Position numbers and translations under genes: made by a program. The notes below the pieces were generated by a model. That model ran no database searches and was not told the DNA's origin. It saw nothing but the letters and a program-made list of their open reading frames with translations. Shown here in pieces: positions 1 to 64,000 of a stretch of DNA of 64,000 nt. The stretch comes from Deltaproteobacteria bacterium. GTDB taxonomy: Bacteria > Desulfobacterota > Dissulfuribacteria > Dissulfuribacterales > UBA3076. Each line of letters opens with the position of its first letter. Positions within the stretch are counted from its first letter, which is position 1. Location of the stretch: contig PQXD01000003.1 in assembly GCA_003194485.1 (NCBI GenBank), positions 33,067 to 97,066 of the forward strand, in the 5' to 3' direction.

Positions 1-1
1 C

Positions 2-1114
2 AGCCGCCTGCTGGGCATTGTCGGAGCCAGGGGGACAGGGAAGACAACCTTACTCCTTCAGCATCTGGCCGAGGCCGAACAAGACCAGCGCCTTTTGTAT
101 GTTTCTGCCGACCATATCCGGCTGCAAGCAAGCGGCCTTTATGAAATCGCCTCCCATTTCTTCCGCCTTGGCGGAGAGACTATTATGATAGATGAGATCC
201 ACAAATACGCCAACTGGTCGCAGGAAGTAAAGAATCTGTACGACTCCTTCCCAACCGCAAAGATATTTTTTTCAGGAAGTTCCACTCTTGCTCTGCAAAA
301 AGGAAAAGCAGACCTTTCCAGGCGGGCTGTCTTTTACAACCTTCCAGGGCTTTCTTTTCGTGAATATCTATCCTTTGCCCATGGATTGGAATTTCAGGCG
401 GTTTCCCTGCCGGAACTCTTACAAAACCATACGATAGTAGCCTCGAAACTTTTGAAGGCAGGGCCGATCCTTGGACACTTCAATGACTATCTCGATCACG
501 GGGTCTATCCCTTCTTCCTGGAGGGGATAGATGACTATCTTCCCAGGCTTTTGAACGTCCTGGAGAAAGTGCTCTATGAAGATATTCCGGCAGCCATAGC
601 CATTAAGACGGCAAATGTGCCCGTGCTGAAACGCATGTTATGGCTGGTAGCGACATCGCAGCCGTTCACACCTAATATTGAAAGAATGTCCAGGAACCTG
701 AAAATCTCTAAGGAATACGTTTATAACTATCTCGATTCCCTGGAGCGAGCCGAACTACTTTCCGGATTTTTTTCCTCGGAGACAGGCTACCGACTCGTGC
801 GAAAGCCTTCTAAGATATATATGGAAAACACGAACCTGCTAAGGGGGGTGGCCGGACAACTTGGCGGAAAGGATCAGGCAGGCACTGCGCGCGAAACCTT
901 TTTTGCCCATCAACTGAAAAGCGCAGGCGCGAATGTCCGCATCCCGAGCCGTGGCGATTTCCTGGTGGAAGGGAAATATCTGTTTGAAATCGGCGGAAGA
1001 ACCAAGGGGAAAAGTCAGGTTAAGGATGCTGATAATGGTTTTGTGGTGAGGGATGAAATTGAAGTCGGTTTCGGCAACGTAATTCCATTGTGGCTGTTCG
1101 GATTCCTGTATTGA
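2..1114 (+). CDS. AAA+ ATPase with DUF4143-type C-terminal domain (COG1373-like); 5' end lies outside the window
   Basis: Frame 2 is open from the window edge and reads ...LLGIVGARGTGKTTLLLQHL (Walker A) then IMIDEIHKY (Walker B-like). The track ORF 95..1114 starts at an internal TTG. Confidence 0.75.
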   Translation, partial: SRLLGIVGARGTGKTTLLLQHLAEAEQDQRLLYVSADHIRLQASGLYEIASHFFRLGGETIMIDEIHKYANWSQEVKNLYDSFPTAKIFFSGSSTLALQKGKADLSRRAVFYNLPGLSFREYLSFAHGLEFQAVSLPELLQNHTIVASKLLKAGPILGHFNDYLDHGVYPFFLEGIDDYLPRLLNVLEKVLYEDIPAAIAIKTANVPVLKRMLWLVATSQPFTPNIERMSRNLKISKEYVYNYLDSLERAELLSGFFSSETGYRLVRKPSKIYMENTNLLRGVAGQLGGKDQAGTARETFFAHQLKSAGANVRIPSRGDFLVEGKYLFEIGGRTKGKSQVKDADNGFVVRDEIEVGFGNVIPLWLFGFLY

Positions 1115-1303
1115 GTGAAAAGAGAACCAAGGGACGATCTTTGGTTTTACAGTTTCTAAGTATTTTAGAGCCGGTTCATGATGGCAAGAAGGTCGAAGAT
1201 AGATGAAGATTGTGAGGAATTGAGCGTTGTGGTGGATCCATGGAACCTCAAACTGAAACCTGCAAAACTGAAGGGAGTCCCCCTGGACAATGAGTTTTGA
1301 TGA

Positions 1304-1429
1304 AAAGCTGGTCACTACGATGACAAGAGGATCAGCCTCGACCTGGACGATGGCGTGAAAGTCAACTATGGCAAATTCGGGGATCTCCTGGCGGAAGTGA
1401 AAGTCGTGACAGGGAAGAAAGCAGAGTAA
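1304..1429 (+). pseudogene. C-terminal remnant of a type IIG / BREX PglX-like DNA methyltransferase
   Basis: 41 codons KAGHYDDKRISLDLDDGVKVNYGKFGDLLAEVKVVTGKKAE* follow two in-frame TGA codons. The DLDDGVKVNYxKF..LA tail is recalled as the C-terminal signature of these enzymes. No gene body lies upstream. Confidence 0.35.
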
Positions 1430-1680
1430 ACCACGAATGACACGAATAAGAAAACCTTGAATGGAATGCCGTTATCATCTAAAGCCGATGCGGCTTTCCG
1501 ACAGGCAGCAAAGAAAATAATCCAACGCGCCAGACAAACCGGTACTCCGGTTGTCATCTGGGAACAAGGCCATATCAAAGAGATCCCTGGCGAAGAGTTT
1601 GAGATAGCAACGGCAGCAATGGAGCTGCGAGAACCCAGACCCTGAACCATTCTCTAAATTATTCGTGTAATTCGTGGTTT
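1428..1680. repeat. 20-bp inverted repeats bracketing a small ORF cassette
   Basis: AAACCACGAATGACACGAAT (1428-1447) matches the reverse complement of ATTCGTGTAATTCGTGGTTT (1661-1680) at 19 of 20 positions. Confidence 0.8.
1457..1645 (+). CDS. small hypothetical protein (62 aa), possibly antitoxin-like
   Basis: Open frame MNGMPLSSKADAAFRQAAKKIIQRARQTGTPVVIWEQGHIKEI... with a TTG start, or ATG at 1466. No partner gene is visible. Function is not recognised. Confidence 0.4.
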   Translation: MNGMPLSSKADAAFRQAAKKIIQRARQTGTPVVIWEQGHIKEIPGEEFEIATAAMELREPRP

Positions 1681-1731
1681 CGTTTAGTCGGTGGTGTGAA
1701 TTACTGTAGGTAGAAGGAGGAGAAGCGGATA

Positions 1732-1768
1732 GTTCTAAGCAGAGACCTGATTAAGAAGGGATTGAGGC
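1732..1768 (+). repeat. solitary CRISPR-type direct repeat, copy 1
   Basis: GTTCTAAGCAGAGACCTGATTAAGAAGGGATTGAGGC is 37 nt, starts GTT and ends GGGATTGAGxC like 37-nt Cas6-type repeats. It matches 4564-4600 at 35 of 37 positions, and the flanks are unrelated. Confidence 0.5.
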
Positions 1769-2133
1769 GGTTTATGGATGAAAATAGAAATTAGAAATTG
1801 GACATTGGTTCTATACCCGGACAAGCCGGGACCAGACGTTTCCTTATTCCCATTTTTCTTATCTCCTTGTCAATGAGTAGCGTTACGGGCGAAAGAGGCT
1901 TATCCCCCTATTATTCTGTTGTTTTCCAACATAATCTATCTTTAATCACAGATATCAATACGAAAAAAGTACTAATTTTTTCGTATTTTTGCTTTTTTTT
2001 CGCCCTGCCTGATCTGTTTTGACGGGACAGAAAAGGCGCTATGAAGATGGAGGATTCCAGGTCTGTTTCCTGCTTGACAGCCAGGATTATGTGGTACACA
2101 CTTTTGTTAAACTTTGTACGCATAAGGAAGTAT

Positions 2134-2562
2134 ATGGGACTGAGGGGAGTTATAGTATTTGACGGCAGCGCGCTTATTTTATTGGCAAAATGCTGATTGC
2201 TGGAGATTGTGCGCGGGCTGTTTGATGCTGTTGTGGCGGAAGCCGTAATGGATGAAGTGGCCTCACAGGATCTGGTCAGGGCCTATCCTGATGCCGCCCT
2301 GATTTCCAGGCTGGCATCAGAAGGGGCAATAAAGTCATGACCCCACACCATGTCCGGATGTGGCGACCTTGCCCCTGTCGCTTCACAGGGGGAAAGAGAT
2401 GCCCTGCTGCTGGCTGCTGGACAGAACAGGGCAGTGCTTGCCACGGATGACGGCAAGGCCATCAAGGCCGCAAGATTCCTTGGCCTGCCTTTTATAATCA
2501 CTCCTGGAATCGTCGTGGAACTGTTCAGACTGGGGAAAATATCGTTTAAAAAAGGCACGTGA
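2134..2562 (+). pseudogene. DUF3368 PIN-like nuclease gene interrupted by two in-frame TGA codons
   Basis: A single frame reads MGLRGVIVFDGSALILLAKC*LLEIV...GAIKS*PHTMSG...QGERDALLLAAGQNRAVLATDDGKAIKAARFLGLPFIITPGIVVEL. The stops are at 2194-2196 and 2338-2340. The GE(R)EA..LA...DD..AR..A..LGL.vigT.Gil pattern is the DUF3368 signature. Confidence 0.6.
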
Positions 2563-2642
2563 ATCCCTTGAAAAACTTGGCCGGATCGGTAGATATTCAC
2601 CCGAGATCGTCGCTGGTCAAACATCTTCCTTACGTTCTCCGC

Positions 2643-2948
2643 TCAGTCGAAAAAAAAATGACCCATCAGTTCTTCAGGAGAGAAAACTTTCTTCAACTCT
2701 CTTAATGCAGGTTGCCCCCTTTTGCCCTTCTTCTTCCTCACGAACTTGTACTTGACCCACTGGATAAACCCTTCATCTCCAACAATGCCGCTTCCTTTTC
2801 CCAACTCCAACGGATTGTCCAAGTCTTGCATCAAGCCCCTGGCCACAAACGTACCGTATTTTTTCCTGCCTTTAGAATTGTCCCCACCCATGTAATCCAG
2901 TACAAAACCATAGTTGACAAAATCCTGCCTTTTTCTCAGCCATGACAC
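2643..2948 (-). pseudogene. internal fragment of a COG1943 / RayT-like Y1 transposase-family protein
   Basis: The 101-aa ORF reads ...DFVNYGFVLDYMGGDNSKGRKKYGTFVARGLMQDLDNPLELGKGSGIVGDEGFIQWVKYKF..GQPALRELKK. This resembles the region downstream of the Y1 catalytic domain. No HUH/Y catalytic domain is present. Confidence 0.4.
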
Positions 2949-3091
2949 TCAGCCAGCTAAAAACCAAAAAAGCTGTTGTTGAGACAGGGCTTAAATTATT
3001 GGTTCAAATTAAAAAACAAGAACGGATCAAAAGCTTACGTGGAAAATTGAAATGGGATGGTGACCTTGATGCAATGAGGTTAGACCAGTGA
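2942..3091 (+). CDS. vapB: VapB-type antitoxin, N-terminally truncated (49 aa)
   Basis: MTLSQLKTKKAVVETGLKLLVQIKKQERIKSLRGKLKWDGDLDAMRLDQ* shows the typical LRGK.kWeGDLdeMR C-terminus. Its stop overlaps the vapC GTG start (GTGA). The N-terminal DNA-binding part is replaced by the 2643-2948 fragment. Confidence 0.55.
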   Translation: MTLSQLKTKKAVVETGLKLLVQIKKQERIKSLRGKLKWDGDLDAMRLDQ

Positions 3092-3351
3092 TTTCGGTCG
3101 ACTCATCCGTATGGGTCAATTATTTCAACGGTATTTCCACATGGCAAACAGACCTTCTTGACAATTACCTTTCAAATGTACCCGTCGTCATCGGTGATTT
3201 AATTCTCACAGAGGTCCTTCAGGGTTTCAGATCTAATAAAGATTACGAAATAGCCAAGAACTTCCTCAGTGGTCTTCCGTTTCGTCAAATCGGTGGATGC
3301 AACGTCGCCATTAAAAGTGCCCAAAATTACCGACTCCTTCGAAAAGGGTGA
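3088..3351 (+). CDS. vapC: PIN-domain VapC toxin, C-terminally truncated (87 aa)
   Basis: MISVDSSVWVNYF...LILTEVLQG carries the first two conserved acidic positions (D5, E42). The ORF stops before the third and fourth acidic residues of a normal PIN domain of about 130 aa. Confidence 0.55.
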   Translation: MISVDSSVWVNYFNGISTWQTDLLDNYLSNVPVVIGDLILTEVLQGFRSNKDYEIAKNFLSGLPFRQIGGCNVAIKSAQNYRLLRKG

Positions 3352-3715
3352 TAAGAAATTGCTTTTTAGTCGGCCAGAGGCACGAAATATGCTGTTCCTG
3401 TCAAGGCATAGGAGACAGCATATATGCACTGGGCAGACGAAGCAGCGGCTTATCATCCGCGCAGGACTCATGAGTCAGCATTATGGCAGCTTCTGAACGA
3501 ACATTTTCATCATTTTGTAGCAGAATAATATCTTTTAGCCTTTTCCTGCAGGGAACGCTGGTTCTGTCCCTCATGTTAACGGTCCTCAAAAAACGCGCAT
3601 ATTTGGTGAAAAGCGCATTTGGCCACCGTTTGTGTATGCGGAAAACGAACTTTGTTGAGTATTGATAAATTTTCGGTGGGCATGTACTCGTGGTGCGGCC
3701 AAAACGCCTGTCTGC

Positions 3716-3764
3716 GCCTGCCTGTGCGTGGCCGCACGCAGACATGTGCGACGCACAGGCAGGC
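3716..3764 (-). terminator. GC-rich nested hairpin downstream of the 93-aa gene
   Basis: GCCTGCCTGTGCGT (3716-3729) pairs perfectly with ACGCACAGGCAGGC (3751-3764). An inner CGCAC/GTGCG stem lies within the loop. Only a weak, displaced T-run follows on the minus strand. Confidence 0.3.
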
Positions 3765-3815
3765 ATGATGTTGGTAACCAAGACGGAACCAAGAAAAAAC
3801 CAAGGCAAAAAATAC

Positions 3816-4097
3816 TCAGTCAACAAAATGAGGAAAATGGCTTTCGATGTCTACCCGATATGCCCGCAGCATGATTCTTCCATCCGGCTGGATGTTTAGC
3901 CAGCCCTCCACCTGGACTTGTGTATTATTTTCCCATGCCTCAAGGAATTCAAAAAGGGAGACCTTGTCGCTGAACATTGGGGTCCAGACCGGAATGTGTC
4001 TCTGATTCTCCGAGTCTTTCATGACTACCATTGCCAGCTTCTTGTCTGACTTTTTATCAAAGCGAACTACCTTGCCTTTTAGTCTGAATCTGGCCAT
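3816..4097 (-). CDS. hypothetical protein (93 aa)
   Basis: The ATG is preceded by AAGGAGAGG at proper spacing. The sequence MARFRLKGKVVRFDKKSDKKLAMVVMKDSEN... belongs to no family I recognise. Confidence 0.5.
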   Translation of the reverse strand: MARFRLKGKVVRFDKKSDKKLAMVVMKDSENQRHIPVWTPMFSDKVSLFEFLEAWENNTQVQVEGWLNIQPDGRIMLRAYRVDIESHFPHFVD

Positions 4098-4563
4098 GTC
4101 CTCTCCTTATTGTCATGAAAGAGATAACCGATAGCAAACATTTATTGGGTCAATCCGAATCTCTCAACGATTTTTGGGGAATGATTTCGCCCCATAATAG
4201 TTCTTGAGCCAGAGGTAAAAAGTCGGCGTTCTCTCGCCGTCGGCACCTTCAGGTTCAGCATGGTAAGGTGAATTTGTCAAGGCTGCGTAACGGAGTGGAG
4301 CACCCGAAGGGCTTGGCCTTGACGGATTCAACGTCCATGCTATCAGCATTTTTTCATACATCGAATGCCTTTTCTGACATCATTTTTCTCATGGTGGGCG
4401 ACCTTGGTATTCCAGCGCAGATCCCGGCCTGTTTTATAACCATGTGAAATGATGCTATCCCCTGAAACGATGGTATATACAAGGAAATGGACGTTTGGGA
4501 AATCCGGATATAGCCACTTTTTTAACCCATGGGTGGGTCAATTTTCAGTTGCCATTTCGAGAC

Positions 4564-4600
4564 GTTCTAAGCTGAGACCTGATTAAGAAGGGATTGAGAC
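4564..4600 (+). repeat. solitary CRISPR-type direct repeat, copy 2
   Basis: GTTCTAAGCTGAGACCTGATTAAGAAGGGATTGAGAC ends in ATTGAGAC, a typical 8-nt crRNA 5'-tag sequence. It lies directly upstream of the mazEF promoter. Confidence 0.5.
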
Positions 4601-4638
4601 TGCTTGGCAGATGTGAAAAATACATTGATTTTTTACGC

Positions 4639-4675
4639 TTGACTTTAAAACAAAGGTAATTACAATAATTACAAA
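4639..4675 (+). promoter_or_regulatory. sigma70-type promoter plus direct-repeat operator of mazEF
   Basis: TTGACT (4639-4644), a 16-nt spacer, then TACAAT (4661-4666). The -10 lies within the tandem AATTACAAT AATTACAAA. An AAGGAG RBS lies before the ATG at 4704. Confidence 0.55.
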
Positions 4676-4703
4676 ATAAGTAATAATTCAAGGAGCAATA
4701 ACC

Positions 4704-4976
4704 ATGGAAAAACGGATACGTGCAAGGGATATTAAATTGATCCCTATTGGAAATTCAAAAGGAGTTCGCATACCCAAGGTACTCCTTCAAAAATATGGCC
4801 TTAATAATTCCCTTTTGCTTGAAGAAACAGATAGGGGACTGCTTCTTCGAAAGAAAGATGAAAATAAACTTTCTTGGGAGGATACATATAAAGCCATGGC
4901 TGATGAAAAAGAAGATTGGGGCGATTTTGATACAACGCTTCTTGACGGATTGGAGGATGAAGGCTTTGGATATTAA
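4704..4976 (+). CDS. mazE: AbrB/MazE-family antitoxin
   Basis: The SpoVT/AbrB motif IPIGNSKGVRIPKVLLQKYGL is followed by an acidic C-terminal tail. The gene overlaps the mazF start. Confidence 0.85.
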   Translation: MEKRIRARDIKLIPIGNSKGVRIPKVLLQKYGLNNSLLLEETDRGLLLRKKDENKLSWEDTYKAMADEKEDWGDFDTTLLDGLEDEGFGY

Positions 4977-5292
4977 AAGATATGAAATATATTTCGCTGA
5001 TCTCAATCCCACTATAGGAAGCGAAATTAAAAAAGTACGTCCCGTTGTCATAATTAGCCAAGATGAAATGAATAAATATCTAGAAACCGTTGTCATATGT
5101 CCCTTAACCTCAAGGCTGCATCCACAATGGAGAACCCGCCTTCAGATAAAATGCTCGAATAAAAATGCTGAAATAGCAGTTGACCAAATACGCACTATCA
5201 GCAAACTACGATTAAAAAATAAAATTAATAAGTTATCAGAGACCGAAGCTGCTCAATTACGTATGCTGATAACTGATATGTATGGCGAATAG
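4957..5292 (+). CDS. mazF: MazF/PemK-family endoribonuclease toxin
   Basis: MKALDIKRYEIYFADLNPTIGSEIKKVRPVVIISQDEMN...VVICPLTS is the PemK signature. The ATG at 4957 is in frame within track ORF 4747..5292 and overlaps mazE by 20 nt. Confidence 0.85.
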   Translation: MKALDIKRYEIYFADLNPTIGSEIKKVRPVVIISQDEMNKYLETVVICPLTSRLHPQWRTRLQIKCSNKNAEIAVDQIRTISKLRLKNKINKLSETEAAQLRMLITDMYGE

Positions 5293-5486
5293 CCTTCCTT
5301 TTATCTTTTCTGAAACCCGTCTATCCTTCAACCCCCTGAATCAAATGTGGCACTGATCACTTCTCATGCCGGACAGGATTTAAGGGATTTTGTTTGTTGT
5401 CGACCCCGCCCCTGCCACTTTTGCTGTATCTAAGGAGAGGTTCTTCCCCTAAAGAGAGGAATCGGGCTTTTTGCCTTTCTCAGGGA

Positions 5487-5541
5487 GTACGTCTACGTGC
5501 CCTTCGCCTTGCATCTTCGGCAAACTTGGCTGCTGCATAAT
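5487..5541. repeat. half-copy of the 134-bp palindromic element found at 38109-38242
   Basis: GTACGTCTACGTGCCCTTCGCCTTGCATCTTCGGCAAACTTGGCTGCTGCATAAT aligns with 38178-38232 with only a few mismatches or indels. The left arm is absent here. Confidence 0.7.
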
Positions 5542-5576
5542 CTGAGTCTATGTCGTCATGTATAGGGAGGAGGGGA

Positions 5577-5605
5577 TTGACAAACCAGCTGGCAGGCAGG
5601 AAAAT
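5577..5605 (+). promoter_or_regulatory. possible promoter of the yitJ-like gene
   Basis: TTGACA (5577-5582), a 17-nt spacer, then a weak -10 GAAAAT (5600-5605). Confidence 0.25.
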
Positions 5606-5649
5606 CATCCATGTCTCATGGGTGATGGAGACATAGGCAGGCCTATGCT

Positions 5650-7503
5650 ATGAAAGATAACTTCGCAGAACACCTTAAAGAGAAAGTCGTGTTGGGGGAC
5701 GGCGCCTTTGGGACCTATCTCTTTGAAAAAGGAGTGGACCTCGCAAAGAATACCGATTTGCTCAACATCAGCGATCCGGACCTGGTCTATTCCATTCATG
5801 AAGAATACATCCGGGCCGGGAGCGAGCTCATTGAGACCAACACCTTTGGCGCCAATCGTTTCAAAATGCTCAAGGTCGGCCGGGAGCACAGGGTGCGGGA
5901 AATCAACCTCAGGGGGGCTGAGCTGGCATGCCGGGCTGCAGGAGATGAAATCTTTGTGGCCGGATCCATCGGCCCTACAGGTGTAAAGTTCCCGCTTGAG
6001 AGTGATGAGACTGAATCCGGCACGGTGCAGAAGGCCTTTGTCGAACAGATGACTGCCCTGCTTGAAGGCGGGGTGGATCTTTTCATTATCGAGACCTTTA
6101 CCTACCTGGACGAGCTGCTTTTGGCCATTGAAGCAGCAAAAAAGATTGCGCCCGATATCCCGGTTGTGGCCCAGATGGTCTACCCGTTCAACGGGCGGAC
6201 AGCCATCGGCCTGGACGCCCTGGCCTGCGGAAGGGCGACAGCCGCTGCAGGAGCCACAGTCGTTGGCACCAATTGCGGACGGGGAGTCAAGGCCATGCTA
6301 TCGGCAGTTGAGCGGCTGTCTTCCCTCAAAGATGAAGTTTTCCTTTCGGCGTTCCCCAATGCCGGGCTCCCTGAAGTCGTGGAACACCGCATGGTATATT
6401 CGACACCGCCGTCCTATATGGCTGAGAAGGTGACAGAAATGGTCAAGCTCGGGGTCAGGTTGATCGGCGGATGCTGCGGCACTACGCCGGACCATATCCG
6501 TGAATTCAGAAAGCACCTCCGCCTCAAGAGACACAAAGCCGTATCGGTCGCAGCCGCTGTTGAAAAATCCTCTGATTTGCCCGAAGACAGAAAGGACTCG
6601 ATCGGCAGGGGCGGAATGATCGAGAGCCTGAGACCAGGCCGCATCCCTGTGCTTGTGGAAGTGGATCCTCCCAGGCATCTGGATATAGAAGGAATTCTCA
6701 CGGGCGCACGTGCCCTGGTCGAGGCCGGTGCAGATGCCATCACCCTTGCCGAACATCCCCTGGCCGTTCTCCGGGCGGACAATCTGTCTCTCGCGCACAG
6801 GATAAGGGAGGAAACCGGGATCCAGACAGTGCTGCACCTGACTTGCCGGGATCGCAATGCCTTGGGTCTCCAGGCACAGATCATGGGAGCCCACATCCTC
6901 GGGCTGGAAGCCATTCTGGCTGTCACCGGAGATCCGGCCACATCCACGGATCAGCCCGGAGTAAGCGGCGTGTTTGATGTCCGCTCCTTTGGCCTGGTGC
7001 AGATGATAAGCCGGTTCAACCGTGGACTGAACATGGCAGGTGCCTCAATGAAAAAGCGGACCAATTTTTCTATTGGTGTGGCCTTCAGCTATCACCCTGC
7101 AAATCCTGATCTGCAAATCAGCAGATTGGAACGAAAGGTCGATCTGGGTGCACATTTTGCAATGACTCAGCCGATTTTTGACCGGGATGTCGTGGAATCC
7201 ATGATGGAACAGACGCAACACCTGGACCTCTTGATTTTCACAGGTATTTTTCCTCTGATATCCGCCAGGAATGCGGACTTTCTGCACAACGAAATCCCGG
7301 GTATTTCAATTCCCACGGAGGTTCGAAAGCATCTGTGGAAGTACGAAAAGGTCGAGGACCAGCGCAAGGCGGCCCTGGACCTCACCAGAAAGCTGATTGC
7401 CGACATCACTCCGTTCGCTGACGGACTCTATCTGATCAGTCCTCTCAACAAATGGGAGATCCCGCTGACGCTGGTCAAGGAAGTAAGGGCCTCCGGGCAC
7501 TGA
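5650..7503 (+). CDS. yitJ: bifunctional homocysteine S-methyltransferase / 5,10-methylenetetrahydrofolate reductase (YitJ type)
   Basis: The N-terminal Hcy-binding domain has GDGAFGT and the IGGCCGTTPDHI zinc-site motif. The C-terminal half of about 290 aa is MTHFR-like (VEVDPP...LHLTCRD...ILAVTGD). Confidence 0.85.
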   Translation: MKDNFAEHLKEKVVLGDGAFGTYLFEKGVDLAKNTDLLNISDPDLVYSIHEEYIRAGSELIETNTFGANRFKMLKVGREHRVREINLRGAELACRAAGDEIFVAGSIGPTGVKFPLESDETESGTVQKAFVEQMTALLEGGVDLFIIETFTYLDELLLAIEAAKKIAPDIPVVAQMVYPFNGRTAIGLDALACGRATAAAGATVVGTNCGRGVKAMLSAVERLSSLKDEVFLSAFPNAGLPEVVEHRMVYSTPPSYMAEKVTEMVKLGVRLIGGCCGTTPDHIREFRKHLRLKRHKAVSVAAAVEKSSDLPEDRKDSIGRGGMIESLRPGRIPVLVEVDPPRHLDIEGILTGARALVEAGADAITLAEHPLAVLRADNLSLAHRIREETGIQTVLHLTCRDRNALGLQAQIMGAHILGLEAILAVTGDPATSTDQPGVSGVFDVRSFGLVQMISRFNRGLNMAGASMKKRTNFSIGVAFSYHPANPDLQISRLERKVDLGAHFAMTQPIFDRDVVESMMEQTQHLDLLIFTGIFPLISARNADFLHNEIPGISIPTEVRKHLWKYEKVEDQRKAALDLTRKLIADITPFADGLYLISPLNKWEIPLTLVKEVRASGH

Positions 7504-7524
7504 CACAGGGGCGCCGCTCCCGGC

Positions 7525-7608
7525 TTGAAACTTGAAATTAGAAATTAGAACGAAACAAAAGCATGAAGGCCAAATTTCCAATTTCTATTTTCCAATTTCC
7601 AATCTCAA
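7525..7608. repeat. hairpin element built from inverted heptamer arrays (GAAATTA/GGAAATT)
   Basis: The left arm is TTGAAACTTGAAATTAGAAATTAGAA and the right arm is AATTTCCAATTTCTATTTTCCAATTTCCAATCTCAA. The loop GAAACAAAAGCATGAAGGCC is shared with the element at 35010-35095. Confidence 0.8.
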
Positions 7609-7719
7609 CCTTCCGTGAACGTTTACTCTGTCTATGTGCAGCACACAGGCGGTCCATGAAATTGAAACAGCACCGCAAATGAGGTATTATCAACAAAAGA
7701 TTGCGGTTATCTTGGTAAC

Positions 7720-8301
7720 TCTGATTAAACCACTACCTGCTGAAAGCAGGTAGATTTCTTATACGACTGAAAGTCTAACATGGTTCAATCTTTAGTCATT
7801 AGCAATAGTGAAGGCCTCTTTAGGGCTCGCCTTTTCTTGGCTTGCAATATAAGCGGCTATCATTTTTTCTGTAACATTCCCAACTGTTGCACAAAAATAG
7901 CCGCGAGCCCAAAGATGCCTTCCCCAATATCTCTTACGCAAATGCGGAAATTCTTGCTGAATCAGTCGAGAACTTCGTCCTTTCACATATTGAACTATCT
8001 TGCTCGGAGCAAGTTCTGGAGGACATGAAACATGCAGATGAACATGATCCCTGCTAACATGACCATTAAGAATTGTAATATTGCGGGCCTCACAAGTCTG
8101 ACGGATTATCTCCCTGGTTCTAAAAGCCACTTCTCCTTTCAAAACATGATAACGATATTTCGTAACCCATACGAAATGATACTGGATATCATAGATCGTG
8201 TGAGGCCCCTTGCGATATTCTTTGCTTATGGCGATAACCTCCCATGAGCAAGTTTACCACGATCCCTTAACTGCTGAAGCCTTTCGCCTGAAAGGCGAAG
8301 G
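7720..8301 (-). mobile_element. IS200/IS605-family insertion sequence (tnpA only); boundaries approximate
   Basis: A Y1 transposase gene is flanked by subterminal hairpins CTACCTGC-TGAAA-GCAGGTAG (7733-7753) and CCTTTCGCC-TGAAA-GGCGAAGG (8280-8301). No terminal inverted repeats are present, as expected for this family. Confidence 0.7.
7792..8229 (-). CDS. tnpA: IS200/IS605 Y1 transposase TnpA with ATA at the expected start position
   Basis: The frame reads (ATA)SKEYRKGPHTIYDIQYHFVWVTKYRYHVLKGEVA...HVSRDHVHLHVS...YWGRHLWARGYFCATVG, giving the HUH motif and catalytic Y. A GGGAGG SD lies 8 nt upstream of ATA at 8229. The track ORF starts at an internal TTG (8142). Confidence 0.75.
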   Translation of the reverse strand: MSKEYRKGPHTIYDIQYHFVWVTKYRYHVLKGEVAFRTREIIRQTCEARNITILNGHVSRDHVHLHVSCPPELAPSKIVQYVKGRSSRLIQQEFPHLRKRYWGRHLWARGYFCATVGNVTEKMIAAYIASQEKASPKEAFTIAND

Positions 8302-8328
8302 TTTTAGACCTGGCGCATGGAAAAATAA

Positions 8329-9819
8329 ATGTATGGGAAAAGGCCGGTCTTGTTAAAATCCGAGGGGCAAAAGGTCCATTCGTCATCCGGGATTTCATCT
8401 CTTGTCTCACTGGTCAGGCTGACTATCAGGCGCAAGAATCTCTTTGGGCCCGGGACAAGGGTAGTAGTTGCGGTTTCAGGCGGGCCGGATTCGGTCTGCC
8501 TGCTGCACATCCTGTATTTATTGAGCAGCCGGTGGAGGCTCGGCCTTGAAGTAGCCCATTTTGAGCACGGCCTCAGGGGCCGGGAATCCAGAGACGATGC
8601 CCGTTTTGTCGAGAAGCTGGCTCGCGATTTCGGGCTTGGTTTCTCCCTCGAGCACGGCAATGTCAGGGCCTTTGCCAGCAGAGAAGGCACAGGAATTCAG
8701 GAGGCCGCCCGGATCCTCAGGTATGAATTTCTGGAACGTGTGCGCTCCGATACCGGGAGCACACATATTGCCACGGCACATACCGCTGACGACCAGGCAG
8801 AAGAAGTGCTGCTGCGGTTAATCAGAGGTGCAGGCCTTCCGGGACTCAGCGGAATTCCGTGGGTGAGAGACAGCCACATAGTACGTCCGCTGCTGGGTGT
8901 AACCAGGCAGCAGATACTGGATCATCTCAAAGCTCATGGCATCCCGTTCGTAACAGATCGATCCAATAACAGCAGGGCGTATCTGCGCAATCGCATTCGC
9001 AGAGACCTTCTGCCGCTTCTATGCGAGAGCTTCAACCCGGCGATCGTGCGTACTGTCAATCGTACGGCAGAGATGCTGGCAGAAGACCACCTGTTATTAG
9101 AGAATATCGCAGAAAAGGCATATCGGGATTCATTGTCATATCCCGGCCTGGATGGAGAACCGGCCTTCAGTGTAAAAAAGATTAAAAGGCATCCGGGGCC
9201 GATTCGCCGCAGGATTTACAGAATGGCTCTGAGGAACTTAAAGCTGTTCAACGGCAGGGTGACAGCCGCTCATCTCTTGGCGATGGATAAGTTAGCCGTT
9301 GCGTCTAAAGACCCTTGCGCCTCATGCAGGCTGCCAGGAGGTGTACTGGCCTGCAGGTGCTATGATGAGCTTTTTATTTCTGCCGGCGGCCGGGAAGAAC
9401 GGTTTTTTAATTCGAATAACAGGGAGCGTTCTATAAGAGTTACCGGGCCTGGACGTTGGCCTGCTCCTCATGGAAAGGGATACGTTGAAATTTCGCTCTC
9501 GGATGTCACTGATAACTACAGGTCCCGAAATCGAAGGGACTATTTCAGCCCGCTGTGGTTAAATCCTGAGGCCGTCGGTTTCCCTCTGGATCTCAGGACA
9601 AGAAGGCCCGGAGAAATTTTTTGGCCCCTGGGCGCCAGGGGACCTTTTAAGCTCAAGAAATTCCTGATCTCAAGCAAGGTCCCCAAAGGGATCAGGGATT
9701 CTTTGCCATTGCTCGCCAGAGGAAAGGAGGTAGTGGCAATAGTGGGGGTTGAAATAGCTCATCCATACAGGCTTCTCCAGACGAGCAAAAGGGCGCTCTC
9801 ACTTCAGTGGATAAAGTGA
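8329..9819 (+). CDS. tilS: tRNA(Ile)-lysidine synthetase
   Basis: The PP-loop is VVVAVSGGPDSVCLL and the gene sits in tilS-ftsH synteny. The exact start is uncertain. Confidence 0.85.
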   Translation: MYGKRPVLLKSEGQKVHSSSGISSLVSLVRLTIRRKNLFGPGTRVVVAVSGGPDSVCLLHILYLLSSRWRLGLEVAHFEHGLRGRESRDDARFVEKLARDFGLGFSLEHGNVRAFASREGTGIQEAARILRYEFLERVRSDTGSTHIATAHTADDQAEEVLLRLIRGAGLPGLSGIPWVRDSHIVRPLLGVTRQQILDHLKAHGIPFVTDRSNNSRAYLRNRIRRDLLPLLCESFNPAIVRTVNRTAEMLAEDHLLLENIAEKAYRDSLSYPGLDGEPAFSVKKIKRHPGPIRRRIYRMALRNLKLFNGRVTAAHLLAMDKLAVASKDPCASCRLPGGVLACRCYDELFISAGGREERFFNSNNRERSIRVTGPGRWPAPHGKGYVEISLSDVTDNYRSRNRRDYFSPLWLNPEAVGFPLDLRTRRPGEIFWPLGARGPFKLKKFLISSKVPKGIRDSLPLLARGKEVVAIVGVEIAHPYRLLQTSKRALSLQWIK

Positions 9820-9936
9820 GGGCTCATATAAAATAATTATTGTATTAATTGCGTTATTTTGATTTATTATAATTTTTGATTTATGTTTAAATGATATTTT
9901 AAACGATATAAAGAATATCATAAGCGGAGGAAATTT

Positions 9937-11760
9937 TTGAATACCTTTTACAGGAACCTGAGCCTGTGGCTTGTTATCGGCCTTGTGATGGTCTTTATAT
10001 TCAATCTCTTTAACGAGCCCCAAAAATCAATACAGGAGATCCCATACAGCGACTTTTTGAAACAAGTTGAAAAAGGTGAGGTGACCGGTGTTGCCATCCA
10101 GGGAGATAGACTTGAGGGTATGCTTGAGAGCCAGACATCTTTTTTTACCATAATACCCGCACAGGACCCGGATATGATGCGCCTGTTGAAAGAAAAAGGC
10201 ATTACCATCCAGGTAAAACCTGTCAAGGAAACTCCCTGGTATCTTACATTGCTGATTTCCTGGTTTCCGATGTTGCTCCTCATTGGTGTATGGATTTTCT
10301 TTATGAGACAGATGCAGACAGGAGGTGGCCGTGCCCTGTCCTTTGGCCGCAGCAAGGCAAAGATTGTTACCGATCAGAATACCAAGGTCACATTTAAAGA
10401 TGTGGCAGGAATAGAAGAGGCCAAGGAGGAGCTGGAGGAAGTAATCGATTTTCTGAAAGATCCCAAGAAGTTCACCCGTCTCGGAGGCAGAATTCCAAAG
10501 GGTGTATTGCTGATCGGGTCGCCCGGTACGGGGAAGACCCTTCTGGCCCGGGCCATAGCCGGAGAGGCGGATGTGCCGTTTTTCAATATCAGCGGGTCTG
10601 ACTTTGTTGAAATGTTTGTCGGTGTGGGTGCTTCCAGGGTAAGAGACCTTTTTGTCCAGGCAAAGAAAAACGCACCATGCATTATCTTCATTGACGAGCT
10701 GGATGCAGTGGGACGCCACAGGGGTACCGGGCTGGGAGGCGGACATGACGAAAGGGAACAGACATTAAATCAGCTTCTGGTGGAGATGGACGGTTTTGAG
10801 AGCACCGGAGGGATTATTTTGGTTGCAGCCACCAACAGGCCTGACGTACTGGACCCCGCCCTGTTGAGACCCGGCCGCTTCGATCGACAGATAGTTGTCC
10901 CCGTACCCGATCTCAAGGGACGTGAAAATATATTGAAGGTACACGTGAACGGCGTTCCGCTCGGACCCGATGTCGAACTGGCATTAATTGCCAGGGGCAC
11001 GCCAGGGTTCTCCGGAGCCGATCTTGAAAATCTTGTAAACGAGGCGGCCCTTCTTGCAGCCAGAGAAAGCAAAGAGACCGTCAGCATGGCTGACTTTGAG
11101 AAGGCCAAAGACAAGGTGCTCATGGGCACCGAGAGAAAAAGCCTTATCATTTCGGATGAGGAAAAGCGCGTAACTGCCTACCATGAAGCAGGACACACAC
11201 TGGTGGCAAAGATTCTCCCCGGCACCGACCCGATTCACAAGGTGACCATTATACCGAGGGGCCGTACCCTCGGGCTCACCCAGCAGCTTCCTGAGGATGA
11301 GCGCCATAGCTATCCAAGGTCGTATCTTCTCAACAACCTTGCAATTCTCATGGGGGGCAGGGTGGCAGAAGAGCTGATAATGAATGAATTTACCACCGGG
11401 GCCGGGAATGACATTGAAAGGGCCTCGCATCTGGCGAGAAAGATGGTCTGTGAGTGGGGTATGAGTGACGGGCTTGGTCCGATAGCATTCGGCAGGAAGG
11501 AAGAACACCCGTTTCTCGGCAGGGACTTCAGCCAGGTTAAAGACTACAGCGAAGAAACCGCCAGGAGAATAGACAAAGAGATCCTGAAAATGGTGCATGA
11601 TTCATACAAACGGGCCAAGTCGATAATTCAAGAGGATATCGATTGCCTTCACGGTATTGCCAACGCCTTATTGGAACATGAGGCCCTTGATGCATCGAGT
11701 ATCGACCAGATAATGAGTAAGTGCAGAAAAAATACTCGGATCCAAATGGCATCTGCCTGA
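9937..11760 (+). CDS. ftsH: ATP-dependent zinc metalloprotease FtsH
   Basis: Two N-terminal TM segments, Walker A GSPGTGKT, Walker B IIFIDELD and the zinc motif HEAGH. The TTG start follows a GGAGGA RBS. Confidence 0.95.
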
Positions 11761-11770
11761 TACTGCAAGG

Positions 11771-12622
11771 ATGTCCCTCCCCGGTTTGGCTATAAAAGGG
11801 CATACATTTCACTGGGGTTCTCGTACATATATCATGGGGGTCATAAACGTGACCCCTGATTCATTTTCAGACGGCGGGAAATTCTCTTCCCCGGAAGGGG
11901 CTAAGCAGCAGGCCGCCTCCCTGATAGCCGCCGGGGCTGATATCCTGGACATAGGAGGGGAGTCTGCCCGGCCTTTCTCAGAGCCTGTTACCCTGGAAGA
12001 AGAATTGCGCCGGGTAATACCTGCCATAAGGGAAATACGGAAAATCAGTGACTGTCCGATATCCGTTGACACCGTGAAGGCCGAGATGGCCGAGGCCGCC
12101 CTCAGCGAGGGGGCCGACATTATCAACGATATCAGTGCGCTGCGCTTTGATCCAAGGATGGCCGATGTGGCATCCGCCCTTGAGGCCCCTGTTATACTTA
12201 TGCACATGAAGGGGACCCCCAGATATATGCAGGTAAACCCCAGCTATGAGGATGTAGTCGGAGAAGTCAAGCTCTTTTTGGAAAAACGCGTGACCTGGGC
12301 AAACAGCAAGGGCATACCCAGGGAAAAGATACTGATTGATCCAGGCATCGGGTTTGGGAAAAACTTTCATGACAACCTGGTTTTAATTAATCATTTGCAG
12401 GAATTTACCGAGTTAGGAGTGCCGGTCGTGGTGGGTGTATCGCGCAAGGCATTTCTGGGGACAATAACAGGGATAAAAGAGGCGGAAGAGCGTGACGTGG
12501 CCACTCTGGGTGCGGTAGCGGCGTCATCCATGAGAGGGGCGGACCTGGTAAGGGTCCATAATGTTGCCCTCACCAGGCAGGTGCTCCAGGTAGTTGATGC
12601 TATCTGCAGAGAGAGTCTTTAA
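11771..12622 (+). CDS. folP: dihydropteroate synthase
   Basis: Pterin-binding domain with IMGVINVTPDSFSDGG and DIGGESARP. Confidence 0.9.
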   Translation: MSLPGLAIKGHTFHWGSRTYIMGVINVTPDSFSDGGKFSSPEGAKQQAASLIAAGADILDIGGESARPFSEPVTLEEELRRVIPAIREIRKISDCPISVDTVKAEMAEAALSEGADIINDISALRFDPRMADVASALEAPVILMHMKGTPRYMQVNPSYEDVVGEVKLFLEKRVTWANSKGIPREKILIDPGIGFGKNFHDNLVLINHLQEFTELGVPVVVGVSRKAFLGTITGIKEAEERDVATLGAVAASSMRGADLVRVHNVALTRQVLQVVDAICRESL

Positions 12623-12677
12623 TGAAATAAATGTTGAATTTCGAATTTAATAAAGGGGGGTAACCTTAATTCAAAAT

Positions 12678-13077
12678 GTAAATATTCGGTGAACCCGTTA
12701 TATCCTGCCTTGAAGCGGTTACCTTTTTCCGGGTTTCAAAGCTCACTCATCGCGGACCGGAGAGGCAGTGCAATCCGGCCCGCGATCGAAACCCTGCAAA
12801 AGGCAAACCGCTCCTGCGGCAGGGCGCGGATGGCAACCGTTCACAGGAAGGGGATATTTCTTTGAACAGTTTATAACGGAAGCCCCCGTAGTTTTCTCGG
12901 CTTTTGCTGTGGGGGAAACTGCATCGCCTTAAGCGCAGCGTAGGGCGAATGCAGAGGGGGCAGGACATCCCCCATGTCAAAAGCCTTAAGAAAACAAGGG
13001 GCTGAAGTGTGAAGTGAAAAGAAATATCCCCTGCCAGTGAACGGTTACGTAGGGTCACGGGTTCAGCGAATATTTAC
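12678..13077 (+). mobile_element. MITE copy A (400 bp, full modular form)
   Basis: The TIRs are GTAAATATTCGGTGAACCCGT and the reverse complement GTAAATATTCGCTGAACCCGT. An exact 8-bp direct duplication TTCAAAAT flanks it at 12670-12677 and 13078-13085. Confidence 0.85.
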
Positions 13078-13167
13078 TTCAAAATTCAACATTATCTATA
13101 AAAAAATATACATCTGGAATATTTTGAGCGAAATCCCGTTCCAGGACCCTTTACAGTGTAATCTTTA

Positions 13168-13965
13168 ATGTTCAATAATCTCATCTCATATATACCAATA
13201 ATTCGATGGCAGGATGTAGTAGACATTTTAGTGGTCTCCTACATCATATACCGTGTCATCCTTCTTATCAGAGGGACACGGGCTGTACAGATGGCGGCAG
13301 GGCTGGCTGTTATTATAGTGATTTACTTTGCAGCCGGAGAGTTGAAACTCTTCACCCTGCACTGGCTGCTGGGAACCGTCCTTAGTTCCCTGTTTCTACT
13401 CATCATTATAATATTTCAGGACGATATCCGAAGAGCGCTGGCCCAGATGGGCCAGACACCTTTCCCGAAGTTCCGGGTCAAGACCTTTCAGGCCCTTGAA
13501 GAGATTGCAAAGGCAGTCTCTACTTTAATAAAGAGCCGTACAGGTGCCTTGATAGTACTTGAGAGGGATGTAGGCCTAAACGACTATCTTGAATCAGGAG
13601 TGGTAATTGACGGGCAGGTAACTCGTGCCTTGCTCTGCACAATATTTGACAAGGGATCCCGGTTGCATGACGGCGCAGTGATTATCCAGAAAGGCAGGCT
13701 TTCAGTGGCTGGGTGCGTGCTGCCCTTGAGCATGAATCCGAACATCAGTAAGCGCCTGGGCACAAGACACAGGGCGGCCATAGGCATAACCGAGCAAACT
13801 GATGCTGTGGCAGTGGTGGTTTCCGAAGAGACCGGCAGTCTCTCTGTGGCCATTGCCGGGAAAATCACCAGAGACATAGATCCCGATACGCTCAGACGTA
13901 TCCTGCATAACACCTTTGCAGGTGAAGAGACTGAAAAACCATGGTGGCGAAGGAGGATAGCTTAG
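13168..13965 (+). CDS. cdaA: diadenylate cyclase CdaA (c-di-AMP synthase)
   Basis: Three N-terminal TM helices and a DAC domain with LHDGAVII and GTRHRAA motifs. Confidence 0.9.
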   Translation: MFNNLISYIPIIRWQDVVDILVVSYIIYRVILLIRGTRAVQMAAGLAVIIVIYFAAGELKLFTLHWLLGTVLSSLFLLIIIIFQDDIRRALAQMGQTPFPKFRVKTFQALEEIAKAVSTLIKSRTGALIVLERDVGLNDYLESGVVIDGQVTRALLCTIFDKGSRLHDGAVIIQKGRLSVAGCVLPLSMNPNISKRLGTRHRAAIGITEQTDAVAVVVSEETGSLSVAIAGKITRDIDPDTLRRILHNTFAGEETEKPWWRRRIA

Positions 13966-13968
13966 TCT

Positions 13969-14901
13969 GTGCACCGGCGAGGTCTTTTTCGTAAAGATTG
14001 GGTCCCCAAGCTCCTCTCATTGGCATTTGCTTTGCTGCTTTGGTTCTTTGTGGTTGGAGGGGAAAAGGCCGAGGTAAGCGTCTCCATTCCGCTTGAAGTA
14101 GTAAACATACCCGCAGGCCTGGTAATAGCAAACGATATTCCTTCCAATATTAATGTGAGGGTCTATGGCCCCCGCAGCCTGATTCGTACCATGGCTGCCA
14201 AGGGTATTTTGAAGGTAATTGATCTTAAAGACGCAACACCGGGCAAAATCACTGTCCATATATCACCCGATAGCCTTTCTTTGCCCGGTGCGGTCAGGGC
14301 GCTCAGGATACAGCCCAGCAATGTTGAAATAATGCTGGAGCCTCTCGTGTTAAGTGATTTTCCAGTAAAACCGGTTCTAAAAGGTACGGCTGCCAAATAT
14401 TACAAAGTGCTGGACGCGTATGTAACCCCTCCGAGGGTAGTCCTTTCAGGGCCTGAAAGTGTAATAAAGGCCATGAAAGAAGTAAAGACATTCCCAGTGG
14501 ATATTGAAGGGGCTTCGGATGAGATTACCAGGAAGGTAGGCCTGGATCTTCAGGGACTTAATGTGTCGCTCGAAGAAAAGGCAACATATAAAGTCACTGT
14601 ACGTATAGTGCCTGTCCATGGGATAAGGCGCATCACTCATATACCGGTGTACATTGAAAACAACGAAGCAGGCGCTTCATGGTGGCCCAGAATAGTAAGT
14701 GTGACTTTACGGGGATCCTTACTGGATCTCAGAGAAATCGAGGCCAAAGATATACATGTAAGGATTTCGATAAAGGGTCTTGGGCCCGGCATCCACTCGT
14801 TGGAGCCTGAATGCATTGTCCCTGAAGGATTCACATTAATGGAAATAACGCCTCGAAATATCAAAGTGAATATTCCCAAGGGCTCGCAAATAAATAAGTG
14901 A
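13969..14901 (+). CDS. cdaR: YbbR-domain CdaA regulator CdaR
   Basis: N-terminal TM anchor, repeated YbbR-like beta modules, and conserved position between cdaA and glmM. Confidence 0.75.
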   Translation: MHRRGLFRKDWVPKLLSLAFALLLWFFVVGGEKAEVSVSIPLEVVNIPAGLVIANDIPSNINVRVYGPRSLIRTMAAKGILKVIDLKDATPGKITVHISPDSLSLPGAVRALRIQPSNVEIMLEPLVLSDFPVKPVLKGTAAKYYKVLDAYVTPPRVVLSGPESVIKAMKEVKTFPVDIEGASDEITRKVGLDLQGLNVSLEEKATYKVTVRIVPVHGIRRITHIPVYIENNEAGASWWPRIVSVTLRGSLLDLREIEAKDIHVRISIKGLGPGIHSLEPECIVPEGFTLMEITPRNIKVNIPKGSQINK

Positions 14902-14907
14902 AATGTA

Positions 14908-14949
14908 AACCGCTTCAAGGCAGGATATAACGGGTCACCGAATATTTAC
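14908..14949. mobile_element. MITE terminal fragment or footprint (42 bp)
   Basis: AACCGCTTCAAGGCAGGATATAACGGGTCACCGAATATTTAC equals the module-1 terminus of the MITE. It is preceded by GTAAA. The flanks AGTGAAAT and TGTTAAAT match at 6 of 8 positions. Confidence 0.7.
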
Positions 14950-14991
14950 TGTTAAATGTCGAATTATAGAAGGAATCCAGGAGGTCATCAA

Positions 14992-16347
14992 ATGCGCAAG
15001 TTGTTCGGCACAGACGGCATTCGCGGGATGGCTAACATCCATCCCATGACTACTGATATTGCCATGAAGATCGGCCGTGCCGTAGCCTATATGTTTAGAA
15101 ATCGTCGCGGGCGCCATCCCAGGATACTTATAGGGAAGGACACCCGGTTGTCGTGCTATATGCTGGAGAATGCGCTTGCAGCCGGAATATGTTCAATGGG
15201 AGTGGATGTTTTGCTGCTGGGGCCCATGCCTACTCCGGCCATTGCATTTCTTACCGCCAATATGAGAGCTGATGCCGGGGTAGTTATATCAGCGTCCCAT
15301 AATCCCTTTCAGGATAATGGGATAAAACTCTTTTCGGGTGAGGGCTTTAAATTGCCCGATGAATTAGAGGAACGAATAGAGGAACTGATGGATTCTGAGG
15401 CCCTGATAAAATCCCAGCCGACAGGACAGAATGTCGGCAAGGCCTTCCGCATTGACGATGCCCCCGGCAGGTACATAGTATTTCTGAAAAATACGTTTCC
15501 AAAGGATCTTGCCCTGGATGGCGTTAAGGTCGTGCTGGACTGTGCACATGGTGCGACCTACAAGGTGGCTCCTGCTGTTTTTGAAGAGCTTGGGGCCGAT
15601 GTAATCAGATTGGGAGTGAGCCCGAACGGCACCAATATTAACTACAGGTGCGGAGCCATTTATCCTGAACTCATACAGAAGGCCGTGGGCGAGCACAACG
15701 CCGATATCGGGATCGCTCTTGACGGTGATGGTGATCGTGTAATAGTAGTTGACGAAAAGGGTTCAGTGGTCAATGGAGATCACCTTATGGCAATATGCGC
15801 CTATGATATGATTGACAGGGGCAGACTCAACTTTAATACCGTAGTGGCGACGGTTATGAGCAATATAGGACTTGAGGTCGCCCTGGAGAATAAAGGCGGG
15901 CGTCTGGTCAGAACGCAGGTTGGTGACCGCTACGTAGTGGAGACCATGAGGAGGACAGGTTACAACTTCGGTGGTGAGCAGTCAGGACACCTGATATTCC
16001 TGGATCATATAACTACAGGAGATGGCATCCTGGCTGCCCTGCAGCTTCTGGCTATCATGCAAAGGAAAGAAAGGCCCCTTTCAGGACTTGCCGACATAAT
16101 GGATTCCTTTCCCCAGGTACTACATAATGTCCGCGTGCGGGAAAAGAAGAACGTGGATGAAATTGCCGGTCTCAAGGAACTCAAGGACCAGTTAGAGAAA
16201 GATCTTAAACGCAGAGGCAGAATACTTGTCAGGGCCTCCGGCACTGAGCCGGTTATACGCATAATGGTTGAAGGTGAAAAAGAGGAGCAGATTCACGCCA
16301 TAGCCCTGACGATGGGTAATCATATTAAGTCGGTCTTCGGTATTTAG
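14992..16347 (+). CDS. glmM: phosphoglucosamine mutase
   Basis: [13 protein letters not shown]-terminus and active-site [13 protein letters not shown]. The track start at 14956 would add 12 aa running into the MITE fragment. Confidence 0.92.
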
Positions 16348-16369
16348 TATTCCTGACAGGCCCTCAGTC

Positions 16370-17545
16370 TCAGTCCGCCTTTTGCCTGATAAAGGCAGGG
16401 ATGTCCAATTCACTGTCGTCCAGCTTGTCAAGGCCCTCAAAGTTTGATATCTGTTTTCTCGGCCTTTTTTTCAGGCCTGATTCCAATATGTGATTCATTT
16501 GGATGCAGGTCGTCGGATCACGATCCGGTTTCACAGTTTTATTCTTTTTCTTTATGGATTCTATGTGCTTTTCAAGGGATGGAGCAACAGTCCCTATGCC
16601 GGTGGCTATGACTGTTATCCTGATCTCTTCGTCTATGCCGTCGTCAAATACGGTACCGAGGATGATATTGGCGTCCTCATGGGCCTCGTCACGAATCAAG
16701 GATGATGACTGCTCCACCTCCTCCATACTCAGGGTAGAACTGCTTGCAGTGATATTGATCAGTATGCCCCTGGCTCCGCTTATGGAGATGTCTTCGAGCA
16801 ATGGATTGGCTATGGCCATTTGTACTGCCTCCAGTGCCCTGCGCGATCCCCTGGCAACACCGGTACCCATGAGGGCCATCCCCATTTCAGCCGTGACAGT
16901 GCGAACATCCGCAAAATCCACGTTTATATATCCCTTCAGGACTATGAGGTCTGAAATACCTCTTACTGCATAGTAGAGGACCTCGTCTGCCTTTCGGAAC
17001 ATCTCGAGTATCGGGGTGTTAGGCTGTGCAAGACTTCTGAGACGGTCGTTTGGTATGGTTATTATGGTATCTACAACATCTTTTAATTCTTTTATCCCTT
17101 CTTCTGCAACTTGCGTCCTGCGATTTCCTTCAAAGGAAAAAGGTTTTGTCACTACCGCTACTGTAAGGGCGCCGATTTCCTTACTGATTTCGGCAATGAC
17201 GGGGGCCCCTCCGGTGCCGGTGCCTCCGCCCATGCCGGCAGTGATGAAGACCATATCGCTTCCTTCCAGCATTGCCCGGATATCGTCTACGCTCTCTTCT
17301 GCGGCCTCCCTGCCGATTTCAGGTTTTGCCCCTGCTCCGAGTCCCCTGGTGAGCCCTTTACCCAGTTGAATCTTATTAGAGGCCAAAGACATTTCAAGGG
17401 CCTGGGAATCCGTATTTGCAGCCACAAATTCAACCCCCTTGAGTTCGGAGGCTATCATGTTGTTAATAGCGTTTCCGCCTCCGCCTCCGACTCCTATTGC
17501 CTTTATCTTTGCACTGAGGTTTGGTTCTATAAACTCAAACGACAT
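16370..17545 (-). CDS. ftsZ: cell division GTPase FtsZ
   Basis: The tubulin signature is GVGGGGGNAINNM. The ATG at 17545 is preceded by GGAGGA; the track ORF is 13 codons longer. Confidence 0.95.
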   Translation of the reverse strand: MSFEFIEPNLSAKIKAIGVGGGGGNAINNMIASELKGVEFVAANTDSQALEMSLASNKIQLGKGLTRGLGAGAKPEIGREAAEESVDDIRAMLEGSDMVFITAGMGGGTGTGGAPVIAEISKEIGALTVAVVTKPFSFEGNRRTQVAEEGIKELKDVVDTIITIPNDRLRSLAQPNTPILEMFRKADEVLYYAVRGISDLIVLKGYINVDFADVRTVTAEMGMALMGTGVARGSRRALEAVQMAIANPLLEDISISGARGILINITASSSTLSMEEVEQSSSLIRDEAHEDANIILGTVFDDGIDEEIRITVIATGIGTVAPSLEKHIESIKKKNKTVKPDRDPTTCIQMNHILESGLKKRPRKQISNFEGLDKLDDSELDIPAFIRQKAD

Positions 17546-17568
17546 ATGTTTGGTCCTCCAACTGATAT

Positions 17569-18792
17569 TTAAATCTTGAACCATGACTTCATGCGAAGGG
17601 TTACCCGATTGAATATGTTTCCATCCCTTATCCGGAATTTCTTTCTGGGTTGACTTTCCATGCCGAAGAGCACAAGACCCACGGCAGTAGCGAACATGGG
17701 TCCGTTGACCACGTCCACCAGGCCGGAGATCCGTTGCGGAAAACCGATTCTCGTCGGCAACTGGAATACCTGGTCTGCGATCTCGGCAATTCCGGGCAGC
17801 AGGGCAGAGCCTCCGGTTATAACAACTCCTCCGGCCAATAGTTCTTTAAGTCCCGTCCGTTCCATTTCCTGGTCAATCAGTGTAAAAATCTCCTCCACCC
17901 TGGGCTCAAGTATCTCAGACAATATGTGTCTGGACAGAAGCCTGGGTTTGCGCCCTCCCACACTGGGGACTTCTATCATCTGGTCTTTATCCACAAGGGA
18001 ACTGAGGCAACTGCCGTGACGTGTCTTTATTTGTTCGGCCTCCTTGACAGGCGTCCTTAACCCGACTGCTATGTCATTAGTAAGGTTGTTACCGCCAAGT
18101 CCCAGCACCGCCGTGTGTTTTATTGCACCATCAGTAAACAGGGCAAGATCCGTGGTGCCGCCCCCGAAGTCCACAAGGGCCACCCCGAGGTCCTTTTCTT
18201 CCTGGGTTAGGACGGCCTCGGCCGAGGCAAGGGGCTGAAAAACTATGTCAACTACATCGAGTCCCGCCCTGTTTGCGCACTTGATAAGGTTCTGGGCAGC
18301 CGTAACCGCTCCTGTTACTATATGTACCTTGGCTTCCAGCCTTACCCCGGTCATACCGACAGGATCCAGGATCCCTCTCTGCTCATCCACCATATACTCT
18401 TGAGGCAGAATATGAATAACCTCCCTGTCGAGGGGTATGGCCACCGCCCTTGCCGCATCTATGACCCTGTCAACGTCCTCCTGGGAGACCTCCTGGCCCT
18501 TTACAGCTATCACCCCATGGCTATTGAAGCCTTTTATATGGCCGCCGGCAATGCCGATTAACACAGAGCCTATCTCGCACCCGGCCATGAGCTCCGCCTC
18601 TTCCATAGCCCTCCGTATGGAATCAACGGTGTTGTCTATATTGACAACCACTCCCTTCCGGAGACCTACGGAAGGGTGAGTTCCCACGCCTATAATATCA
18701 GCACCCTTACTGTTGAATTCACTCACTACCGCACATATTTTAGTGGTGCCGATATCCAGACCGACGATTATGTCACCCGGCCTCTCGACCAT
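17569..18792 (-). CDS. ftsA: cell division protein FtsA
   Basis: Actin-like ATPase fold (VGLDIGTTKICAVV, DFGGGTTD) in dcw synteny. Confidence 0.93.
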   Translation of the reverse strand: MVERPGDIIVGLDIGTTKICAVVSEFNSKGADIIGVGTHPSVGLRKGVVVNIDNTVDSIRRAMEEAELMAGCEIGSVLIGIAGGHIKGFNSHGVIAVKGQEVSQEDVDRVIDAARAVAIPLDREVIHILPQEYMVDEQRGILDPVGMTGVRLEAKVHIVTGAVTAAQNLIKCANRAGLDVVDIVFQPLASAEAVLTQEEKDLGVALVDFGGGTTDLALFTDGAIKHTAVLGLGGNNLTNDIAVGLRTPVKEAEQIKTRHGSCLSSLVDKDQMIEVPSVGGRKPRLLSRHILSEILEPRVEEIFTLIDQEMERTGLKELLAGGVVITGGSALLPGIAEIADQVFQLPTRIGFPQRISGLVDVVNGPMFATAVGLVLFGMESQPRKKFRIRDGNIFNRVTLRMKSWFKI

Positions 18793-18800
18793 TTCCTCTC

Positions 18801-19655
18801 CTAATCTTTCAGACTGACCAGGGCCTGACCGGGACCGTAGTCCAGTTCAACTTTAGCCACTTTTTTATATTTTCCTGAACTATAAAGTTGATACAGGACT
18901 TTTTCCGCCTTACTGAACTGAGAGTTGAGGTCTTCAGTATCAAAGTGAAAAGGAATACCGCTGTCAGCCGTATAGAGTATTAAGGTGTCTTTTCCGGCTA
19001 TGTGTATCTGGCTTATGTTATTGACACCCAGAGTTCTTGTACCTCTGCCTGCCATGGATATTAATTCCAGGGCCTTTTGGATCTGGTGATCTGGTGATTC
19101 GGTGATCTGGTGATTCTCTGTGTACTTCGGATCAATTCCTGTGATGATGGGAAGAGATACGGGCTCTTCCGCAGAAAGTAGTTCATCGATAATCTTACCC
19201 TGCTCATCAATCAAATAGATCTTGTCAGAATTCAATAGGGCTACCGGAGTGCGTTCTTTGATCGTGATCATCAAGTGGTCCGGCAGCTCTCTCTCAACTT
19301 CAACGGCATTGACCCAGGGATGCGCCTCTATGTTCGTTGCGATTGATTCCAGATCGAGAGACATGAGATTGTCCCGGGCGGTTACACCGCTGATCTGCAA
19401 AACCTCCTCTTCTGTGAGATGATTGCAGCCTTTCACCAGGACCTGGCCGACCCTGAAAAGTTCAGACCGACATACCCAATGCCAACACACAAAAAGGCCG
19501 GCAAGAACCAGGCATGCCGAGGCCATGGCGATCAACATTTTGGGATGGATAGACCACGATACCGGAAATATCAGACTGGTCCACGGGCCTGATCCATGCA
19601 TTGAAGACCTGAATTCTGTGGACGTCCTTCTGATCTTCATGTCTCCATACCCCAA
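18801..19655 (-). CDS. ftsQ: cell division protein FtsQ
   Basis: Single TM segment plus POTRA/FtsQ domains, positioned between murB and ftsA. It contains an in-frame octamer array (19081-19116). Confidence 0.8.
   Translation of the reverse strand: MGYGDMKIRRTSTEFRSSMHGSGPWTSLIFPVSWSIHPKMLIAMASACLVLAGLFVCWHWVCRSELFRVGQVLVKGCNHLTEEEVLQISGVTARDNLMSLDLESIATNIEAHPWVNAVEVERELPDHLMITIKERTPVALLNSDKIYLIDEQGKIIDELLSAEEPVSLPIITGIDPKYTENHQITESPDHQIQKALELISMAGRGTRTLGVNNISQIHIAGKDTLILYTADSGIPFHFDTEDLNSQFSKAEKVLYQLYSSGKYKKVAKVELDYGPGQALVSLKD
19081..19116. repeat. tandem octamer array (ATCTGGTG x4, one variant ATTCGGTG) inside ftsQ
   Basis: ATCTGGTGATCTGGTGATTCGGTGATCTGGTGATTC is read directly. It encodes ..NHQITESPDHQI.. 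Confidence 0.9.
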
Positions 19656-20542
19656 ACAGACACCTCCGGGACAAGTTTAATGCCAGTCTCTTTTTGTACG
19701 CGCTCCCTGATGATTTTTAGCAGATCCACTACCTGTAGAGCACTGGCTTTTCCGCAGTTCACAATAAAGTTTGCATGCCTTTTGGATATCTCGGCATCAC
19801 CGATTCTAAGACCCTTGAGTCCGCACCGGTCTATGAGCCTTCCTGCTGAATCTCCCGGGGGATTTCTGAAAATACACCCTGCACTCGGTTCTCCTGCAGG
19901 CTGGGTGGCCCTCCGTTTGAGCATCACCCTTTTGACACGGCGCCTGATCCGATCGGGATCGGCTTTGCAGAGTTGAATCCTTGCGGCAGAGATAAGGGCC
20001 CTGTCCGGAAGCCTTAAGGACCTGTAATCAAATTGCAGTCTATCTCTCCGGAGCCAGCAACTCCCATCAGGGCCTGTAAATTGTACAGCTTCTATTGCTT
20101 CTGACATGGAAAACTTGTTAGTGCCTGCGTTCATGGCTATGGCCCCCCCTATACTTGCCGGAATACCCGAAAGATTCTCAAGGCCGGACAGGCCGTTGCG
20201 TATGGACCAGGAAACAAAGGAATCCAGCCTGCATCCTGCCCCTACGGACACTGTTTTAAGGAAATGGCCACGGGGGGAGGAATGGATACTGTTCAAAGCT
20301 GCAAGGCTCATGACTATCTTCACGCCTTTATCGCTGATCAACAGGTTGCTTCCCCGGCCCAGCACCTTATAGGGTATGGAGCGATTACTGAGGTAAGAAA
20401 TAGTCTGCTCAAGGGCCTTCAAACTGCCCGGAACCAGGAACAGATGCGCGGGCCCGCCTATCCGGAAGCTTGTAAGTGGTAAAAGAGGAACATCCTCACG
20501 TACCTGGAGATCTCTTATTTTTTTCAGATCCTCAGAAAGCAA
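19637..20542 (-). CDS. murB: UDP-N-acetylenolpyruvoylglucosamine reductase
   Basis: FAD-binding MurB pattern (LTSFRIGGPA, GRGSNLL) in dcw synteny. Confidence 0.9.
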   Translation of the reverse strand: MLSEDLKKIRDLQVREDVPLLPLTSFRIGGPAHLFLVPGSLKALEQTISYLSNRSIPYKVLGRGSNLLISDKGVKIVMSLAALNSIHSSPRGHFLKTVSVGAGCRLDSFVSWSIRNGLSGLENLSGIPASIGGAIAMNAGTNKFSMSEAIEAVQFTGPDGSCWLRRDRLQFDYRSLRLPDRALISAARIQLCKADPDRIRRRVKRVMLKRRATQPAGEPSAGCIFRNPPGDSAGRLIDRCGLKGLRIGDAEISKRHANFIVNCGKASALQVVDLLKIIRERVQKETGIKLVPEVSVWGMET

Positions 20543-21926
20543 TCGCTGGCTCCTTTGTCTTAAGCATGTCCAGAATTTTCGTTCCTATACGGCCTATAGT
20601 GCCGGCACCGAGTGTTATGACCACGTCATCCTCCTGGAGACTTGATATAATTGCCCCGGGAAGGTCCCCGCAGGACTCCACATAATGCACCTGCCTGCCC
20701 TGTTTATCCCTGATATTTCTGGCCAGACGTCTTCCACTGACTCCGACTATGGGGGTTTCGCCGGCTGGATAGATCTCTGTCAGCCACAGTTCATCAGCCT
20801 CCCCAAAGGCCGTGGTGAAATCGTCCATTAACATCCGGGTCCTGCTGTACCGGTGGGGTTCAAAAAGAACCACGAACCGGCGTTCAGGCCAACATGTCCT
20901 GGCAGCCGCGAGTGTGGCCAGTATCTCAGTAGGGTGGTGCGCATAATCATCCACTATTGTTATCCCTTCTGCCTCACCCAGTATCTCAAATCGTCTGCCT
21001 ACACCTTCATATGACATGAGACCGGTCCGGATCTTGTGAAAGGGTATCTCAAGTTCAAGGCCCAGGGCCATTGCAGCCAGGGAATTTCTTACATGGTGCA
21101 GCCCCGGGACCTTGAGTTGTATCCTGCCGAGTTCGGCGTTCTGCCACCAGGCCCTGAAGGATGCTCCCAGGCCTTCGAAGTGTATGTCTCTGGCCTGCAG
21201 ATCAGACTCGGGTCCTGTCCCGTAAGTCATTACCCGTTTTTTTACTGCCGGGAGCATCTCTCTGAGGCGGGGGTCATCTCCGCAGAGTATGGCAAGGCCA
21301 TAGAAAGGGATTTTGTCTATGAAGTCCAGAAAACACCGGATTATGGCATTCATGTCTGCATAATAGTCCAGGTGCTCTCTGTCTATATTGGTTACCACGG
21401 CTATGCTTGGCGTAAGGCGCAGGAAACTCCCGTCACTCTCATCGGCTTCTGCTATCAGGAACTCGCCCTGTCCCCAACAGGCATTGCTTCCAATACCATT
21501 CACCTTTCCCCCTATGATGACCGTCGGATCAAGGCCGGCTGCGCGAAGCACAGAAGAGATCATAGAGGTCGTGCTGGTCTTTCCGTGAGCACCGGCCACT
21601 GCTATGCCGAACTTCTTGAGCCGCATCAATTCCGCAAGCATTTCAGCCCTCGGTATGACAGGAATTTGAGAGGAATAGGCCTCCTGGACTTCGGGGTTGC
21701 TTTCCCTGACGGCAGAAGAAATCACCACTACATCGGCTCCCTGAATATTTTCAGGGGCATGACCCTTATAGATTATGCCCCCCAGCTTATTGAGACACCT
21801 GGTGATTTCAGTCTCACATAAATCAGAACCTGTGATTGTATATCCAAGATTGAGAAGGACCCTTGCAAGTCCGCTCATGCCTATTCCGCCGATTCCCACA
21901 AAATGAATATGCTGTTTTTTATACAT
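20532..21926 (-). CDS. murC: UDP-N-acetylmuramate--L-alanine ligase
   Basis: IHFVGIGGIGMSGLA and the P-loop GAHGKTSTT. Confidence 0.93.
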   Translation of the reverse strand: MYKKQHIHFVGIGGIGMSGLARVLLNLGYTITGSDLCETEITRCLNKLGGIIYKGHAPENIQGADVVVISSAVRESNPEVQEAYSSQIPVIPRAEMLAELMRLKKFGIAVAGAHGKTSTTSMISSVLRAAGLDPTVIIGGKVNGIGSNACWGQGEFLIAEADESDGSFLRLTPSIAVVTNIDREHLDYYADMNAIIRCFLDFIDKIPFYGLAILCGDDPRLREMLPAVKKRVMTYGTGPESDLQARDIHFEGLGASFRAWWQNAELGRIQLKVPGLHHVRNSLAAMALGLELEIPFHKIRTGLMSYEGVGRRFEILGEAEGITIVDDYAHHPTEILATLAAARTCWPERRFVVLFEPHRYSRTRMLMDDFTTAFGEADELWLTEIYPAGETPIVGVSGRRLARNIRDKQGRQVHYVESCGDLPGAIISSLQEDDVVITLGAGTIGRIGTKILDMLKTKEPAIAF

Positions 21927-23115
21927 GACTATGCAGTGTAGAATCTTTCAATGAATTATTCCCTGCTTCAGAACATGAAAGACTATGGCAGGCCATCTTT
22001 ATCAGCGTGGCGGCTATTTCTGCGGCTGCCATGGGTCTTCCGAGTTTTCGAGCATTTTTCCCCATATTAGCGAGTTTTTCAGGATCCTCAAGCAAGGACT
22101 GTATCTCTCCTGCCAGTTTGACAGCACCTATTTCTCCCTCCCGGAAATATTTTGCAGCCCCGGCCACAGACAGTTCTCTGGCATTGGCCTCTTGATGCAT
22201 ATCTGTTGCCGATGGATAGGGAATCAGTATAGAGGGCCTTCCAAGGGCTGTGACCTCGGCCAGCGTACCTGCACCGGCCCGGCAGATAACCAGATCCGCC
22301 CAGGAATAGGATTCACCAATATCGGATATAAATGGAGTCACTCTGGCCGGAATGTCTGCGTCCTTGTAAAATTTCTCAATATCCGGCACATCCAGCTTAC
22401 CGGTTTGGTGGATAATTTCCACATGAAAACCGGATTGCCACAAGACCTGAATGGCCGAACAGACAAGCCGGTTCAGGCATCTGGCACCCTGACTTCCCCC
22501 CAGCACCAGGAGCCTGGAATCTGGTGATCTGGTGATCTGGTGATCTGGTGATTGAATAATGTCTTTCCGTATGGGATTTCCGGTGAAAATTACCCTGTTT
22601 TTTGGAAAGTATCTGGCAGTTTCCTTGAAGCTCACAAACACGGTCTTTGCAAATCTTGAGGCCAGACGGTTCGTGAGCCCGGGGATGAGATTCTGTTCAT
22701 GGATGGCAACGGATACCCGCAATATTCTTGCTGCAAGCAGCACGGGCCCGGAGACATATCCCCCTACACCCAATACCACATGAGGCCTGAATGATTTAAG
22801 CCACAAAAAGGCCCTGGCAGCGGAGGAGGGAAGCCCGGCCAGAGAGCATATGGTTCCTGCAAGGCCTGAGCCCCTGAGAGGTCTTGTACTCAGGATGCGA
22901 TAATCCCATTGACGCCCTGAGAGTGCATCTTTTTCCACCGGACGGCCCGTGCCTATCCACAAGACATCCACATGACCGTATATTTCCATGGCTTCAGCCA
23001 CGGCTATTCCCGGAAACACATGTCCTCCCGTACCACCACCGGCTACGACCAATTTGGTGGTTTGGTGATCCGGGTTGCGGATTACGGATTGCGGATTGCG
23101 GATTGCGATGTCCAT
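21919..23115 (-). CDS. murG: undecaprenyldiphospho-muramoylpentapeptide beta-N-acetylglucosaminyltransferase MurG
   Basis: VVAGGGTGGHVFPG and GGSQGA motifs. The ATG lies 4 nt after the murD stop. The gene carries two in-frame repeat arrays. Confidence 0.9.
   Translation of the reverse strand: MDIAIRNPQSVIRNPDHQTTKLVVAGGGTGGHVFPGIAVAEAMEIYGHVDVLWIGTGRPVEKDALSGRQWDYRILSTRPLRGSGLAGTICSLAGLPSSAARAFLWLKSFRPHVVLGVGGYVSGPVLLAARILRVSVAIHEQNLIPGLTNRLASRFAKTVFVSFKETARYFPKNRVIFTGNPIRKDIIQSPDHQITRSPDSRLLVLGGSQGARCLNRLVCSAIQVLWQSGFHVEIIHQTGKLDVPDIEKFYKDADIPARVTPFISDIGESYSWADLVICRAGAGTLAEVTALGRPSILIPYPSATDMHQEANARELSVAGAAKYFREGEIGAVKLAGEIQSLLEDPEKLANMGKNARKLGRPMAAAEIAATLIKMACHSLSCSEAGNNSLKDSTLHSHV
22519..22553. 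repeat. tandem octamer array (ATCTGGTG x4) inside murG
   Basis: The unit is the same as in ftsQ. It encodes IIQSPDHQITRSPDS at the inter-domain linker just before LVLGGSQGA. Confidence 0.9.
23072..23106. repeat. tandem heptamer array (GGATTGC-type x5) at the murG 5' end
   Basis: GGGTTGC GGATTAC GGATTGC GGATTGC GGATTGC encodes IAIRNPQSVIRNP immediately after the ATG. Confidence 0.9.
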
Positions 23116-23119
23116 TTAT

Positions 23120-24529
23120 TCAATCACCCAGTTCCAGGACTGCCTTCTGAAAGGCCATGCCCCGTTCTTCATAGTTCCTGAACATATCAAAGCTGGAACA
23201 GGCCGGGGAAAGGAGTACGGCATCACCCGGCTCGGCCAGGGACATAGCCTCTCTTACGGCTTTCTCCATGGTCTTTTTGCCGTCTTTTGTTCCGCGCACT
23301 TCGATAACCGGTATTACCTTGCTCAGGACCCTTTCAAATGCCCCGGCCTCCTCTCCCATGACAACCGCGCTGCGAATGCGTCCCCCTTTTGCAGTTTCTG
23401 CCAGTGATGAGTAATCTTCACCCTTGCCGCGGCCGCCGGCAATCAGCACTATTGGCTGCCCTATGGATTTAAGGGCACAGAGTACGGATGCCATATTGGT
23501 GGCCTTGGAGTCGTCATAATAGTCTATGCCTCCATATTGGGCCACCCACTGAAGCCTGTGGGGCGCGGCTTTGAAGCTGCGGACAACAGACTGCACGGCA
23601 CCTGCACCTGCACCTGCCAGACGTGAAATAAGTATGGCGCAAGCCAGGTTTTGAGCGTTGTGCAGGCCCTTCAGTGACCAGCCTTCCAGATCATATTCCT
23701 CACATTTATTATCATGCCACATGACGTTGATCTTTTTCAGGGATGTGTCCAGCACTGCTCCGGGAACCCCGGGGCGCAGTCCTCCGAAGCAGAGCCTTCT
23801 GGCACGCCCTCTGTTCTTCCACTTTTCCAGTTCCTTGTCGTCCATATTGCGGATGGCCCAATCTTCAGGCCACTGGAAATCGTATATTACTGCCTTGCTC
23901 TCTCCGTAACTTCTGATGTCCCGGTAGCGGTCAAGGTGATCCGGGGCAAGATTGAGCCATGCCGCTATCCTGAACCTTGGAGGACGGAAGGGGAAGTATT
24001 TGACCCTGGGGAAGTAATCCAACTGGAAGCTGCTGATTTCAAGAACCGCAATAGTTTCACCGGTGTGTCTTTCAATGAACATAGATAATGGCTGCCCGAT
24101 GTTCCCTGCCTTTACATGAGGCACACCGGCCTTTTCTAACATCTCATCCACGAGCATCGTGGTAGTGGTTTTCCCGTTTGTGCCGGTTATGCCGATTAAA
24201 GGCCCCTTCCAAAAAGATGCCGCAAGGGCCAGCTCCCCGACCACAGGTATATTGGACCTGCGTGCGGCCTCAAGGGCAGGGGTTTCATGCGGAACACCCG
24301 GGCTGACCACAATCAGATCGGATGAGAGGCAGGTCTCCACCTCATGTCTTTTCGTCTCCACCCTAACGCCGTTTTCGTCACACCAGTCTGCCAGTCCCTC
24401 GGGCCACCTGTCCAGTGGATTCAAGTCGCTGCACGTGACTTGCGCCCCCTGGGAGACGATCCATCCGGCAGCCGCCTGTCCGGATACACCCATGCCCAGT
24501 ACTGTTACTTTCCTGCCTTTCAGTTCCAC
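23120..24529 (-). CDS. murD: UDP-N-acetylmuramoylalanine--D-glutamate ligase
   Basis: VLGMGVSGQAAA Rossmann N-terminus and the P-loop GITGTNGKTTTT. Confidence 0.93.
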   Translation of the reverse strand: MELKGRKVTVLGMGVSGQAAAGWIVSQGAQVTCSDLNPLDRWPEGLADWCDENGVRVETKRHEVETCLSSDLIVVSPGVPHETPALEAARRSNIPVVGELALAASFWKGPLIGITGTNGKTTTTMLVDEMLEKAGVPHVKAGNIGQPLSMFIERHTGETIAVLEISSFQLDYFPRVKYFPFRPPRFRIAAWLNLAPDHLDRYRDIRSYGESKAVIYDFQWPEDWAIRNMDDKELEKWKNRGRARRLCFGGLRPGVPGAVLDTSLKKINVMWHDNKCEEYDLEGWSLKGLHNAQNLACAILISRLAGAGAGAVQSVVRSFKAAPHRLQWVAQYGGIDYYDDSKATNMASVLCALKSIGQPIVLIAGGRGKGEDYSSLAETAKGGRIRSAVVMGEEAGAFERVLSKVIPVIEVRGTKDGKKTMEKAVREAMSLAEPGDAVLLSPACSSFDMFRNYEERGMAFQKAVLELGD

Positions 24530-24564
24530 TCAATCACCAAATATTTACTCACCAAATCCCTTTC

Positions 24565-25644
24565 CTATCTCAACTTGAGAGTGCTGACTGCAACCAGCCC
24601 CAGCAATATGGAAATTATCCAGAACCTCACGATGACCTTTGGCTCTTTCCATCCCTTAAGCTCAAAGTGATGATGGACAGGTGCCATACGGAAGATCCTC
24701 CTGCCTCCTGTTGCCTTGAAGTAGAAGACCTGAAGAATTACGGATAATGCCTCAGCTACAAAGACTCCGCCCACAATTACAAGCAGCATCTCCTGCTTCG
24801 AAAGTACGGCCACTGTCCCAAGGGCGCCGCCTGCGGCAAGGGAACCTGCATCTCCCATGAAGATCTCTGCAGGATATGTATTATACCAGAGGAAACCCAG
24901 GCCCGCTCCTACCATGGCGCCACAAAACACTGCAAGCTCTCCTGCGCCGGGGACAGAAGGAATCCTGAGGTACTGGGCAATAGTCGAGTGGCCGGCCAGG
25001 TATGTAAACAAGGTATAGACCGCTGCGGCCACTATGAAGGGGCCGGCAGCCAGCCCGTCCAGCCCGTCGGTCAGATTTACGGCATTAGAGGCCCCGACGA
25101 TCACAAGCAGGGCAAAAAGACCATACATGATTCCGAGATCGGGCCGGAAGTTCTTAAAAAAAGGGATGCTGAGATGTGTGTCCCACTTCCCATGTGCAGC
25201 GATTATCCATGCAGCCAAAAATACAAAGACTGCCTGGCCAAGAAGTTTCCATCTGCCCGGCAGCCCAACACTGTTCTTTTTTCTGATCTTCAGCAGGTCG
25301 TCTGCAAGGCCTATTGCGCCGTAACCGACAAGAATCAAAAGGCTTATCCACACGTAAAGATTACCGAGGTCCGCCCACAGGAGCGTAGCGATCACGATGG
25401 ACCCGACGATCAATATACCCCCCATGCTCGGTGTACCGGCCTTTGCACGATGTCTTGCCGGTCCGTCGTCCCTGATGATCTGCCCCATCTGCATTGCACG
25501 CATACGTCTTATGAACCAGGGGCCGAGGAACAATATTATCGAAAGGGCAGTAACAGCCGAATATATCGTCCTGAACGTAATATAACGAAAGACGTTGAAT
25601 ACGGGCCACAAATCGTGGAGAGGATACAGCAGATGAAAGAACAT
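24565..25644 (-). CDS. mraY: phospho-N-acetylmuramoyl-pentapeptide transferase
   Basis: Polytopic membrane protein with [13 protein letters not shown] and [11 protein letters not shown] motifs. Confidence 0.95.
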
Positions 25645-25647
25645 AAC

Positions 25648-28600
25648 CTATCCTCCTCCCAGATGCCTGATAAGGGCATCTGCTGCCTTCTCAAGGCCTA
25701 CGGCCCGTGATCCCTTTACGAGTATAATTGCCGGGGAAGGCATGCAATCAAGAGCGTCTGATTCTATCCATGAAAGCAAATCCTCCGTGTCGGGGAAGAT
25801 GCGGATAGCCTCTTGCGAAATACCCGCCTTTTTTGCAGCCCCGGAAACAGTATCAGCAAACCGGCCTGCTGAAACTAAAAGATCAACCCCTGTTTGGGCT
25901 GCAAGCCGTCCGAGATCCTGATGAAACTTGCGAGCGGCATTGCCGAGTTCCAGCATGTCTCCCAGGATCGCTATCTTTTTCTCGCCCCTGCTCCAGAATT
26001 CGAGGGTCTCAAGGGCCGCTCTCGCAGAACCGGGATTTGCATTATAAGAATCGTCTATCAGCCTCCATCCGGATCCAAGATTCTTCAGAAACAGACGGCC
26101 CGGAACCGGTTTCACTTCCTCAAGCCCCTGCTTTATACTGACCGGCTTCAGCCCCACTGCATGGCCTGCAGCCGCGGCTGCAACGGCATTCTGCACGTTC
26201 GCCTTACCTATGAGGGAAAGATCGACAGAGAGCCTGCTTCCCGCGATATCCAGGTCCAGCAGAGTGCCATGCTCGACCGGGGTCCAGGACAGGCAAGTGA
26301 TTGCAGCTTTGAGCTTTGAGCTTTGAGCTTTGAGTTGGGGATTGGGTGTCAGAGAATAACCCACTATCCGGCACGTCAGATCTTTTGCCCCTTCAGTAAC
26401 CAGTGGGTCGTCAAGGTTCATCACTGCCACACCCGTCCGGGGAAGGGCTCTCCAGAGTCCCCATTTTTCTTCGGCCACTTCTTTTATGCCCCCCAGGCCG
26501 ACAAGATGGGCAGGCTGTATGGTAGTAATAAGGCCCGCTTGCGGCTGAGCGATTTCGCACAGCCGGGATATCTCTCCGGGCCGGTTCGTTCCCATCTCCA
26601 GCATTACCCAGGAGTCATCGGTTTTGGCCGAAAGCAGGCTGAGGGGAAGTCCGATAAGGTTGTTGAAATTCCCCGGGGTCTTAGCCACTTTCCATTTCTT
26701 CCCCAGGATCGAGGAAATCAGTTCTTTTGTTGTGGTCTTGCCGCAACTACCTGTAATGCCGATCACCTTGATTCCGAGGTATTCCCTGTACCATGATGCG
26801 AAGTCTCCCAGGCTCTTCAAGGTATCCTGAACTTTCAACAGGACCGGACGGGATCGAGGGCTGAAAGCCGAAAGTCCAGGGTCAGGAATCGAACTGACTA
26901 CGGCACCAACGGCGCCTTTTCTTATGGCTTCGAGGACAAAGTCATGGCCGTTGAAGCGGTCCCCTGGAAGCGCCCAGAATATATTCCCTGTTCTCACCGA
27001 TCTGGAATCTGTTGATACGCCATGGATTGATATGTCAGGATCACCCGAAAGGACTCGGGCTCCAATGGCCTTTGCCACCTGGGAGGCCTTTAATCGAAAT
27101 CCCTGATCCTCAAGAACCTCTACTTTTGACTCTTGTCTTTTATTCCCTGAACCCTGAACCCTGAACCCTGAACCCTGAACCCTGCCTTTTGACCCAAAGG
27201 CCTCTTTCAATACCTCTCTATCGTCAAAGGCAAATCGCCCGCTGCCGATTATCTGGCATGTTTCGTGGCCCTTCCCTGCCACCAGCAGGCAGGCGCCGGG
27301 GCGCGCTCTTTCCGCCGCCCATGATATGGCGTCCCTCCTGTCCGGAATTACCTTCACTTTTGCTCTGTTTGCAGGATGATGAGGCGGAAGGTCCCTGAGG
27401 CCGTTCAACATCTGCTCGAGTATGGCAAGAGGGTCTTCAGTGCGGGGATTGTCAGAGGTCAGCACAACAATATCCGCGAGTGAAGCCGCTGCCTGCGCCA
27501 TAAGAGGACGCTTACTCCGGTCCCTGTCCCCACCGCAGCCGACTACGCAAATCACGGGCCTGAATCCTAATGTAACAAGGCTGTTCAGGACACATTCAAG
27601 GGCATCAGGTGTGTGAGCATAATCTACAAAAGCAGTCACTCCATTGGGAGTGCACACAGGATCGAGTCTCCCCGGAATGCGCGTCACTGATTCTATACCG
27701 GCCTGAATATGGTCCGTATCTATCCCGAGGGCGATTGAAGCCGCTACTGCTGCAAGGATGTTATAGAGATTATAGGAACCCGTAAGCCTGGATCTGAAAG
27801 AAACAGGCCCTCTGGGCGTGACAAGCCTGCCTGTTATTCCATCAATATTGATGGACTGCGACTCAGGCCTCACCTCGGCCTCAGGACTGAGACCATAACT
27901 GATCTTTTCTTTTTGCAGAATCTCCCACAGTCGCCTTCCATGGAGGTCATCAATATTAATAATTGCCGCACCAGAGGGATGCTCCAAAAACAGTTTTGCC
28001 TTAGCCCGGAAATATCGTTCCATGTCTTGGTGATAATCCAGGTGATCGCGGCCCAGATTGGTAAAGACAGATGCGGCGAAACTGCACCCGGAGATCCTTC
28101 GCTGGTCAATGGCATGAGAAGATACCTCCAAGGCCGCCGCTTTTACTCCTTGTTCCAGCATATCTGCCAGAATCTTTTGCAGTCTTACGGCATCCGGGGT
28201 GGTGAGTTCGGAAGGTACCTCCACACCTCCATGTCTCCTGTTTATAGTCCCTATTACACCAGGGTTCAGTCCGGCTTTGCTGAAGATTCCTTCCATGAGA
28301 TATGTGATCGTGGTCTTACCATTAGTGCCCGTAACGGCTACGAGGTCCATTTTTTCACTGGGGTTTCCATAAAAGGCACTTGCCAGGAGGCCGGTTGAGA
28401 GCCTGGGATCGTCAACCCCTATAACAGGAAGTGTTCCAGGTACGGATTCGATATAATAACGTCGGGCGTCCTGGCCCGGCACTAACAGGACAGCGGCTCC
28501 TTTCTCTACGGCATCACTGATAAATTGTCTTCCGTCAAATTCAGTGCCTGGAATTGCCGCGAATACGTATCCCTGCTTCACCTGCCTGGAGTCTGCGGAT

Positions 28601-28725
28601 ATGCCCGTGATTTTTACGTCATCAAGGTCCGATGGAGAAAAAACGGTGGGCCTAACAGGTCTGAGCACTCCCAACATATCCCGTAATGCCCTTTCGTTCT
28701 GCATGTTATTAGACATCACTTGCAC
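25648..28725 (-). CDS. murE-murF: fused MurE (meso-DAP-adding ligase) and MurF (D-Ala-D-Ala-adding ligase), 1025 aa
   Basis: Two complete Mur-ligase modules with P-loops VAVTGTNGKTT (N-terminal half) and ITGSCGKTTT (C-terminal half). They are joined by the linker GRVQGSGFRVQGSGNKRQESKVEVLEDQG. Confidence 0.9.
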   Translation of the reverse strand: MQVMSNNMQNERALRDMLGVLRPVRPTVFSPSDLDDVKITGISADSRQVKQGYVFAAIPGTEFDGRQFISDAVEKGAAVLLVPGQDARRYYIESVPGTLPVIGVDDPRLSTGLLASAFYGNPSEKMDLVAVTGTNGKTTITYLMEGIFSKAGLNPGVIGTINRRHGGVEVPSELTTPDAVRLQKILADMLEQGVKAAALEVSSHAIDQRRISGCSFAASVFTNLGRDHLDYHQDMERYFRAKAKLFLEHPSGAAIINIDDLHGRRLWEILQKEKISYGLSPEAEVRPESQSINIDGITGRLVTPRGPVSFRSRLTGSYNLYNILAAVAASIALGIDTDHIQAGIESVTRIPGRLDPVCTPNGVTAFVDYAHTPDALECVLNSLVTLGFRPVICVVGCGGDRDRSKRPLMAQAAASLADIVVLTSDNPRTEDPLAILEQMLNGLRDLPPHHPANRAKVKVIPDRRDAISWAAERARPGACLLVAGKGHETCQIIGSGRFAFDDREVLKEAFGSKGRVQGSGFRVQGSGNKRQESKVEVLEDQGFRLKASQVAKAIGARVLSGDPDISIHGVSTDSRSVRTGNIFWALPGDRFNGHDFVLEAIRKGAVGAVVSSIPDPGLSAFSPRSRPVLLKVQDTLKSLGDFASWYREYLGIKVIGITGSCGKTTTKELISSILGKKWKVAKTPGNFNNLIGLPLSLLSAKTDDSWVMLEMGTNRPGEISRLCEIAQPQAGLITTIQPAHLVGLGGIKEVAEEKWGLWRALPRTGVAVMNLDDPLVTEGAKDLTCRIVGYSLTPNPQLKAQSSKLKAAITCLSWTPVEHGTLLDLDIAGSRLSVDLSLIGKANVQNAVAAAAAGHAVGLKPVSIKQGLEEVKPVPGRLFLKNLGSGWRLIDDSYNANPGSARAALETLEFWSRGEKKIAILGDMLELGNAARKFHQDLGRLAAQTGVDLLVSAGRFADTVSGAAKKAGISQEAIRIFPDTEDLLSWIESDALDCMPSPAIILVKGSRAVGLEKAADALIRHLGGG
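26305..26339. repeat. tandem heptamer array (AGCTTTG x4 plus one degenerate unit) inside the MurF module
   Basis: AGCTTTGAGCTTTGAGCTTTGAGCTTTGAGTTGGG encodes PQLKAQSSKLKAA. Confidence 0.9.
27145..27184. repeat. tandem heptamer array (CCCTGAA x5.5) forming the murE-murF junction
   Basis: CCCTGAACCCTGAACCCTGAACCCTGAACCCTGAACCCTG encodes RVQGSGFRVQGSG on the minus strand. The same heptamer occurs intergenically at 50373-50397. Confidence 0.9.
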
Positions 28726-30296
28726 GTTATGTTGCAGACCTTCACGCCCTTAAGGGGCATTCCTGATCTTGGTTTCTGCGCGACCACGGTCCCTGCGCCC
28801 TTGAGTTTGATAGAAAGGCCTATGGATTGCAGAATGTCCATTGCCTGTCTTGCGGATTTTCCCTTGAGGTTTGGCATCATGGATAGATCTTTTTTGGTTT
28901 CTTTGCTTTTTGCCGTTTGCCATTCGTCGTTCAAAGGTATCTGTGCCGCCTGTTTTACCACCAACAGTGCCCGGCCTAAAGTGCCCCGGCGCTTACGAGG
29001 GTCAATTTTTACGCCATCGAGAAAACCAATATAACTTACTTTGGGTGATCTGTCGGGCCAGAATCCCAGAACCGTGACCTGGGCCGGAGATCGGATGGAT
29101 ATTCGTCCGGCCTGTCCATTCCACCTGATGCTCGCAAGAGAAGGCCCTGACCTGACTGCGAGATTTTTCCGCGATCTGAGCATAAGCTCTTCTGTTAACC
29201 ATGGGACTTTGACCTGCCTCTGGTCCTTCACGGAAGACTCGGATGGCGGGAATTCCTTACGGCCTTTCTGCAAGGCCAGGTGTGGCGTTACCAATATATT
29301 TCCATTTATCAGTGCTGAGAAGGCCCTGAGAATCTGGATCGGGCTGGCTGTAATGCCTCGGTATAGTAAGCAGTTCTGCAGCCCCGGCAGGACTGAAGAC
29401 AGGCTGCCCTGACCTTCAGCCGGAAGATCAATACCTGTCGTCTGGCCAAATCCCAGACCCCAGAGATCCCTTGACAGGCCATCGTAAGAGACAAGGTCTT
29501 TCAGCTCCTGTCCAGTCCAGGGACTCCACAGGACCACACCTTCATCCAAGGTCTCCCATTTACACTTGCAGGCCGTTCGGTCTGGAGATTGGTTTTTTGA
29601 TTTTGGCTGCTCACTTTGTTCAAACATCCAGCTCAAGAGAGTCACAAGGACTATTGGGTCGACATCATCCTGCAGGGAGTAATTTGTAATGTTCGTCGCA
29701 GGCAGCTCCCAAAAACGTCCCGGGTCCCAGGAGGGCTTGCTGGCCATGGCGAGAATCTCGCCGTTTTCAACGCTCATTATGACAAGACAGCCCTTATCGG
29801 CCTTAAGTCTTCTAAGTTGCCTGTCAAGCTCCCTTTCTGCCAGTGCCTGAATGTCTTTTTCGAGGGTAAGTATAAGTTCCTGCCCGCCCGGATAAGTCAG
29901 GGATATATTCGTATGGCTCAAAAGGCTGTTGTAAGTGTATTCAACTCCCTCGAGGCCTCTGCCGCCGCGATCGATAAACCCCAAAACCGGAGAAGCCAGT
30001 GAACCGCAAGGATATACCCTTTTATATTCGGAAGGCCTTGCCAGGCCGCAGTCCTTCTTACGGCTCACGGCGAATACCGCTCCTGCCCTGTCAAGAATTA
30101 TGCCCCTGTACAAGGGGCTTTTCGGGGAATAGTAGTCACGGCTCCGTTGCCGGGAAAACTTGGAGGAATCAGCGTCATCTTCGCTATTGACATTATTGCC
30201 CTGCCAAAAGCAGCCAACAAACGGTGCGGTAAAGATCACAAGACCTGCCAGGCCGAAAAGAAACAAAATTCTCTTATTTTTATAAGGAAAACTCAT
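28716..30296 (-). CDS. ftsI: FtsI/PBP3-like class B penicillin-binding protein homolog with degenerate catalytic motifs and a C-terminal PASTA-like domain
   Basis: N-terminal TM segment and dimerisation-domain pattern, then GCLVIMSVENGEILAMASKPSWDP and FGQTTGIDLP...ITASPIQILRAFSALINGN. The expected SxxK, SxN and KTG positions read D-P-IVLV, SRD and IRSP. Confidence 0.7.
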   Translation of the reverse strand: MSFPYKNKRILFLFGLAGLVIFTAPFVGCFWQGNNVNSEDDADSSKFSRQRSRDYYSPKSPLYRGIILDRAGAVFAVSRKKDCGLARPSEYKRVYPCGSLASPVLGFIDRGGRGLEGVEYTYNSLLSHTNISLTYPGGQELILTLEKDIQALAERELDRQLRRLKADKGCLVIMSVENGEILAMASKPSWDPGRFWELPATNITNYSLQDDVDPIVLVTLLSWMFEQSEQPKSKNQSPDRTACKCKWETLDEGVVLWSPWTGQELKDLVSYDGLSRDLWGLGFGQTTGIDLPAEGQGSLSSVLPGLQNCLLYRGITASPIQILRAFSALINGNILVTPHLALQKGRKEFPPSESSVKDQRQVKVPWLTEELMLRSRKNLAVRSGPSLASIRWNGQAGRISIRSPAQVTVLGFWPDRSPKVSYIGFLDGVKIDPRKRRGTLGRALLVVKQAAQIPLNDEWQTAKSKETKKDLSMMPNLKGKSARQAMDILQSIGLSIKLKGAGTVVAQKPRSGMPLKGVKVCNITCK

Positions 30297-30307
30297 TCAG
30301 ATCTCTG

Positions 30308-30673
30308 TCAATTAAGTGATATTATCTGTCTGTCGGCAGGTGGATGAAGTCCCATTTTTTTCCCCAGCTTTTCCAAGCGGCTTCGTGCTTTGAGCCGGTC
30401 CACCTGAGTGCTGAAATCCTGATATTGAGCACTGAGACGGCCCTTCTCAGCCTGAAGGAGCTCTATATCCTTTGCTGTTTTTCGTGTCTGGTGAGCAGTC
30501 CAGAACCCCAGAGTTAACAGGACAGCCAGGGCAAATATGATAGCGATTGCCATTTGACGGGTTGTCTTGAGTACTTTTGAGAAAGAAAGGCCGGTGCCGG
30601 TTCTGTTTTTTTGTGCCATTGGAACATATGAACGTCTCTGAGGTATTCTGATCGTCGCTGGTCGAGGACTCAT
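30308..30673 (-). CDS. ftsL: cell division protein FtsL
   Basis: Small bitopic protein with one TM segment and a coiled-coil region (IELLQAEKGRLSAQYQDFSTQVDRL), positioned between rsmH and ftsI. Confidence 0.75.
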   Translation of the reverse strand: MSPRPATIRIPQRRSYVPMAQKNRTGTGLSFSKVLKTTRQMAIAIIFALAVLLTLGFWTAHQTRKTAKDIELLQAEKGRLSAQYQDFSTQVDRLKARSRLEKLGKKMGLHPPADRQIISLN

Positions 30674-30721
30674 CTCTTTTCCTCCTGAAGCAGGCCTTGC
30701 AAGGGATCCGCTACATTGATT

Positions 30722-31636
30722 TTAATTGGGTTGCGCCAGCAGTTCTATACATTGAGCTACTCTCAGTTTGGCACTCCTGGCCCTGGGATTAATGCGTATC
30801 TCCTCAGGGCCCGGTACCAGAGGTTTCTTGGTCAAGGGTTTCAGTCTGTTATCTTCTCTGAAAGCGGTCTTTACCAGACGGTCTTCAAGGGAATGAAAAG
30901 AGATAATACACAGTCGTCCCCCAGGTTTCAGGCAGGACGGGAATGTATTAAGGGCCTCTTCAAGGTCGTCCAGCTCTCTGTTCACAGCGATTCGAAGCGC
31001 CTGGAAGGTCCTCGTGGCGGCATGAATTCGGCGGGGATGGTATTTCCTGGGAATGGCATTGGCAACCACCTTTGCCAAGTCCGCCGAGGTCAGAATCGGG
31101 GCGGTCTTCCGCCTGTCACATATGCATTTGACAATTCTCTTTGCCCATCTCTCTTCTCCGTATGTCTGGATAAGCTCGGTCAATCTTTCTGCCGGAAGCT
31201 TGTTGACCAGATCGGCAGCAGTCACTGCGCCGGAGAGATCCATTCGCATGTCAAGGGGCTCGTCTCTGGAAAAACTGAAGCCCCTCCCGCTGTTTTCCAG
31301 GTGGAAGGTGGAAATTCCGAGGTCCATGAGTATCCCGTCAACTTGCCCTATTCTGTTGGATAAGAGGATATCATGGAGATGGATAAAGTTGCTGTGAATC
31401 AATCGAATTACCCCTTCTCCAAATGGGCTCAACCTGGATTTGGCCCGCTCCAGGGTTTCTATGTCACGGTCAAGGCCGAGGACCAATTTGATCCCGGGGT
31501 ACCTTGTCAACATGGCCTCCGCATGGCCTCCCAGCCCCAGTGTTGCATCAACATAGATCCCTCCGGACCCCGGCGAAAGACTATCCAGTACTTCAGAGAC
31601 CATTACAGGTACATGTCTGGTCTCCTTTTCAGCCAC
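30722..31636 (-). CDS. rsmH: 16S rRNA (cytosine1402-N4)-methyltransferase RsmH
   Basis: HVPVMVSEVL..., DATLGLGGHAEA and the SFHSLEDR motif. The GTG at 31636 overlaps the mraZ stop (GTGGCTGA). The longer track ORF runs through mraZ. Confidence 0.9.
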   Translation of the reverse strand: MAEKETRHVPVMVSEVLDSLSPGSGGIYVDATLGLGGHAEAMLTRYPGIKLVLGLDRDIETLERAKSRLSPFGEGVIRLIHSNFIHLHDILLSNRIGQVDGILMDLGISTFHLENSGRGFSFSRDEPLDMRMDLSGAVTAADLVNKLPAERLTELIQTYGEERWAKRIVKCICDRRKTAPILTSADLAKVVANAIPRKYHPRRIHAATRTFQALRIAVNRELDDLEEALNTFPSCLKPGGRLCIISFHSLEDRLVKTAFREDNRLKPLTKKPLVPGPEEIRINPRARSAKLRVAQCIELLAQPN

Positions 31637-32078
31637 TGGCCCCGAATTTAGCAGTGATACTGCTGCTGTACTCGTCAAAGTTATCCCTCGTTTTTCGCAA
31701 CTCTTTGTCCAGGTTATCCTTGTTCGAGACCTCGAAGTAAGTAAGCATGCCCGAGAGGACCACATCCTTGGTAAGCCCCGCTTCTTCACGGAGCCTCAGA
31801 GGGATCAATATCCTTCCCTGGCCGTCCAAGGGACATTCCGCTGCTGCTCCCAACAAATACCTTTTAAAGGCGACGACCTCAGGAGGTCCGAATTGGAACC
31901 GGCTGAAATGCTCTTCTATTTTTCGCCATTCTTCAAAAGGATAAGCTGCGAGACAGGAGGGCAGGTTGGTGACTATCAACCGGCCATCGTATTTTGCCTG
32001 CAAGACCTCTCTGAAACGGGCCGGGATGCTGAGACGGCCCTTGGCGTCTAAGACATGGGCCGACCTTCCCCTGAACAT
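31629..32078 (-). CDS. mraZ: transcriptional regulator MraZ
   Basis: Duplicated SpoVT/AbrB-like halves with DAKGRLSIPARFR and DGQGRILIPLRLR. Confidence 0.93.
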   Translation of the reverse strand: MFRGRSAHVLDAKGRLSIPARFREVLQAKYDGRLIVTNLPSCLAAYPFEEWRKIEEHFSRFQFGPPEVVAFKRYLLGAAAECPLDGQGRILIPLRLREEAGLTKDVVLSGMLTYFEVSNKDNLDKELRKTRDNFDEYSSSITAKFGASG

Positions 32079-32086
32079 TGCCTTTT

Positions 32087-32105
32087 ACCCCACTTTATCC
32101 CACCA
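32087..32105 (-). promoter_or_regulatory. possible MraZ-box pair (GTGGG repeats about 11-12 bp apart)
   Basis: The minus strand reads GGTGGGATAAAGTGGGGTAAAAGGCAATG directly upstream of the mraZ ATG. Confidence 0.3.
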
Positions 32106-32359
32106 TTTTCTAACATTTTTTAATATATTGAAATAAGAAATTGTCTGTCAAGAGAATCGAGAGACAATTTAATATAAATATTACAGTATGTTATATAAAT
32201 AGAGCCACGGTTTCCTCTATTTTTCTGCGATTATCTTATGAAAACAGTGATTCTTAAAAATTGAGATGGAACCATATAAATCACCTCTGATTTTTGTATC
32301 GGGAAACAGTATCATATACTTGAAACTTTTGAAATATTTTTTTGATTATTATTTGGTGA

Positions 32360-33514
32360 TTAATAAGAAAAAGACTGGTGGTTTAAAGTGGGGGAAGATG
32401 GAAGAGCGGTTTGTGATAGATCAGGTTTGATTTCTTTTCTGGGCCGGTATTTACGTCGGCGTTGATACTGATCTACCGCCCTGTTGTGTTCATCCAGGGT
32501 CCGGGAAAAATAATGTGTTCCGTTGTTTTTTGAAACAAAATAGAAATAATCCTTTTTTGATGGATAGAGAGTCGCCCTGATGGACTCCTTACCCGGATTT
32601 GAAATCGGCCCTTTGGGGAGACCTTTGTTTACGTAAGTGTTATAGGGGGTGGCTTTTCTGAGGTCTTTCCACCTGAGACGGCGCTTCCTTACCCTGGTTT
32701 CCACAAGTATCCCGTAATGAACGGTTGGATCTGCCTGGAGAGGCATATTCTTTTTTAGCCGATTCCAGAATACACAAGCAATTAACGGCCTTTCCCATGA
32801 TTGCATAGCCTCTTTTTCCACTATGGAAGCAAGTATTACTATATCGTGGACTTTAACACCCAATTCTTCTGCTCTGCTGCTGAATCCTTCTGAATTCCAT
32901 ACTCCCCAGAAACGGTTAACAAAGGTTCGGAGCATCTCAAGTTCCGTGGCGCCCTTGGTCAACTGATAGGTATCAGGGTAAATATAGCCCTCAGCACTAT
33001 CAGCCTCTATGCCAAGGGTCTTCAAGATCTTACGGTTCCTTGCCACCTTGAGGAATGAATCGCCGGATGTCAATTTTGCATTTTCAAGAAGGCCGTTTAT
33101 TTGAAACAGGTTATAGCCCTCGGGGATGGTGACAATATACTGGCGGGTCTTTCCCTGGACCAGATAATCCAGGATCTCTACAGGCGTTTGGGTCGGGGAA
33201 AGTTCGTATTCCCCTGCCTGGATCCTGGTTGTTGCATTTCCCCACCAGGCAAGGATATAAAAATACCTTTTGGATTTTATTAAGCCTTCTGCCTCAAGTA
33301 GCTGTACTGCCGAGGAGAAGGTGCTCCCTGTGGGAATTATTATGATCTTATTTTTTCCCGTTTCCGAAACGGGCAGGGTACATCCTTTCCATATCTGATA
33401 ACCGGACAGAAAGATTAAGTAGAGCAAAATTGGCAACCAGAATTCACGTATTATGCGCATATTCTTTAGATCGGATTTTTCAACAGAATCATGTTCAGGG
33501 TTTTTGTAATGCAA
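32360..33514 (-). CDS. mltG: endolytic murein transglycosylase MltG (YceG family)
   Basis: N-terminal TM segment, EGYIYPDTY, ILASIVEKEA and YNTYVNKGLPKGPISNPG motifs. A C-terminal tail of about 40 aa follows. Confidence 0.88.
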   Translation of the reverse strand: MHYKNPEHDSVEKSDLKNMRIIREFWLPILLYLIFLSGYQIWKGCTLPVSETGKNKIIIIPTGSTFSSAVQLLEAEGLIKSKRYFYILAWWGNATTRIQAGEYELSPTQTPVEILDYLVQGKTRQYIVTIPEGYNLFQINGLLENAKLTSGDSFLKVARNRKILKTLGIEADSAEGYIYPDTYQLTKGATELEMLRTFVNRFWGVWNSEGFSSRAEELGVKVHDIVILASIVEKEAMQSWERPLIACVFWNRLKKNMPLQADPTVHYGILVETRVRKRRLRWKDLRKATPYNTYVNKGLPKGPISNPGKESIRATLYPSKKDYFYFVSKNNGTHYFSRTLDEHNRAVDQYQRRRKYRPRKEIKPDLSQTALPSSPTLNHQSFSY

Positions 33515-33538
33515 TCAGGTCATTAATAATAGAGAATT

Positions 33539-33934
33539 GTAAATATTCTTATGAACCCGTCCGTGGTCCACTGCGCAGACCGTTCACTGGCAGGGGATAT
33601 TTCTTTTCACTTAACACTTCAGCCCCTTGTTTTCTTAAGGCTTTTGACATGGGGGAGTCTTGCCCCCTCCCCGTTCTCCTTCGCTGCGCTCAGGAGCCGG
33701 GGTTTCCCCCACAGCAAAAGCCAAGAAAACTACGGGGGCTTCCGTTAAACTGTTCAAAGAAATATCCCCTTCCCGTGAACGGTTGCCATCCGTGCCCTGC
33801 CGCAGGAGCGGTTTGCCTTTTGCAGGGTTTCGATCGCGGGCCAAATTGCACTGCCCCTTTCGGTCTGCAATGAGTGAGCTTTGAAACCCGGAAAAAGGTA
33901 ACCGCTTCAAGGCAGGATATATTAGAATATTTAC
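33539..33934 (-). mobile_element. MITE copy B (396 bp, inverted relative to A and C)
   Basis: Near-identical to copy C across module 1 and the hairpin module. The flanks AGAGAATT and GAAGAATC are only partly similar. Confidence 0.85.
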
Positions 33935-33948
33935 GAAGAATCTTTCGG

Positions 33949-34593
33949 TCAGCCTGTAACATCTCTGATATCTTTAGGGCTGATAGCCCCCTCCCGTATA
34001 ATTTCAGGAGGATCAATACTTACATCTATGATCGTGGATGGAGGCCCTCCGGATACAGGACCCCCATCCAGTATATAGTCAGGGGGTGTAGACCGTAATT
34101 GATCCGCAACTTCCTCGGCTTTACAGGCGGCAGGGTGTCCTGAGAGGTTTGCACTGGTAGCGGTCACGGGGTTTCCCAGGATTGTCACCAGTGAATGTGC
34201 CCATGGATGGCTGGAAATCCTTACACCTACCTTGCCTGTATCCGCACAGAGCGGCCATGGCAGCCCGGGTCTGGCCGGTAAAAGCAGGGTCAAGGGGCCC
34301 GGCCAGAGACGCTCCATCAAGGCAACCGCTGCCGGCGGAACCCGGCTGGCCAGATGGATGAGATCCGAGGTATCTGAAATGAGGACCAAGAGCGGCTTGT
34401 GTCTCGGCCTTTTTTTGATTACATATATTCGTTCAAGGGCTTCTGTTTGAATTATTGAGGCCCCAAGCCCATAGCTCGTTTCGGTGGGAAAGGCTACTAC
34501 TCCGCCCCTCTTAATTATATCCGCAGCCAGCCGGATCAATATGCGGTCAGGTGACTGTACCATATCGTAATTAAAAAACAAGTAAGCGCTCAC
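33949..34593 (-). CDS. tsaC: L-threonylcarbamoyladenylate synthase (TsaC/YrdC/Sua5 family)
   Basis: YrdC-domain motif GGVVAFPTETSYGLGA. The true start is probably the ATG at 34563 (MVQSPDRIL...). The GTG at 34593 lies inside the MITE target duplication. Confidence 0.85.
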   Translation of the reverse strand: MSAYLFFNYDMVQSPDRILIRLAADIIKRGGVVAFPTETSYGLGASIIQTEALERIYVIKKRPRHKPLLVLISDTSDLIHLASRVPPAAVALMERLWPGPLTLLLPARPGLPWPLCADTGKVGVRISSHPWAHSLVTILGNPVTATSANLSGHPAACKAEEVADQLRSTPPDYILDGGPVSGGPPSTIIDVSIDPPEIIREGAISPKDIRDVTG

Positions 34594-34595
34594 GG

Positions 34596-34996
34596 GTAAA
34601 TATTCTTATGAACCCGTTATATCCTGCCTTGAAGCGGTTACCTTTTTCCGGGCTTCAAAGCTCACTCATCGCAGACCGGAGATGCGGTGCAATCCGGTCC
34701 GCGATCGAAACCCTGCAAAAGGCAAACCGCTCCTGCGGCAGGGGGCACAGATGGCAACCGTTCACGGGCAGGGGATATTTCTTTGAACAGTTTAACGGAA
34801 GCCCCCGTAGTTTTCTTGGCTTTTGCTGTGGGGGAAACCCCGGCTCCTGAGCGCAGCGAAGGAGAACGGGGAGGGGGCAAGACTCCCCCATGTCAAAAGC
34901 CTTAAGAAAACAAGGGGCTGAAGTGTTAAGTGAAAAGAAATATCCCCTGCCAGTGAACGGTCTGCGGAATGGACCACGGGTTCACCGGATATTTAC
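34596..34996 (+). mobile_element. MITE copy C (401 bp)
   Basis: The TIRs are GTAAATATTCTTATGAACCCGT and the reverse complement GTAAATATCCGGTGAACCCGT. An exact 8-bp duplication GCTCACGG flanks it at 34588-34595 and 34997-35004. Confidence 0.88.
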
Positions 34997-35009
34997 GCTC
35001 ACGGAACGT

Positions 35010-35095
35010 TGGAACTGGAAAATGGGAATTGGGAATTTGGCCTTTACGCTTTTGTTTCATCTCTGCCGAATTTCTAATTTCCAATCTCAAGTTCC
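35010..35095. repeat. heptamer-array hairpin element overlapping the purD-purE stop
   Basis: The arms GGAACTGGAAAATGGGAATTGGGAATTTGG and CGAATTTCTAATTTCCAATCTCAAGTTCC pair. The loop is homologous to that at 7551-7572. The last codons ELEIGN* of purD-purE lie in the right arm. Confidence 0.8.
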
Positions 35096-36882
35096 TCTAT
35101 CTCTTTTGCCTGGGCCTCTCTGTATTCCTTCAATTTCCTAGCAAGGTCCCGGTCTTCCAACGCCAGGATCTGAAGTGCCAACAAGGCGGCATTTTTTGCT
35201 CCGGCTTCTCCTATTGCCATGGTTGCAACCGGAACGCCGGGCGGCATCTGGGCAGTGGAAAGCAGGGCATCAATTCCGTTCAGTGCCGAATTGCCTACCG
35301 GCACCCCTATCACCGGAAGGATCGTATTCGCTGCCAGGGTGCCGGCCAGGTGCGCGGCCATTCCGGCGCCGGCAATCAGGACCTTTATCCCTCTGGCCTC
35401 TGCCTCCCCGGCGTATGACGCGGTAAGCCCGGGGGAACGATGGGCCGAGGCAACCCTCAACTCACAGGCTATGCCAAACTCGTTCAGAATATCCCTGGCC
35501 GCTTCCATAACCTCTTTGTCACTGAGACTTCCCATGACAATGCCCACCTTGGCGGTGCTGCCGGTATGCCGGTTTCCCGGCATACCGGCAGCACCGGACG
35601 TGTGTCTGAGAGCCTTTTGGCCGATATCCCTTCTATAGTGCATCCCCTCCCAGGAGATCTGTCCAACTGCTTCATATGCAAGGTCTATCGCCTCTGAAAT
35701 AGTATTCCCGAGTGCCGTAACCCCCAGGACCCTTCCGCCGGATGTGACGAATCGATCTCCATCCTTGGCAGTCCCTGCGTGAAAAACCATCACGTCTTGC
35801 ATCTCAGCCACTTTTTCCAGCCCGTGAATAACCTTGCCTGTCTCGTAATTTCCAGGATAGCCTCCGGAGGCCATGACAACGCAGACGGCAGTCCTTGGAT
35901 CCCACTCAAGTTTTATTTCATTCAGCCTGCCTTCAAGTGCTGCCTCAAATATCTCCATCAGGTCAGTGCGGAGTCTCATCAGGATCGGCTGGGCCTCAGG
36001 GTCACCGAACCGGCAGTTAAATTCCAGGACCTCTGGTATGCCATCTCTAATCATAAGCCCGCCGTAAAGCACTCCCTGATAGGGCCTTTTTGCCTTTGCC
36101 ATGGCTTTCACAGCGGGCCTCATAATGTTTTCCATAATATCGTCAAACAGGGCGCTGCTTACCACTGGTGCCGGAGAGTAGGCACCCATACCGCCGGTAT
36201 TGGGCCCCATGTCATTATCAAATACAGACTTATGATCCTGGGAAGTGGCAAGGGGAAGGACTGTCGTCCCGTCGGTTACAGCCATGAAGGAGGCCTCTTC
36301 TCCGGTGAGAAATTCCTCTACTATAAGTCGATTGCCTGCTTCGCCAAAGACCTTTTTGCGAAGGATAAGATCTATTGCCTCCTCCGCCTCGGCAAGGCTA
36401 TGAGCAAGCAACACCCCTTTGCCGGCCGCCAGCCCGTCCGCCTTTATTGCAACAGGCACTCCAACTATGCTCTTGACATAATCAAATGCGGCATCCGGAT
36501 CGGTAAAGACCTTGTAGGACCCTGTTCGAATGCCTGCTTCAGTCAGCAGTTCCTTTGAAAATACCTTGCTGGCCTCGATCTCAGCAGCCGCTTTAGTGGG
36601 CCCGAATACTGCAAGTCCATGCTTGCTGAAACTGTCTGCCAGGCCCTCAACCAGGGGGGCTTCCGGGCCTACAACCGTCATATCGATACCTTCCTTTTTG
36701 ACAAATGATACAAGGCCGTTAATGTCAGAGACCCTTAAGGATATGCAGGCGGCATGTTGACTTATGCCGGAATTTCCGGGCGCGCAGAATACTCTGGAAA
36801 TTTTGGGACTGGATGCCAGCTTCCAGCAAATGGCGTGTTCACGTCCTCCGGAACCTATTACCAGGATTTTTTTCTGATCCAT
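35074..36882 (-). CDS. purD-purE: fused phosphoribosylamine--glycine ligase (PurD) and N5-CAIR mutase (PurE), 602 aa
   Basis: The N-terminal part of about 425 aa is ATP-grasp PurD (KILVIGSGGREHA...). The C-terminal part of about 160 aa is PurE (VGIVMGSLSDKEVM...SAHRSP...GAGMAAHLAG). The two parts are joined by GAAGMPGNRHTGST. Confidence 0.9.
   Translation of the reverse strand: MDQKKILVIGSGGREHAICWKLASSPKISRVFCAPGNSGISQHAACISLRVSDINGLVSFVKKEGIDMTVVGPEAPLVEGLADSFSKHGLAVFGPTKAAAEIEASKVFSKELLTEAGIRTGSYKVFTDPDAAFDYVKSIVGVPVAIKADGLAAGKGVLLAHSLAEAEEAIDLILRKKVFGEAGNRLIVEEFLTGEEASFMAVTDGTTVLPLATSQDHKSVFDNDMGPNTGGMGAYSPAPVVSSALFDDIMENIMRPAVKAMAKAKRPYQGVLYGGLMIRDGIPEVLEFNCRFGDPEAQPILMRLRTDLMEIFEAALEGRLNEIKLEWDPRTAVCVVMASGGYPGNYETGKVIHGLEKVAEMQDVMVFHAGTAKDGDRFVTSGGRVLGVTALGNTISEAIDLAYEAVGQISWEGMHYRRDIGQKALRHTSGAAGMPGNRHTGSTAKVGIVMGSLSDKEVMEAARDILNEFGIACELRVASAHRSPGLTASYAGEAEARGIKVLIAGAGMAAHLAGTLAANTILPVIGVPVGNSALNGIDALLSTAQMPPGVPVATMAIGEAGAKNAALLALQILALEDRDLARKLKEYREAQAKEIEELEIGN
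35554..35595. repeat. perfect 42-nt palindrome (19-bp arms, 4-nt loop) forming the purD-purE junction
   Basis: In GGTGCTGCCGGTATGCCGG TTTC CCGGCATACCGGCAGCACC the arms are exact reverse complements. The sequence is 14 codons, in frame. Confidence 0.95.
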
Positions 36883-37092
36883 AATCTTCTCTTCCCCCTG
36901 TGTTTTTTTAAGAACAAGGCAGGCTAAAACTATCCGTATGATATAAAGGTGTCAACGCCTGTTCTGGTGATCTATGCTCTCAGATATCTGGCGTTCGGGA
37001 TAGTTGCGGTTTAGATTTGATAATGTTTGGGTAATCGCAGGATCATTGTGATTGTAATACCGTAATCGACGCCGATCTTGCTTGGCTGGAAC

Positions 37093-37289
37093 GTAAATAT
37101 TCTTATGAATCCGTGGTCCACTGTGGAAGTTGCCATCCGTGACCTGCCGCAGAAGCGGTTTGCCTTTTGCAGGGTTTCGATCGCGGGCCGGATTGCACTG
37201 CCTCTCCGGTCTGCGATGAGTGAGCTTTGAAACCCGGAAAAAGGCAACCGCTCCAAGGCGGGACTATAACGGGTTCTCCGGATATTTAC
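37093..37289 (-). mobile_element. MITE copy D (197 bp, short form lacking the internal hairpin module)
   Basis: Both TIRs and module 1 are present. An exact 8-bp duplication GCTGGAAC flanks it at 37085-37092 and 37290-37297. Confidence 0.88.
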
Positions 37290-37342
37290 GCTGGAACGGG
37301 ATAAATTGTTTCAGGGAACCAATAACAAAAGGCAGAAGGAAT

Positions 37343-38089
37343 ATGTACGCAGAACTTAAAAGAGCATTGAATGATATAGCCGCAGAAAATAGCTTACTTG
37401 AAAATGAAGTGAACATCACTGCAAAAATCCTGACACCCGAAGAAGCCATAGGCAAGACGGAAAGGAGGGATTTTCCCCTGCTTCAAGGCAGGGAATCTTT
37501 GATCCAGGCTGATTTCAAAGGGGCCTTGGGGCAGGCCTTTACTGACACCCCAAAGACCTTCAGAGGCAGACTCAAGGAAATACTCAAATTAAGATTAACG
37601 GATAACGGCAAGAGAGCGCTCTTTGTCGCTACGCTGAACGCACTGTTACGATATAAGTGTATAATTAACGACACCGTTCACTGCAAAGACAACGGGCCTG
37701 AATTATGCGCCGGGGAAATGGCCGGGGCAATCATTGAAAAATACGGACCTGATATCAACATCGGAATTGTCGGCTTTCAGCCGGCTATAATAGATAATTT
37801 TTCCAAGAGGTTGTCTGCGGAAAATATGAAGGTAACAGATTTTGATAAAGATAACATTAACAGGATTAAGTATGGGGTGCCTGTCTGGGATGGCAGAAAA
37901 ATGACAGAAGAACTCATTAAGACCTGCGACGTCATCCTGGCTACAGGCTCAACAATAGTAAATGATTCCCTGTCTCAGTTGATCTCTCTTTCAGGCAAAT
38001 ATCAAAAACCACTTTATCTCTATGGCACGACAATTGCCGGGGCCAGCAAACTCCTGAATCTGAAAAGGCTGTGCTTTCAATCTTCTTGA
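37343..38089 (+). CDS. DUF364-like Rossmann-domain protein (putative chelation/cofactor-handling family)
   Basis: The ATG at 37343 follows AAGGCAGAAGGA. The C-terminal pattern IGIVGFQP...CDVILATGSTIVNDSL...LYLYGTT resembles DUF364. The track ORF start at 37220 lies inside MITE D. Confidence 0.55.
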   Translation: MYAELKRALNDIAAENSLLENEVNITAKILTPEEAIGKTERRDFPLLQGRESLIQADFKGALGQAFTDTPKTFRGRLKEILKLRLTDNGKRALFVATLNALLRYKCIINDTVHCKDNGPELCAGEMAGAIIEKYGPDINIGIVGFQPAIIDNFSKRLSAENMKVTDFDKDNINRIKYGVPVWDGRKMTEELIKTCDVILATGSTIVNDSLSQLISLSGKYQKPLYLYGTTIAGASKLLNLKRLCFQSS

Positions 38090-38108
38090 GCGGACATTCA
38101 TAGCGGTT

Positions 38109-38242
38109 ATCATCCCGAATTATGCAGCAGCCAATTTTACCAAATCTGCTTTGTTGTCAGGCACTTGAAGTACAAAAGTACGTCTGCGTGCCTTCCGCCT
38201 CGCATCTTTGGCAAACTTGGCTGCTGCATAATTCGGGATCAT
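38109..38242. repeat. 134-bp palindromic element (36-bp arms matching at 33 of 36 positions, 62-nt loop)
   Basis: ATCATCCCGAATTATGCAGCAGCCAATTTTACCAAA (38109-38144) matches the reverse complement of TTTGGCAAACTTGGCTGCTGCATAATTCGGGATCAT (38207-38242). Confidence 0.85.
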
Positions 38243-38467
38243 ATCACGGCGAGAAGATCTTCTGCCATTTCATCCGCCTCCGTATGAGATTGTCATCTAT
38301 CCTGCCCCGCGTTTGCATTTTTTTCTTGACAGAAAAATCAAGAACTGATATTGCGCATACGTTTCAATTAAGGAATACCTTCCTGGATGTAATCCAAGAT
38401 AGAATACAAGAATTTCCTTTTGACATGCCGACACGATTTTTGTGTTGTGATATCTGGGGACTAAGGA

Positions 38468-38788
38468 GTGATCATGAAACAAAGGGGTGGCGCTTACGAC
38501 CCGTTCGACTGCAAACACTACCCGGAGGCCGATGTGGTCATGAGGCCAGGCATGCCTCTCGCTATGGCCTGCACTGGTGAAAAAGCGCGTATCGTAATGC
38601 TCGCAGGCGGCAGGGGGATGCACCAGAGGCTGACCAGCATGGGCTTGGGTGTGGGATCGGAGATCGAGATAATCAGAAGGGGGTCCCCGGGGCCTTTTCT
38701 GATAGCGACCGGCAATACGCGTCTTGCTATAGGGGCGGCTATGGCCCATAAGATCATGGTTATTCCAATGGAAAGGGAAATCGAATGA
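38468..38788 (+). CDS. FeoA-domain protein
   Basis: GEKARIVMLAGGRGMHQRLTSMGLGVGSEIEIIRRGSPGPFLIATGNTRLAIGAAMAHKIMV matches the FeoA SH3-like pattern. The real start may be the ATG at 38540. Confidence 0.65.
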   Translation: MIMKQRGGAYDPFDCKHYPEADVVMRPGMPLAMACTGEKARIVMLAGGRGMHQRLTSMGLGVGSEIEIIRRGSPGPFLIATGNTRLAIGAAMAHKIMVIPMEREIE

Positions 38789-38843
38789 CCATGGATAAAA
38801 TAAGGCCAGGCCACGGGTTGTTAATGACCGCTTTTTCTCTTTC

Positions 38844-40685
38844 TTGCAGGATGGTCTCCGGACACTGAAAGTACTCCAAGAAAAGAAAGGCCAAAAAGTG
38901 CCTGATATTCGGGAAATCACCTGGGTGTCAGAGACGGGTTCTACCAATGACCTTGCCAGAGAGAATTTTCAAAAAAGAGGGATTCTGTGGCGCTGTTTTG
39001 TTGCCGGCTCCCAGACCAGGGGCAGGGGTAGGAAAGGCCGGAACTGGATTTCTCCTCCCGGCACCGGCCTGTATCTGTCGATTGCTGTGCCAAGGCCCGG
39101 AATTCTGGAGGCCTGGCTCCCTCTAACCTGCGCCATTGCCTCATCGGCCGCCATACAATCCATTCTCACCAGGTCCCGCTGTGCCAGGCCGCCTTCTATT
39201 AAAATAAAATGGCCCAACGACCTGTATATTGAAAATGGAAAGTTGGCAGGTATGCTTTGCGAACTGGCAGACGGATCCGAAAGTCCTGCCTGGATAATCG
39301 GAATAGGCATAAACATTTGCACTCCGAAAAATGCCTTCCCGGAACATCTCAGGGAAAAGGCGTGTTCCATATCAAGCGCTACGGGTTGCCGGGTCTCCCG
39401 AGACTCCCTGCTTGAAGAACTGCTCGTTCATCTCTCTTTCTGGCTGGGAAAGATATATGAAGGCAATGTCTCGGCTATTTTGAATTTTATTGAAAAAACA
39501 GAAATAATGGGCATAATTCAGGGATCAGAAACCGGGCGGATCTCCAGCCACAGGCCCGCACAGCCTGACACAGGCGACCAGATCGCTGAATCAAGGATAA
39601 TACCGCAGATGCAGACAGATATCCGCAGGCTACAATCGTCAAATCGTCAAATCGTCAAATCGTCAAATCGTCAAATCGTCAAATCGTCAAATCCGCTGGG
39701 TATCACCATGGGCTGTCCGGCGGGAATCGGTCCTGAAATCATTATAAAGGCATTCGCTGCCAATCCTGAATGGCTGCTTTCACCTCCGGCAGTGGTCATA
39801 GGGGACATGAATATACTTAAAAAGGCATCAAGGGCGCTTGATATCGACATTCCCCTTAAGTCCTGGGTGCCTGGAGATCCCATTTCCGGCAGTGCGATAC
39901 ATGTGATTACACGGACAGACCTTAATGCCGAGGATATCCTTTGGGGAAAGCCGAACCCAGTCACTGGAAAGGCCTCTTTCGAGTATGTCACTGAGGGCAT
40001 CAGACTCTGCCTGGGAAAAAGTCTCTCCGGCCTTGTGACCGGCCCTATCAGTAAACTGGGCCTCAGGCTTGCCGGCATCTCCTACCCCGGACATACCGAG
40101 ATATTGGCCGACAGGACCAACACGGAAAGATATGCAATGATGCTGGCAGGCGACAGGCTCAGGGTAGCCCTTGTGACCATACACTGCCCCTTGAGGGAGG
40201 TGGCGGACAGCATCAGCACGGAAAAGATTTTTCAAGTAATTTTCCTTACGGATTCCTTCTTAAGAAATGAACTCGGCATAAAAGAGCCGGAGATTGCCGT
40301 GGCCGCACTGAATCCACATGGAGGCGAGTCCGGGATGTTTGGCAAAGAAGAAGAGCATATCATATCGCCCGCTATAGAAATGGCCCGGGGAAAGGGTATA
40401 GCGGCCAATGGGCCTTATCCTCCTGACACAGTGTTTTATCAGGCTGTCAATGGGAAATTCGACGCTGTAGTCTGCCAGTATCATGACCAGGGGCTGATTC
40501 CCTTTAAGCTCATTCATTTCAGAGACGGGGTCAACCTGACCTTAGGCCTTCCGATAACCAGGACTTCAGTAGATCACGGGACTGCATATGACATCGCCGG
40601 TACCGGAAAGGCGGATTGTGCCAGTCTTGAGGCGGCAATCAGACTCGCATCGAAGATAGTGGAAAAGAGAAAAGAAGGTCCATAA
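38844..40685 (+). CDS. birA-pdxA: fused biotin--protein ligase-like (BirA catalytic domain) and 4-hydroxythreonine-4-phosphate dehydrogenase (PdxA), 613 aa
   Basis: The N-terminal part has VSETGSTNDLA...AGSQTRGRGRKGRNWISPPGTGLYLS (BPL motifs). From ITMGCPAGIGPEII to the end is a complete PdxA. The junction reads QSSNRQIVKSSNRQIVKSSNP. Confidence 0.8.
   Translation: MQDGLRTLKVLQEKKGQKVPDIREITWVSETGSTNDLARENFQKRGILWRCFVAGSQTRGRGRKGRNWISPPGTGLYLSIAVPRPGILEAWLPLTCAIASSAAIQSILTRSRCARPPSIKIKWPNDLYIENGKLAGMLCELADGSESPAWIIGIGINICTPKNAFPEHLREKACSISSATGCRVSRDSLLEELLVHLSFWLGKIYEGNVSAILNFIEKTEIMGIIQGSETGRISSHRPAQPDTGDQIAESRIIPQMQTDIRRLQSSNRQIVKSSNRQIVKSSNPLGITMGCPAGIGPEIIIKAFAANPEWLLSPPAVVIGDMNILKKASRALDIDIPLKSWVPGDPISGSAIHVITRTDLNAEDILWGKPNPVTGKASFEYVTEGIRLCLGKSLSGLVTGPISKLGLRLAGISYPGHTEILADRTNTERYAMMLAGDRLRVALVTIHCPLREVADSISTEKIFQVIFLTDSFLRNELGIKEPEIAVAALNPHGGESGMFGKEEEHIISPAIEMARGKGIAANGPYPPDTVFYQAVNGKFDAVVCQYHDQGLIPFKLIHFRDGVNLTLGLPITRTSVDHGTAYDIAGTGKADCASLEAAIRLASKIVEKRKEGP
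39633..39694. repeat. tandem octamer array (CAAATCGT x6 plus partial units) at the birA-pdxA junction
   Basis: CAATCGT(CAAATCGT)x6 CAAATCC is read directly. Three units equal 24 nt and give the 8-aa peptide period SSNRQIVK. Confidence 0.95.
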
Positions 40686-40720
40686 AAAAATATGAACCAG
40701 CACGGCGGCGTGCCATCCGA

Positions 40721-41287
40721 TCAGGCGCCGTTTTTCTTCTCCCACCGGTAAACCCGCATGGGAGGGATGTTGAAAAGCTCAGCCTCCACTTGCCCGGAGC
40801 CAAGGATGGGTCGGCACAGGGAGGCAACCCGCTTGCTCACCTGATATGCTACAAAGCGCCCTCCCGGAGCGAGCGTCGACGAGACGGACTCGATAATTTG
40901 AGATCCAAGGGCGTGGCTCATGGTGGAAAAGGGGATGCCGGAAATTACAACCTCGGGAGGGGCCATTCCATACGTGTGGAGAATTTCTTTTATCTCTGTG
41001 GCACTGCCAAGGTGAACCTTCAGACGGTCGTCTTTTATGCAGTTTAGTATGGCGTGGAAATTCGGATTGATCTCTATGCACAAGAGCCTGGCGTGCGAAG
41101 TCATGGAATGCAGTATGGCCCTGGTCGTGCCCCCGGTGCCAGGACCCAGTTCCACTATAGTCTTTGCTGAACGGACTCTCGCTGCCTCTACGGTGCGACG
41201 TTCGAGAAAGCGGGAACTCGGGATTATCGAGCCGATCTGAAAGGGATGCTTCAGAAATTCCTGAAAGAAGATGGACCGGCCATTCAA
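40721..41287 (-). CDS. class I SAM-dependent methyltransferase (COG3963-like)
   Basis: FLKHPFQIGSIIPSS N-terminus and SAM motif I VELGPGTGGTT. Confidence 0.7.
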   Translation of the reverse strand: MNGRSIFFQEFLKHPFQIGSIIPSSRFLERRTVEAARVRSAKTIVELGPGTGGTTRAILHSMTSHARLLCIEINPNFHAILNCIKDDRLKVHLGSATEIKEILHTYGMAPPEVVISGIPFSTMSHALGSQIIESVSSTLAPGGRFVAYQVSKRVASLCRPILGSGQVEAELFNIPPMRVYRWEKKNGA

Positions 41288-41472
41288 TAAGGTGCCAAGT
41301 GGCTTGAAATTTGATGCCTGTATAGTCAGATCCTAATTATACTGCGAGTGTTCCAGTTCAGGCCAACATCCGCCGCGCCTCGCATTTTCCGTTTTCGTTG
41401 ATGTTTCACCTCATGGTCACTCATGCACTTTACCAGGTTTTTAGCCTATAACTTACTGTTTTTTTATATCTA

Positions 41473-41548
41473 TGGCGGTCCCAAGGGGAATCGAACCCCT
41501 GTTTCTGGCGTGAGAGGCCAGCGTCCTAGACCCCTAGACGATGGGACC
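41473..41548 (-). tRNA. tRNA-Glu (anticodon CUC), CCA encoded
   Basis: The minus strand reads GGTCCCATCGTCTAGGGGTCTAGGACGCTGGCCTCTCACGCCAGAAACAGGGGTTCGATTCCCCTTGGGACCGCCA. The acceptor stem is GGTCCCA/TGGGACC, the anticodon loop is CUCUCAC, and the T-arm is GGGGTTCGATTCCCC. Confidence 0.9.
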
Positions 41549-41718
41549 GGGAGTGACGGGAGGCAAATTAAAGGTCTGTACCAGTTATGTCAACCCTAAA
41601 GGGTAATGGTTGCATTTTCAAGGTCCGAAAGTTCCCGGTCTTTATCAGACAGCAAGGGCCGCGAACCACGGTGATTCTGTGCCTCTTATTTCAATGGTCA
41701 TCGGGTATTTCCCATGCG

Positions 41719-42942
41719 TCAGCCCTTTTCAAGAACCGATATGTGCCGCCTCATCCACCACAGGATTATCAGTCCCGGGAGAGCCGCCAAGGTGGTGACG
41801 AAAAAGAACTGCGCCCATCCCAACCATTTAACTACAAATCCTGACGGCGGGCCCACAAAGATCCTCCCCAAAGAGGCAAGGGCTGAGAACATGGCATACT
41901 GGCTTGCGGTAAAACGATGGTTGCAGAGTGCCATAAGAAAGGCCACAAAGGCTGCTGTACCCATACCCCCGGATAGATTTTCAAAACCGACTGCAGCAAT
42001 CATTGCACAGTAGCTCTTGCCGATCCAGGCAAGCAGCATGAAGGAAAGATTGGATACCGCCTGCAACACCCCGAAAAACATGAGCGCACCAAAGAGTCCG
42101 ATCTTTGTCATCAGCCCTCCCCCCAACAAGGCACCGCCAATAGTAGCAACGAGACCAAACCCCTTGTTTATAGTCCCTACGTCAGTAGGACTGAAACCGA
42201 TCCCGCGGATGAGAAAAGCGGTAGTCAAGGTACCGGCAAAGGCATCCCCGAGCTTGTAAAGTACAATAAGTACCAGCATGGAAATGGCTGCAGTCCTTGA
42301 AAAGAATTCCTTTAAGGGGCCGGAAATAGCTTCAGGTATGCTCCCGGGCGGGGAAGGCGCAAGCCTCGGCTCAGGGCCGGCAAGAGTTGCAAAGATTCCC
42401 AATGACATAATGCCTGCCATTAAAATATACGTGTTTTGCCAGCCTATGCGATCTGACAGGATAAGGGCCAAGGCGCCGGATACCAGCATGGCAATTCTGT
42501 AGCCGGTAACTGACAGTGCAGCGCCAAGACCCCGCTCTTTCTCCTCCAGCACATCAGTCCGATAGGCATCGATTACGATATCCTGGGACGCAGAACTAAA
42601 GGCGACCGTCAGGGCAAGGCAGGCCATAAGGAAAGGAGTGCTTGACGGGGAGACAAAGGCCATGGCGGATATCCCTGAAACCAGGATCACCTGAATGGGC
42701 AATATCCAGCCCCTGCGTCTTCCCAGCCAAGGAAGAGAAAAGCGGTCCATGACAGGGGACCAGAAAAACTTTAATGCGTATGGAATGCCCGCAAGGGAAA
42801 AAAGGCCGATAGTGCGGATGTCAACACCATCCATTGCAAGCCAGGCCTGTAATGTGCCGCCCGTAAGGGCCAAAGGGAGCCCTGAAGCAAACCCCATGGG
42901 CAACATGACTGCCAGCCGCCTGGAGGCAAGGAACCGGATCAA
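41719..42942 (-). CDS. ampG: AmpG-family muropeptide MFS permease
   Basis: MFS topology with the AmpG-like N-terminus MLPMGFASGLPLALTGGTLQAWL...YALKFFWSPVMDRF. Confidence 0.75.
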   Translation of the reverse strand: MIRFLASRRLAVMLPMGFASGLPLALTGGTLQAWLAMDGVDIRTIGLFSLAGIPYALKFFWSPVMDRFSLPWLGRRRGWILPIQVILVSGISAMAFVSPSSTPFLMACLALTVAFSSASQDIVIDAYRTDVLEEKERGLGAALSVTGYRIAMLVSGALALILSDRIGWQNTYILMAGIMSLGIFATLAGPEPRLAPSPPGSIPEAISGPLKEFFSRTAAISMLVLIVLYKLGDAFAGTLTTAFLIRGIGFSPTDVGTINKGFGLVATIGGALLGGGLMTKIGLFGALMFFGVLQAVSNLSFMLLAWIGKSYCAMIAAVGFENLSGGMGTAAFVAFLMALCNHRFTASQYAMFSALASLGRIFVGPPSGFVVKWLGWAQFFFVTTLAALPGLIILWWMRRHISVLEKG

Positions 42943-42961
42943 ATATCTGAGGCGCGAAATA

Positions 42962-43900
42962 CTACGTCATCTCCGACAACCTGACCAGCTTTTCGTAGTC
43001 GGCATTCACACGCTGCTGGATGTGGGCGATATGTTCTTCATCCAGATGGCGAAAGCGACGCTGGCCTTTCAGATATTCCTGAACGGGCTTGGGTTTTGTT
43101 ATCTTGCGGCTCATGATATAGCGTCCTTCGATAACTTCATACAGGGGGAAGACCCTTGTCTCCACGGCCAGCCTGGCAAACTCAATGGAACGCTCAGGCG
43201 CCGACCCCCAGCCAGTGGGGCAAGGTGAGTATATGTGTACGTAGGCAGGTCCTTTGACCAGGGCCGCCTTTTTTACCTTGTTCATGAGATCCAGGAAATA
43301 GGCGGGAGAAGCCGTAGCAACATAGGGGATGTTGTGGGCCACTGCTATTCCCGGTACGTTCTTTTTCCAGGTGACCTGGCCGAAGCTCTTTTCCCCTGGT
43401 GGGCTGGTGGTTGTCATGGCCCCGTATGGTGTGCAGCTGGAGCGCTGGACTCCAGTGTTCATGTACGCCTCATTATCTAAACATATATAAGTGAAGTCGT
43501 GGCCCCGCTCAAAAGCACCGGAGATCCAGCCAAGACCTATATCACTCGTTGCACCATCCCCTCCAATTGCCACTATGTCTATATGTCTTTTAGGGACCTT
43601 GCCCTTGCGTCTCAGGACCTTCAGGGCAGACTCTATTCCCGACGCCACGGATGCCGGGTTCTCAAAAGCAATGTGGATCCATGGCACTTTCCAGGCAGTC
43701 TGCGGATACGGAGTGGTAATGATCTCCATACAGCCCGTGGCCATACAGACAATAACATTTGGTCCCAGGGCCTTCATTGCCATCCTGAGGGCCAGGACCT
43801 CACCGCAGCCTTGACACGCCCTGTGGCCCGGTGCAAGCAGCTCTTCCTTGGGGAGATTTTTCGCCTTAAATCGTTTGAATTTTTCGAATTCAGGTATCAT
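42962..43900 (-). CDS. porB: 2-oxoacid (pyruvate):ferredoxin oxidoreductase beta subunit (TPP-binding)
   Basis: CQGCGE cluster-ligand motif and TPP motif IGGDGATSDIG. The start overlaps the porA stop. Confidence 0.85.
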   Translation of the reverse strand: MIPEFEKFKRFKAKNLPKEELLAPGHRACQGCGEVLALRMAMKALGPNVIVCMATGCMEIITTPYPQTAWKVPWIHIAFENPASVASGIESALKVLRRKGKVPKRHIDIVAIGGDGATSDIGLGWISGAFERGHDFTYICLDNEAYMNTGVQRSSCTPYGAMTTTSPPGEKSFGQVTWKKNVPGIAVAHNIPYVATASPAYFLDLMNKVKKAALVKGPAYVHIYSPCPTGWGSAPERSIEFARLAVETRVFPLYEVIEGRYIMSRKITKPKPVQEYLKGQRRFRHLDEEHIAHIQQRVNADYEKLVRLSEMT

Positions 43901-45081
43901 TTTTCACGCACTCCGATCACTTCATACAGTTCTTTTGGACGTTTCCTGGCAAATACCATGGACTTGTCTACCATTTCCTCGAACCGCTCAACTGTTACAT
44001 CCCGTCCGCCAAGCCCGGCAATGAAATTGAAAATCTTGGGGGCCCCGGGTACCTTGTAGAAAAGAGACCTGAGCTCAGCGCCCACCGGGCCGCAGATTGC
44101 GCCTGGGGGCAGGCAGCGGTCCACTACTGCCAGAATTTTTGCCTTTCCGGCAGCCTTCCGGAATTCCGGCCCTGGGAACGGACGCCACAGACGGATTCTT
44201 GCCAGCCCTGCCTTTTGCCCTTTATCCCGCATGGTATCTACCGCGGTCATGGCCGTCTCTGAAATGCTGCCCATTGTGACCAGCAAAACCTCGGCATCTT
44301 CAGAGCGGTAAGTCTCGATCGGATTATACTGACGCCCGAAAAGGTCGGCGAATTCCTTCCAGCCCTGGAGTATCACCCTCCTGGATGCCTTGAGGGCCTC
44401 GTTGTGCGCGACCTTTGCCTCTGAATATACCTCAGGAATACCTACAGGACCCATGGTGATGGGCCTTCTGGGATCCAGGCGGTAACGGGGCTTGAAGGGC
44501 GGAAGATACTGATCCACCTCCTCTTGGCTCAAGAGCTCTACAGCCTCGACAACGTGACTCAAGGTGAAGCCGTCAATGTTTACAATCACCGGCAGGGACA
44601 CGCGCCTGTCTTCAGCCACCCTGAAGGCATGAAGAGTCAGGTCAAAGGCCTCCTGGCCGTTTTCCGCAAAGGTCTGTATCCAGCCGATGTCCCTCTGGCT
44701 CATTATATCCTGGTGGTCGTTCCAGATACTTATGGGTGCAGACAATGCACGGTTCACTACAGCCATCACTATTGGAAACCTCATCGGACCGGGTATGAAG
44801 AGGATCTCGCTCATCAACAAGAGACCCTGGGAGCTGGTTGAGGTAAAGGTCCTGGCCCCGGCTGCTGAAGAACCGCAGCAACAGCTCATTGCTGCATGCT
44901 CAGATTCTACCGGGACGAATTCAGCATCTATTTCACCATTTGCTACTACTTCCGAAAGGTGTTCCACAATATGGGTCTGAGGGGTAATGGGATAGGCAGG
45001 GATCACATCTACATTCGCCAGCTTTACCGCCTCAGCTAATGCAATTGATACTTCAATTCCCACGCGTTTGGCCATGATCAT
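43897..45081 (-). CDS. porA: 2-oxoacid (pyruvate):ferredoxin oxidoreductase alpha subunit
   Basis: The ATG at 45081 overlaps the porD TGA (ATGA) and follows GGAGGAGGG. The N-terminus is MIMAKRVGIEVSIALAEAVKLANVDVIPAYPITPQT. Confidence 0.85.
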   Translation of the reverse strand: MIMAKRVGIEVSIALAEAVKLANVDVIPAYPITPQTHIVEHLSEVVANGEIDAEFVPVESEHAAMSCCCGSSAAGARTFTSTSSQGLLLMSEILFIPGPMRFPIVMAVVNRALSAPISIWNDHQDIMSQRDIGWIQTFAENGQEAFDLTLHAFRVAEDRRVSLPVIVNIDGFTLSHVVEAVELLSQEEVDQYLPPFKPRYRLDPRRPITMGPVGIPEVYSEAKVAHNEALKASRRVILQGWKEFADLFGRQYNPIETYRSEDAEVLLVTMGSISETAMTAVDTMRDKGQKAGLARIRLWRPFPGPEFRKAAGKAKILAVVDRCLPPGAICGPVGAELRSLFYKVPGAPKIFNFIAGLGGRDVTVERFEEMVDKSMVFARKRPKELYEVIGVREK

Positions 45082-45371
45082 CCCTCCTCCGGGACTATTG
45101 TTATGGCATCTTTGGGGCACTCGTGGGCGCAGATGCCGCAGCCTTTACAGTACTCCATGTTTACCTCAAAGAAGCCGTCTTCAGTTTGAGTGTAGGCCAT
45201 ATCAGGACAGTATATCCAGCACATACCACACTTGATGCACTTTTCTCTGTCAATGACCGGCCTTTGAGACCGCCAGTCGCCCGTCCTGAATCTGGCCGAA
45301 CTGCCCGGCTCCATCACGTGACACCCAAAGGTTATTGTCTTCCAGCCTACAATGGCATCGGTATCGGCCAT
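45078..45371 (-). CDS. porD: 2-oxoacid:ferredoxin oxidoreductase delta subunit (2x[4Fe-4S] ferredoxin)
   Basis: Two cysteine motifs, CIKCGMCWIYCP and CKGCGICAHECP. Confidence 0.88.
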   Translation of the reverse strand: MADTDAIVGWKTITFGCHVMEPGSSARFRTGDWRSQRPVIDREKCIKCGMCWIYCPDMAYTQTEDGFFEVNMEYCKGCGICAHECPKDAITIVPEEG

Positions 45372-45445
45372 TTTGTCACTCCTTCGCTATATCTTAAAGG
45401 TATTATGGGGTTGGTAATATCTTTGGCCTTTTCCATTCACATAAA

Positions 45446-45994
45446 TCATCCAGTGACTACCGTCTCTTCAAAGGCCCTGTGCATGGCAGCCTTGTTTTTC
45501 TCTGAAAGCCGTCCAAACCGGCGATCCAATGCGTCTTCCAAGGCCTCTGTCCCGACAATACCGGTAGCCTTTAACAGAGCTCCAAGCATCGTAGTATTGG
45601 TTATGGGCAGTCCCAGGACTTCTCTGGCTATGGTATTGGCATCTACCATGGCAAGCCTGCTATCCAGGCCAAAGGTCTCCCTGATCTCAGGCTCCTTCAT
45701 GCGGGTATTAAGGATGACGATCCCGTCTTCATGCAGCCCCTCTGAGACCTTTACCAAAGAGGGGAGTGCTGAGTCCAGGACTATCACTATGTCCGGACGG
45801 TAAACTTTTTCCCTTGTCCGTATAGGGGAATCACTTACCCTTACAAAAGCCGTAACAGGGGCACCCCTCCTTTCCGGGCCGAAGCTGGGAAAGGCTTGTG
45901 CGTACTTTCCCTCGTCTATGCCTGCAGTTGCCACGAGCTCAGCCGAGGTAACAGCTCCCTGCCCGCCGCGGCCGTGAAGTCTGACTTCTTTCAT
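45446..45994 (-). CDS. porG: 2-oxoacid:ferredoxin oxidoreductase gamma subunit
   Basis: MKEVRLHGRGGQGAVT N-terminus typical of POR/KOR gamma subunits. It is the first gene of the porGDAB order. Confidence 0.85.
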   Translation of the reverse strand: MKEVRLHGRGGQGAVTSAELVATAGIDEGKYAQAFPSFGPERRGAPVTAFVRVSDSPIRTREKVYRPDIVIVLDSALPSLVKVSEGLHEDGIVILNTRMKEPEIRETFGLDSRLAMVDANTIAREVLGLPITNTTMLGALLKATGIVGTEALEDALDRRFGRLSEKNKAAMHRAFEETVVTG

Positions 45995-46093
45995 TAGCTA
46001 AATCTCCCAGTTATGTATTCCGGATATGACGAAGTAGGGCCTATAAAAAAGAAAAAATTTTACGTAAGTGGTTGGTAAAATCCTTCAGATAGT

Positions 46094-46123
46094 TTGTTAA
46101 CACGTTGGTTTTTGCCTTGTCAA
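46094..46123 (-). promoter_or_regulatory. possible por operon promoter
   Basis: The minus strand has TTGACA (46123-46118), an 18-nt spacer, then TAACAA (46099-46094). Confidence 0.3.
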
Positions 46124-46145
46124 GGCCCTGATTTATGAGCCGGGG

Positions 46146-48053
46146 CTAATTTTGACCCTCAAGGGTATTCAATTTCTTATTAAGCCGGCAGAGAACTGTG
46201 CGGACCTGTCTGGATCCTCCGCCCAACGCCTCGGCCTGTCGTCCGAGCTTTACTGCTGTTTCCCGGTCATGTGTCTCTTCAAGGTAGCCAAGGGCCAGAA
46301 GTGCCATGGACTCCGAATCTTCATGGTTATTTTTTATGGCCTGCTGCCAGGCCGTCTTGGCGTCCTGCCATCGATTAAGGATCCTGTAAGCCTTGCCGAG
46401 TATTCGGAAGATGGCCCCTGGTACCGGTTGGCCAGGTTTGTCTACAAAAGGACTGAGAACATCCAGGGCCTCTTTTGCCCGGTTTGATTCAATGAGCACT
46501 TCGGCCATACGGCCTGCCAAGCGCAGATCGCCCGGTTTCAGTGCATAGGCCCTTTTCAGGGCCTTTTCAGCGCTTCCGAGATCTCCTCTCTGGAAATAGA
46601 TGCCACCAAGGTTATAAAGGGCCATAAAATTTTCAGGAGCGGAATTTACGGCCCTGGAAAAGGCATCAATGGCCTCCTTCGTCCTTCCCAGTTCTGCAAG
46701 ACAAACTCCCAGGCTATTAAGCAGATTGGTGTTTGAGGGCTCGATCTTGAGACCACGCCTGTAGCTCCTGCAGGCACCTGGCAGATCTCCCCAGGAAAGG
46801 ATTTCGTCTCCCCTGACGTTCCAGGTCAAGCTGTCATGGATGGCCACTGAACCGTTCCCCAACATATCCGCATGCATAAAGGCCCACAGGGCCGCCACCG
46901 GTGCCCGAGATGGACCTGCTGCAGGCTGATAGCTGGCAGCAATGCCTATGGTTGATGGCGTACTCTGGGCAGCAGTGCATAGTCTCTGTATCTCATTACC
47001 CCACCGGATCAGGTCAGGTTCCCGGCTCTTTTTGCCAAATTTTCTGATCAAAAAGGCATTATCCCTTCCCCCCGAAATAAATACTCCATCCGGTCCCAAG
47101 ACATCTTTAAGATCATGGGGTGCAGGTCTAACATAAGCAACGGCACATTTTGAGCTGCCCTTGACGGCCTTTTTTACCTGATCAAGCCTTGATCTGAGCC
47201 CTTCAAGACCCAGTCGGTCTTCAAGAGCTTTTAAATCACTTGTGCAAAAAATTGCAGTACCCAGTTCCTCAGCCAACCTTTCAAGACCGTGGATATCCTC
47301 CCTTACCTGACTGATATCAAAAGGCTCTGAGACAAAGTGACCATAAGCTTTCGATATCAGTATCCTCATTGTCCGGGCCTTTGAAATCAACCGCCCGAGG
47401 CCGAAAGAGAGTTTTTTTTCGTCTGCCCCGGGCAGAAGTATCCAGAACTCCCCTGGATTTCCCCCCAGCCATTCAGGATCAGAATGTCTCCAGAGCATCG
47501 AGCACAGTTCAATCACACTTTCAGGACTGCAGTAATCGGCATTTGCACGGGGCCTTTGCAAGAGATGCAGCAAGGAGGCTGAAGACTTCTCTTTTTTATA
47601 AATAGCTTCCAAAGTAAGACTTACATATGGAGGAATTTCCCCTGGCCTTGAAAAAGAGGACTTCAATCGCAGGATCTCGAGTCTATTTTCTACCCAGGAC
47701 TGCAGAACAGGAAGCCACCTTTCAGCTTCTTCCGGTCCGATGGAGTTTTCTACTCTAAATAACACCAGAGTGCCGAGGGTAGTTTGTTGCTTGGTGGTGG
47801 CTGATCGGTCTCTTATGGGGATCAGGACCTGCTGTCCTATCCGGTCCCAAAACCCCTTTAATTCAGACAGGGCCTGAGAGGCCCTCTGTCTCTGGCGCTC
47901 TGAAAGTTTGGCTGGCGGAAGGCCGTCAACATGGTCAGAAATGGGGCAGAATATCCATTCTGAAAAGGAAAAAATTTCACCAAGCAATTTAATGACCCGG
48001 TCACCCAGCCGTTCAAGGTCTGCTGGGACCAGGCGAAATACAGGATCAGTCAT
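46146..48053 (-). CDS. TPR-repeat protein with an unrecognised N-terminal domain of about 400 aa
   Basis: The C-terminal part of about 230 aa holds several 34-aa TPR units (e.g. ALYNLGGIYFQRGDLGSAEKALKRAYALKP). The N-terminal part matches nothing I can name. Confidence 0.6.
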   Translation of the reverse strand: MTDPVFRLVPADLERLGDRVIKLLGEIFSFSEWIFCPISDHVDGLPPAKLSERQRQRASQALSELKGFWDRIGQQVLIPIRDRSATTKQQTTLGTLVLFRVENSIGPEEAERWLPVLQSWVENRLEILRLKSSFSRPGEIPPYVSLTLEAIYKKEKSSASLLHLLQRPRANADYCSPESVIELCSMLWRHSDPEWLGGNPGEFWILLPGADEKKLSFGLGRLISKARTMRILISKAYGHFVSEPFDISQVREDIHGLERLAEELGTAIFCTSDLKALEDRLGLEGLRSRLDQVKKAVKGSSKCAVAYVRPAPHDLKDVLGPDGVFISGGRDNAFLIRKFGKKSREPDLIRWGNEIQRLCTAAQSTPSTIGIAASYQPAAGPSRAPVAALWAFMHADMLGNGSVAIHDSLTWNVRGDEILSWGDLPGACRSYRRGLKIEPSNTNLLNSLGVCLAELGRTKEAIDAFSRAVNSAPENFMALYNLGGIYFQRGDLGSAEKALKRAYALKPGDLRLAGRMAEVLIESNRAKEALDVLSPFVDKPGQPVPGAIFRILGKAYRILNRWQDAKTAWQQAIKNNHEDSESMALLALGYLEETHDRETAVKLGRQAEALGGGSRQVRTVLCRLNKKLNTLEGQN

Positions 48054-48076
48054 TTGTTAATATTATCCAAACTAAG

Positions 48077-48285
48077 CAATTAGCTATTAGCGGTTAGCTA
48101 TTAGCTATTAGCTATTAGCTTAATGATTACGGAATATTTTGCTATTACAAACTTTCACCCTGTTGAATGCAGCTTCGCTGCCCCCTTTGGGGATTCAACA
48201 GGGTGAACCCATTGGGTATTTCCTGTTTAACGTAATGCCCTGATTTTTCAAAGCTAAATGCTAATGACTAACAGCTAATCGCTCA
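48077..48285. repeat. nested palindromic intergenic element flanked by inverted TAGCTAT-type heptamer arrays
   Basis: The left array is AATTAGCTATTAGCGGTTAGCTATTAGCTATTAGCTATTAGC and the right array is AGCTAAATGCTAATGACTAACAGCTAATCGC. The central perfect 14-bp stem is TCACCCTGTTGAAT (48155-48168) / ATTCAACAGGGTGA (48193-48206). Confidence 0.8.
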
Positions 48286-48309
48286 ACTTAAGTATTATTC
48301 ACTGGGTAA

Positions 48310-49725
48310 CTATTTACTCAGCCTTGCATGGGCCGAGGCCACTGCCTGTGCAATAATCCCGTAGTCTTCTTCCTGAACCGTCCTGATGTCCATAAGCACA
48401 CGGTCTTCTTCGATCCTCACGATCACAGGCGGTTCGTTTTTGCGCAGCTCGGCCTCGATGCGCGCAGCAGAAAACGCCTTGTTTTCCGGAGCAAGGGCTA
48501 CGGCCATTGACTTAAGCTGCTGCAGAGGCAAAGCACCACCCCCGACACGGGAAATGGTCTCTACTGTATTTATCGATATGCCGGTGAGTTTCAAGGCCCT
48601 TAGTCGCCTTTGCAGCCGTCTTGCACGGGATTTCAGCTCATCACGGGAAAGGCACAACATGTTGAGCGTGGGAATGACCCTAACCGCCCGCTCCGGATCC
48701 TGATAGAGTCTCAGGACCCCTTCCAGGGCCACAAGGGTGAGCTTGTCTATCCGGACCGCCCTGTTCATGGGGTTTTCCTTTATCCGGTCAACAAATTCCT
48801 TTTTCCCGATAATGATCCCTGCCTGTGGTCCGCCCAGGAGTTTATCACCACTGAAGCTCACCAGGTCCGCCCCGGCAGCCAGCGCCTCCTGGACCGTGGG
48901 CTCATGCATTATTCCATATCTTGAGAAGTCTATGAAGTTGCCGCTGCCCAGGTCTTCAAATACCGGGATGCCGTATCTTCCACCAAGTTCAGCCAGATCT
49001 GAGACGGATACGGCCATGGTAAAGCCTACCATCTGAAAGTTGCTCTGATGGACTTTGAGGAGAAGTGCGGTCTGTTCCCCTATGGCAGACTCATAGTCCC
49101 TCAAATGGGTGCGGTTTGTGGTCCCGACCTCCCTCAGGACGGCCCCGCTTTTTGTCATCACGTCAGGAATGCGGAAGGAACCGCCTATTTCCACCAGTTC
49201 ACCCCTGGAGACGATTACCTCTCTGCCCCCGGCCAGGGTTTCCAGTGTGATGAGGACTGCGGCGGCGTTGTTGTTCACTATAAGGGCCGACTCCGCCCCG
49301 GTAAGTCCACAGAGCAATTCTTCTACGTGGCTGTATCTGCTTCCCCTCATCCCTTTTTCCAGGTTATACTCCAAATTTGAGTACCGGCCTGCTACATCAA
49401 GCAAGGCCTGAGAGATCTCTTTCGGGAGAAGTGAACGTCCGAGATTTGTATGTATCACTACGCCTGTGGCGTTGACTACCGGCCTTAAGGAGGGCCTGAG
49501 CAAGGATGTCACACGCATTTCGATCTGTTTTTTTATGTTTTTATATTTTACTGATTCGGGATCAGGTTCCTGTGAGGACAGGATATATGAGCGCAGACTG
49601 TCAAGGACGTCTCTGCAGGCATTTACCTTGACCATTCGAGGAACTTTATTGGATAATGTCTGTATCAGTTCGTCAACCTTGGGAAGCTTCCTTAAGAGTT
49701 CTTGCTGAGATTGAGAATAACCCAT
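48310..49725 (-). CDS. selA: L-seryl-tRNA(Sec) selenium transferase
   Basis: LLRKLPKVDELI N-terminus, VVNATGVVIHTNLGRS, and the PLP-lysine region SFSGDKLLGGPQAG. The ATG at 49725 gives the MGYSQSQQELL start. Confidence 0.9.
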   Translation of the reverse strand: MGYSQSQQELLRKLPKVDELIQTLSNKVPRMVKVNACRDVLDSLRSYILSSQEPDPESVKYKNIKKQIEMRVTSLLRPSLRPVVNATGVVIHTNLGRSLLPKEISQALLDVAGRYSNLEYNLEKGMRGSRYSHVEELLCGLTGAESALIVNNNAAAVLITLETLAGGREVIVSRGELVEIGGSFRIPDVMTKSGAVLREVGTTNRTHLRDYESAIGEQTALLLKVHQSNFQMVGFTMAVSVSDLAELGGRYGIPVFEDLGSGNFIDFSRYGIMHEPTVQEALAAGADLVSFSGDKLLGGPQAGIIIGKKEFVDRIKENPMNRAVRIDKLTLVALEGVLRLYQDPERAVRVIPTLNMLCLSRDELKSRARRLQRRLRALKLTGISINTVETISRVGGGALPLQQLKSMAVALAPENKAFSAARIEAELRKNEPPVIVRIEEDRVLMDIRTVQEEDYGIIAQAVASAHARLSK

Positions 49726-50197
49726 GTTGCGTCTCTCTTTAATCTGGATTGATAAGACCAGGGATGCCTGGCTCAAGGCCGGCATCGAGCATTATATAGA
49801 AAAGATCGAGCATTACATTCGTGTGCAGGTCCTCCAGGTCCGGGGTGTAGGCTTTGCCCGGAATATGAGGCCTGACGAGGTCATGAAGCGCGAGGCCAAA
49901 TCCATTACAAAGGTCCTGCCAAAAGGGGGTTTTACAGTCGCTCTGGACGTAAAGGGCCGGATGTTGGATTCCCCCGGACTCGCAGAGTTGCTGACAGATC
50001 TGGAGGCAAGAGGGATTAAAGACATGGCCATGGTGATAGGCGGGGCTTCGGGGCTTGCACCGGAAATAATCAAGAGGGCGGATGAGAGCTTGTCTCTCTC
50101 CCCGATGACCTTTACACACGACATGGCAAGACTAATCCTGGTTGAGCAGATCTACAGGGCCTGCACCATCAATGCCGGCGAGCCCTATCACCATTGA
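49724..50197 (+). CDS. rlmH: 23S rRNA (pseudouridine1915-N3)-methyltransferase RlmH
   Basis: SPOUT-family RlmH pattern (IWIDKTRDAWLKAGIEHY..., VIGGASGLAPEI, SLSPMTFTH). Confidence 0.88.
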   Translation: MLRLSLIWIDKTRDAWLKAGIEHYIEKIEHYIRVQVLQVRGVGFARNMRPDEVMKREAKSITKVLPKGGFTVALDVKGRMLDSPGLAELLTDLEARGIKDMAMVIGGASGLAPEIIKRADESLSLSPMTFTHDMARLILVEQIYRACTINAGEPYHH

Positions 50198-50231
50198 AAG
50201 ATGAACGTCCAAATTGAAAGATGAACGTCCA

Positions 50232-50369
50232 ACATCGAACATCGAACGTCCAACATCGAATGAAAAACAAACATCCAATACCGAACACACAACAGCTATT
50301 TCCGTTTCTTCATCTTTTCCCATTCAAAATTCGATGTTGGACGTTCGATGTTCGATGTCCATTTTTTTT
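50232..50369 (+). terminator. long hairpin plus T8 downstream of rlmH
   Basis: ACATCGAACATCGAACGTCCAACATCGAAT (50232-50261) is the exact reverse complement of 50329-50358. A run of eight T follows at 50362-50369. Confidence 0.5.
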
Positions 50370-50412
50370 AAACCTTGAACCCTGAACCTTTGAACCCATG
50401 CCTATAATTCAT

Positions 50413-50637
50413 TCATGCCTCCACTACAGAGGTTACCTCGGGGATTTCACTCTTAAGATATCTCTCAATCCCTGACTTGAGTGTTATCTGGCTCAGGGCA
50501 CAGCCCTTGCAGGCTCCGGTGAGAGTGACCCTGACTATCCCGCTTTTTTCATCTACTTCCACCAGTTTTACATCCCCGCCGTCCCGCTGCAACATAGGGC
50601 GCACCTTGTCCAGTGCTTTTTGTACTCTGTCTTTCAT
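50413..50637 (-). CDS. NifU-like (Nfu C-terminal domain) Fe-S cluster carrier, 74 aa
   Basis: [28 protein letters not shown]...[11 protein letters not shown] carries the CxxC Nfu motif. The track ORF start at 50721 would overlap pyrE. Confidence 0.8.
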
Positions 50638-50656
50638 GATCTGTATTATTCTCCTT

Positions 50657-51226
50657 TTATTTTTCAGCCAGTGCCAGGATATCCCCACGCGTAAACAGCG
50701 CTGAAAGTTCATATCCGGCATTGCTCAGGGCCTTTCTTCCACCTTCCTCTCGATCAACAACAGTGAGTATCCGGGCCACTTCGTAACCTTCCTCCCTCGT
50801 CCTCTCAATTGCCTTTATGAGGGTTCCGCCAGTGGTAACCACGTCTTCGACAAGGGCCACCTTGCTACCAGGGGAAATGTTGGATTTTCCTTCTATCCAG
50901 GACCCGGTACCATGTCCTTTTGCTTCTTTTCGGATAATAAAGGCAGGGATGGGTCTCCCTTCAATAAAGCTCACCACGGAGACTGCTGTGACCAGCGGAT
51001 CGGCCCCCAGGGTCATTCCACCGACCCCTGAAATGCCTATGCCGGACTGCAGAATGCAATTGTACAGCAGCTTGCCGCATAGATATGCCCCCTCTGCAGA
51101 GAGCGTGGTCTGCTTGCAGTCTATGTAGAAGTCGCTCTTTTTCCCGGAGGTCAACCTGAAGGTCCCTTCTCTGTATGAGAGTTCAAATATCATCCGTCCG
51201 AGTCTTTCCCAGTCTTTCCGAATCAT
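50657..51226 (-). CDS. pyrE: orotate phosphoribosyltransferase
   Basis: [15 protein letters not shown] and the PRPP loop [13 protein letters not shown]. The start overlaps the purB stop by 4 nt. Confidence 0.9.
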
Positions 51227-52524
51227 TGCTCAGCACCAAAGACCCGCTCAAATACGGTTTTCACATGTTTAAGATGGTAATTTATGTCGAATACGGCCTC
51301 AATTTCTTCCGGGGCCAAGTACTTGGCCAGGTCTTGGTCCGCCAGGAGTCTTTCCTTGAAAGTGCCGGTTCCTTCCCATACCTCCATGGCCCGTTTCTGG
51401 ACGATTCTGTAAGACTCCTCCCTGCTGACGCCCTTCTGTGTGAGCATAAGCAACACCTGTTGGGAGAATATGAGCCCCTTGAGCATGTTCAGATTATGCT
51501 CCATCCTGTCTGGATATACTATCAAGTGATCCAATATTCCGGTAAAACGGCCCAAAATAAAATCTGTCACAATAAAGGCATCAGGGCCGATCACACGTTC
51601 AACTGATGAGTGGCTTATGTCCCGCTCGTGCCAAAGTGTTACGTTCTCAAGGGCCGGGACCGCATAGGAACGTACCAGCCGGGCAAGGCCGCAGAGGTTT
51701 TCCGACAGGATCGGGTTCCTCTTGTGCGGCATGGCCGAGGAGCCCTTTTGCCCCGGCCTGAAGTACTCTTCCGCCTCCAGCACCTCTGTTCGCTGAAGAT
51801 GGCGCACCTCGGTTGCCATCTTCTCAACAGAGCTTGCCAGCACTGCCAAGGTGCAGAACACATCTGCGTACCTGTCCCGTTGTATTATCTGGTTGGAGGC
51901 AGGGGCGGGCTTAAGACCCAGGTGTTTGCATACATGGGATTCCACCCTGGGATCCACGTGGGCAAACGTGCCGACAGCCCCTGATATCTTGCCATAGGAA
52001 ATCGTCTCCTTTGCATCCTCAAGACGCCTGCGGTTCCTCTGCATCTCATCATACCAGACGGCAAGCTTCAGGCCAAAGGTGATGGGCTCCGCATGGATAC
52101 CGTGAGACCTCCCTATCATCACGGTGTCTCTGTGTTCAAAGGCACGTCTTTTTATGACGTCCATCAGTAAGTCCACGTCATCAAGGATGATTTCCATGGC
52201 CTGCCTGAATAATACGGCCATTGCCGTGTCCAGCATGTCGGATGACGTAAGGCCCCAGTGCAGATACCGGGCAGACGGACCTATGTGCTCTCCTACGTTT
52301 GTAAGAAAGGCAATCACATCGTGACGTGTCTTTTCCTCGATCTCGGCTATCCGTTCCGGCTCAAAGGCGGCCCTGGCCCTTATGTCCTCTGCAGCCTCTT
52401 TCGGTATTACTCCGAGCTCAGCCCATGCCTCTGCCGCAAGGATCTCTACCTCAAGCCAGGTCTTGTATTTGTTCTCCGGGGTCCAGATGGCCGCCATTCC
52501 AGGCCGGCTGTATCTATCTATCAT
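51223..52524 (-). CDS. purB: adenylosuccinate lyase
   Basis: Fumarate-lyase signature GSSAMPHKRNP and the N-terminus MIDRYSRPGMAAIW. Confidence 0.93.
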   Translation of the reverse strand: MIDRYSRPGMAAIWTPENKYKTWLEVEILAAEAWAELGVIPKEAAEDIRARAAFEPERIAEIEEKTRHDVIAFLTNVGEHIGPSARYLHWGLTSSDMLDTAMAVLFRQAMEIILDDVDLLMDVIKRRAFEHRDTVMIGRSHGIHAEPITFGLKLAVWYDEMQRNRRRLEDAKETISYGKISGAVGTFAHVDPRVESHVCKHLGLKPAPASNQIIQRDRYADVFCTLAVLASSVEKMATEVRHLQRTEVLEAEEYFRPGQKGSSAMPHKRNPILSENLCGLARLVRSYAVPALENVTLWHERDISHSSVERVIGPDAFIVTDFILGRFTGILDHLIVYPDRMEHNLNMLKGLIFSQQVLLMLTQKGVSREESYRIVQKRAMEVWEGTGTFKERLLADQDLAKYLAPEEIEAVFDINYHLKHVKTVFERVFGAEQ

Positions 52525-52628
52525 AAAAAATCCCTGTTATAGTTCAGATTCCAATGCCCCTTCCTGTGCCCCAAGGCCCGGTATCTATATACGAGACAAG
52601 ACCTCGCTGTGGAAGAGGCTGTTTTATT

Positions 52629-52999
52629 GTAAACCGATTACAGGGTGCTTCTTTTTCCAACATGCTCTCGCCCCTTGTTTTCTGAGGCTTTTGCAGCCCG
52701 GGACCCTCCCCGTTCTCCTTCGCTGCGCTCCGGAGCCGGGGTATCCAGTTCTGCAAAAGCCAAAAAAACTACAAGGGCTAACGCAAATCGTTTCCAAAAG
52801 AAGCACCCTGTAATCGGTTTAAGTCCATTGTGCTTCGGAGTTGCCATCAGCACCCTGCCGCAGGAGCGGTTTGCCTTTTGCAGGGTTTCAACCGCGGGCC
52901 GGATTGCACTGCCTCTCCGGTCCGCGATGAGTGAGCTTTGAAACCCTGAAAAAGGTAACCGCTTCAAGGCAGGATATAACAGGTTCACCGAATATTTAC
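52629..52999 (-). mobile_element. MITE copy E (variant hairpin arms; left terminus divergent or truncated)
   Basis: Module 1 and the right TIR (reverse complement GTAAATATTCGGTGAACC) are conserved. The hairpin arms are replaced by AAACCGATTACAGGGTGCTTCTTTT / AAAAGAAGCACCCTGTAATCGGTTT. No target duplication is seen. Confidence 0.75.
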
Positions 53000-53031
53000 C
53001 GCGCTTTTTTCTGTTTTTCAAATTATTCGCC

Positions 53032-54381
53032 TTAGAACATTATGTGACACATAACGAGCGCCATCAGAATTCCTGTCATATCTGCAAGCAGGGCAGCCGC
53101 TACTGCATGCCGGGTCCGAACCACACCGACGGCACCGAAATATACTGCCAGGACATAGAAAGTGGTTTCCGTGGAGCCCTGCATTGTGGAGACCAAAAAG
53201 GATGAGAAGCTGTCCGGGGCATGGCTCACTATCTCACTCATGATTCCAAACGCCCCGGAGCCGGAAAGGGGCCGCATAAGGGCCATGGGAAGGGCGTCTG
53301 CCGGCATGCCGATCATTGATGTGAGCGGTTGGAACGCTGATACCATAAGGTCAAAAGCACCCGAGGCCCGAAACATCCCGATGGCAACCATGATCATCAC
53401 AAGAAACGGGATAATCTTTACTGCTACCTGAAATCCTTCCTTTGCACCTGTGGTAGCGGCTTCGTAGACCCTGACACCCCGAAAATAACCAAACAGGAGA
53501 AGGCTGCACATAATTACAGGGACCAGCCAGTAGGAGAGGATCTCTCCTGCCAGGTCCCGCCAATCAGTGCCGGCAGTTAGACGAAATACGGCTCCGCCTG
53601 CAAAGGCAAGGACGGTCAGTATGACCGCCCACCTGCCGATCCATCCGGGCGGGTTAAGTTCTCCATCGGCTTCTTTTTCTCCATTGCAGACCGCAACAGG
53701 GTCCTGTTCCGTATCACCGGGATCTTTGCTTACTGTTTCTATGGGTGTTTTGTGTCTGCTGAAACGAACAAAGGCCTTTGAGGCAATAATGGCCATTGTG
53801 GTAGAGCAGATCGTTGCAACAAGCGAAGGAATAAGAATGGAAGCCGGCTCTGCGGCACCGGCGGCCGCCCGCACTCCGATTACGCCCAACGGGAGGATCG
53901 TGACGCTCGACGTATTAATCGCCAAAAAAAGACACATCGCATTGGTAGCCTCACCCTTGTTCGGATTCAGCCGGTCTAATTCCATCATCGCCTTGATTCC
54001 CATTGGCGTGGCTGCATTGCCGAGTCCCAGGGCATTGGCGGACATATTCATAATCATGGCCGACATGGCCGGATGCTCGGCAGGCACATCAGGAAACAGA
54101 CGGCACATGACAGGACGGATGGCACGGGCGATCAGACGCATCAAGCCACCGGCTTCAGCGACTTTCATAAGACCAAGCCACAGTGCCATAACCCCGATCA
54201 AGCCAATCGCCAGGTTAACGGAATTTTTTGCGGATTCGAACGAAGCATCGACCAGTTGCTTCATTCTGCCGTTGTAGGAGGCGACCACTGTAGCCAGGAG
54301 AATCATAAAAAGCCATATCAGATTAATTGCTGCCGGACGTTTTTCCAATGGCTCAATTACCCATAGCCAGGCCGCACTCAA
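53032..54381 (-). CDS. nucleoside-recognition (Gate) domain membrane protein, SpmA/SpmB-like fusion
   Basis: Polytopic protein with two Gate-like halves separated by an acidic hydrophilic linker (TVSKDPGDTEQDPVAVCNGEKEADGE). Confidence 0.6.
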   Translation of the reverse strand: MSAAWLWVIEPLEKRPAAINLIWLFMILLATVVASYNGRMKQLVDASFESAKNSVNLAIGLIGVMALWLGLMKVAEAGGLMRLIARAIRPVMCRLFPDVPAEHPAMSAMIMNMSANALGLGNAATPMGIKAMMELDRLNPNKGEATNAMCLFLAINTSSVTILPLGVIGVRAAAGAAEPASILIPSLVATICSTTMAIIASKAFVRFSRHKTPIETVSKDPGDTEQDPVAVCNGEKEADGELNPPGWIGRWAVILTVLAFAGGAVFRLTAGTDWRDLAGEILSYWLVPVIMCSLLLFGYFRGVRVYEAATTGAKEGFQVAVKIIPFLVMIMVAIGMFRASGAFDLMVSAFQPLTSMIGMPADALPMALMRPLSGSGAFGIMSEIVSHAPDSFSSFLVSTMQGSTETTFYVLAVYFGAVGVVRTRHAVAAALLADMTGILMALVMCHIMF

Positions 54382-55568
54382 GGACCCTGAATGAGATCCA
54401 TGGCGAGGTCTGCCGCCCTCTCTGCCGCCCCTGGTTTACCCAGGGCATTTTTTACCTCTTTCAGATCCCTGATCATATTCTCCATTGCGGCTTTGTCCCC
54501 GAAAAGAGACAGTACCTCATGAGAGAGCCGCCCGGCACTGACATCCCCCTGGAGTATCTCGGGTACTACCCGGCGTCCTGCCACCAGGTTTACAAGGGAC
54601 ACAAAAGGGACTTTTACGAGACATCTTCCCAGAAAATATGTAACAGGGGACACCATGTAGGTGACCACCATGGGAGTGCCCAGAATAGCGGCCTCAAGGG
54701 TGACTGTCCCTGAGGCCGCAAGTATCAGGTCGGAAGCGGCTATGGCATCATAGGTCTGGCCCCTCACCATTCGAATAATCGGGTGGTCGGGTGATCCATC
54801 CGTCTGTGTTCGTCTGTGCTGGTCCGTGGTCACTGACTCGGTAACCTGATAAATAAATGGTTCCAGAGTTCCGGGATCAAGCGATGGTGCAAGCGGTAGC
54901 ACAAACTGGACATCCCGCCCGTCTTTAAGCATCCTCCGGGCAGCACCTGCCATCACGGGAAATAACCTCGAGACCTCGCTCTTTCGACTGCCAGGGACGA
55001 GTCCTATTACCGGCCTTTCCGGATTGAGTCCCGCCTTTTTGCAAAACTCGCTTCTGGAGACCCGGGCCTTGACCACGTCAAGAAGGGGATGGCCTACAAA
55101 TCTCGCTTTCATGCCGTGAGACCTGAAAAAGGCCTCCTCAAACGGCAAAATGACAGCCATTCGATCTGTCAGACGGCGAAGCTTTTTCAATCTGCCCTTA
55201 CGCCAGGCCCATACCTGGGGACTTATATAGTAAAAAACGGGAATACCCAGCTTCTTTGCCTTGGCGGCCACCTGGAGGTTAAACTCCGGATAATCTATAA
55301 GAATGAGTAAATCCGGTCTCTCTTTGCGCAGCCAGTCTGTAGTACGGCCAAAGGCCCTTAAAATCGGCCCAATATGACCGGCGACCTCGACCACACCAAC
55401 CACCGCAAGCTCAGAGCTTGAAAAAAGAAGCTCCAGCCCTGCCTCCTCCATTTTCGGGCCACCTATGCCTACAAATCTTGCCTGTGGAAGCCTGGTCTTA
55501 AGGGCACGGATGAGGTTTGAACCATGAAGGTCGCCAGAGGGCTCCCCGGCTATGATAAATACCTGCAC
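54378..55568 (-). CDS. lpxB: lipid-A-disaccharide synthase
   Basis: IIAGEPSGDLHGSNLI N-terminus in lpx synteny. The start is GTG at 55568. It contains an in-frame decamer repeat insert. Confidence 0.9.
   Translation of the reverse strand: MQVFIIAGEPSGDLHGSNLIRALKTRLPQARFVGIGGPKMEEAGLELLFSSSELAVVGVVEVAGHIGPILRAFGRTTDWLRKERPDLLILIDYPEFNLQVAAKAKKLGIPVFYYISPQVWAWRKGRLKKLRRLTDRMAVILPFEEAFFRSHGMKARFVGHPLLDVVKARVSRSEFCKKAGLNPERPVIGLVPGSRKSEVSRLFPVMAGAARRMLKDGRDVQFVLPLAPSLDPGTLEPFIYQVTESVTTDQHRRTQTDGSPDHPIIRMVRGQTYDAIAASDLILAASGTVTLEAAILGTPMVVTYMVSPVTYFLGRCLVKVPFVSLVNLVAGRRVVPEILQGDVSAGRLSHEVLSLFGDKAAMENMIRDLKEVKNALGKPGAAERAADLAMDLIQGP
54801..54830. repeat. tandem decamer (CGTCTGTGTT-type x3) inside lpxB
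   Basis: CGTCTGTGTT CGTCTGTGCT GGTCCGTGGT encodes part of TTDQHRRTQTDGSPDHPI. Confidence 0.8.
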
Positions 55569-55571
55569 CCA

Positions 55572-56558
55572 CTAATTCCTGGTTTCATCTCTGCCAAATT
55601 TCTGATTTCCAACTTCAAGTTTCAAGGTATTAAGCCCTTGCATAATCCGGGCATTTATATCCAGGGCAAGCTTGAGCGCCTTCCTTCCCGCCTCTCCTGT
55701 AACTTTGGGTTTTTCAAGGCCCTGCACTGCTCTTACGAATGACACGAGTTCATCATAGAGCATGTCTGTCCCCTCGTGGGTCTTGAATTCAGGTCTGATG
55801 GCAGCCATTGGGCCTGCGCTTAAGTCTCTGGTAACAATCAGGCTCTTGCGCTCCGCGCAATCCGCAGATATATATGCCCCTGGCTGAAATACCCTGATTC
55901 TGCGCATATCCTGGAGAGAAATACGGCTTGCCGTAAGATTTGCAGTGCATCCATTCTCGAAGATGAGCCGCGCGTTTGCAATATCCACCTTTTGAGTAAG
56001 TACCGGCACACCCACTGCCCTTATCTCTTTAAGAGGCGAGCTTACCAGGGCCAGGATTATCTCCAGATCGTGAATCATCAGATCCAGGACCACATCCACG
56101 TCAGTGGCCCTGTCCTTAAATCCGCTCAGCCTGTGGACCTCTATAAAGAGGGGATGCGTCACCTTTGCCTCAAGCACCTTTATGGCAGGATTAAATCGCT
56201 CCAAATGGCCCACCTGGAGTATCAAACCCTTCTCTGCTGCCAGGCCAATGAGCTCATCCGCTTCGTCCACAGTGGCAGAGATGGGCTTTTCAATCATGCA
56301 GTGCACACCATGGGAAAACAGTATCTTGGCAACTTCGTGATGATGAATAGTGGGAACTACCACCGATGCCGCATCGATCCTGCCTATCACCTCATGTATA
56401 TCTGTGCAGGCCCTGGTCCCCGCCTCCTTTGCCACCTCCTGTGCACGCTCAAGAGACAGATCCACGACTCCAACCAGATCCACTCCCTCCATCTGCGCAT
56501 ACTTCTGTGCATGAAATCGCCCCAGATATCCCGCTCCTATAACCGCTGTCCGAATCAA
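55572..56558 (-). CDS. Gfo/Idh/MocA-family NAD(P)-dependent oxidoreductase in the lpx cluster
   Basis: Rossmann N-terminus IRTAVIGAGYLGRFHA and the EKP motif CMIEKP. The last 17 codons lie in a half-copy of the heptamer hairpin element. Confidence 0.8.
   Translation of the reverse strand: MIRTAVIGAGYLGRFHAQKYAQMEGVDLVGVVDLSLERAQEVAKEAGTRACTDIHEVIGRIDAASVVVPTIHHHEVAKILFSHGVHCMIEKPISATVDEADELIGLAAEKGLILQVGHLERFNPAIKVLEAKVTHPLFIEVHRLSGFKDRATDVDVVLDLMIHDLEIILALVSSPLKEIRAVGVPVLTQKVDIANARLIFENGCTANLTASRISLQDMRRIRVFQPGAYISADCAERKSLIVTRDLSAGPMAAIRPEFKTHEGTDMLYDELVSFVRAVQGLEKPKVTGEAGRKALKLALDINARIMQGLNTLKLEVGNQKFGRDETRN
55582..55627. repeat. half-copy of the heptamer-array hairpin element, used as coding 3' end
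   Basis: GTTTCATCTCTGCCAAATTTCTGATTTCCAACTTCAAGTTTC matches 35054-35095 at 38 of 42 positions. Confidence 0.8.
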
Positions 56559-57382
56559 TGCCCTGTATCTCCTTTAACGCCAACCACGGCTATTGACGAC
56601 CTGTCAGCCGTATCAATGGTAGAATCCCTGTCAAAAAACAGTGTGCGGCCGGCCTCCACGGCCAGGACAGACGCCTTGACCCGAACCATCTGCTCAATGG
56701 TTCCGGCCCCCACGGAAGGAAGGTCAAACCTGGTGTCCTGTGCGGGTTTACAGACCTTTATCACCACCGCATCCGGCCCGCCCAGCTGCCCGCCCCTCCG
56801 GATTGTCCGGTCCGTACCTTCAATCGCCTCAACGGCCAGCACGGTACGGTCCTTGACTACCAGGCACTGGCCTATGTCAAGGCGCCCTATCTCCCTTGCG
56901 AGCCTCCAGCCGAAATGAATATCTTTCCACTGGCTCTCTGAGGGCTTGCAGCGGGTCAACACGCCGGAGGGGACAAGCAGCTCTTTCAAGAAAAAAGTGG
57001 AGGGAAGAACCCGGATGCCTTCCTGTTCAAGCTCAGCGGCAACGGACCTCAATATCCTGTCGTCCAGCCTGTTGCCCAGGCGTCTCCACAGGTCGATAGC
57101 CCTGAGATCAGGGCGGACATCCCTGAATATCCTGGTCTTGGTTATAGAACCCGCAAATATGGCCTCTGATGCCCCTGCTTTTTTTAGCGTCTTTATAAGC
57201 TTGCCCAACTGCCCCAGGTAAACCCATTCAATTTGATCCACCTCCTCTGAAAGCAGGGCATCCGTTTCCCCGTTATGAGCTATTGCCACTACCCTGCGGC
57301 CCTGTTTCCTGGCGGCCCTGGCGCATAACAGCGGGAACTGCCCTCCCCCTGCCACGAGCCCCAAAGGATGATCCTGCATCAA
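56555..57382 (-). CDS. lpxI: UDP-2,3-diacylglucosamine diphosphatase LpxI (DUF1009)
   Basis: LGLVAGGGQFPLL N-terminus and the position between lpxA and lpxB, as in lpxH-less bacteria. Confidence 0.8.
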   Translation of the reverse strand: MMQDHPLGLVAGGGQFPLLCARAARKQGRRVVAIAHNGETDALLSEEVDQIEWVYLGQLGKLIKTLKKAGASEAIFAGSITKTRIFRDVRPDLRAIDLWRRLGNRLDDRILRSVAAELEQEGIRVLPSTFFLKELLVPSGVLTRCKPSESQWKDIHFGWRLAREIGRLDIGQCLVVKDRTVLAVEAIEGTDRTIRRGGQLGGPDAVVIKVCKPAQDTRFDLPSVGAGTIEQMVRVKASVLAVEAGRTLFFDRDSTIDTADRSSIAVVGVKGDTGH

Positions 57383-58200
57383 AGTTCTTCTTCTCCATTG
57401 GAGGCCATGGGCACGCCCCTTCTGGAAGACCTGATGAATACGGTAAATCTCTTCACCTCGGGCATGCCTCCAAAACGGACCTCCACTGCATCAAGGGCTT
57501 CACTTACCACATCATTCCCTTGAAACACCATTCTATAAGTATCCCTCAAGGCCTCGATGACCTCCCTTGGAAACCCGTGCCGTCTCAACCCGACCATATT
57601 CAGGCCATAGAGATGATCCCTTTGACCCCAGTACTTCACATAAGGAGGTATATCCTTATTTACGCCTGACATGCCGCCCAGAAAGGCATAGGCCCCGATT
57701 CGGCAGAACTGATGTATGGCCGACAGTCCACCAATGATGACGTGCTCTCCTATCTCCACATGTCCCCCGAGAGTAACCCCGTTTGCCATGATCACATTGT
57801 CTCCGACTTTGCAGTCGTGTGCCACATGACAATAAGCCATGAGCAGGCACTGCCTTCCGACTCTCGTAACGCCGCCTCCGCCGTGAGTCCCGCGGTGGAC
57901 TGTGACGAATTCCCTGATTATGGTCCGGTCGCCGATCTCGACCCTCGTGGGCTCGCCACCGTACTTCAGATCCTGGGGAGGGGCGCCAATAGAGGCAAAC
58001 TGGAAAACCTTCGTCTTTTCTCCGAGTCGAGTCCGGCCCTCTATTATGGCATGCGGGCCTATTTCAGTCTCCGGCCCCAATTCGACTTCAGGCCCTATAA
58101 CCGCATAAGGCCCTATCTTTACTCCTTCCGCAATTTCCGAATCAGGAGAAATTATGGCTGTCGGGTGTATATCTCTCTCGATAATCATCAGATTGTCCAA
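57379..58200 (-). CDS. lpxA: acyl-ACP--UDP-N-acetylglucosamine O-acyltransferase
   Basis: Left-handed beta-helix hexapeptide repeats, IHPTAIISPDSEIAEGVKIGPYAVIG, and a C-terminal helical domain. Confidence 0.92.
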   Translation of the reverse strand: MDNLMIIERDIHPTAIISPDSEIAEGVKIGPYAVIGPEVELGPETEIGPHAIIEGRTRLGEKTKVFQFASIGAPPQDLKYGGEPTRVEIGDRTIIREFVTVHRGTHGGGGVTRVGRQCLLMAYCHVAHDCKVGDNVIMANGVTLGGHVEIGEHVIIGGLSAIHQFCRIGAYAFLGGMSGVNKDIPPYVKYWGQRDHLYGLNMVGLRRHGFPREVIEALRDTYRMVFQGNDVVSEALDAVEVRFGGMPEVKRFTVFIRSSRRGVPMASNGEEEL

Positions 58201-58204
58201 TATC

Positions 58205-58290
58205 GAAACTGGAAATTAGAAATTAGAAATTAGGTAATGAATCTACATCTTTGTGTTTTCCCCAATTTCCAATTTCCAGTTTCCAGTTTC
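58205..58290. repeat. heptamer-array hairpin element (lpxA-fabZ spacer)
   Basis: GAAACTGGAAATTAGAAATTAGAAATTAGG pairs with CCCCAATTTCCAATTTCCAGTTTCCAGTTTC. Confidence 0.8.
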
Positions 58291-58353
58291 ACTGCAAAAT
58301 ACAAGATCAACAAAGTGTAAACTACTTTTGACTCGCCGTGAAGGATGCCGAAT

Positions 58354-58800
58354 TTATTGAATGGCTGCTATAAGTACAGCCTCGGCCGCAACCTTATCAT
58401 CGACGGATGCAGTACCTTCCATTTTCCACACCATGGATTTGCGTTTTATGAGTTTCAGTTCCATAATCAACTGGTCGCCGGGCACAACTGACCTCCTGAA
58501 TCGCACCCCATCCATCCCTGCAAACACCAGCAGCTTACCCTCAAGACCCTCGGGGTCGGTATTCTTGGCAAAAATGATCCCTGTCTGGGCCATGGCCTCC
58601 AGGATAAGGACCCCGGGCATAATAGGCTCTCCGGGAAAGTGTCCCTGAAAAAAGGGCTCGTTTATAGTAACGTTCTTAAACGACTTGATGCTTGCACCCG
58701 GCTCAAGGCTTAAAACCCGGTCAACCAACAGGAACGGATACCTGTGAGGCAAGAGGGCAGATATCTCTTGTATTCGGAGTTGGCTATGCATCTTTTCCAT
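58354..58800 (-). CDS. fabZ: 3-hydroxyacyl-ACP dehydratase FabZ
   Basis: [13 protein letters not shown] and [16 protein letters not shown] motifs. Confidence 0.95.
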
Positions 58801-59836
58801 TTCCCTCTCCTAATAATTTGTCTTCAAGTCTGTCTATGCGTCCTTTAAGATCGCGGACCTCTTTTACCAGTTCCGGAAGGCGCTTGAGGGCGCTTCCGAC
58901 CCTTAACCACAACCTGTGAGGCATTGCAGGAGTCCCTGAGACCGCCTCACCGGCTGCCACGCTTCTGGAAACTCCTGATTGCGCACCTACCATGACCCGA
59001 TCTCCCAATTCTATGTGGCCCACTAAACCGACCTGCCCTCCCAGCACTACTCCCCTGCCCAGACGGGTACTCCCTGAAACACCGACCTGGGCCACAATCA
59101 AAGACCCGGCACCTATAGACACGTTGTGGCCAACCTGTACCAGATTGTCAATCTTGGTGCCACGGCCTATGCGGGTCTCTCCCAGGGCTGCCCTGTCTAT
59201 GGTGCAATTGGCGCCTATCTCTACATCGTCCTCTATCACTACAATGCCAATCTGGGGAATCTTTACATGGTATTCGCCACGCCTGGCATAACCGAAACCG
59301 TCGCTTCCGATCACCGTCCCTGCATGTACTGCCACCCTTTTACCAATGCGGCAGCCCTCATAAACTACCACATTGGGATACAAGGTCGTTCCTTCCTCAA
59401 TACATACATCATTCCCCACATACACTCCGGGATGGAGTGTCACATACGGGCAAATATGCACACAATCACCTATGTACACTCCGGGATATATACTGACATT
59501 CCGGTCTATTTCACATCCCGAGCCCACATGGGACTCTGAACTCACTCCCAGGGCACTGAAGGGCTTATCCGAAAATGCAGATGCTGTTAAGGCATAGGCG
59601 AGATACGGATCTTCAACCAGAACAGAGGGACGATCCAGCGGGTAAGGCCAGTCCTTTGGAAGTATCATGGCCCCTGCCCTGCTCCTTTCCACGTCTTCCC
59701 TGTAACGGGGTCCGGCAGCAAAGCTTATTTCGTCCGGACCCGCAGCCGTCAGGGCCTGAATACCTGATACAGGAAAATCCCCTGGTCCTTTCAGGTCTCC
59801 TTTGATCAAGAGCGCTATTTCTCCGAGGGTCTTCAT
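58784..59836 (-). CDS. lpxD: UDP-3-O-acylglucosamine N-acyltransferase
   Basis: LpxD N-terminal domain followed by extended hexapeptide repeats and a C-terminal coiled coil. Confidence 0.92.
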
Positions 59837-59863
59837 GGTCCATCAGTCAATAAATCATGCAAT

Positions 59864-62578
59864 TCAGAAGCTTCCTCCCATCCTGAACTCCCAATTGCTT
59901 GTGTCATCCCCTTCCTCTTTATCTATATTGTAGCCCCATTCTATGCGAAGAGGTCCCATGGGAGAAAGCCACCTCACGCCAAAACCCACGGACTTGCGTA
60001 AATCGCTCAGGTCATAAGCGCTGTCTTTTTTCCAGACATTCCCCATGTCCAGGAAGCATACCCCGTTCAGACCCATGTTTTTCAATATGGGGAAAATGGT
60101 CTCAATCTGTGTAAAACCCATGTATTCACCGCCAATGCGATCTCCTGTATCCGGATCAACAGGACTTATACGACCATACTTGAAACCCCTGACAGAGTCT
60201 ATTCCGCCCAGGAAAAATTTTTCATAGATAGGAAGTTTGCCGTTGCCTCCCTCGGAAACGTATCCGATTCCACACCTCAAGTGACCGATGACGGCCTTCC
60301 AGATGGGATGATAATATCCGATATTGCCTTCCAGTTTGACAAAAGCGCTGTCACCACCCAGGAGTCCTCCTGCATATTCAAGCGAGGCCTTGCTGTTCCA
60401 GCCATGAGCAGGATTGTAGTAGTCGTCTCTTGTATCATAGGTGAAACCGGTGCTTATAGACCTGGTGGTATGGATATCAAGTGAGTCCAATATGATTGTT
60501 GAGGCATTATCAGAATAGTCCGAAATATCAGTATCATCCATTCTCAACTTAACAAACATGCTGAGATCGTCAGTCAGAGGATAGCCAAAGCGCACCGCAC
60601 CTCCCTTGCTGTCCTTTGTGTAATCATCATACTCGTACTGCCAATTGTATAGTTCAGCACCCAATAACAGCCTGGTATCCCTGAAATAGGGCTCTACAAA
60701 ATTCAGTGAATATCGATTGGTCTCCGAGCCAATTACACCCCTGAAGCTCAGAGACTGACCCTTCCCAAGAAAATTCCTCTGGCTGATCTCCCCCATGAGC
60801 ATTAAATTTTCCACTGAACTGTATCCTGCCCCTATGCTGAAGGTGCCTGTAGGCTGCTCCTTGACCTCTACCTTGAGGTCCATATATTCCTCGCTGCTCC
60901 CTTTACTGGGAATGAGATTTACATCCTCAAAATAACCCAACCTCTTCAGCCTCTGAGTACTCTTCCTGAATCCGGAAGCACTGAAGGGCTCAAGCTCTTT
61001 GACCCTGAGCTCCCTCCTGATGACCTTATCTCTGGTCCTTGTATTCCCGACTATTTCTATCCGCTCAAACTTCACACTCGGTCCCGTATTGACCAGCAAC
61101 GTTATGTTTACCAGCTTTTTCTCCCGGTCCTTTTCGATCCTCGGAGTAATATCGGCATAAGCAAAACCTTCATCTGCATACAGATCCGTAAGTTTCAATA
61201 TATCCTGGCGAAGTATCTGCTGGCTGAAAAAAGGCTCCTGAGTGATCTTGAGCTCGCTTAAGAGCATTTCTTTATCCTTGAAAAAATCCTCCTCTATGCC
61301 TACCCGACCCACTCCATAGCGACTTCCCTCTTCTATTGGAATCGTGATATAGAGCCAGGCACCTTCCCTCCGGATCGCAGGTCGGCCCACTTTGGCATCC
61401 ACGTAACCATGATTGTGGTAATAGGCTGCAATCCTTCCCAGATCTCTCTCCAGGGCATCCTCCTTCAAGACCGCCTGATCCCCCTTAAACAGGGCCACGA
61501 TATTGCTCCAGGAAGGAATCCAGAGAGGTCTTTTTTCAGATGTCTCCAGCAAGCCTTTTAATTCCTTGTCTGAAAAGGTATGGTTACCCTGGAATTCGAT
61601 GGCCTTGACGCGGGCCTGCTCTCCTTCCGTAATCTCGAAGACCACATCGGCTGCCTGCTCTGATACCGGCTCTACTGAGGCCAGAATATTGGTTCCGATA
61701 TAACCCTTTTCCATATACAGGGCCTTGATCTTCTCGGCATTTTCCTGGAGGGTCTTTTCCTGAACAACAGTATATGGCTTAAGATCTATTACCTCACGAA
61801 TCTTTTCCTCTGAAATTTCTTTATTGCCGGAAAATTTTATTTGCCTTATGGCAGGCTTTTCTTTCAGTATGAAGGTCACTATGCGACCTGAAGGGCTTTC
61901 GCTGACATCCACCTGCACGTCATTGAAATAACCCATCTTATATATGCTCTTAATATCGGAGGCGATAATCTTGGGGTCGAAGAGATCGCCTGCCCTGGTC
62001 ATTGTCACCTGCAGGATCGCATCGGTATCCACCCTCCTGTTACCACTGACATATACCTCAGCCACCAGGTAAGGTGCGGCCAGAACCCTTATCATCTCGG
62101 CCTCCATCTGGTCCAGAAGCGTACCGATCTCGTGCCTGTCACCTTTAGCAAAGAGGATCTCAGGTTTACTGTCAGCATCCTTCAGGTCAAGGAGCCTCAA
62201 ATTCAGGCCCAGCCACTCTCCAAGGCAGCTAATACTCCCATAGAATACAAACTGGACCTGTTGGGCCTTTCCGTCCTTAATGACATCATCCAAAGACTCG
62301 GGCGGCCTGTCTTTTGACAGAAGCACCGTATATCCATGAGACTCAAGACGTCTGGAAAGTCCGTCCCGTATCTTATCTGCCAGGAAGTACGTATCTTTTG
62401 GCCCGTAATAAGCCAGGGAGGCCCCGAGAATGGTTGCAGATGGACGGGAAATGCTCCCCATGGTACCAGAGATCAAAATAAATTGAAAACACAGAGATAA
62501 GACAAGACATATGACAGACAAATAAAATGATCTGCACGTAAAGACTGCCGGTCTTCGCATGACATTAGGGGTTTTCAT
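59864..62578 (-). CDS. bamA: outer membrane protein assembly factor BamA with an N-terminal extension of about 150 aa
   Basis: POTRA repeats begin near aa 170. The C-terminal 16-strand barrel ends ...NWEFRMGGSF. Total length is 904 aa. Confidence 0.88.
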   Translation of the reverse strand: MKTPNVMRRPAVFTCRSFYLSVICLVLSLCFQFILISGTMGSISRPSATILGASLAYYGPKDTYFLADKIRDGLSRRLESHGYTVLLSKDRPPESLDDVIKDGKAQQVQFVFYGSISCLGEWLGLNLRLLDLKDADSKPEILFAKGDRHEIGTLLDQMEAEMIRVLAAPYLVAEVYVSGNRRVDTDAILQVTMTRAGDLFDPKIIASDIKSIYKMGYFNDVQVDVSESPSGRIVTFILKEKPAIRQIKFSGNKEISEEKIREVIDLKPYTVVQEKTLQENAEKIKALYMEKGYIGTNILASVEPVSEQAADVVFEITEGEQARVKAIEFQGNHTFSDKELKGLLETSEKRPLWIPSWSNIVALFKGDQAVLKEDALERDLGRIAAYYHNHGYVDAKVGRPAIRREGAWLYITIPIEEGSRYGVGRVGIEEDFFKDKEMLLSELKITQEPFFSQQILRQDILKLTDLYADEGFAYADITPRIEKDREKKLVNITLLVNTGPSVKFERIEIVGNTRTRDKVIRRELRVKELEPFSASGFRKSTQRLKRLGYFEDVNLIPSKGSSEEYMDLKVEVKEQPTGTFSIGAGYSSVENLMLMGEISQRNFLGKGQSLSFRGVIGSETNRYSLNFVEPYFRDTRLLLGAELYNWQYEYDDYTKDSKGGAVRFGYPLTDDLSMFVKLRMDDTDISDYSDNASTIILDSLDIHTTRSISTGFTYDTRDDYYNPAHGWNSKASLEYAGGLLGGDSAFVKLEGNIGYYHPIWKAVIGHLRCGIGYVSEGGNGKLPIYEKFFLGGIDSVRGFKYGRISPVDPDTGDRIGGEYMGFTQIETIFPILKNMGLNGVCFLDMGNVWKKDSAYDLSDLRKSVGFGVRWLSPMGPLRIEWGYNIDKEEGDDTSNWEFRMGGSF

Positions 62579-62612
62579 TTACTCTTTTCCGCTTCATTGT
62601 GTCATCTAAAAC

Positions 62613-63407
62613 TCAGGATATACGTCCCACGCCAAAATCCTGAAGCTCAGAGGCATTGAGCTCAACAGCCCGGCCCTCTGCCAAACCGATACATCGGTCC
62701 ATACGGCTTGCCAATGCCAGATTATGGGTGACAATCACCACGGTTGTACCGTAGCGTCTGTTTAAAGCAAAGATCAATTCCGCGGTCTTCTCTCCGGTCC
62801 TTTCATCGAGATTTCCTGTAGGTTCGTCAGCAAGCAGCAACTTTGGTTTTTTTACCATGGCCCTTGCCAGTGCCACCCGCTGCCGCTCACCACCTGAGAG
62901 CTGACCAACGCGGTAATCAAATCTCTTCTCAAGCCCGATTTCAGCCAGTATATCTTTTGCCATTTCCATGGACTTGGGCCTGGATGCCCCGGACACAAGA
63001 CATGGCATCATAACATTCTCAAGGGCGGAAAACTCCGGCAAGAGGTGATGAAACTGAAAGACAAATCCAAGTTCTTCATTGCGGAACCTGGAAAGTCTGG
63101 TATCACTCCAGGAAAACACATTCTCTCCAAAGTGCAGAACCTTGCCGCCGGTGGGACAATCCAGAGTGCCCATTATGTGAAGAAAGGTGGTCTTACCGAC
63201 CCCTGAAGCCCCAACCACCCCGACAATTTCACCGGAGTAAATAGAACACCTGAGATCCTTCAGCACCTCCACCCTGAGCCCATTGTTCACGAATGTCTTT
63301 CTAAGGCCATCAATTTTCAAAACCGGAGTTTCATCACCCAGCCTGAGAGAAGATGAAGGTTCTCTGCCATCAGCAGACCTTAATGGTGTTTTTTGAGCTT
63401 CAGCCAT
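62613..63407 (-). CDS. lolD: lipoprotein-releasing ABC transporter ATP-binding protein LolD-like
   Basis: Walker A GASGVGKTT, signature LSGGERQR, Walker B LLLADEPT. The ATG at 63407 is preferred over the track start at 63452. Confidence 0.8.
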   Translation of the reverse strand: MAEAQKTPLRSADGREPSSSLRLGDETPVLKIDGLRKTFVNNGLRVEVLKDLRCSIYSGEIVGVVGASGVGKTTFLHIMGTLDCPTGGKVLHFGENVFSWSDTRLSRFRNEELGFVFQFHHLLPEFSALENVMMPCLVSGASRPKSMEMAKDILAEIGLEKRFDYRVGQLSGGERQRVALARAMVKKPKLLLADEPTGNLDERTGEKTAELIFALNRRYGTTVVIVTHNLALASRMDRCIGLAEGRAVELNASELQDFGVGRIS

Positions 63408-63490
63408 GTTAATAAAATAAAACAGGTCTAAAATGGGCTCCAGTGATAACAAATAAGACTATCTCAATCAAGTAAAACATATAATTATAA

Positions 63491-63748
63491 CTATTGAGTT
63501 AGCTCCGTTTCGATATATAGTCTTTGATTATTGGATAATCATCCCTTGTCCCTCCAATGCTCTCATCCCTTGTTTTCTGAGGCTTTTGCAGCATGGGACC
63601 CTCCCTGCTCTCCTCCGCTGCGCTCCGGAGCCAGGGTTTCCCATACTGCAAAAGCCAGGAAAACTGCGGGACTTCCGCAAGTCACTCCAAGGGATAATCA
63701 TCCAATAATCCGTTACAATTAGCATATGATGCGGAGCTAACTCAATAG
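63491..63748. repeat. stand-alone copy of the MITE core hairpin (copy F) with its own unrelated outer stems
   Basis: The core CCCTTGTTTTCTGAGGCTTTTGCAG...CCGCTGCGCTCCGGAGCC...CTGCAAAAGCCAGGAAAACTGCGGG is shared with copies A, B, C and E. The outer stem is CTATTGAGTTAGCTCCG / CGGAGCTAACTCAATAG. No TIR or module 1 is present. Confidence 0.75.
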
Positions 63749-63833
63749 TCATAACATATAAATGGATTTTAGTTTGACACCCGGGCTTGCTGCTGTTAAC
63801 CAGAAATCATTACTCAAGGAGGATGCTTTAATT

Positions 63834-64000
63834 ATGTCCAGGCTGCCTGTGCTCTTCGGTCTCCATAACCATCAACCCCTCGGCAACTTCCACCATGTTA
63901 TAGAGAGATTGACCTGTACATGTTATCGTCCTTTTCTACAGGCCGTCTCCAGGGCTCGTTGGCTTTCACTTTCCATCCATGTCAGCGGAACCCTTCTTTC
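63834..64000 (+). CDS. glycoside hydrolase family 57 protein (alpha-glucan-active), 3' end outside window
   Basis: AAGGAGGA RBS, then MSRLPVLFGLHNHQPLGNFHHVIE...YRPFL...IHVSGTLL. The HxHQP..N motif is the GH57 N-terminal signature. Confidence 0.7.
   Translation, partial: MSRLPVLFGLHNHQPLGNFHHVIERLTCTCYRPFLQAVSRARWLSLSIHVSGTLL

What the first reader, a model, noticed from the sequence alone, without database searches (positions are those of the whole stretch)
39633..39694. The birA-pdxA fusion junction is an octanucleotide tandem array
About seven units of CAAATCGT encode QSSNRQIVKSSNRQIVKSSNP between a BirA-like catalytic domain and a complete PdxA. The BirA C-terminal SH3-like region is not recognisable before the array. 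BirA and PdxA have no obvious functional link, so the fusion looks accidental and repeat-mediated. An 8-nt unit keeps the frame only in steps of three units, so slippage would uncouple PdxA.
Basis: partly seen in the sequence, partly recalled or inferred. Interest (0 to 1): 0.6.

Follow-up and report, generated by a model that had tools for sequence, protein, structure and literature searches.

The report
In-frame octamer repeat in BirA-PdxA linker
A perfect 8-base tandem repeat really does sit between the BirA-like and PdxA halves of one gene, but the fusion is older than the repeat, and the repeat is one of many frame-preserving 7- and 8-base arrays that this lineage carries inside linkers of essential proteins.

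Summary
Window 39634-39693 is a perfect 8-nt x 7.5 array (unit AATCGTCA = CAAATCGT rotated). It lies inside one 613-aa ORF (38844-40685) made of a BirA-type catalytic domain without the BirA C-terminal domain, a roughly 65-aa linker predicted to be disordered, and a complete PdxA.

Distant relatives (45-60% identity, same pyrR neighbour) carry the fusion with a short, non-repetitive linker. About 15 closer relatives carry it too.

Within the clade (Dissulfuribacterales, probably Seep-SRB2) the array sits at the same site with other units (AATCACCA, AATCCCCA). Its length changes only in 24-nt (3-unit) quanta: the distance from the conserved ATG to Met289 is 51, 75 or 99 nt in 14 of 14 loci. No out-of-frame allele was found.

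A conserved internal ATG (39609) serves as the pdxA start in relatives that lost or uncoupled the BirA part.

The array is not unique. Stop-free 7- and 8-nt arrays lie in frame in MurG, FtsQ and the MurE-MurF linker of this window. The same AATCGTCA unit also lies in PheT and in a pseudopilin leader of the same population.

Best reading: a selection-filtered coding microsatellite in a tolerant linker. Why identical unit variants are shared between unlinked loci is unexplained.

The parts
38844..40685 (+). Single ORF of 613 aa: BirA-like domain, linker and PdxA. It is identical to NCBI PXF55528.1 (C4B57_02580).
38913..39500 (+). Biotin-protein-ligase catalytic domain (aa 24-219). The GRGRKGRNW and KWPND motifs are present. 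There is no C-terminal BPL_C domain and no N-terminal HTH.
   Evidence: TIGR00121 matches model positions 1-186 of 235. PF03099 is found but PF02237 is not. PDB 2eay_A aligns over residues 4-180 of 233. The motifs are visible in alignment A1.
39501..39695 (+). Inter-domain linker (aa 220-284), hypervariable in length among relatives and predicted to be disordered.
   Evidence: AlphaFold2 pLDDT is below 50 for aa 216-281, with no secondary structure. The linker columns of alignment A1 are gapped and variable. Cluster members of more than 90% identity range from 565 to 581 aa.
39490..39517 (+). Sigma-70-like promoter match (TTGAAA, 16 nt, CATAAT; 10 of 12), about 90 nt upstream of the internal ATG. 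This is a consensus match only.
   Evidence: 6 sites found against 3.7 +/- 1.6 expected, so it is weak evidence
39593..39597 (+). AAGGA, a Shine-Dalgarno-like motif 11 nt upstream of the internal ATG. It is conserved as AGGA in 9 of 10 aligned loci.
39609..39611 (+). Conserved internal ATG (M256, MQTDIRRLQ...). It is the called pdxA start in relatives that lack or have uncoupled the BirA part.
   Evidence: The ATG is invariant in alignment A2. P0020, P0021, P0136 and P0145 start here. In L202 and L203, in-frame stops lie upstream of it.
39634..39693 (+). Perfect octanucleotide array, (AATCGTCA) x 7.5, encoding (NRQIVKSS)n. It has no stop codon in any sense frame, while the reverse strand carries TGA in every unit.
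39696..40658 (+). Complete PdxA domain (aa 285-605). The first beta-strand, LGIT (aa 285-288), follows the array directly.
   Evidence: TIGR00557 and PF04166. DSSP assigns a strand to aa 285-288.
39708..39710 (+). Met289 codon of the family motif ITMGCPAG. It is the only ATG, GTG or TTG available to pdxA if the array is out of frame. It is not a start in relatives, where L002 has ATA here.

Best explanation
The array is a coding microsatellite inside a disordered linker of an old BirA-like-PdxA fusion gene. It did not create the fusion.

Shown:
- The fusion exists without any repeat in distant relatives.
- Within the Dissulfuribacterales / Seep-SRB2-like clade the linker lengthened. It acquired an octamer array at a fixed site just upstream of the first PdxA strand.
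- The array's unit differs between lineages.
- The array's length differs only by multiples of three units (24 nt, 8 aa).

Inferred:
- The array grows and shrinks by slipped-strand mispairing.
- Single-unit changes put PdxA out of frame with both possible starts (the BirA start and the conserved internal ATG at 39609), and selection removes them. Only 3-unit states survive.
- The array is tolerated for two reasons. An 8-nt unit read in all three frames yields the same hydrophilic, stop-free octapeptide (NRQIVKSS). The array also sits in a segment with no folded structure.
- It is one instance of a lineage-wide habit. Stop-free 7- and 8-nt arrays colonise linkers, loops and leader peptides of housekeeping proteins. 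They turn over, decay by point mutation and are replaced.
- PdxA is probably made both as the fusion protein and on its own from M256.
For: Fusion older than the array:
- L010 ORF 3968-5635 (BPL 44% and PdxA 60% identical to the window protein) has the linker ...LKSIPLKSVPGPVLPLGITMG.
- L016 ORF 2811-4472 is also fused. Both lie downstream of a pyrR-like PRTase gene and have no period-8 tract.
- P0001-P0015 carry both Pfam domains.

Same site, different units:
- AATCGTCA in the window and in L001, L112, L119 and L166.
- AATCACCA in L002, L003, L006, L007, L008 and L202.
- AATCCCCA in L009. The array is degenerate in L004 and reduced to about 1.5 units in L005.

Quantised length:
- L001 has flanks identical to the window but 36 nt of array instead of 60.
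- The distance from ATG to M289 is 51, 75 or 99 nt, always in frame, in 14 of 14 loci.
- P0137 has 1.5 units and P0136 has 4.5.

Tolerant context:
- pLDDT is 25-31 across aa 220-280.
- All three frames give the same cyclic peptide.

Own start:
- The ATG is invariant, with a conserved AGGA upstream.
- pdxA is called from this ATG where BirA is absent (L002) or cut off by stop codons (L202 and L203).
- L002 has no Met289 codon, so its translation must pass through the array.

Lineage-wide habit:
- In-frame arrays lie in the MurG linker and N-terminus, in FtsQ, in MurD, and in the MurE|MurF junction and a MurF loop of this window.
- The same AATCGTCA unit lies in frame in PheT, between its tRNA_bind and B3_4 domains, and in a pseudopilin leader of the same population.
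- Relative L204 has AATCACCA at three dcw-cluster sites.
- Array density is 7 per 64 kb here. It is 0 per 90 kb in outgroup Desulfobacterota loci and 3 per 470 kb in unrelated loci.
Against: - No reads were available, so slippage and the loss of off-frame variants are inferred from assemblies only.
- The 14 loci are not independent. They represent perhaps 6-8 distinct array states.
- Gene callers and assemblers favour intact ORFs and consensus alleles, so minority off-frame variants would be invisible.
- Contigs often break or are scaffolded with Ns at this array (L087-L091, P0138). That is compatible with hidden length heterogeneity.
- Plain slippage does not explain why the same derived unit (AATCGTCA) occurs at three unlinked loci.
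- Use of M256 as a start in this genome is not demonstrated. The spacing between the SD-like motif and the ATG is long (11 nt).
Confidence: 0.75

Rival explanations
1. The array is a contingency locus, that is, a phase-variation switch. Gain or loss of one unit reversibly turns PdxA off, and any coupling of BirA-like and PdxA activity with it. This would give mixed ON and OFF populations.
For: - The array is perfect: 7.5 identical units, implying recent turnover.
- It lies between both candidate start codons and the catalytic domain. This is the classic position for an SSR switch.
- The unit length is not a multiple of 3.
- Assemblies often break at it.
- The same unit sits in the leader of a pseudopilin, a typical class of phase-variable gene.
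Against: - All 14 loci and all cluster members examined are in the ON frame, and lengths differ only by 24 nt.
- The suspected OFF alleles (325-aa PdxA calls) turned out to be unmerged scaffold overlaps, contigs joined through the array, or gene-caller choices on intact ORFs.
- Sister arrays lie in genes where an OFF state should be lethal: murG, murE-murF, ftsQ and pheT.
Confidence: 0.13
2. One reading: two separate genes, birA and pdxA, were joined by accident when a repeat expanded across the intergenic gap and erased the birA stop codon and C-terminal domain.
For: - The BirA C-terminal domain is missing.
- PdxA begins right after the array.
- No functional link between the two enzymes is known, and a literature search found no paper on such a fusion.
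Against: - Repeat-free fused orthologs exist in the same pyrR context and also lack the C-terminal domain.
- About 45 non-repetitive linker residues separate the catalytic domain from the array.
- In clade members L202 and L203, uncoupling is caused by an insertion carrying stop codons in the non-repetitive linker, not by the array.
- The analogous MurE-MurF array also sits in a fusion that is widespread without it.
Confidence: 0.04
3. The 7.5-unit length, or the open frame, is an assembly artefact of this metagenome-assembled genome.
For: - Every other assembly of the same species shows 4.5 units (L001, L112, L119, L166, the left contig of L088, and the 587- and 578-aa cluster members).
- The array is a known trouble spot for assemblers.
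Against: - A 60-nt array is shorter than a read.
- The flanks are identical to those of the 4.5-unit allele.
- A 99-nt state also exists in other lineages (L003, L202).
- An artefact would be in frame only one time in three.
Confidence: 0.05

Closest known systems
SSR contingency loci of Haemophilus, Neisseria and Mycoplasma (tetra- to heptanucleotide tracts in the 5' coding region; PMC2651432, PMC3315296)
   Same: A perfect tandem tract whose unit is not a multiple of 3 lies between the start codon and the functional domain. Strains differ in unit number.
   Different: Only frame-preserving 3-unit alleles are seen. The gene is housekeeping (PLP synthesis), and sister arrays sit in essential cell-wall, division and tRNA-synthetase genes. 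The host is a free-living or syntrophic sediment bacterium, not a host-adapted pathogen.
Dispersed long-unit SSRs: GGGAATC and GGGGAYT heptamers of Xanthomonas and Nostoc (PMC4692102), TAACTGA repeats of Guaymas Beggiatoaceae (PMC4679880), and cyanobacterial STRR heptamers (my own knowledge)
   Same: Units of 7-8 nt recur at many loci of one genome. They are strongly over-represented and are lineage-specific.
   Different: Those families are described as mainly intergenic; intragenic copies make up 7-11% in Xanthomonas. Here most arrays are in frame inside coding sequence, on the stop-free strand.
Intragenic in-frame tandem repeats that vary linker or surface-protein length (for example yeast adhesins and bacterial surface proteins; my own knowledge)
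   Same: Length polymorphism of a repeat-encoded, unstructured protein segment without loss of function.
   Different: Those units are multiples of 3 nt. Here an 8-nt unit gives an 8-aa peptide period only through three-unit steps.
Known bifunctional fusions: MurE/MurF fusion protein (JGI product name) and BirA/type III pantothenate kinase (NCBIfam NF009862)
   Same: Two enzymes are joined in one polypeptide. A BirA catalytic domain is fused to another cofactor-pathway enzyme.
   Different: A BirA-like-PdxA fusion has no name in the libraries used and no paper in the library searched. Its BirA part lacks the C-terminal domain, and it has been deleted or has degenerated in several lineages.

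Membership tests
Phase-variable SSR contingency locus | Perfect simple-sequence tract within or just upstream of the coding region, with a unit length not divisible by 3 | tested here: met
   8 nt x 7.5, 100% identity, downstream of both candidate starts
Phase-variable SSR contingency locus | Natural alleles that include out-of-frame (OFF) unit numbers | tested here: not met
   14 of 14 loci are in frame, at 51, 75 or 99 nt. The candidate OFF calls were explained otherwise. Read-level data were not available.
Phase-variable SSR contingency locus | The target is a dispensable or surface-exposed function | tested here: not met
   The target is PdxA (TIGR00557 equivalog). Sister arrays lie in murG, murE-murF, ftsQ and pheT.
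Biotin protein ligase BirA (group I) | Catalytic domain with the GRGRxGRxW biotin loop and the KWPND lysine motif | tested here: met
   TIGR00121 scores 107.3 bits (cut-off 83.1), aa 24-219. The motifs GRGRKGRNW and KWPND are conserved in alignment A1.
Biotin protein ligase BirA (group I) | C-terminal SH3-like domain (PF02237 BPL_C) | tested here: not met
   There is no PF02237 hit. TIGR00121 model positions 187-235 are unmatched. PDB 2eay_A aligns only to residue 180 of 233. The nearest free-standing BPLs (about 40% identity) do carry PF02237.
Biotin protein ligase BirA (group I) | Biotinylation activity | not testable with these tools
   This needs complementation of an E. coli birA mutant or an in vitro assay.
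PdxA (4-hydroxythreonine-4-phosphate dehydrogenase) | Full-length match above the curated equivalog cut-off | tested here: met
   TIGR00557 scores 375.7 bits against a cut-off of 290.35, model positions 2-319 of 320. PF04166 E-value is 1e-104.
Dispersed long-unit SSR family (STRR or GGGAATC type) | The same 7-8-nt unit in tandem at several unlinked loci of one genome | tested here: met
   AATCGTCA occurs at the pdxA, pseudopilin and pheT loci in the same sample sets. ATCTGGTG occurs twice in the window. AATCACCA occurs three times in L204.
Dispersed long-unit SSR family (STRR or GGGAATC type) | Predominantly intergenic location | tested here: not met
   Four of the 7 perfect arrays in the window are inside ORFs, and further near-perfect ones lie in FtsQ and MurD. 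All are in frame.

The most novel reading that the evidence does not exclude
The 7- and 8-nt arrays of this lineage may form an interacting, dispersed family rather than independent slippage products. Derived unit variants are shared by unlinked loci of one lineage: AATCGTCA at pdxA, pheT and a pseudopilin, and GATCACCA at murG and ftsQ. Relatives carry AATCACCA at pdxA, murF and two murG sites. This implies either ectopic gene conversion between arrays or a sequence-specific, templated process that installs and refreshes frame-neutral peptide spacers inside essential genes. The contigs that join the pseudopilin flank to pdxA through the array (L084-L086) could be a footprint of such exchange.
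Probability: 0.25. Interest if true: 0.75.

Novelty: new variant of a known kind. Interest (0 to 1): 0.5.

Why it matters
For this gene, the result corrects an attractive but wrong story. The BirA-like-PdxA fusion is old and conserved. It also decays repeatedly, and the repeat is a later tenant of its linker.

More broadly, a group of sediment sulfate reducers (probably the Seep-SRB2 partners of methane-oxidising archaea) tolerates non-triplet microsatellites inside murG, murE-murF, ftsQ, pheT and pdxA. Alleles are quantised in three-unit steps.

That offers a natural system for two measurements: slippage rates against purifying selection in essential genes, and how protein linkers are made and remade.

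It also has practical consequences. These arrays break assemblies and can create chimeric joins. Gene callers then start pdxA at an internal Met.

Tried and rejected
- An exact look-up of the window protein found nothing. The identical sequence P0124 / PXF55528.1 nevertheless turned up as a cluster member.
- I suspected that the 325- to 339-aa PdxA proteins starting at MGCPAG were OFF alleles. They are not.
  - L087, L089 and L091 are scaffolds with 100 Ns between two copies of the 4.5-unit array.
  - The left contig of L088 already holds a complete array.
  - L090 is a contig that starts just after the array.
  - L201 and L006 have intact fused or extended ORFs that the gene caller shortened.
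- L084-L086 lack FeoA and BirA. They join a type II secretion pseudopilin gene to pdxA through 3.6 units. I cannot tell whether this is a real recombinant or a chimera made through the shared array.
- A search with the BirA part alone did not return even the known fused homologs P0001-P0015. It therefore cannot be used to exclude truncated BirA-only alleles. It did show that the nearest free-standing BPLs (about 40% identity) keep the C-terminal domain.
- I looked in the other two frames for a hidden BirA C-terminal domain or a frameshift. Both frames are full of stop codons.
- Rfam finds only a tRNA in the window. The promoter scan is not above background.
- Literature searches for a BPL-PdxA fusion and for tandem repeats in Seep-SRB2 found nothing.
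Full report
**1. What is there**

Window 39634-39693 is a perfect tandem array with period 8 and 7.5 copies (100% identity, TRF score 120). It is the strongest array in the 64-kb window.

The array lies in frame inside ORF 38844-40685 (+, 613 aa) and encodes aa 264-284, QSSNRQIVKSSNRQIVKSSNP.

Chance is excluded. Two hundred Markov simulations of the window never produced a perfect 7- or 8-nt array of 3 or more copies, against 7 observed. A two-unit 16-mer is expected 0.02 times.

**2. The gene**

- The N-terminal part is a biotin-protein-ligase catalytic domain. PF03099 matches, and TIGR00121 matches aa 24-219 on model positions 1-186 of 235.
- The GRGRKGRNW and KWPND motifs are conserved among relatives.
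- The C-terminal BPL_C domain is absent. There is no PF02237 hit, and the best solved relative (A. aeolicus BPL, 2eay_A) aligns only to residue 180 of 233.
- The other two frames hold only stop-rich sequence, so this is not a frameshifted domain.
- PdxA is complete. TIGR00557 scores 375.7 bits (cut-off 290.35) on model positions 2-319 of 320, starting at L285, the first codon after the array.
- An AlphaFold2 model built on 28 sequences gives pLDDT 25-31 and no secondary structure for aa 216-281. It places the first PdxA beta-strand at aa 285-288.

The array is thus the 3' end of a linker of about 65 aa that is predicted to be disordered.

**3. The fusion is older than the array**

- A protein search found 15 fused homologs at 58-97% identity that carry both Pfam domains.
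- Among species-representative genomes, L010 (uncultured Desulfobacterales) has a 555-aa ORF. Its BPL part is 44% and its PdxA part 60% identical to the window protein, and its linker is ...LKSIPLKSVPGPVLPLGITMG.
- L016 has a 553-aa ORF whose BPL part has degenerated.
- Both lie downstream of fusA and a pyrR-like PRTase gene, and neither has any period-8 tract.
- The same PRTase neighbour is kept by clade members L002, L003, L201 and L202.

The BirA part is also dispensable in evolution.
- L002, L003, L006, L007, L008 and L009 have lost the catalytic domain but keep the linker remnant, the array and PdxA.
- In L202 and L203 an insertion in the non-repetitive linker introduces two in-frame stops. 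BirA (232 aa) and pdxA are then separate genes.

**4. The array in relatives**

- The array sits at the same site throughout the clade, but its unit differs.
  - AATCGTCA in the window and in L001, L112, L119 and L166.
  - AATCACCA in L002, L003, L006, L007, L008 and L202.
  - AATCCCCA in L009.
  - A degenerate array in L004, and about 1.5 unit-like copies in L005.
- L001 is about 99% identical to the window, with identical flanks, but has 4.5 units instead of 7.5.
- At least five other assemblies of this species also show 4.5 units. The 587- and 578-aa members of the protein cluster agree with this. The only 613-aa member is PXF55528.1, which is identical to the window protein.
- In a sister lineage, P0137 has 1.5 units and P0136 has 4.5.
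- The distance from the conserved upstream ATG to the Met289 codon is 51, 75 or 99 nt in 14 of 14 loci. It is always in frame and always 51 + 24k.
- In the P0005 cluster (more than 90% identity, 565-581 aa) a heptamer array (CGCAACT) lies next to the octamer.

The linker is therefore a site of repeat turnover, but only frame-preserving states are seen.

**5. Translation starts**

- If the array is out of frame, no ATG, GTG or TTG precedes PdxA except Met289 of the family motif ITMGCPAG.
- Met289 is not a start. L002 has ATA there, and starting at it would remove the first beta-strand.
- An ATG at 39609-39611 (M256, MQTDIRRLQ) is invariant in ten aligned loci. A conserved AGGA lies 11 nt upstream of it.
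- This ATG is the called pdxA start where BirA is missing or uncoupled.
- A promoter-like match lies at 39490-39517, but the scan as a whole is not above background.

I infer that PdxA can be made both as a fusion and alone. In either case translation passes through the array. A one-unit slip would therefore silence PdxA, not merely uncouple it.

**6. Search for OFF alleles**

PdxA proteins of 325-339 aa that start at MGCPAG looked like candidates. None is a clean off-frame allele.
- L087, L089 and L091 are scaffolds with Ns between two copies of the array.
- The left contig of L088 already holds a complete 4.5-unit array.
- L090 begins just after the array.
- L201 has an intact fused ORF that the gene caller shortened.
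- L084-L086 join a pseudopilin gene's 3' flank to pdxA through 3.6 units. This is either an assembly chimera or a real exchange between arrays.

No clean off-frame allele was found, but read-level data were not available.

**7. The array is one of many**

The window carries the dcw cluster. In-frame arrays lie in these genes:

| Gene or site | Position in protein | Repeat |
|---|---|---|
| MurG inter-domain linker | aa 188-199, QSPDHQITRSPD | GATCACCA x 4.2 |
| MurG N-terminus | aa 3-15 | CGCAATC x 5.3 |
| FtsQ | aa 180-192 | GATCACCA-like |
| MurD, between the middle and C-terminal domains | aa 305-311 | hexamer |
| MurE/MurF junction of the 1025-aa fusion | aa 514-527 | CAGGGTT x 5.7 |
| MurF loop | aa 798-807 | CTCAAAG x 4.3 |

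- The MurE/MurF fusion is widespread and already has a product name. Distant homologs lack the repeat. Close ones have 7-aa-periodic linkers that differ by 7 aa. This is the same pattern as for BirA-PdxA.
- A metagenome scan for (AATCGTCA)3.5 found the same unit, on the sense strand and in frame, in two further genes in the same sample sets.
  - One is a pseudopilin leader, MTITKSSNRQIVKSSG|FTLIEVLVA.
  - The other is PheT, between its tRNA_bind and B3_4 domains.
- A relative's dcw cluster (L204, about 80% aa identity) has AATCACCA at the MurF loop, the MurG N-terminus and the MurG linker.
- Array density is 7 per 64 kb here. It is 0 per 90 kb in outgroup Desulfobacterota loci and 3 per 470 kb in unrelated loci.

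**8. Mechanism**

- A unit of 7 or 8 nt is coprime with 3. All three frames of an array therefore encode the same cyclic peptide (NRQIVKSS here).
- Such an array can enter a coding sequence in any phase, provided the unit is stop-free on that strand and the total added length is a multiple of 3.
- The reverse strand of this unit contains TGA, which fixes the array's orientation.
- I therefore read the pdxA array as a slippage-prone microsatellite filtered by purifying selection (confidence 0.75).
- A true ON/OFF switch is possible but unsupported (0.13). The accidental-fusion idea (0.04) and an assembly artefact (0.05) are unlikely.

**9. What remains unexplained**

Derived unit variants are shared by unlinked loci within a lineage. 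AATCGTCA occurs at pdxA, pheT and the pseudopilin. GATCACCA occurs at murG and ftsQ. Relatives carry AATCACCA at pdxA, murF and murG.

Independent slippage does not predict this. Ectopic gene conversion between arrays, or a templated spreading process, would.

**10. Source and literature**

- Cluster members are labelled Dissulfuribacterales or Deltaproteobacteria MAGs from vent and seep samples.
- Seep-SRB2 is placed in the order Dissulfuribacterales, and a Guaymas G37 genome (PQXD00000000) is listed in PMC10553843.
- That the window comes from that genome is my inference.
- Papers describe over-represented heptamer SSRs that are mainly intergenic (PMC4692102, PMC4679880).
- I found none on in-frame 7- or 8-nt arrays in essential genes, nor on a BirA-PdxA fusion.

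Noticed in passing
window 25648-28725 (-), array at 27145-27184: A 1025-aa MurE-MurF fusion has a junction (aa 514-527, GRVQGSGFRVQGSG) formed by a perfect heptamer array, CAGGGTT x 5.7. The fusion itself is widespread and already named. Relatives have 7-aa-periodic linkers that differ by 7 aa, and distant homologs have no repeat.
   Followed up: yes
window 26305-26334 (MurF loop, aa 798-807); L204 4091-4131: At one MurF loop the window has CTCAAAG x 4.3 (LKAQSSKLKA). Some relatives have another heptamer (FKIQNSKFKIA). Others have the octamer AATCACCA (SSNHQITKSPNHQI), with degenerate copies in relatives of 68-72% identity. Different arrays thus succeed each other at one site.
   Followed up: partly
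window 22519-22552 and 23071-23107 (MurG), 19080-19116 (FtsQ), 23598-23617 (MurD): In-frame arrays lie in essential division and cell-wall genes. GATCACCA x 4.2 is in the MurG inter-domain linker. CGCAATC x 5.3 is at the MurG N-terminus, next to an octamer remnant (DHQTTK). A GATCACCA/AATCACCG mixture is in an FtsQ loop. A GCAGGT hexamer lies between two MurD domains.
   Followed up: partly
L120, L129 and L169 (pseudopilin locus); L092, L098 and L150 (pheT): The same AATCGTCA unit occurs in frame at two other loci of the same population. One encodes a prepilin leader peptide that ends at the G|FTLIE cleavage site, with a GTG start overlapping the upstream stop codon. The other is a 15-aa insert in PheT before the B3_4 domain.
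   Followed up: partly
L084, L085 and L086 (ENA k141 contigs of 9-45 kb): The 3' flank of a type II secretion pseudopilin gene is joined through 3.6 AATCGTCA units directly to pdxA, skipping FeoA and BirA. pdxA is out of frame with the GTG start there. This is either an assembly chimera through the shared array or a real recombination between arrays.
   Followed up: partly
window 48075-48120: An intergenic heptamer array (TAGCTAA-type, 6.6 copies) lies 20-70 nt upstream of the start of a TPR-protein gene (46146-48053, -) and downstream of selA. It could act as a promoter or 5'-UTR spacer.
   Followed up: no
window 1780-1799, 7534-7550 with 7573-7614, and 58212-58233 with 58262-58290: The heptamer GAATTA-type unit GAAATTA (2-3 copies) recurs at three intergenic sites. 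At two of them a nearby AATTTCC/CCAATTT array follows about 30-50 nt away. This may be a dispersed intergenic repeat element.
   Followed up: no
metagenome loci L093-L171: Many unrelated metagenomes (sludge, freshwater sediment, soil, seawater) hold mixed arrays of CAAATCGY, CAAATCAC and CAAATTGT octamers. The CAAATCNN octamer motif is therefore not confined to this clade.
   Followed up: no
L016 2811-4472: A distant fused homolog has a degenerated BirA-like half. The GRGRxGR loop and the KWPND motif are lost (HWPDG remains), at 23% identity. Yet it stays fused to an intact PdxA. This suggests the BirA half may have a non-catalytic role or be decaying.
   Followed up: no
window 41473-41548 (-): tRNA-Glu(CTC) lies between the methyltransferase-like gene and the MFS transporter gene. 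It is the only Rfam or ARAGORN hit in the window.
   Followed up: yes
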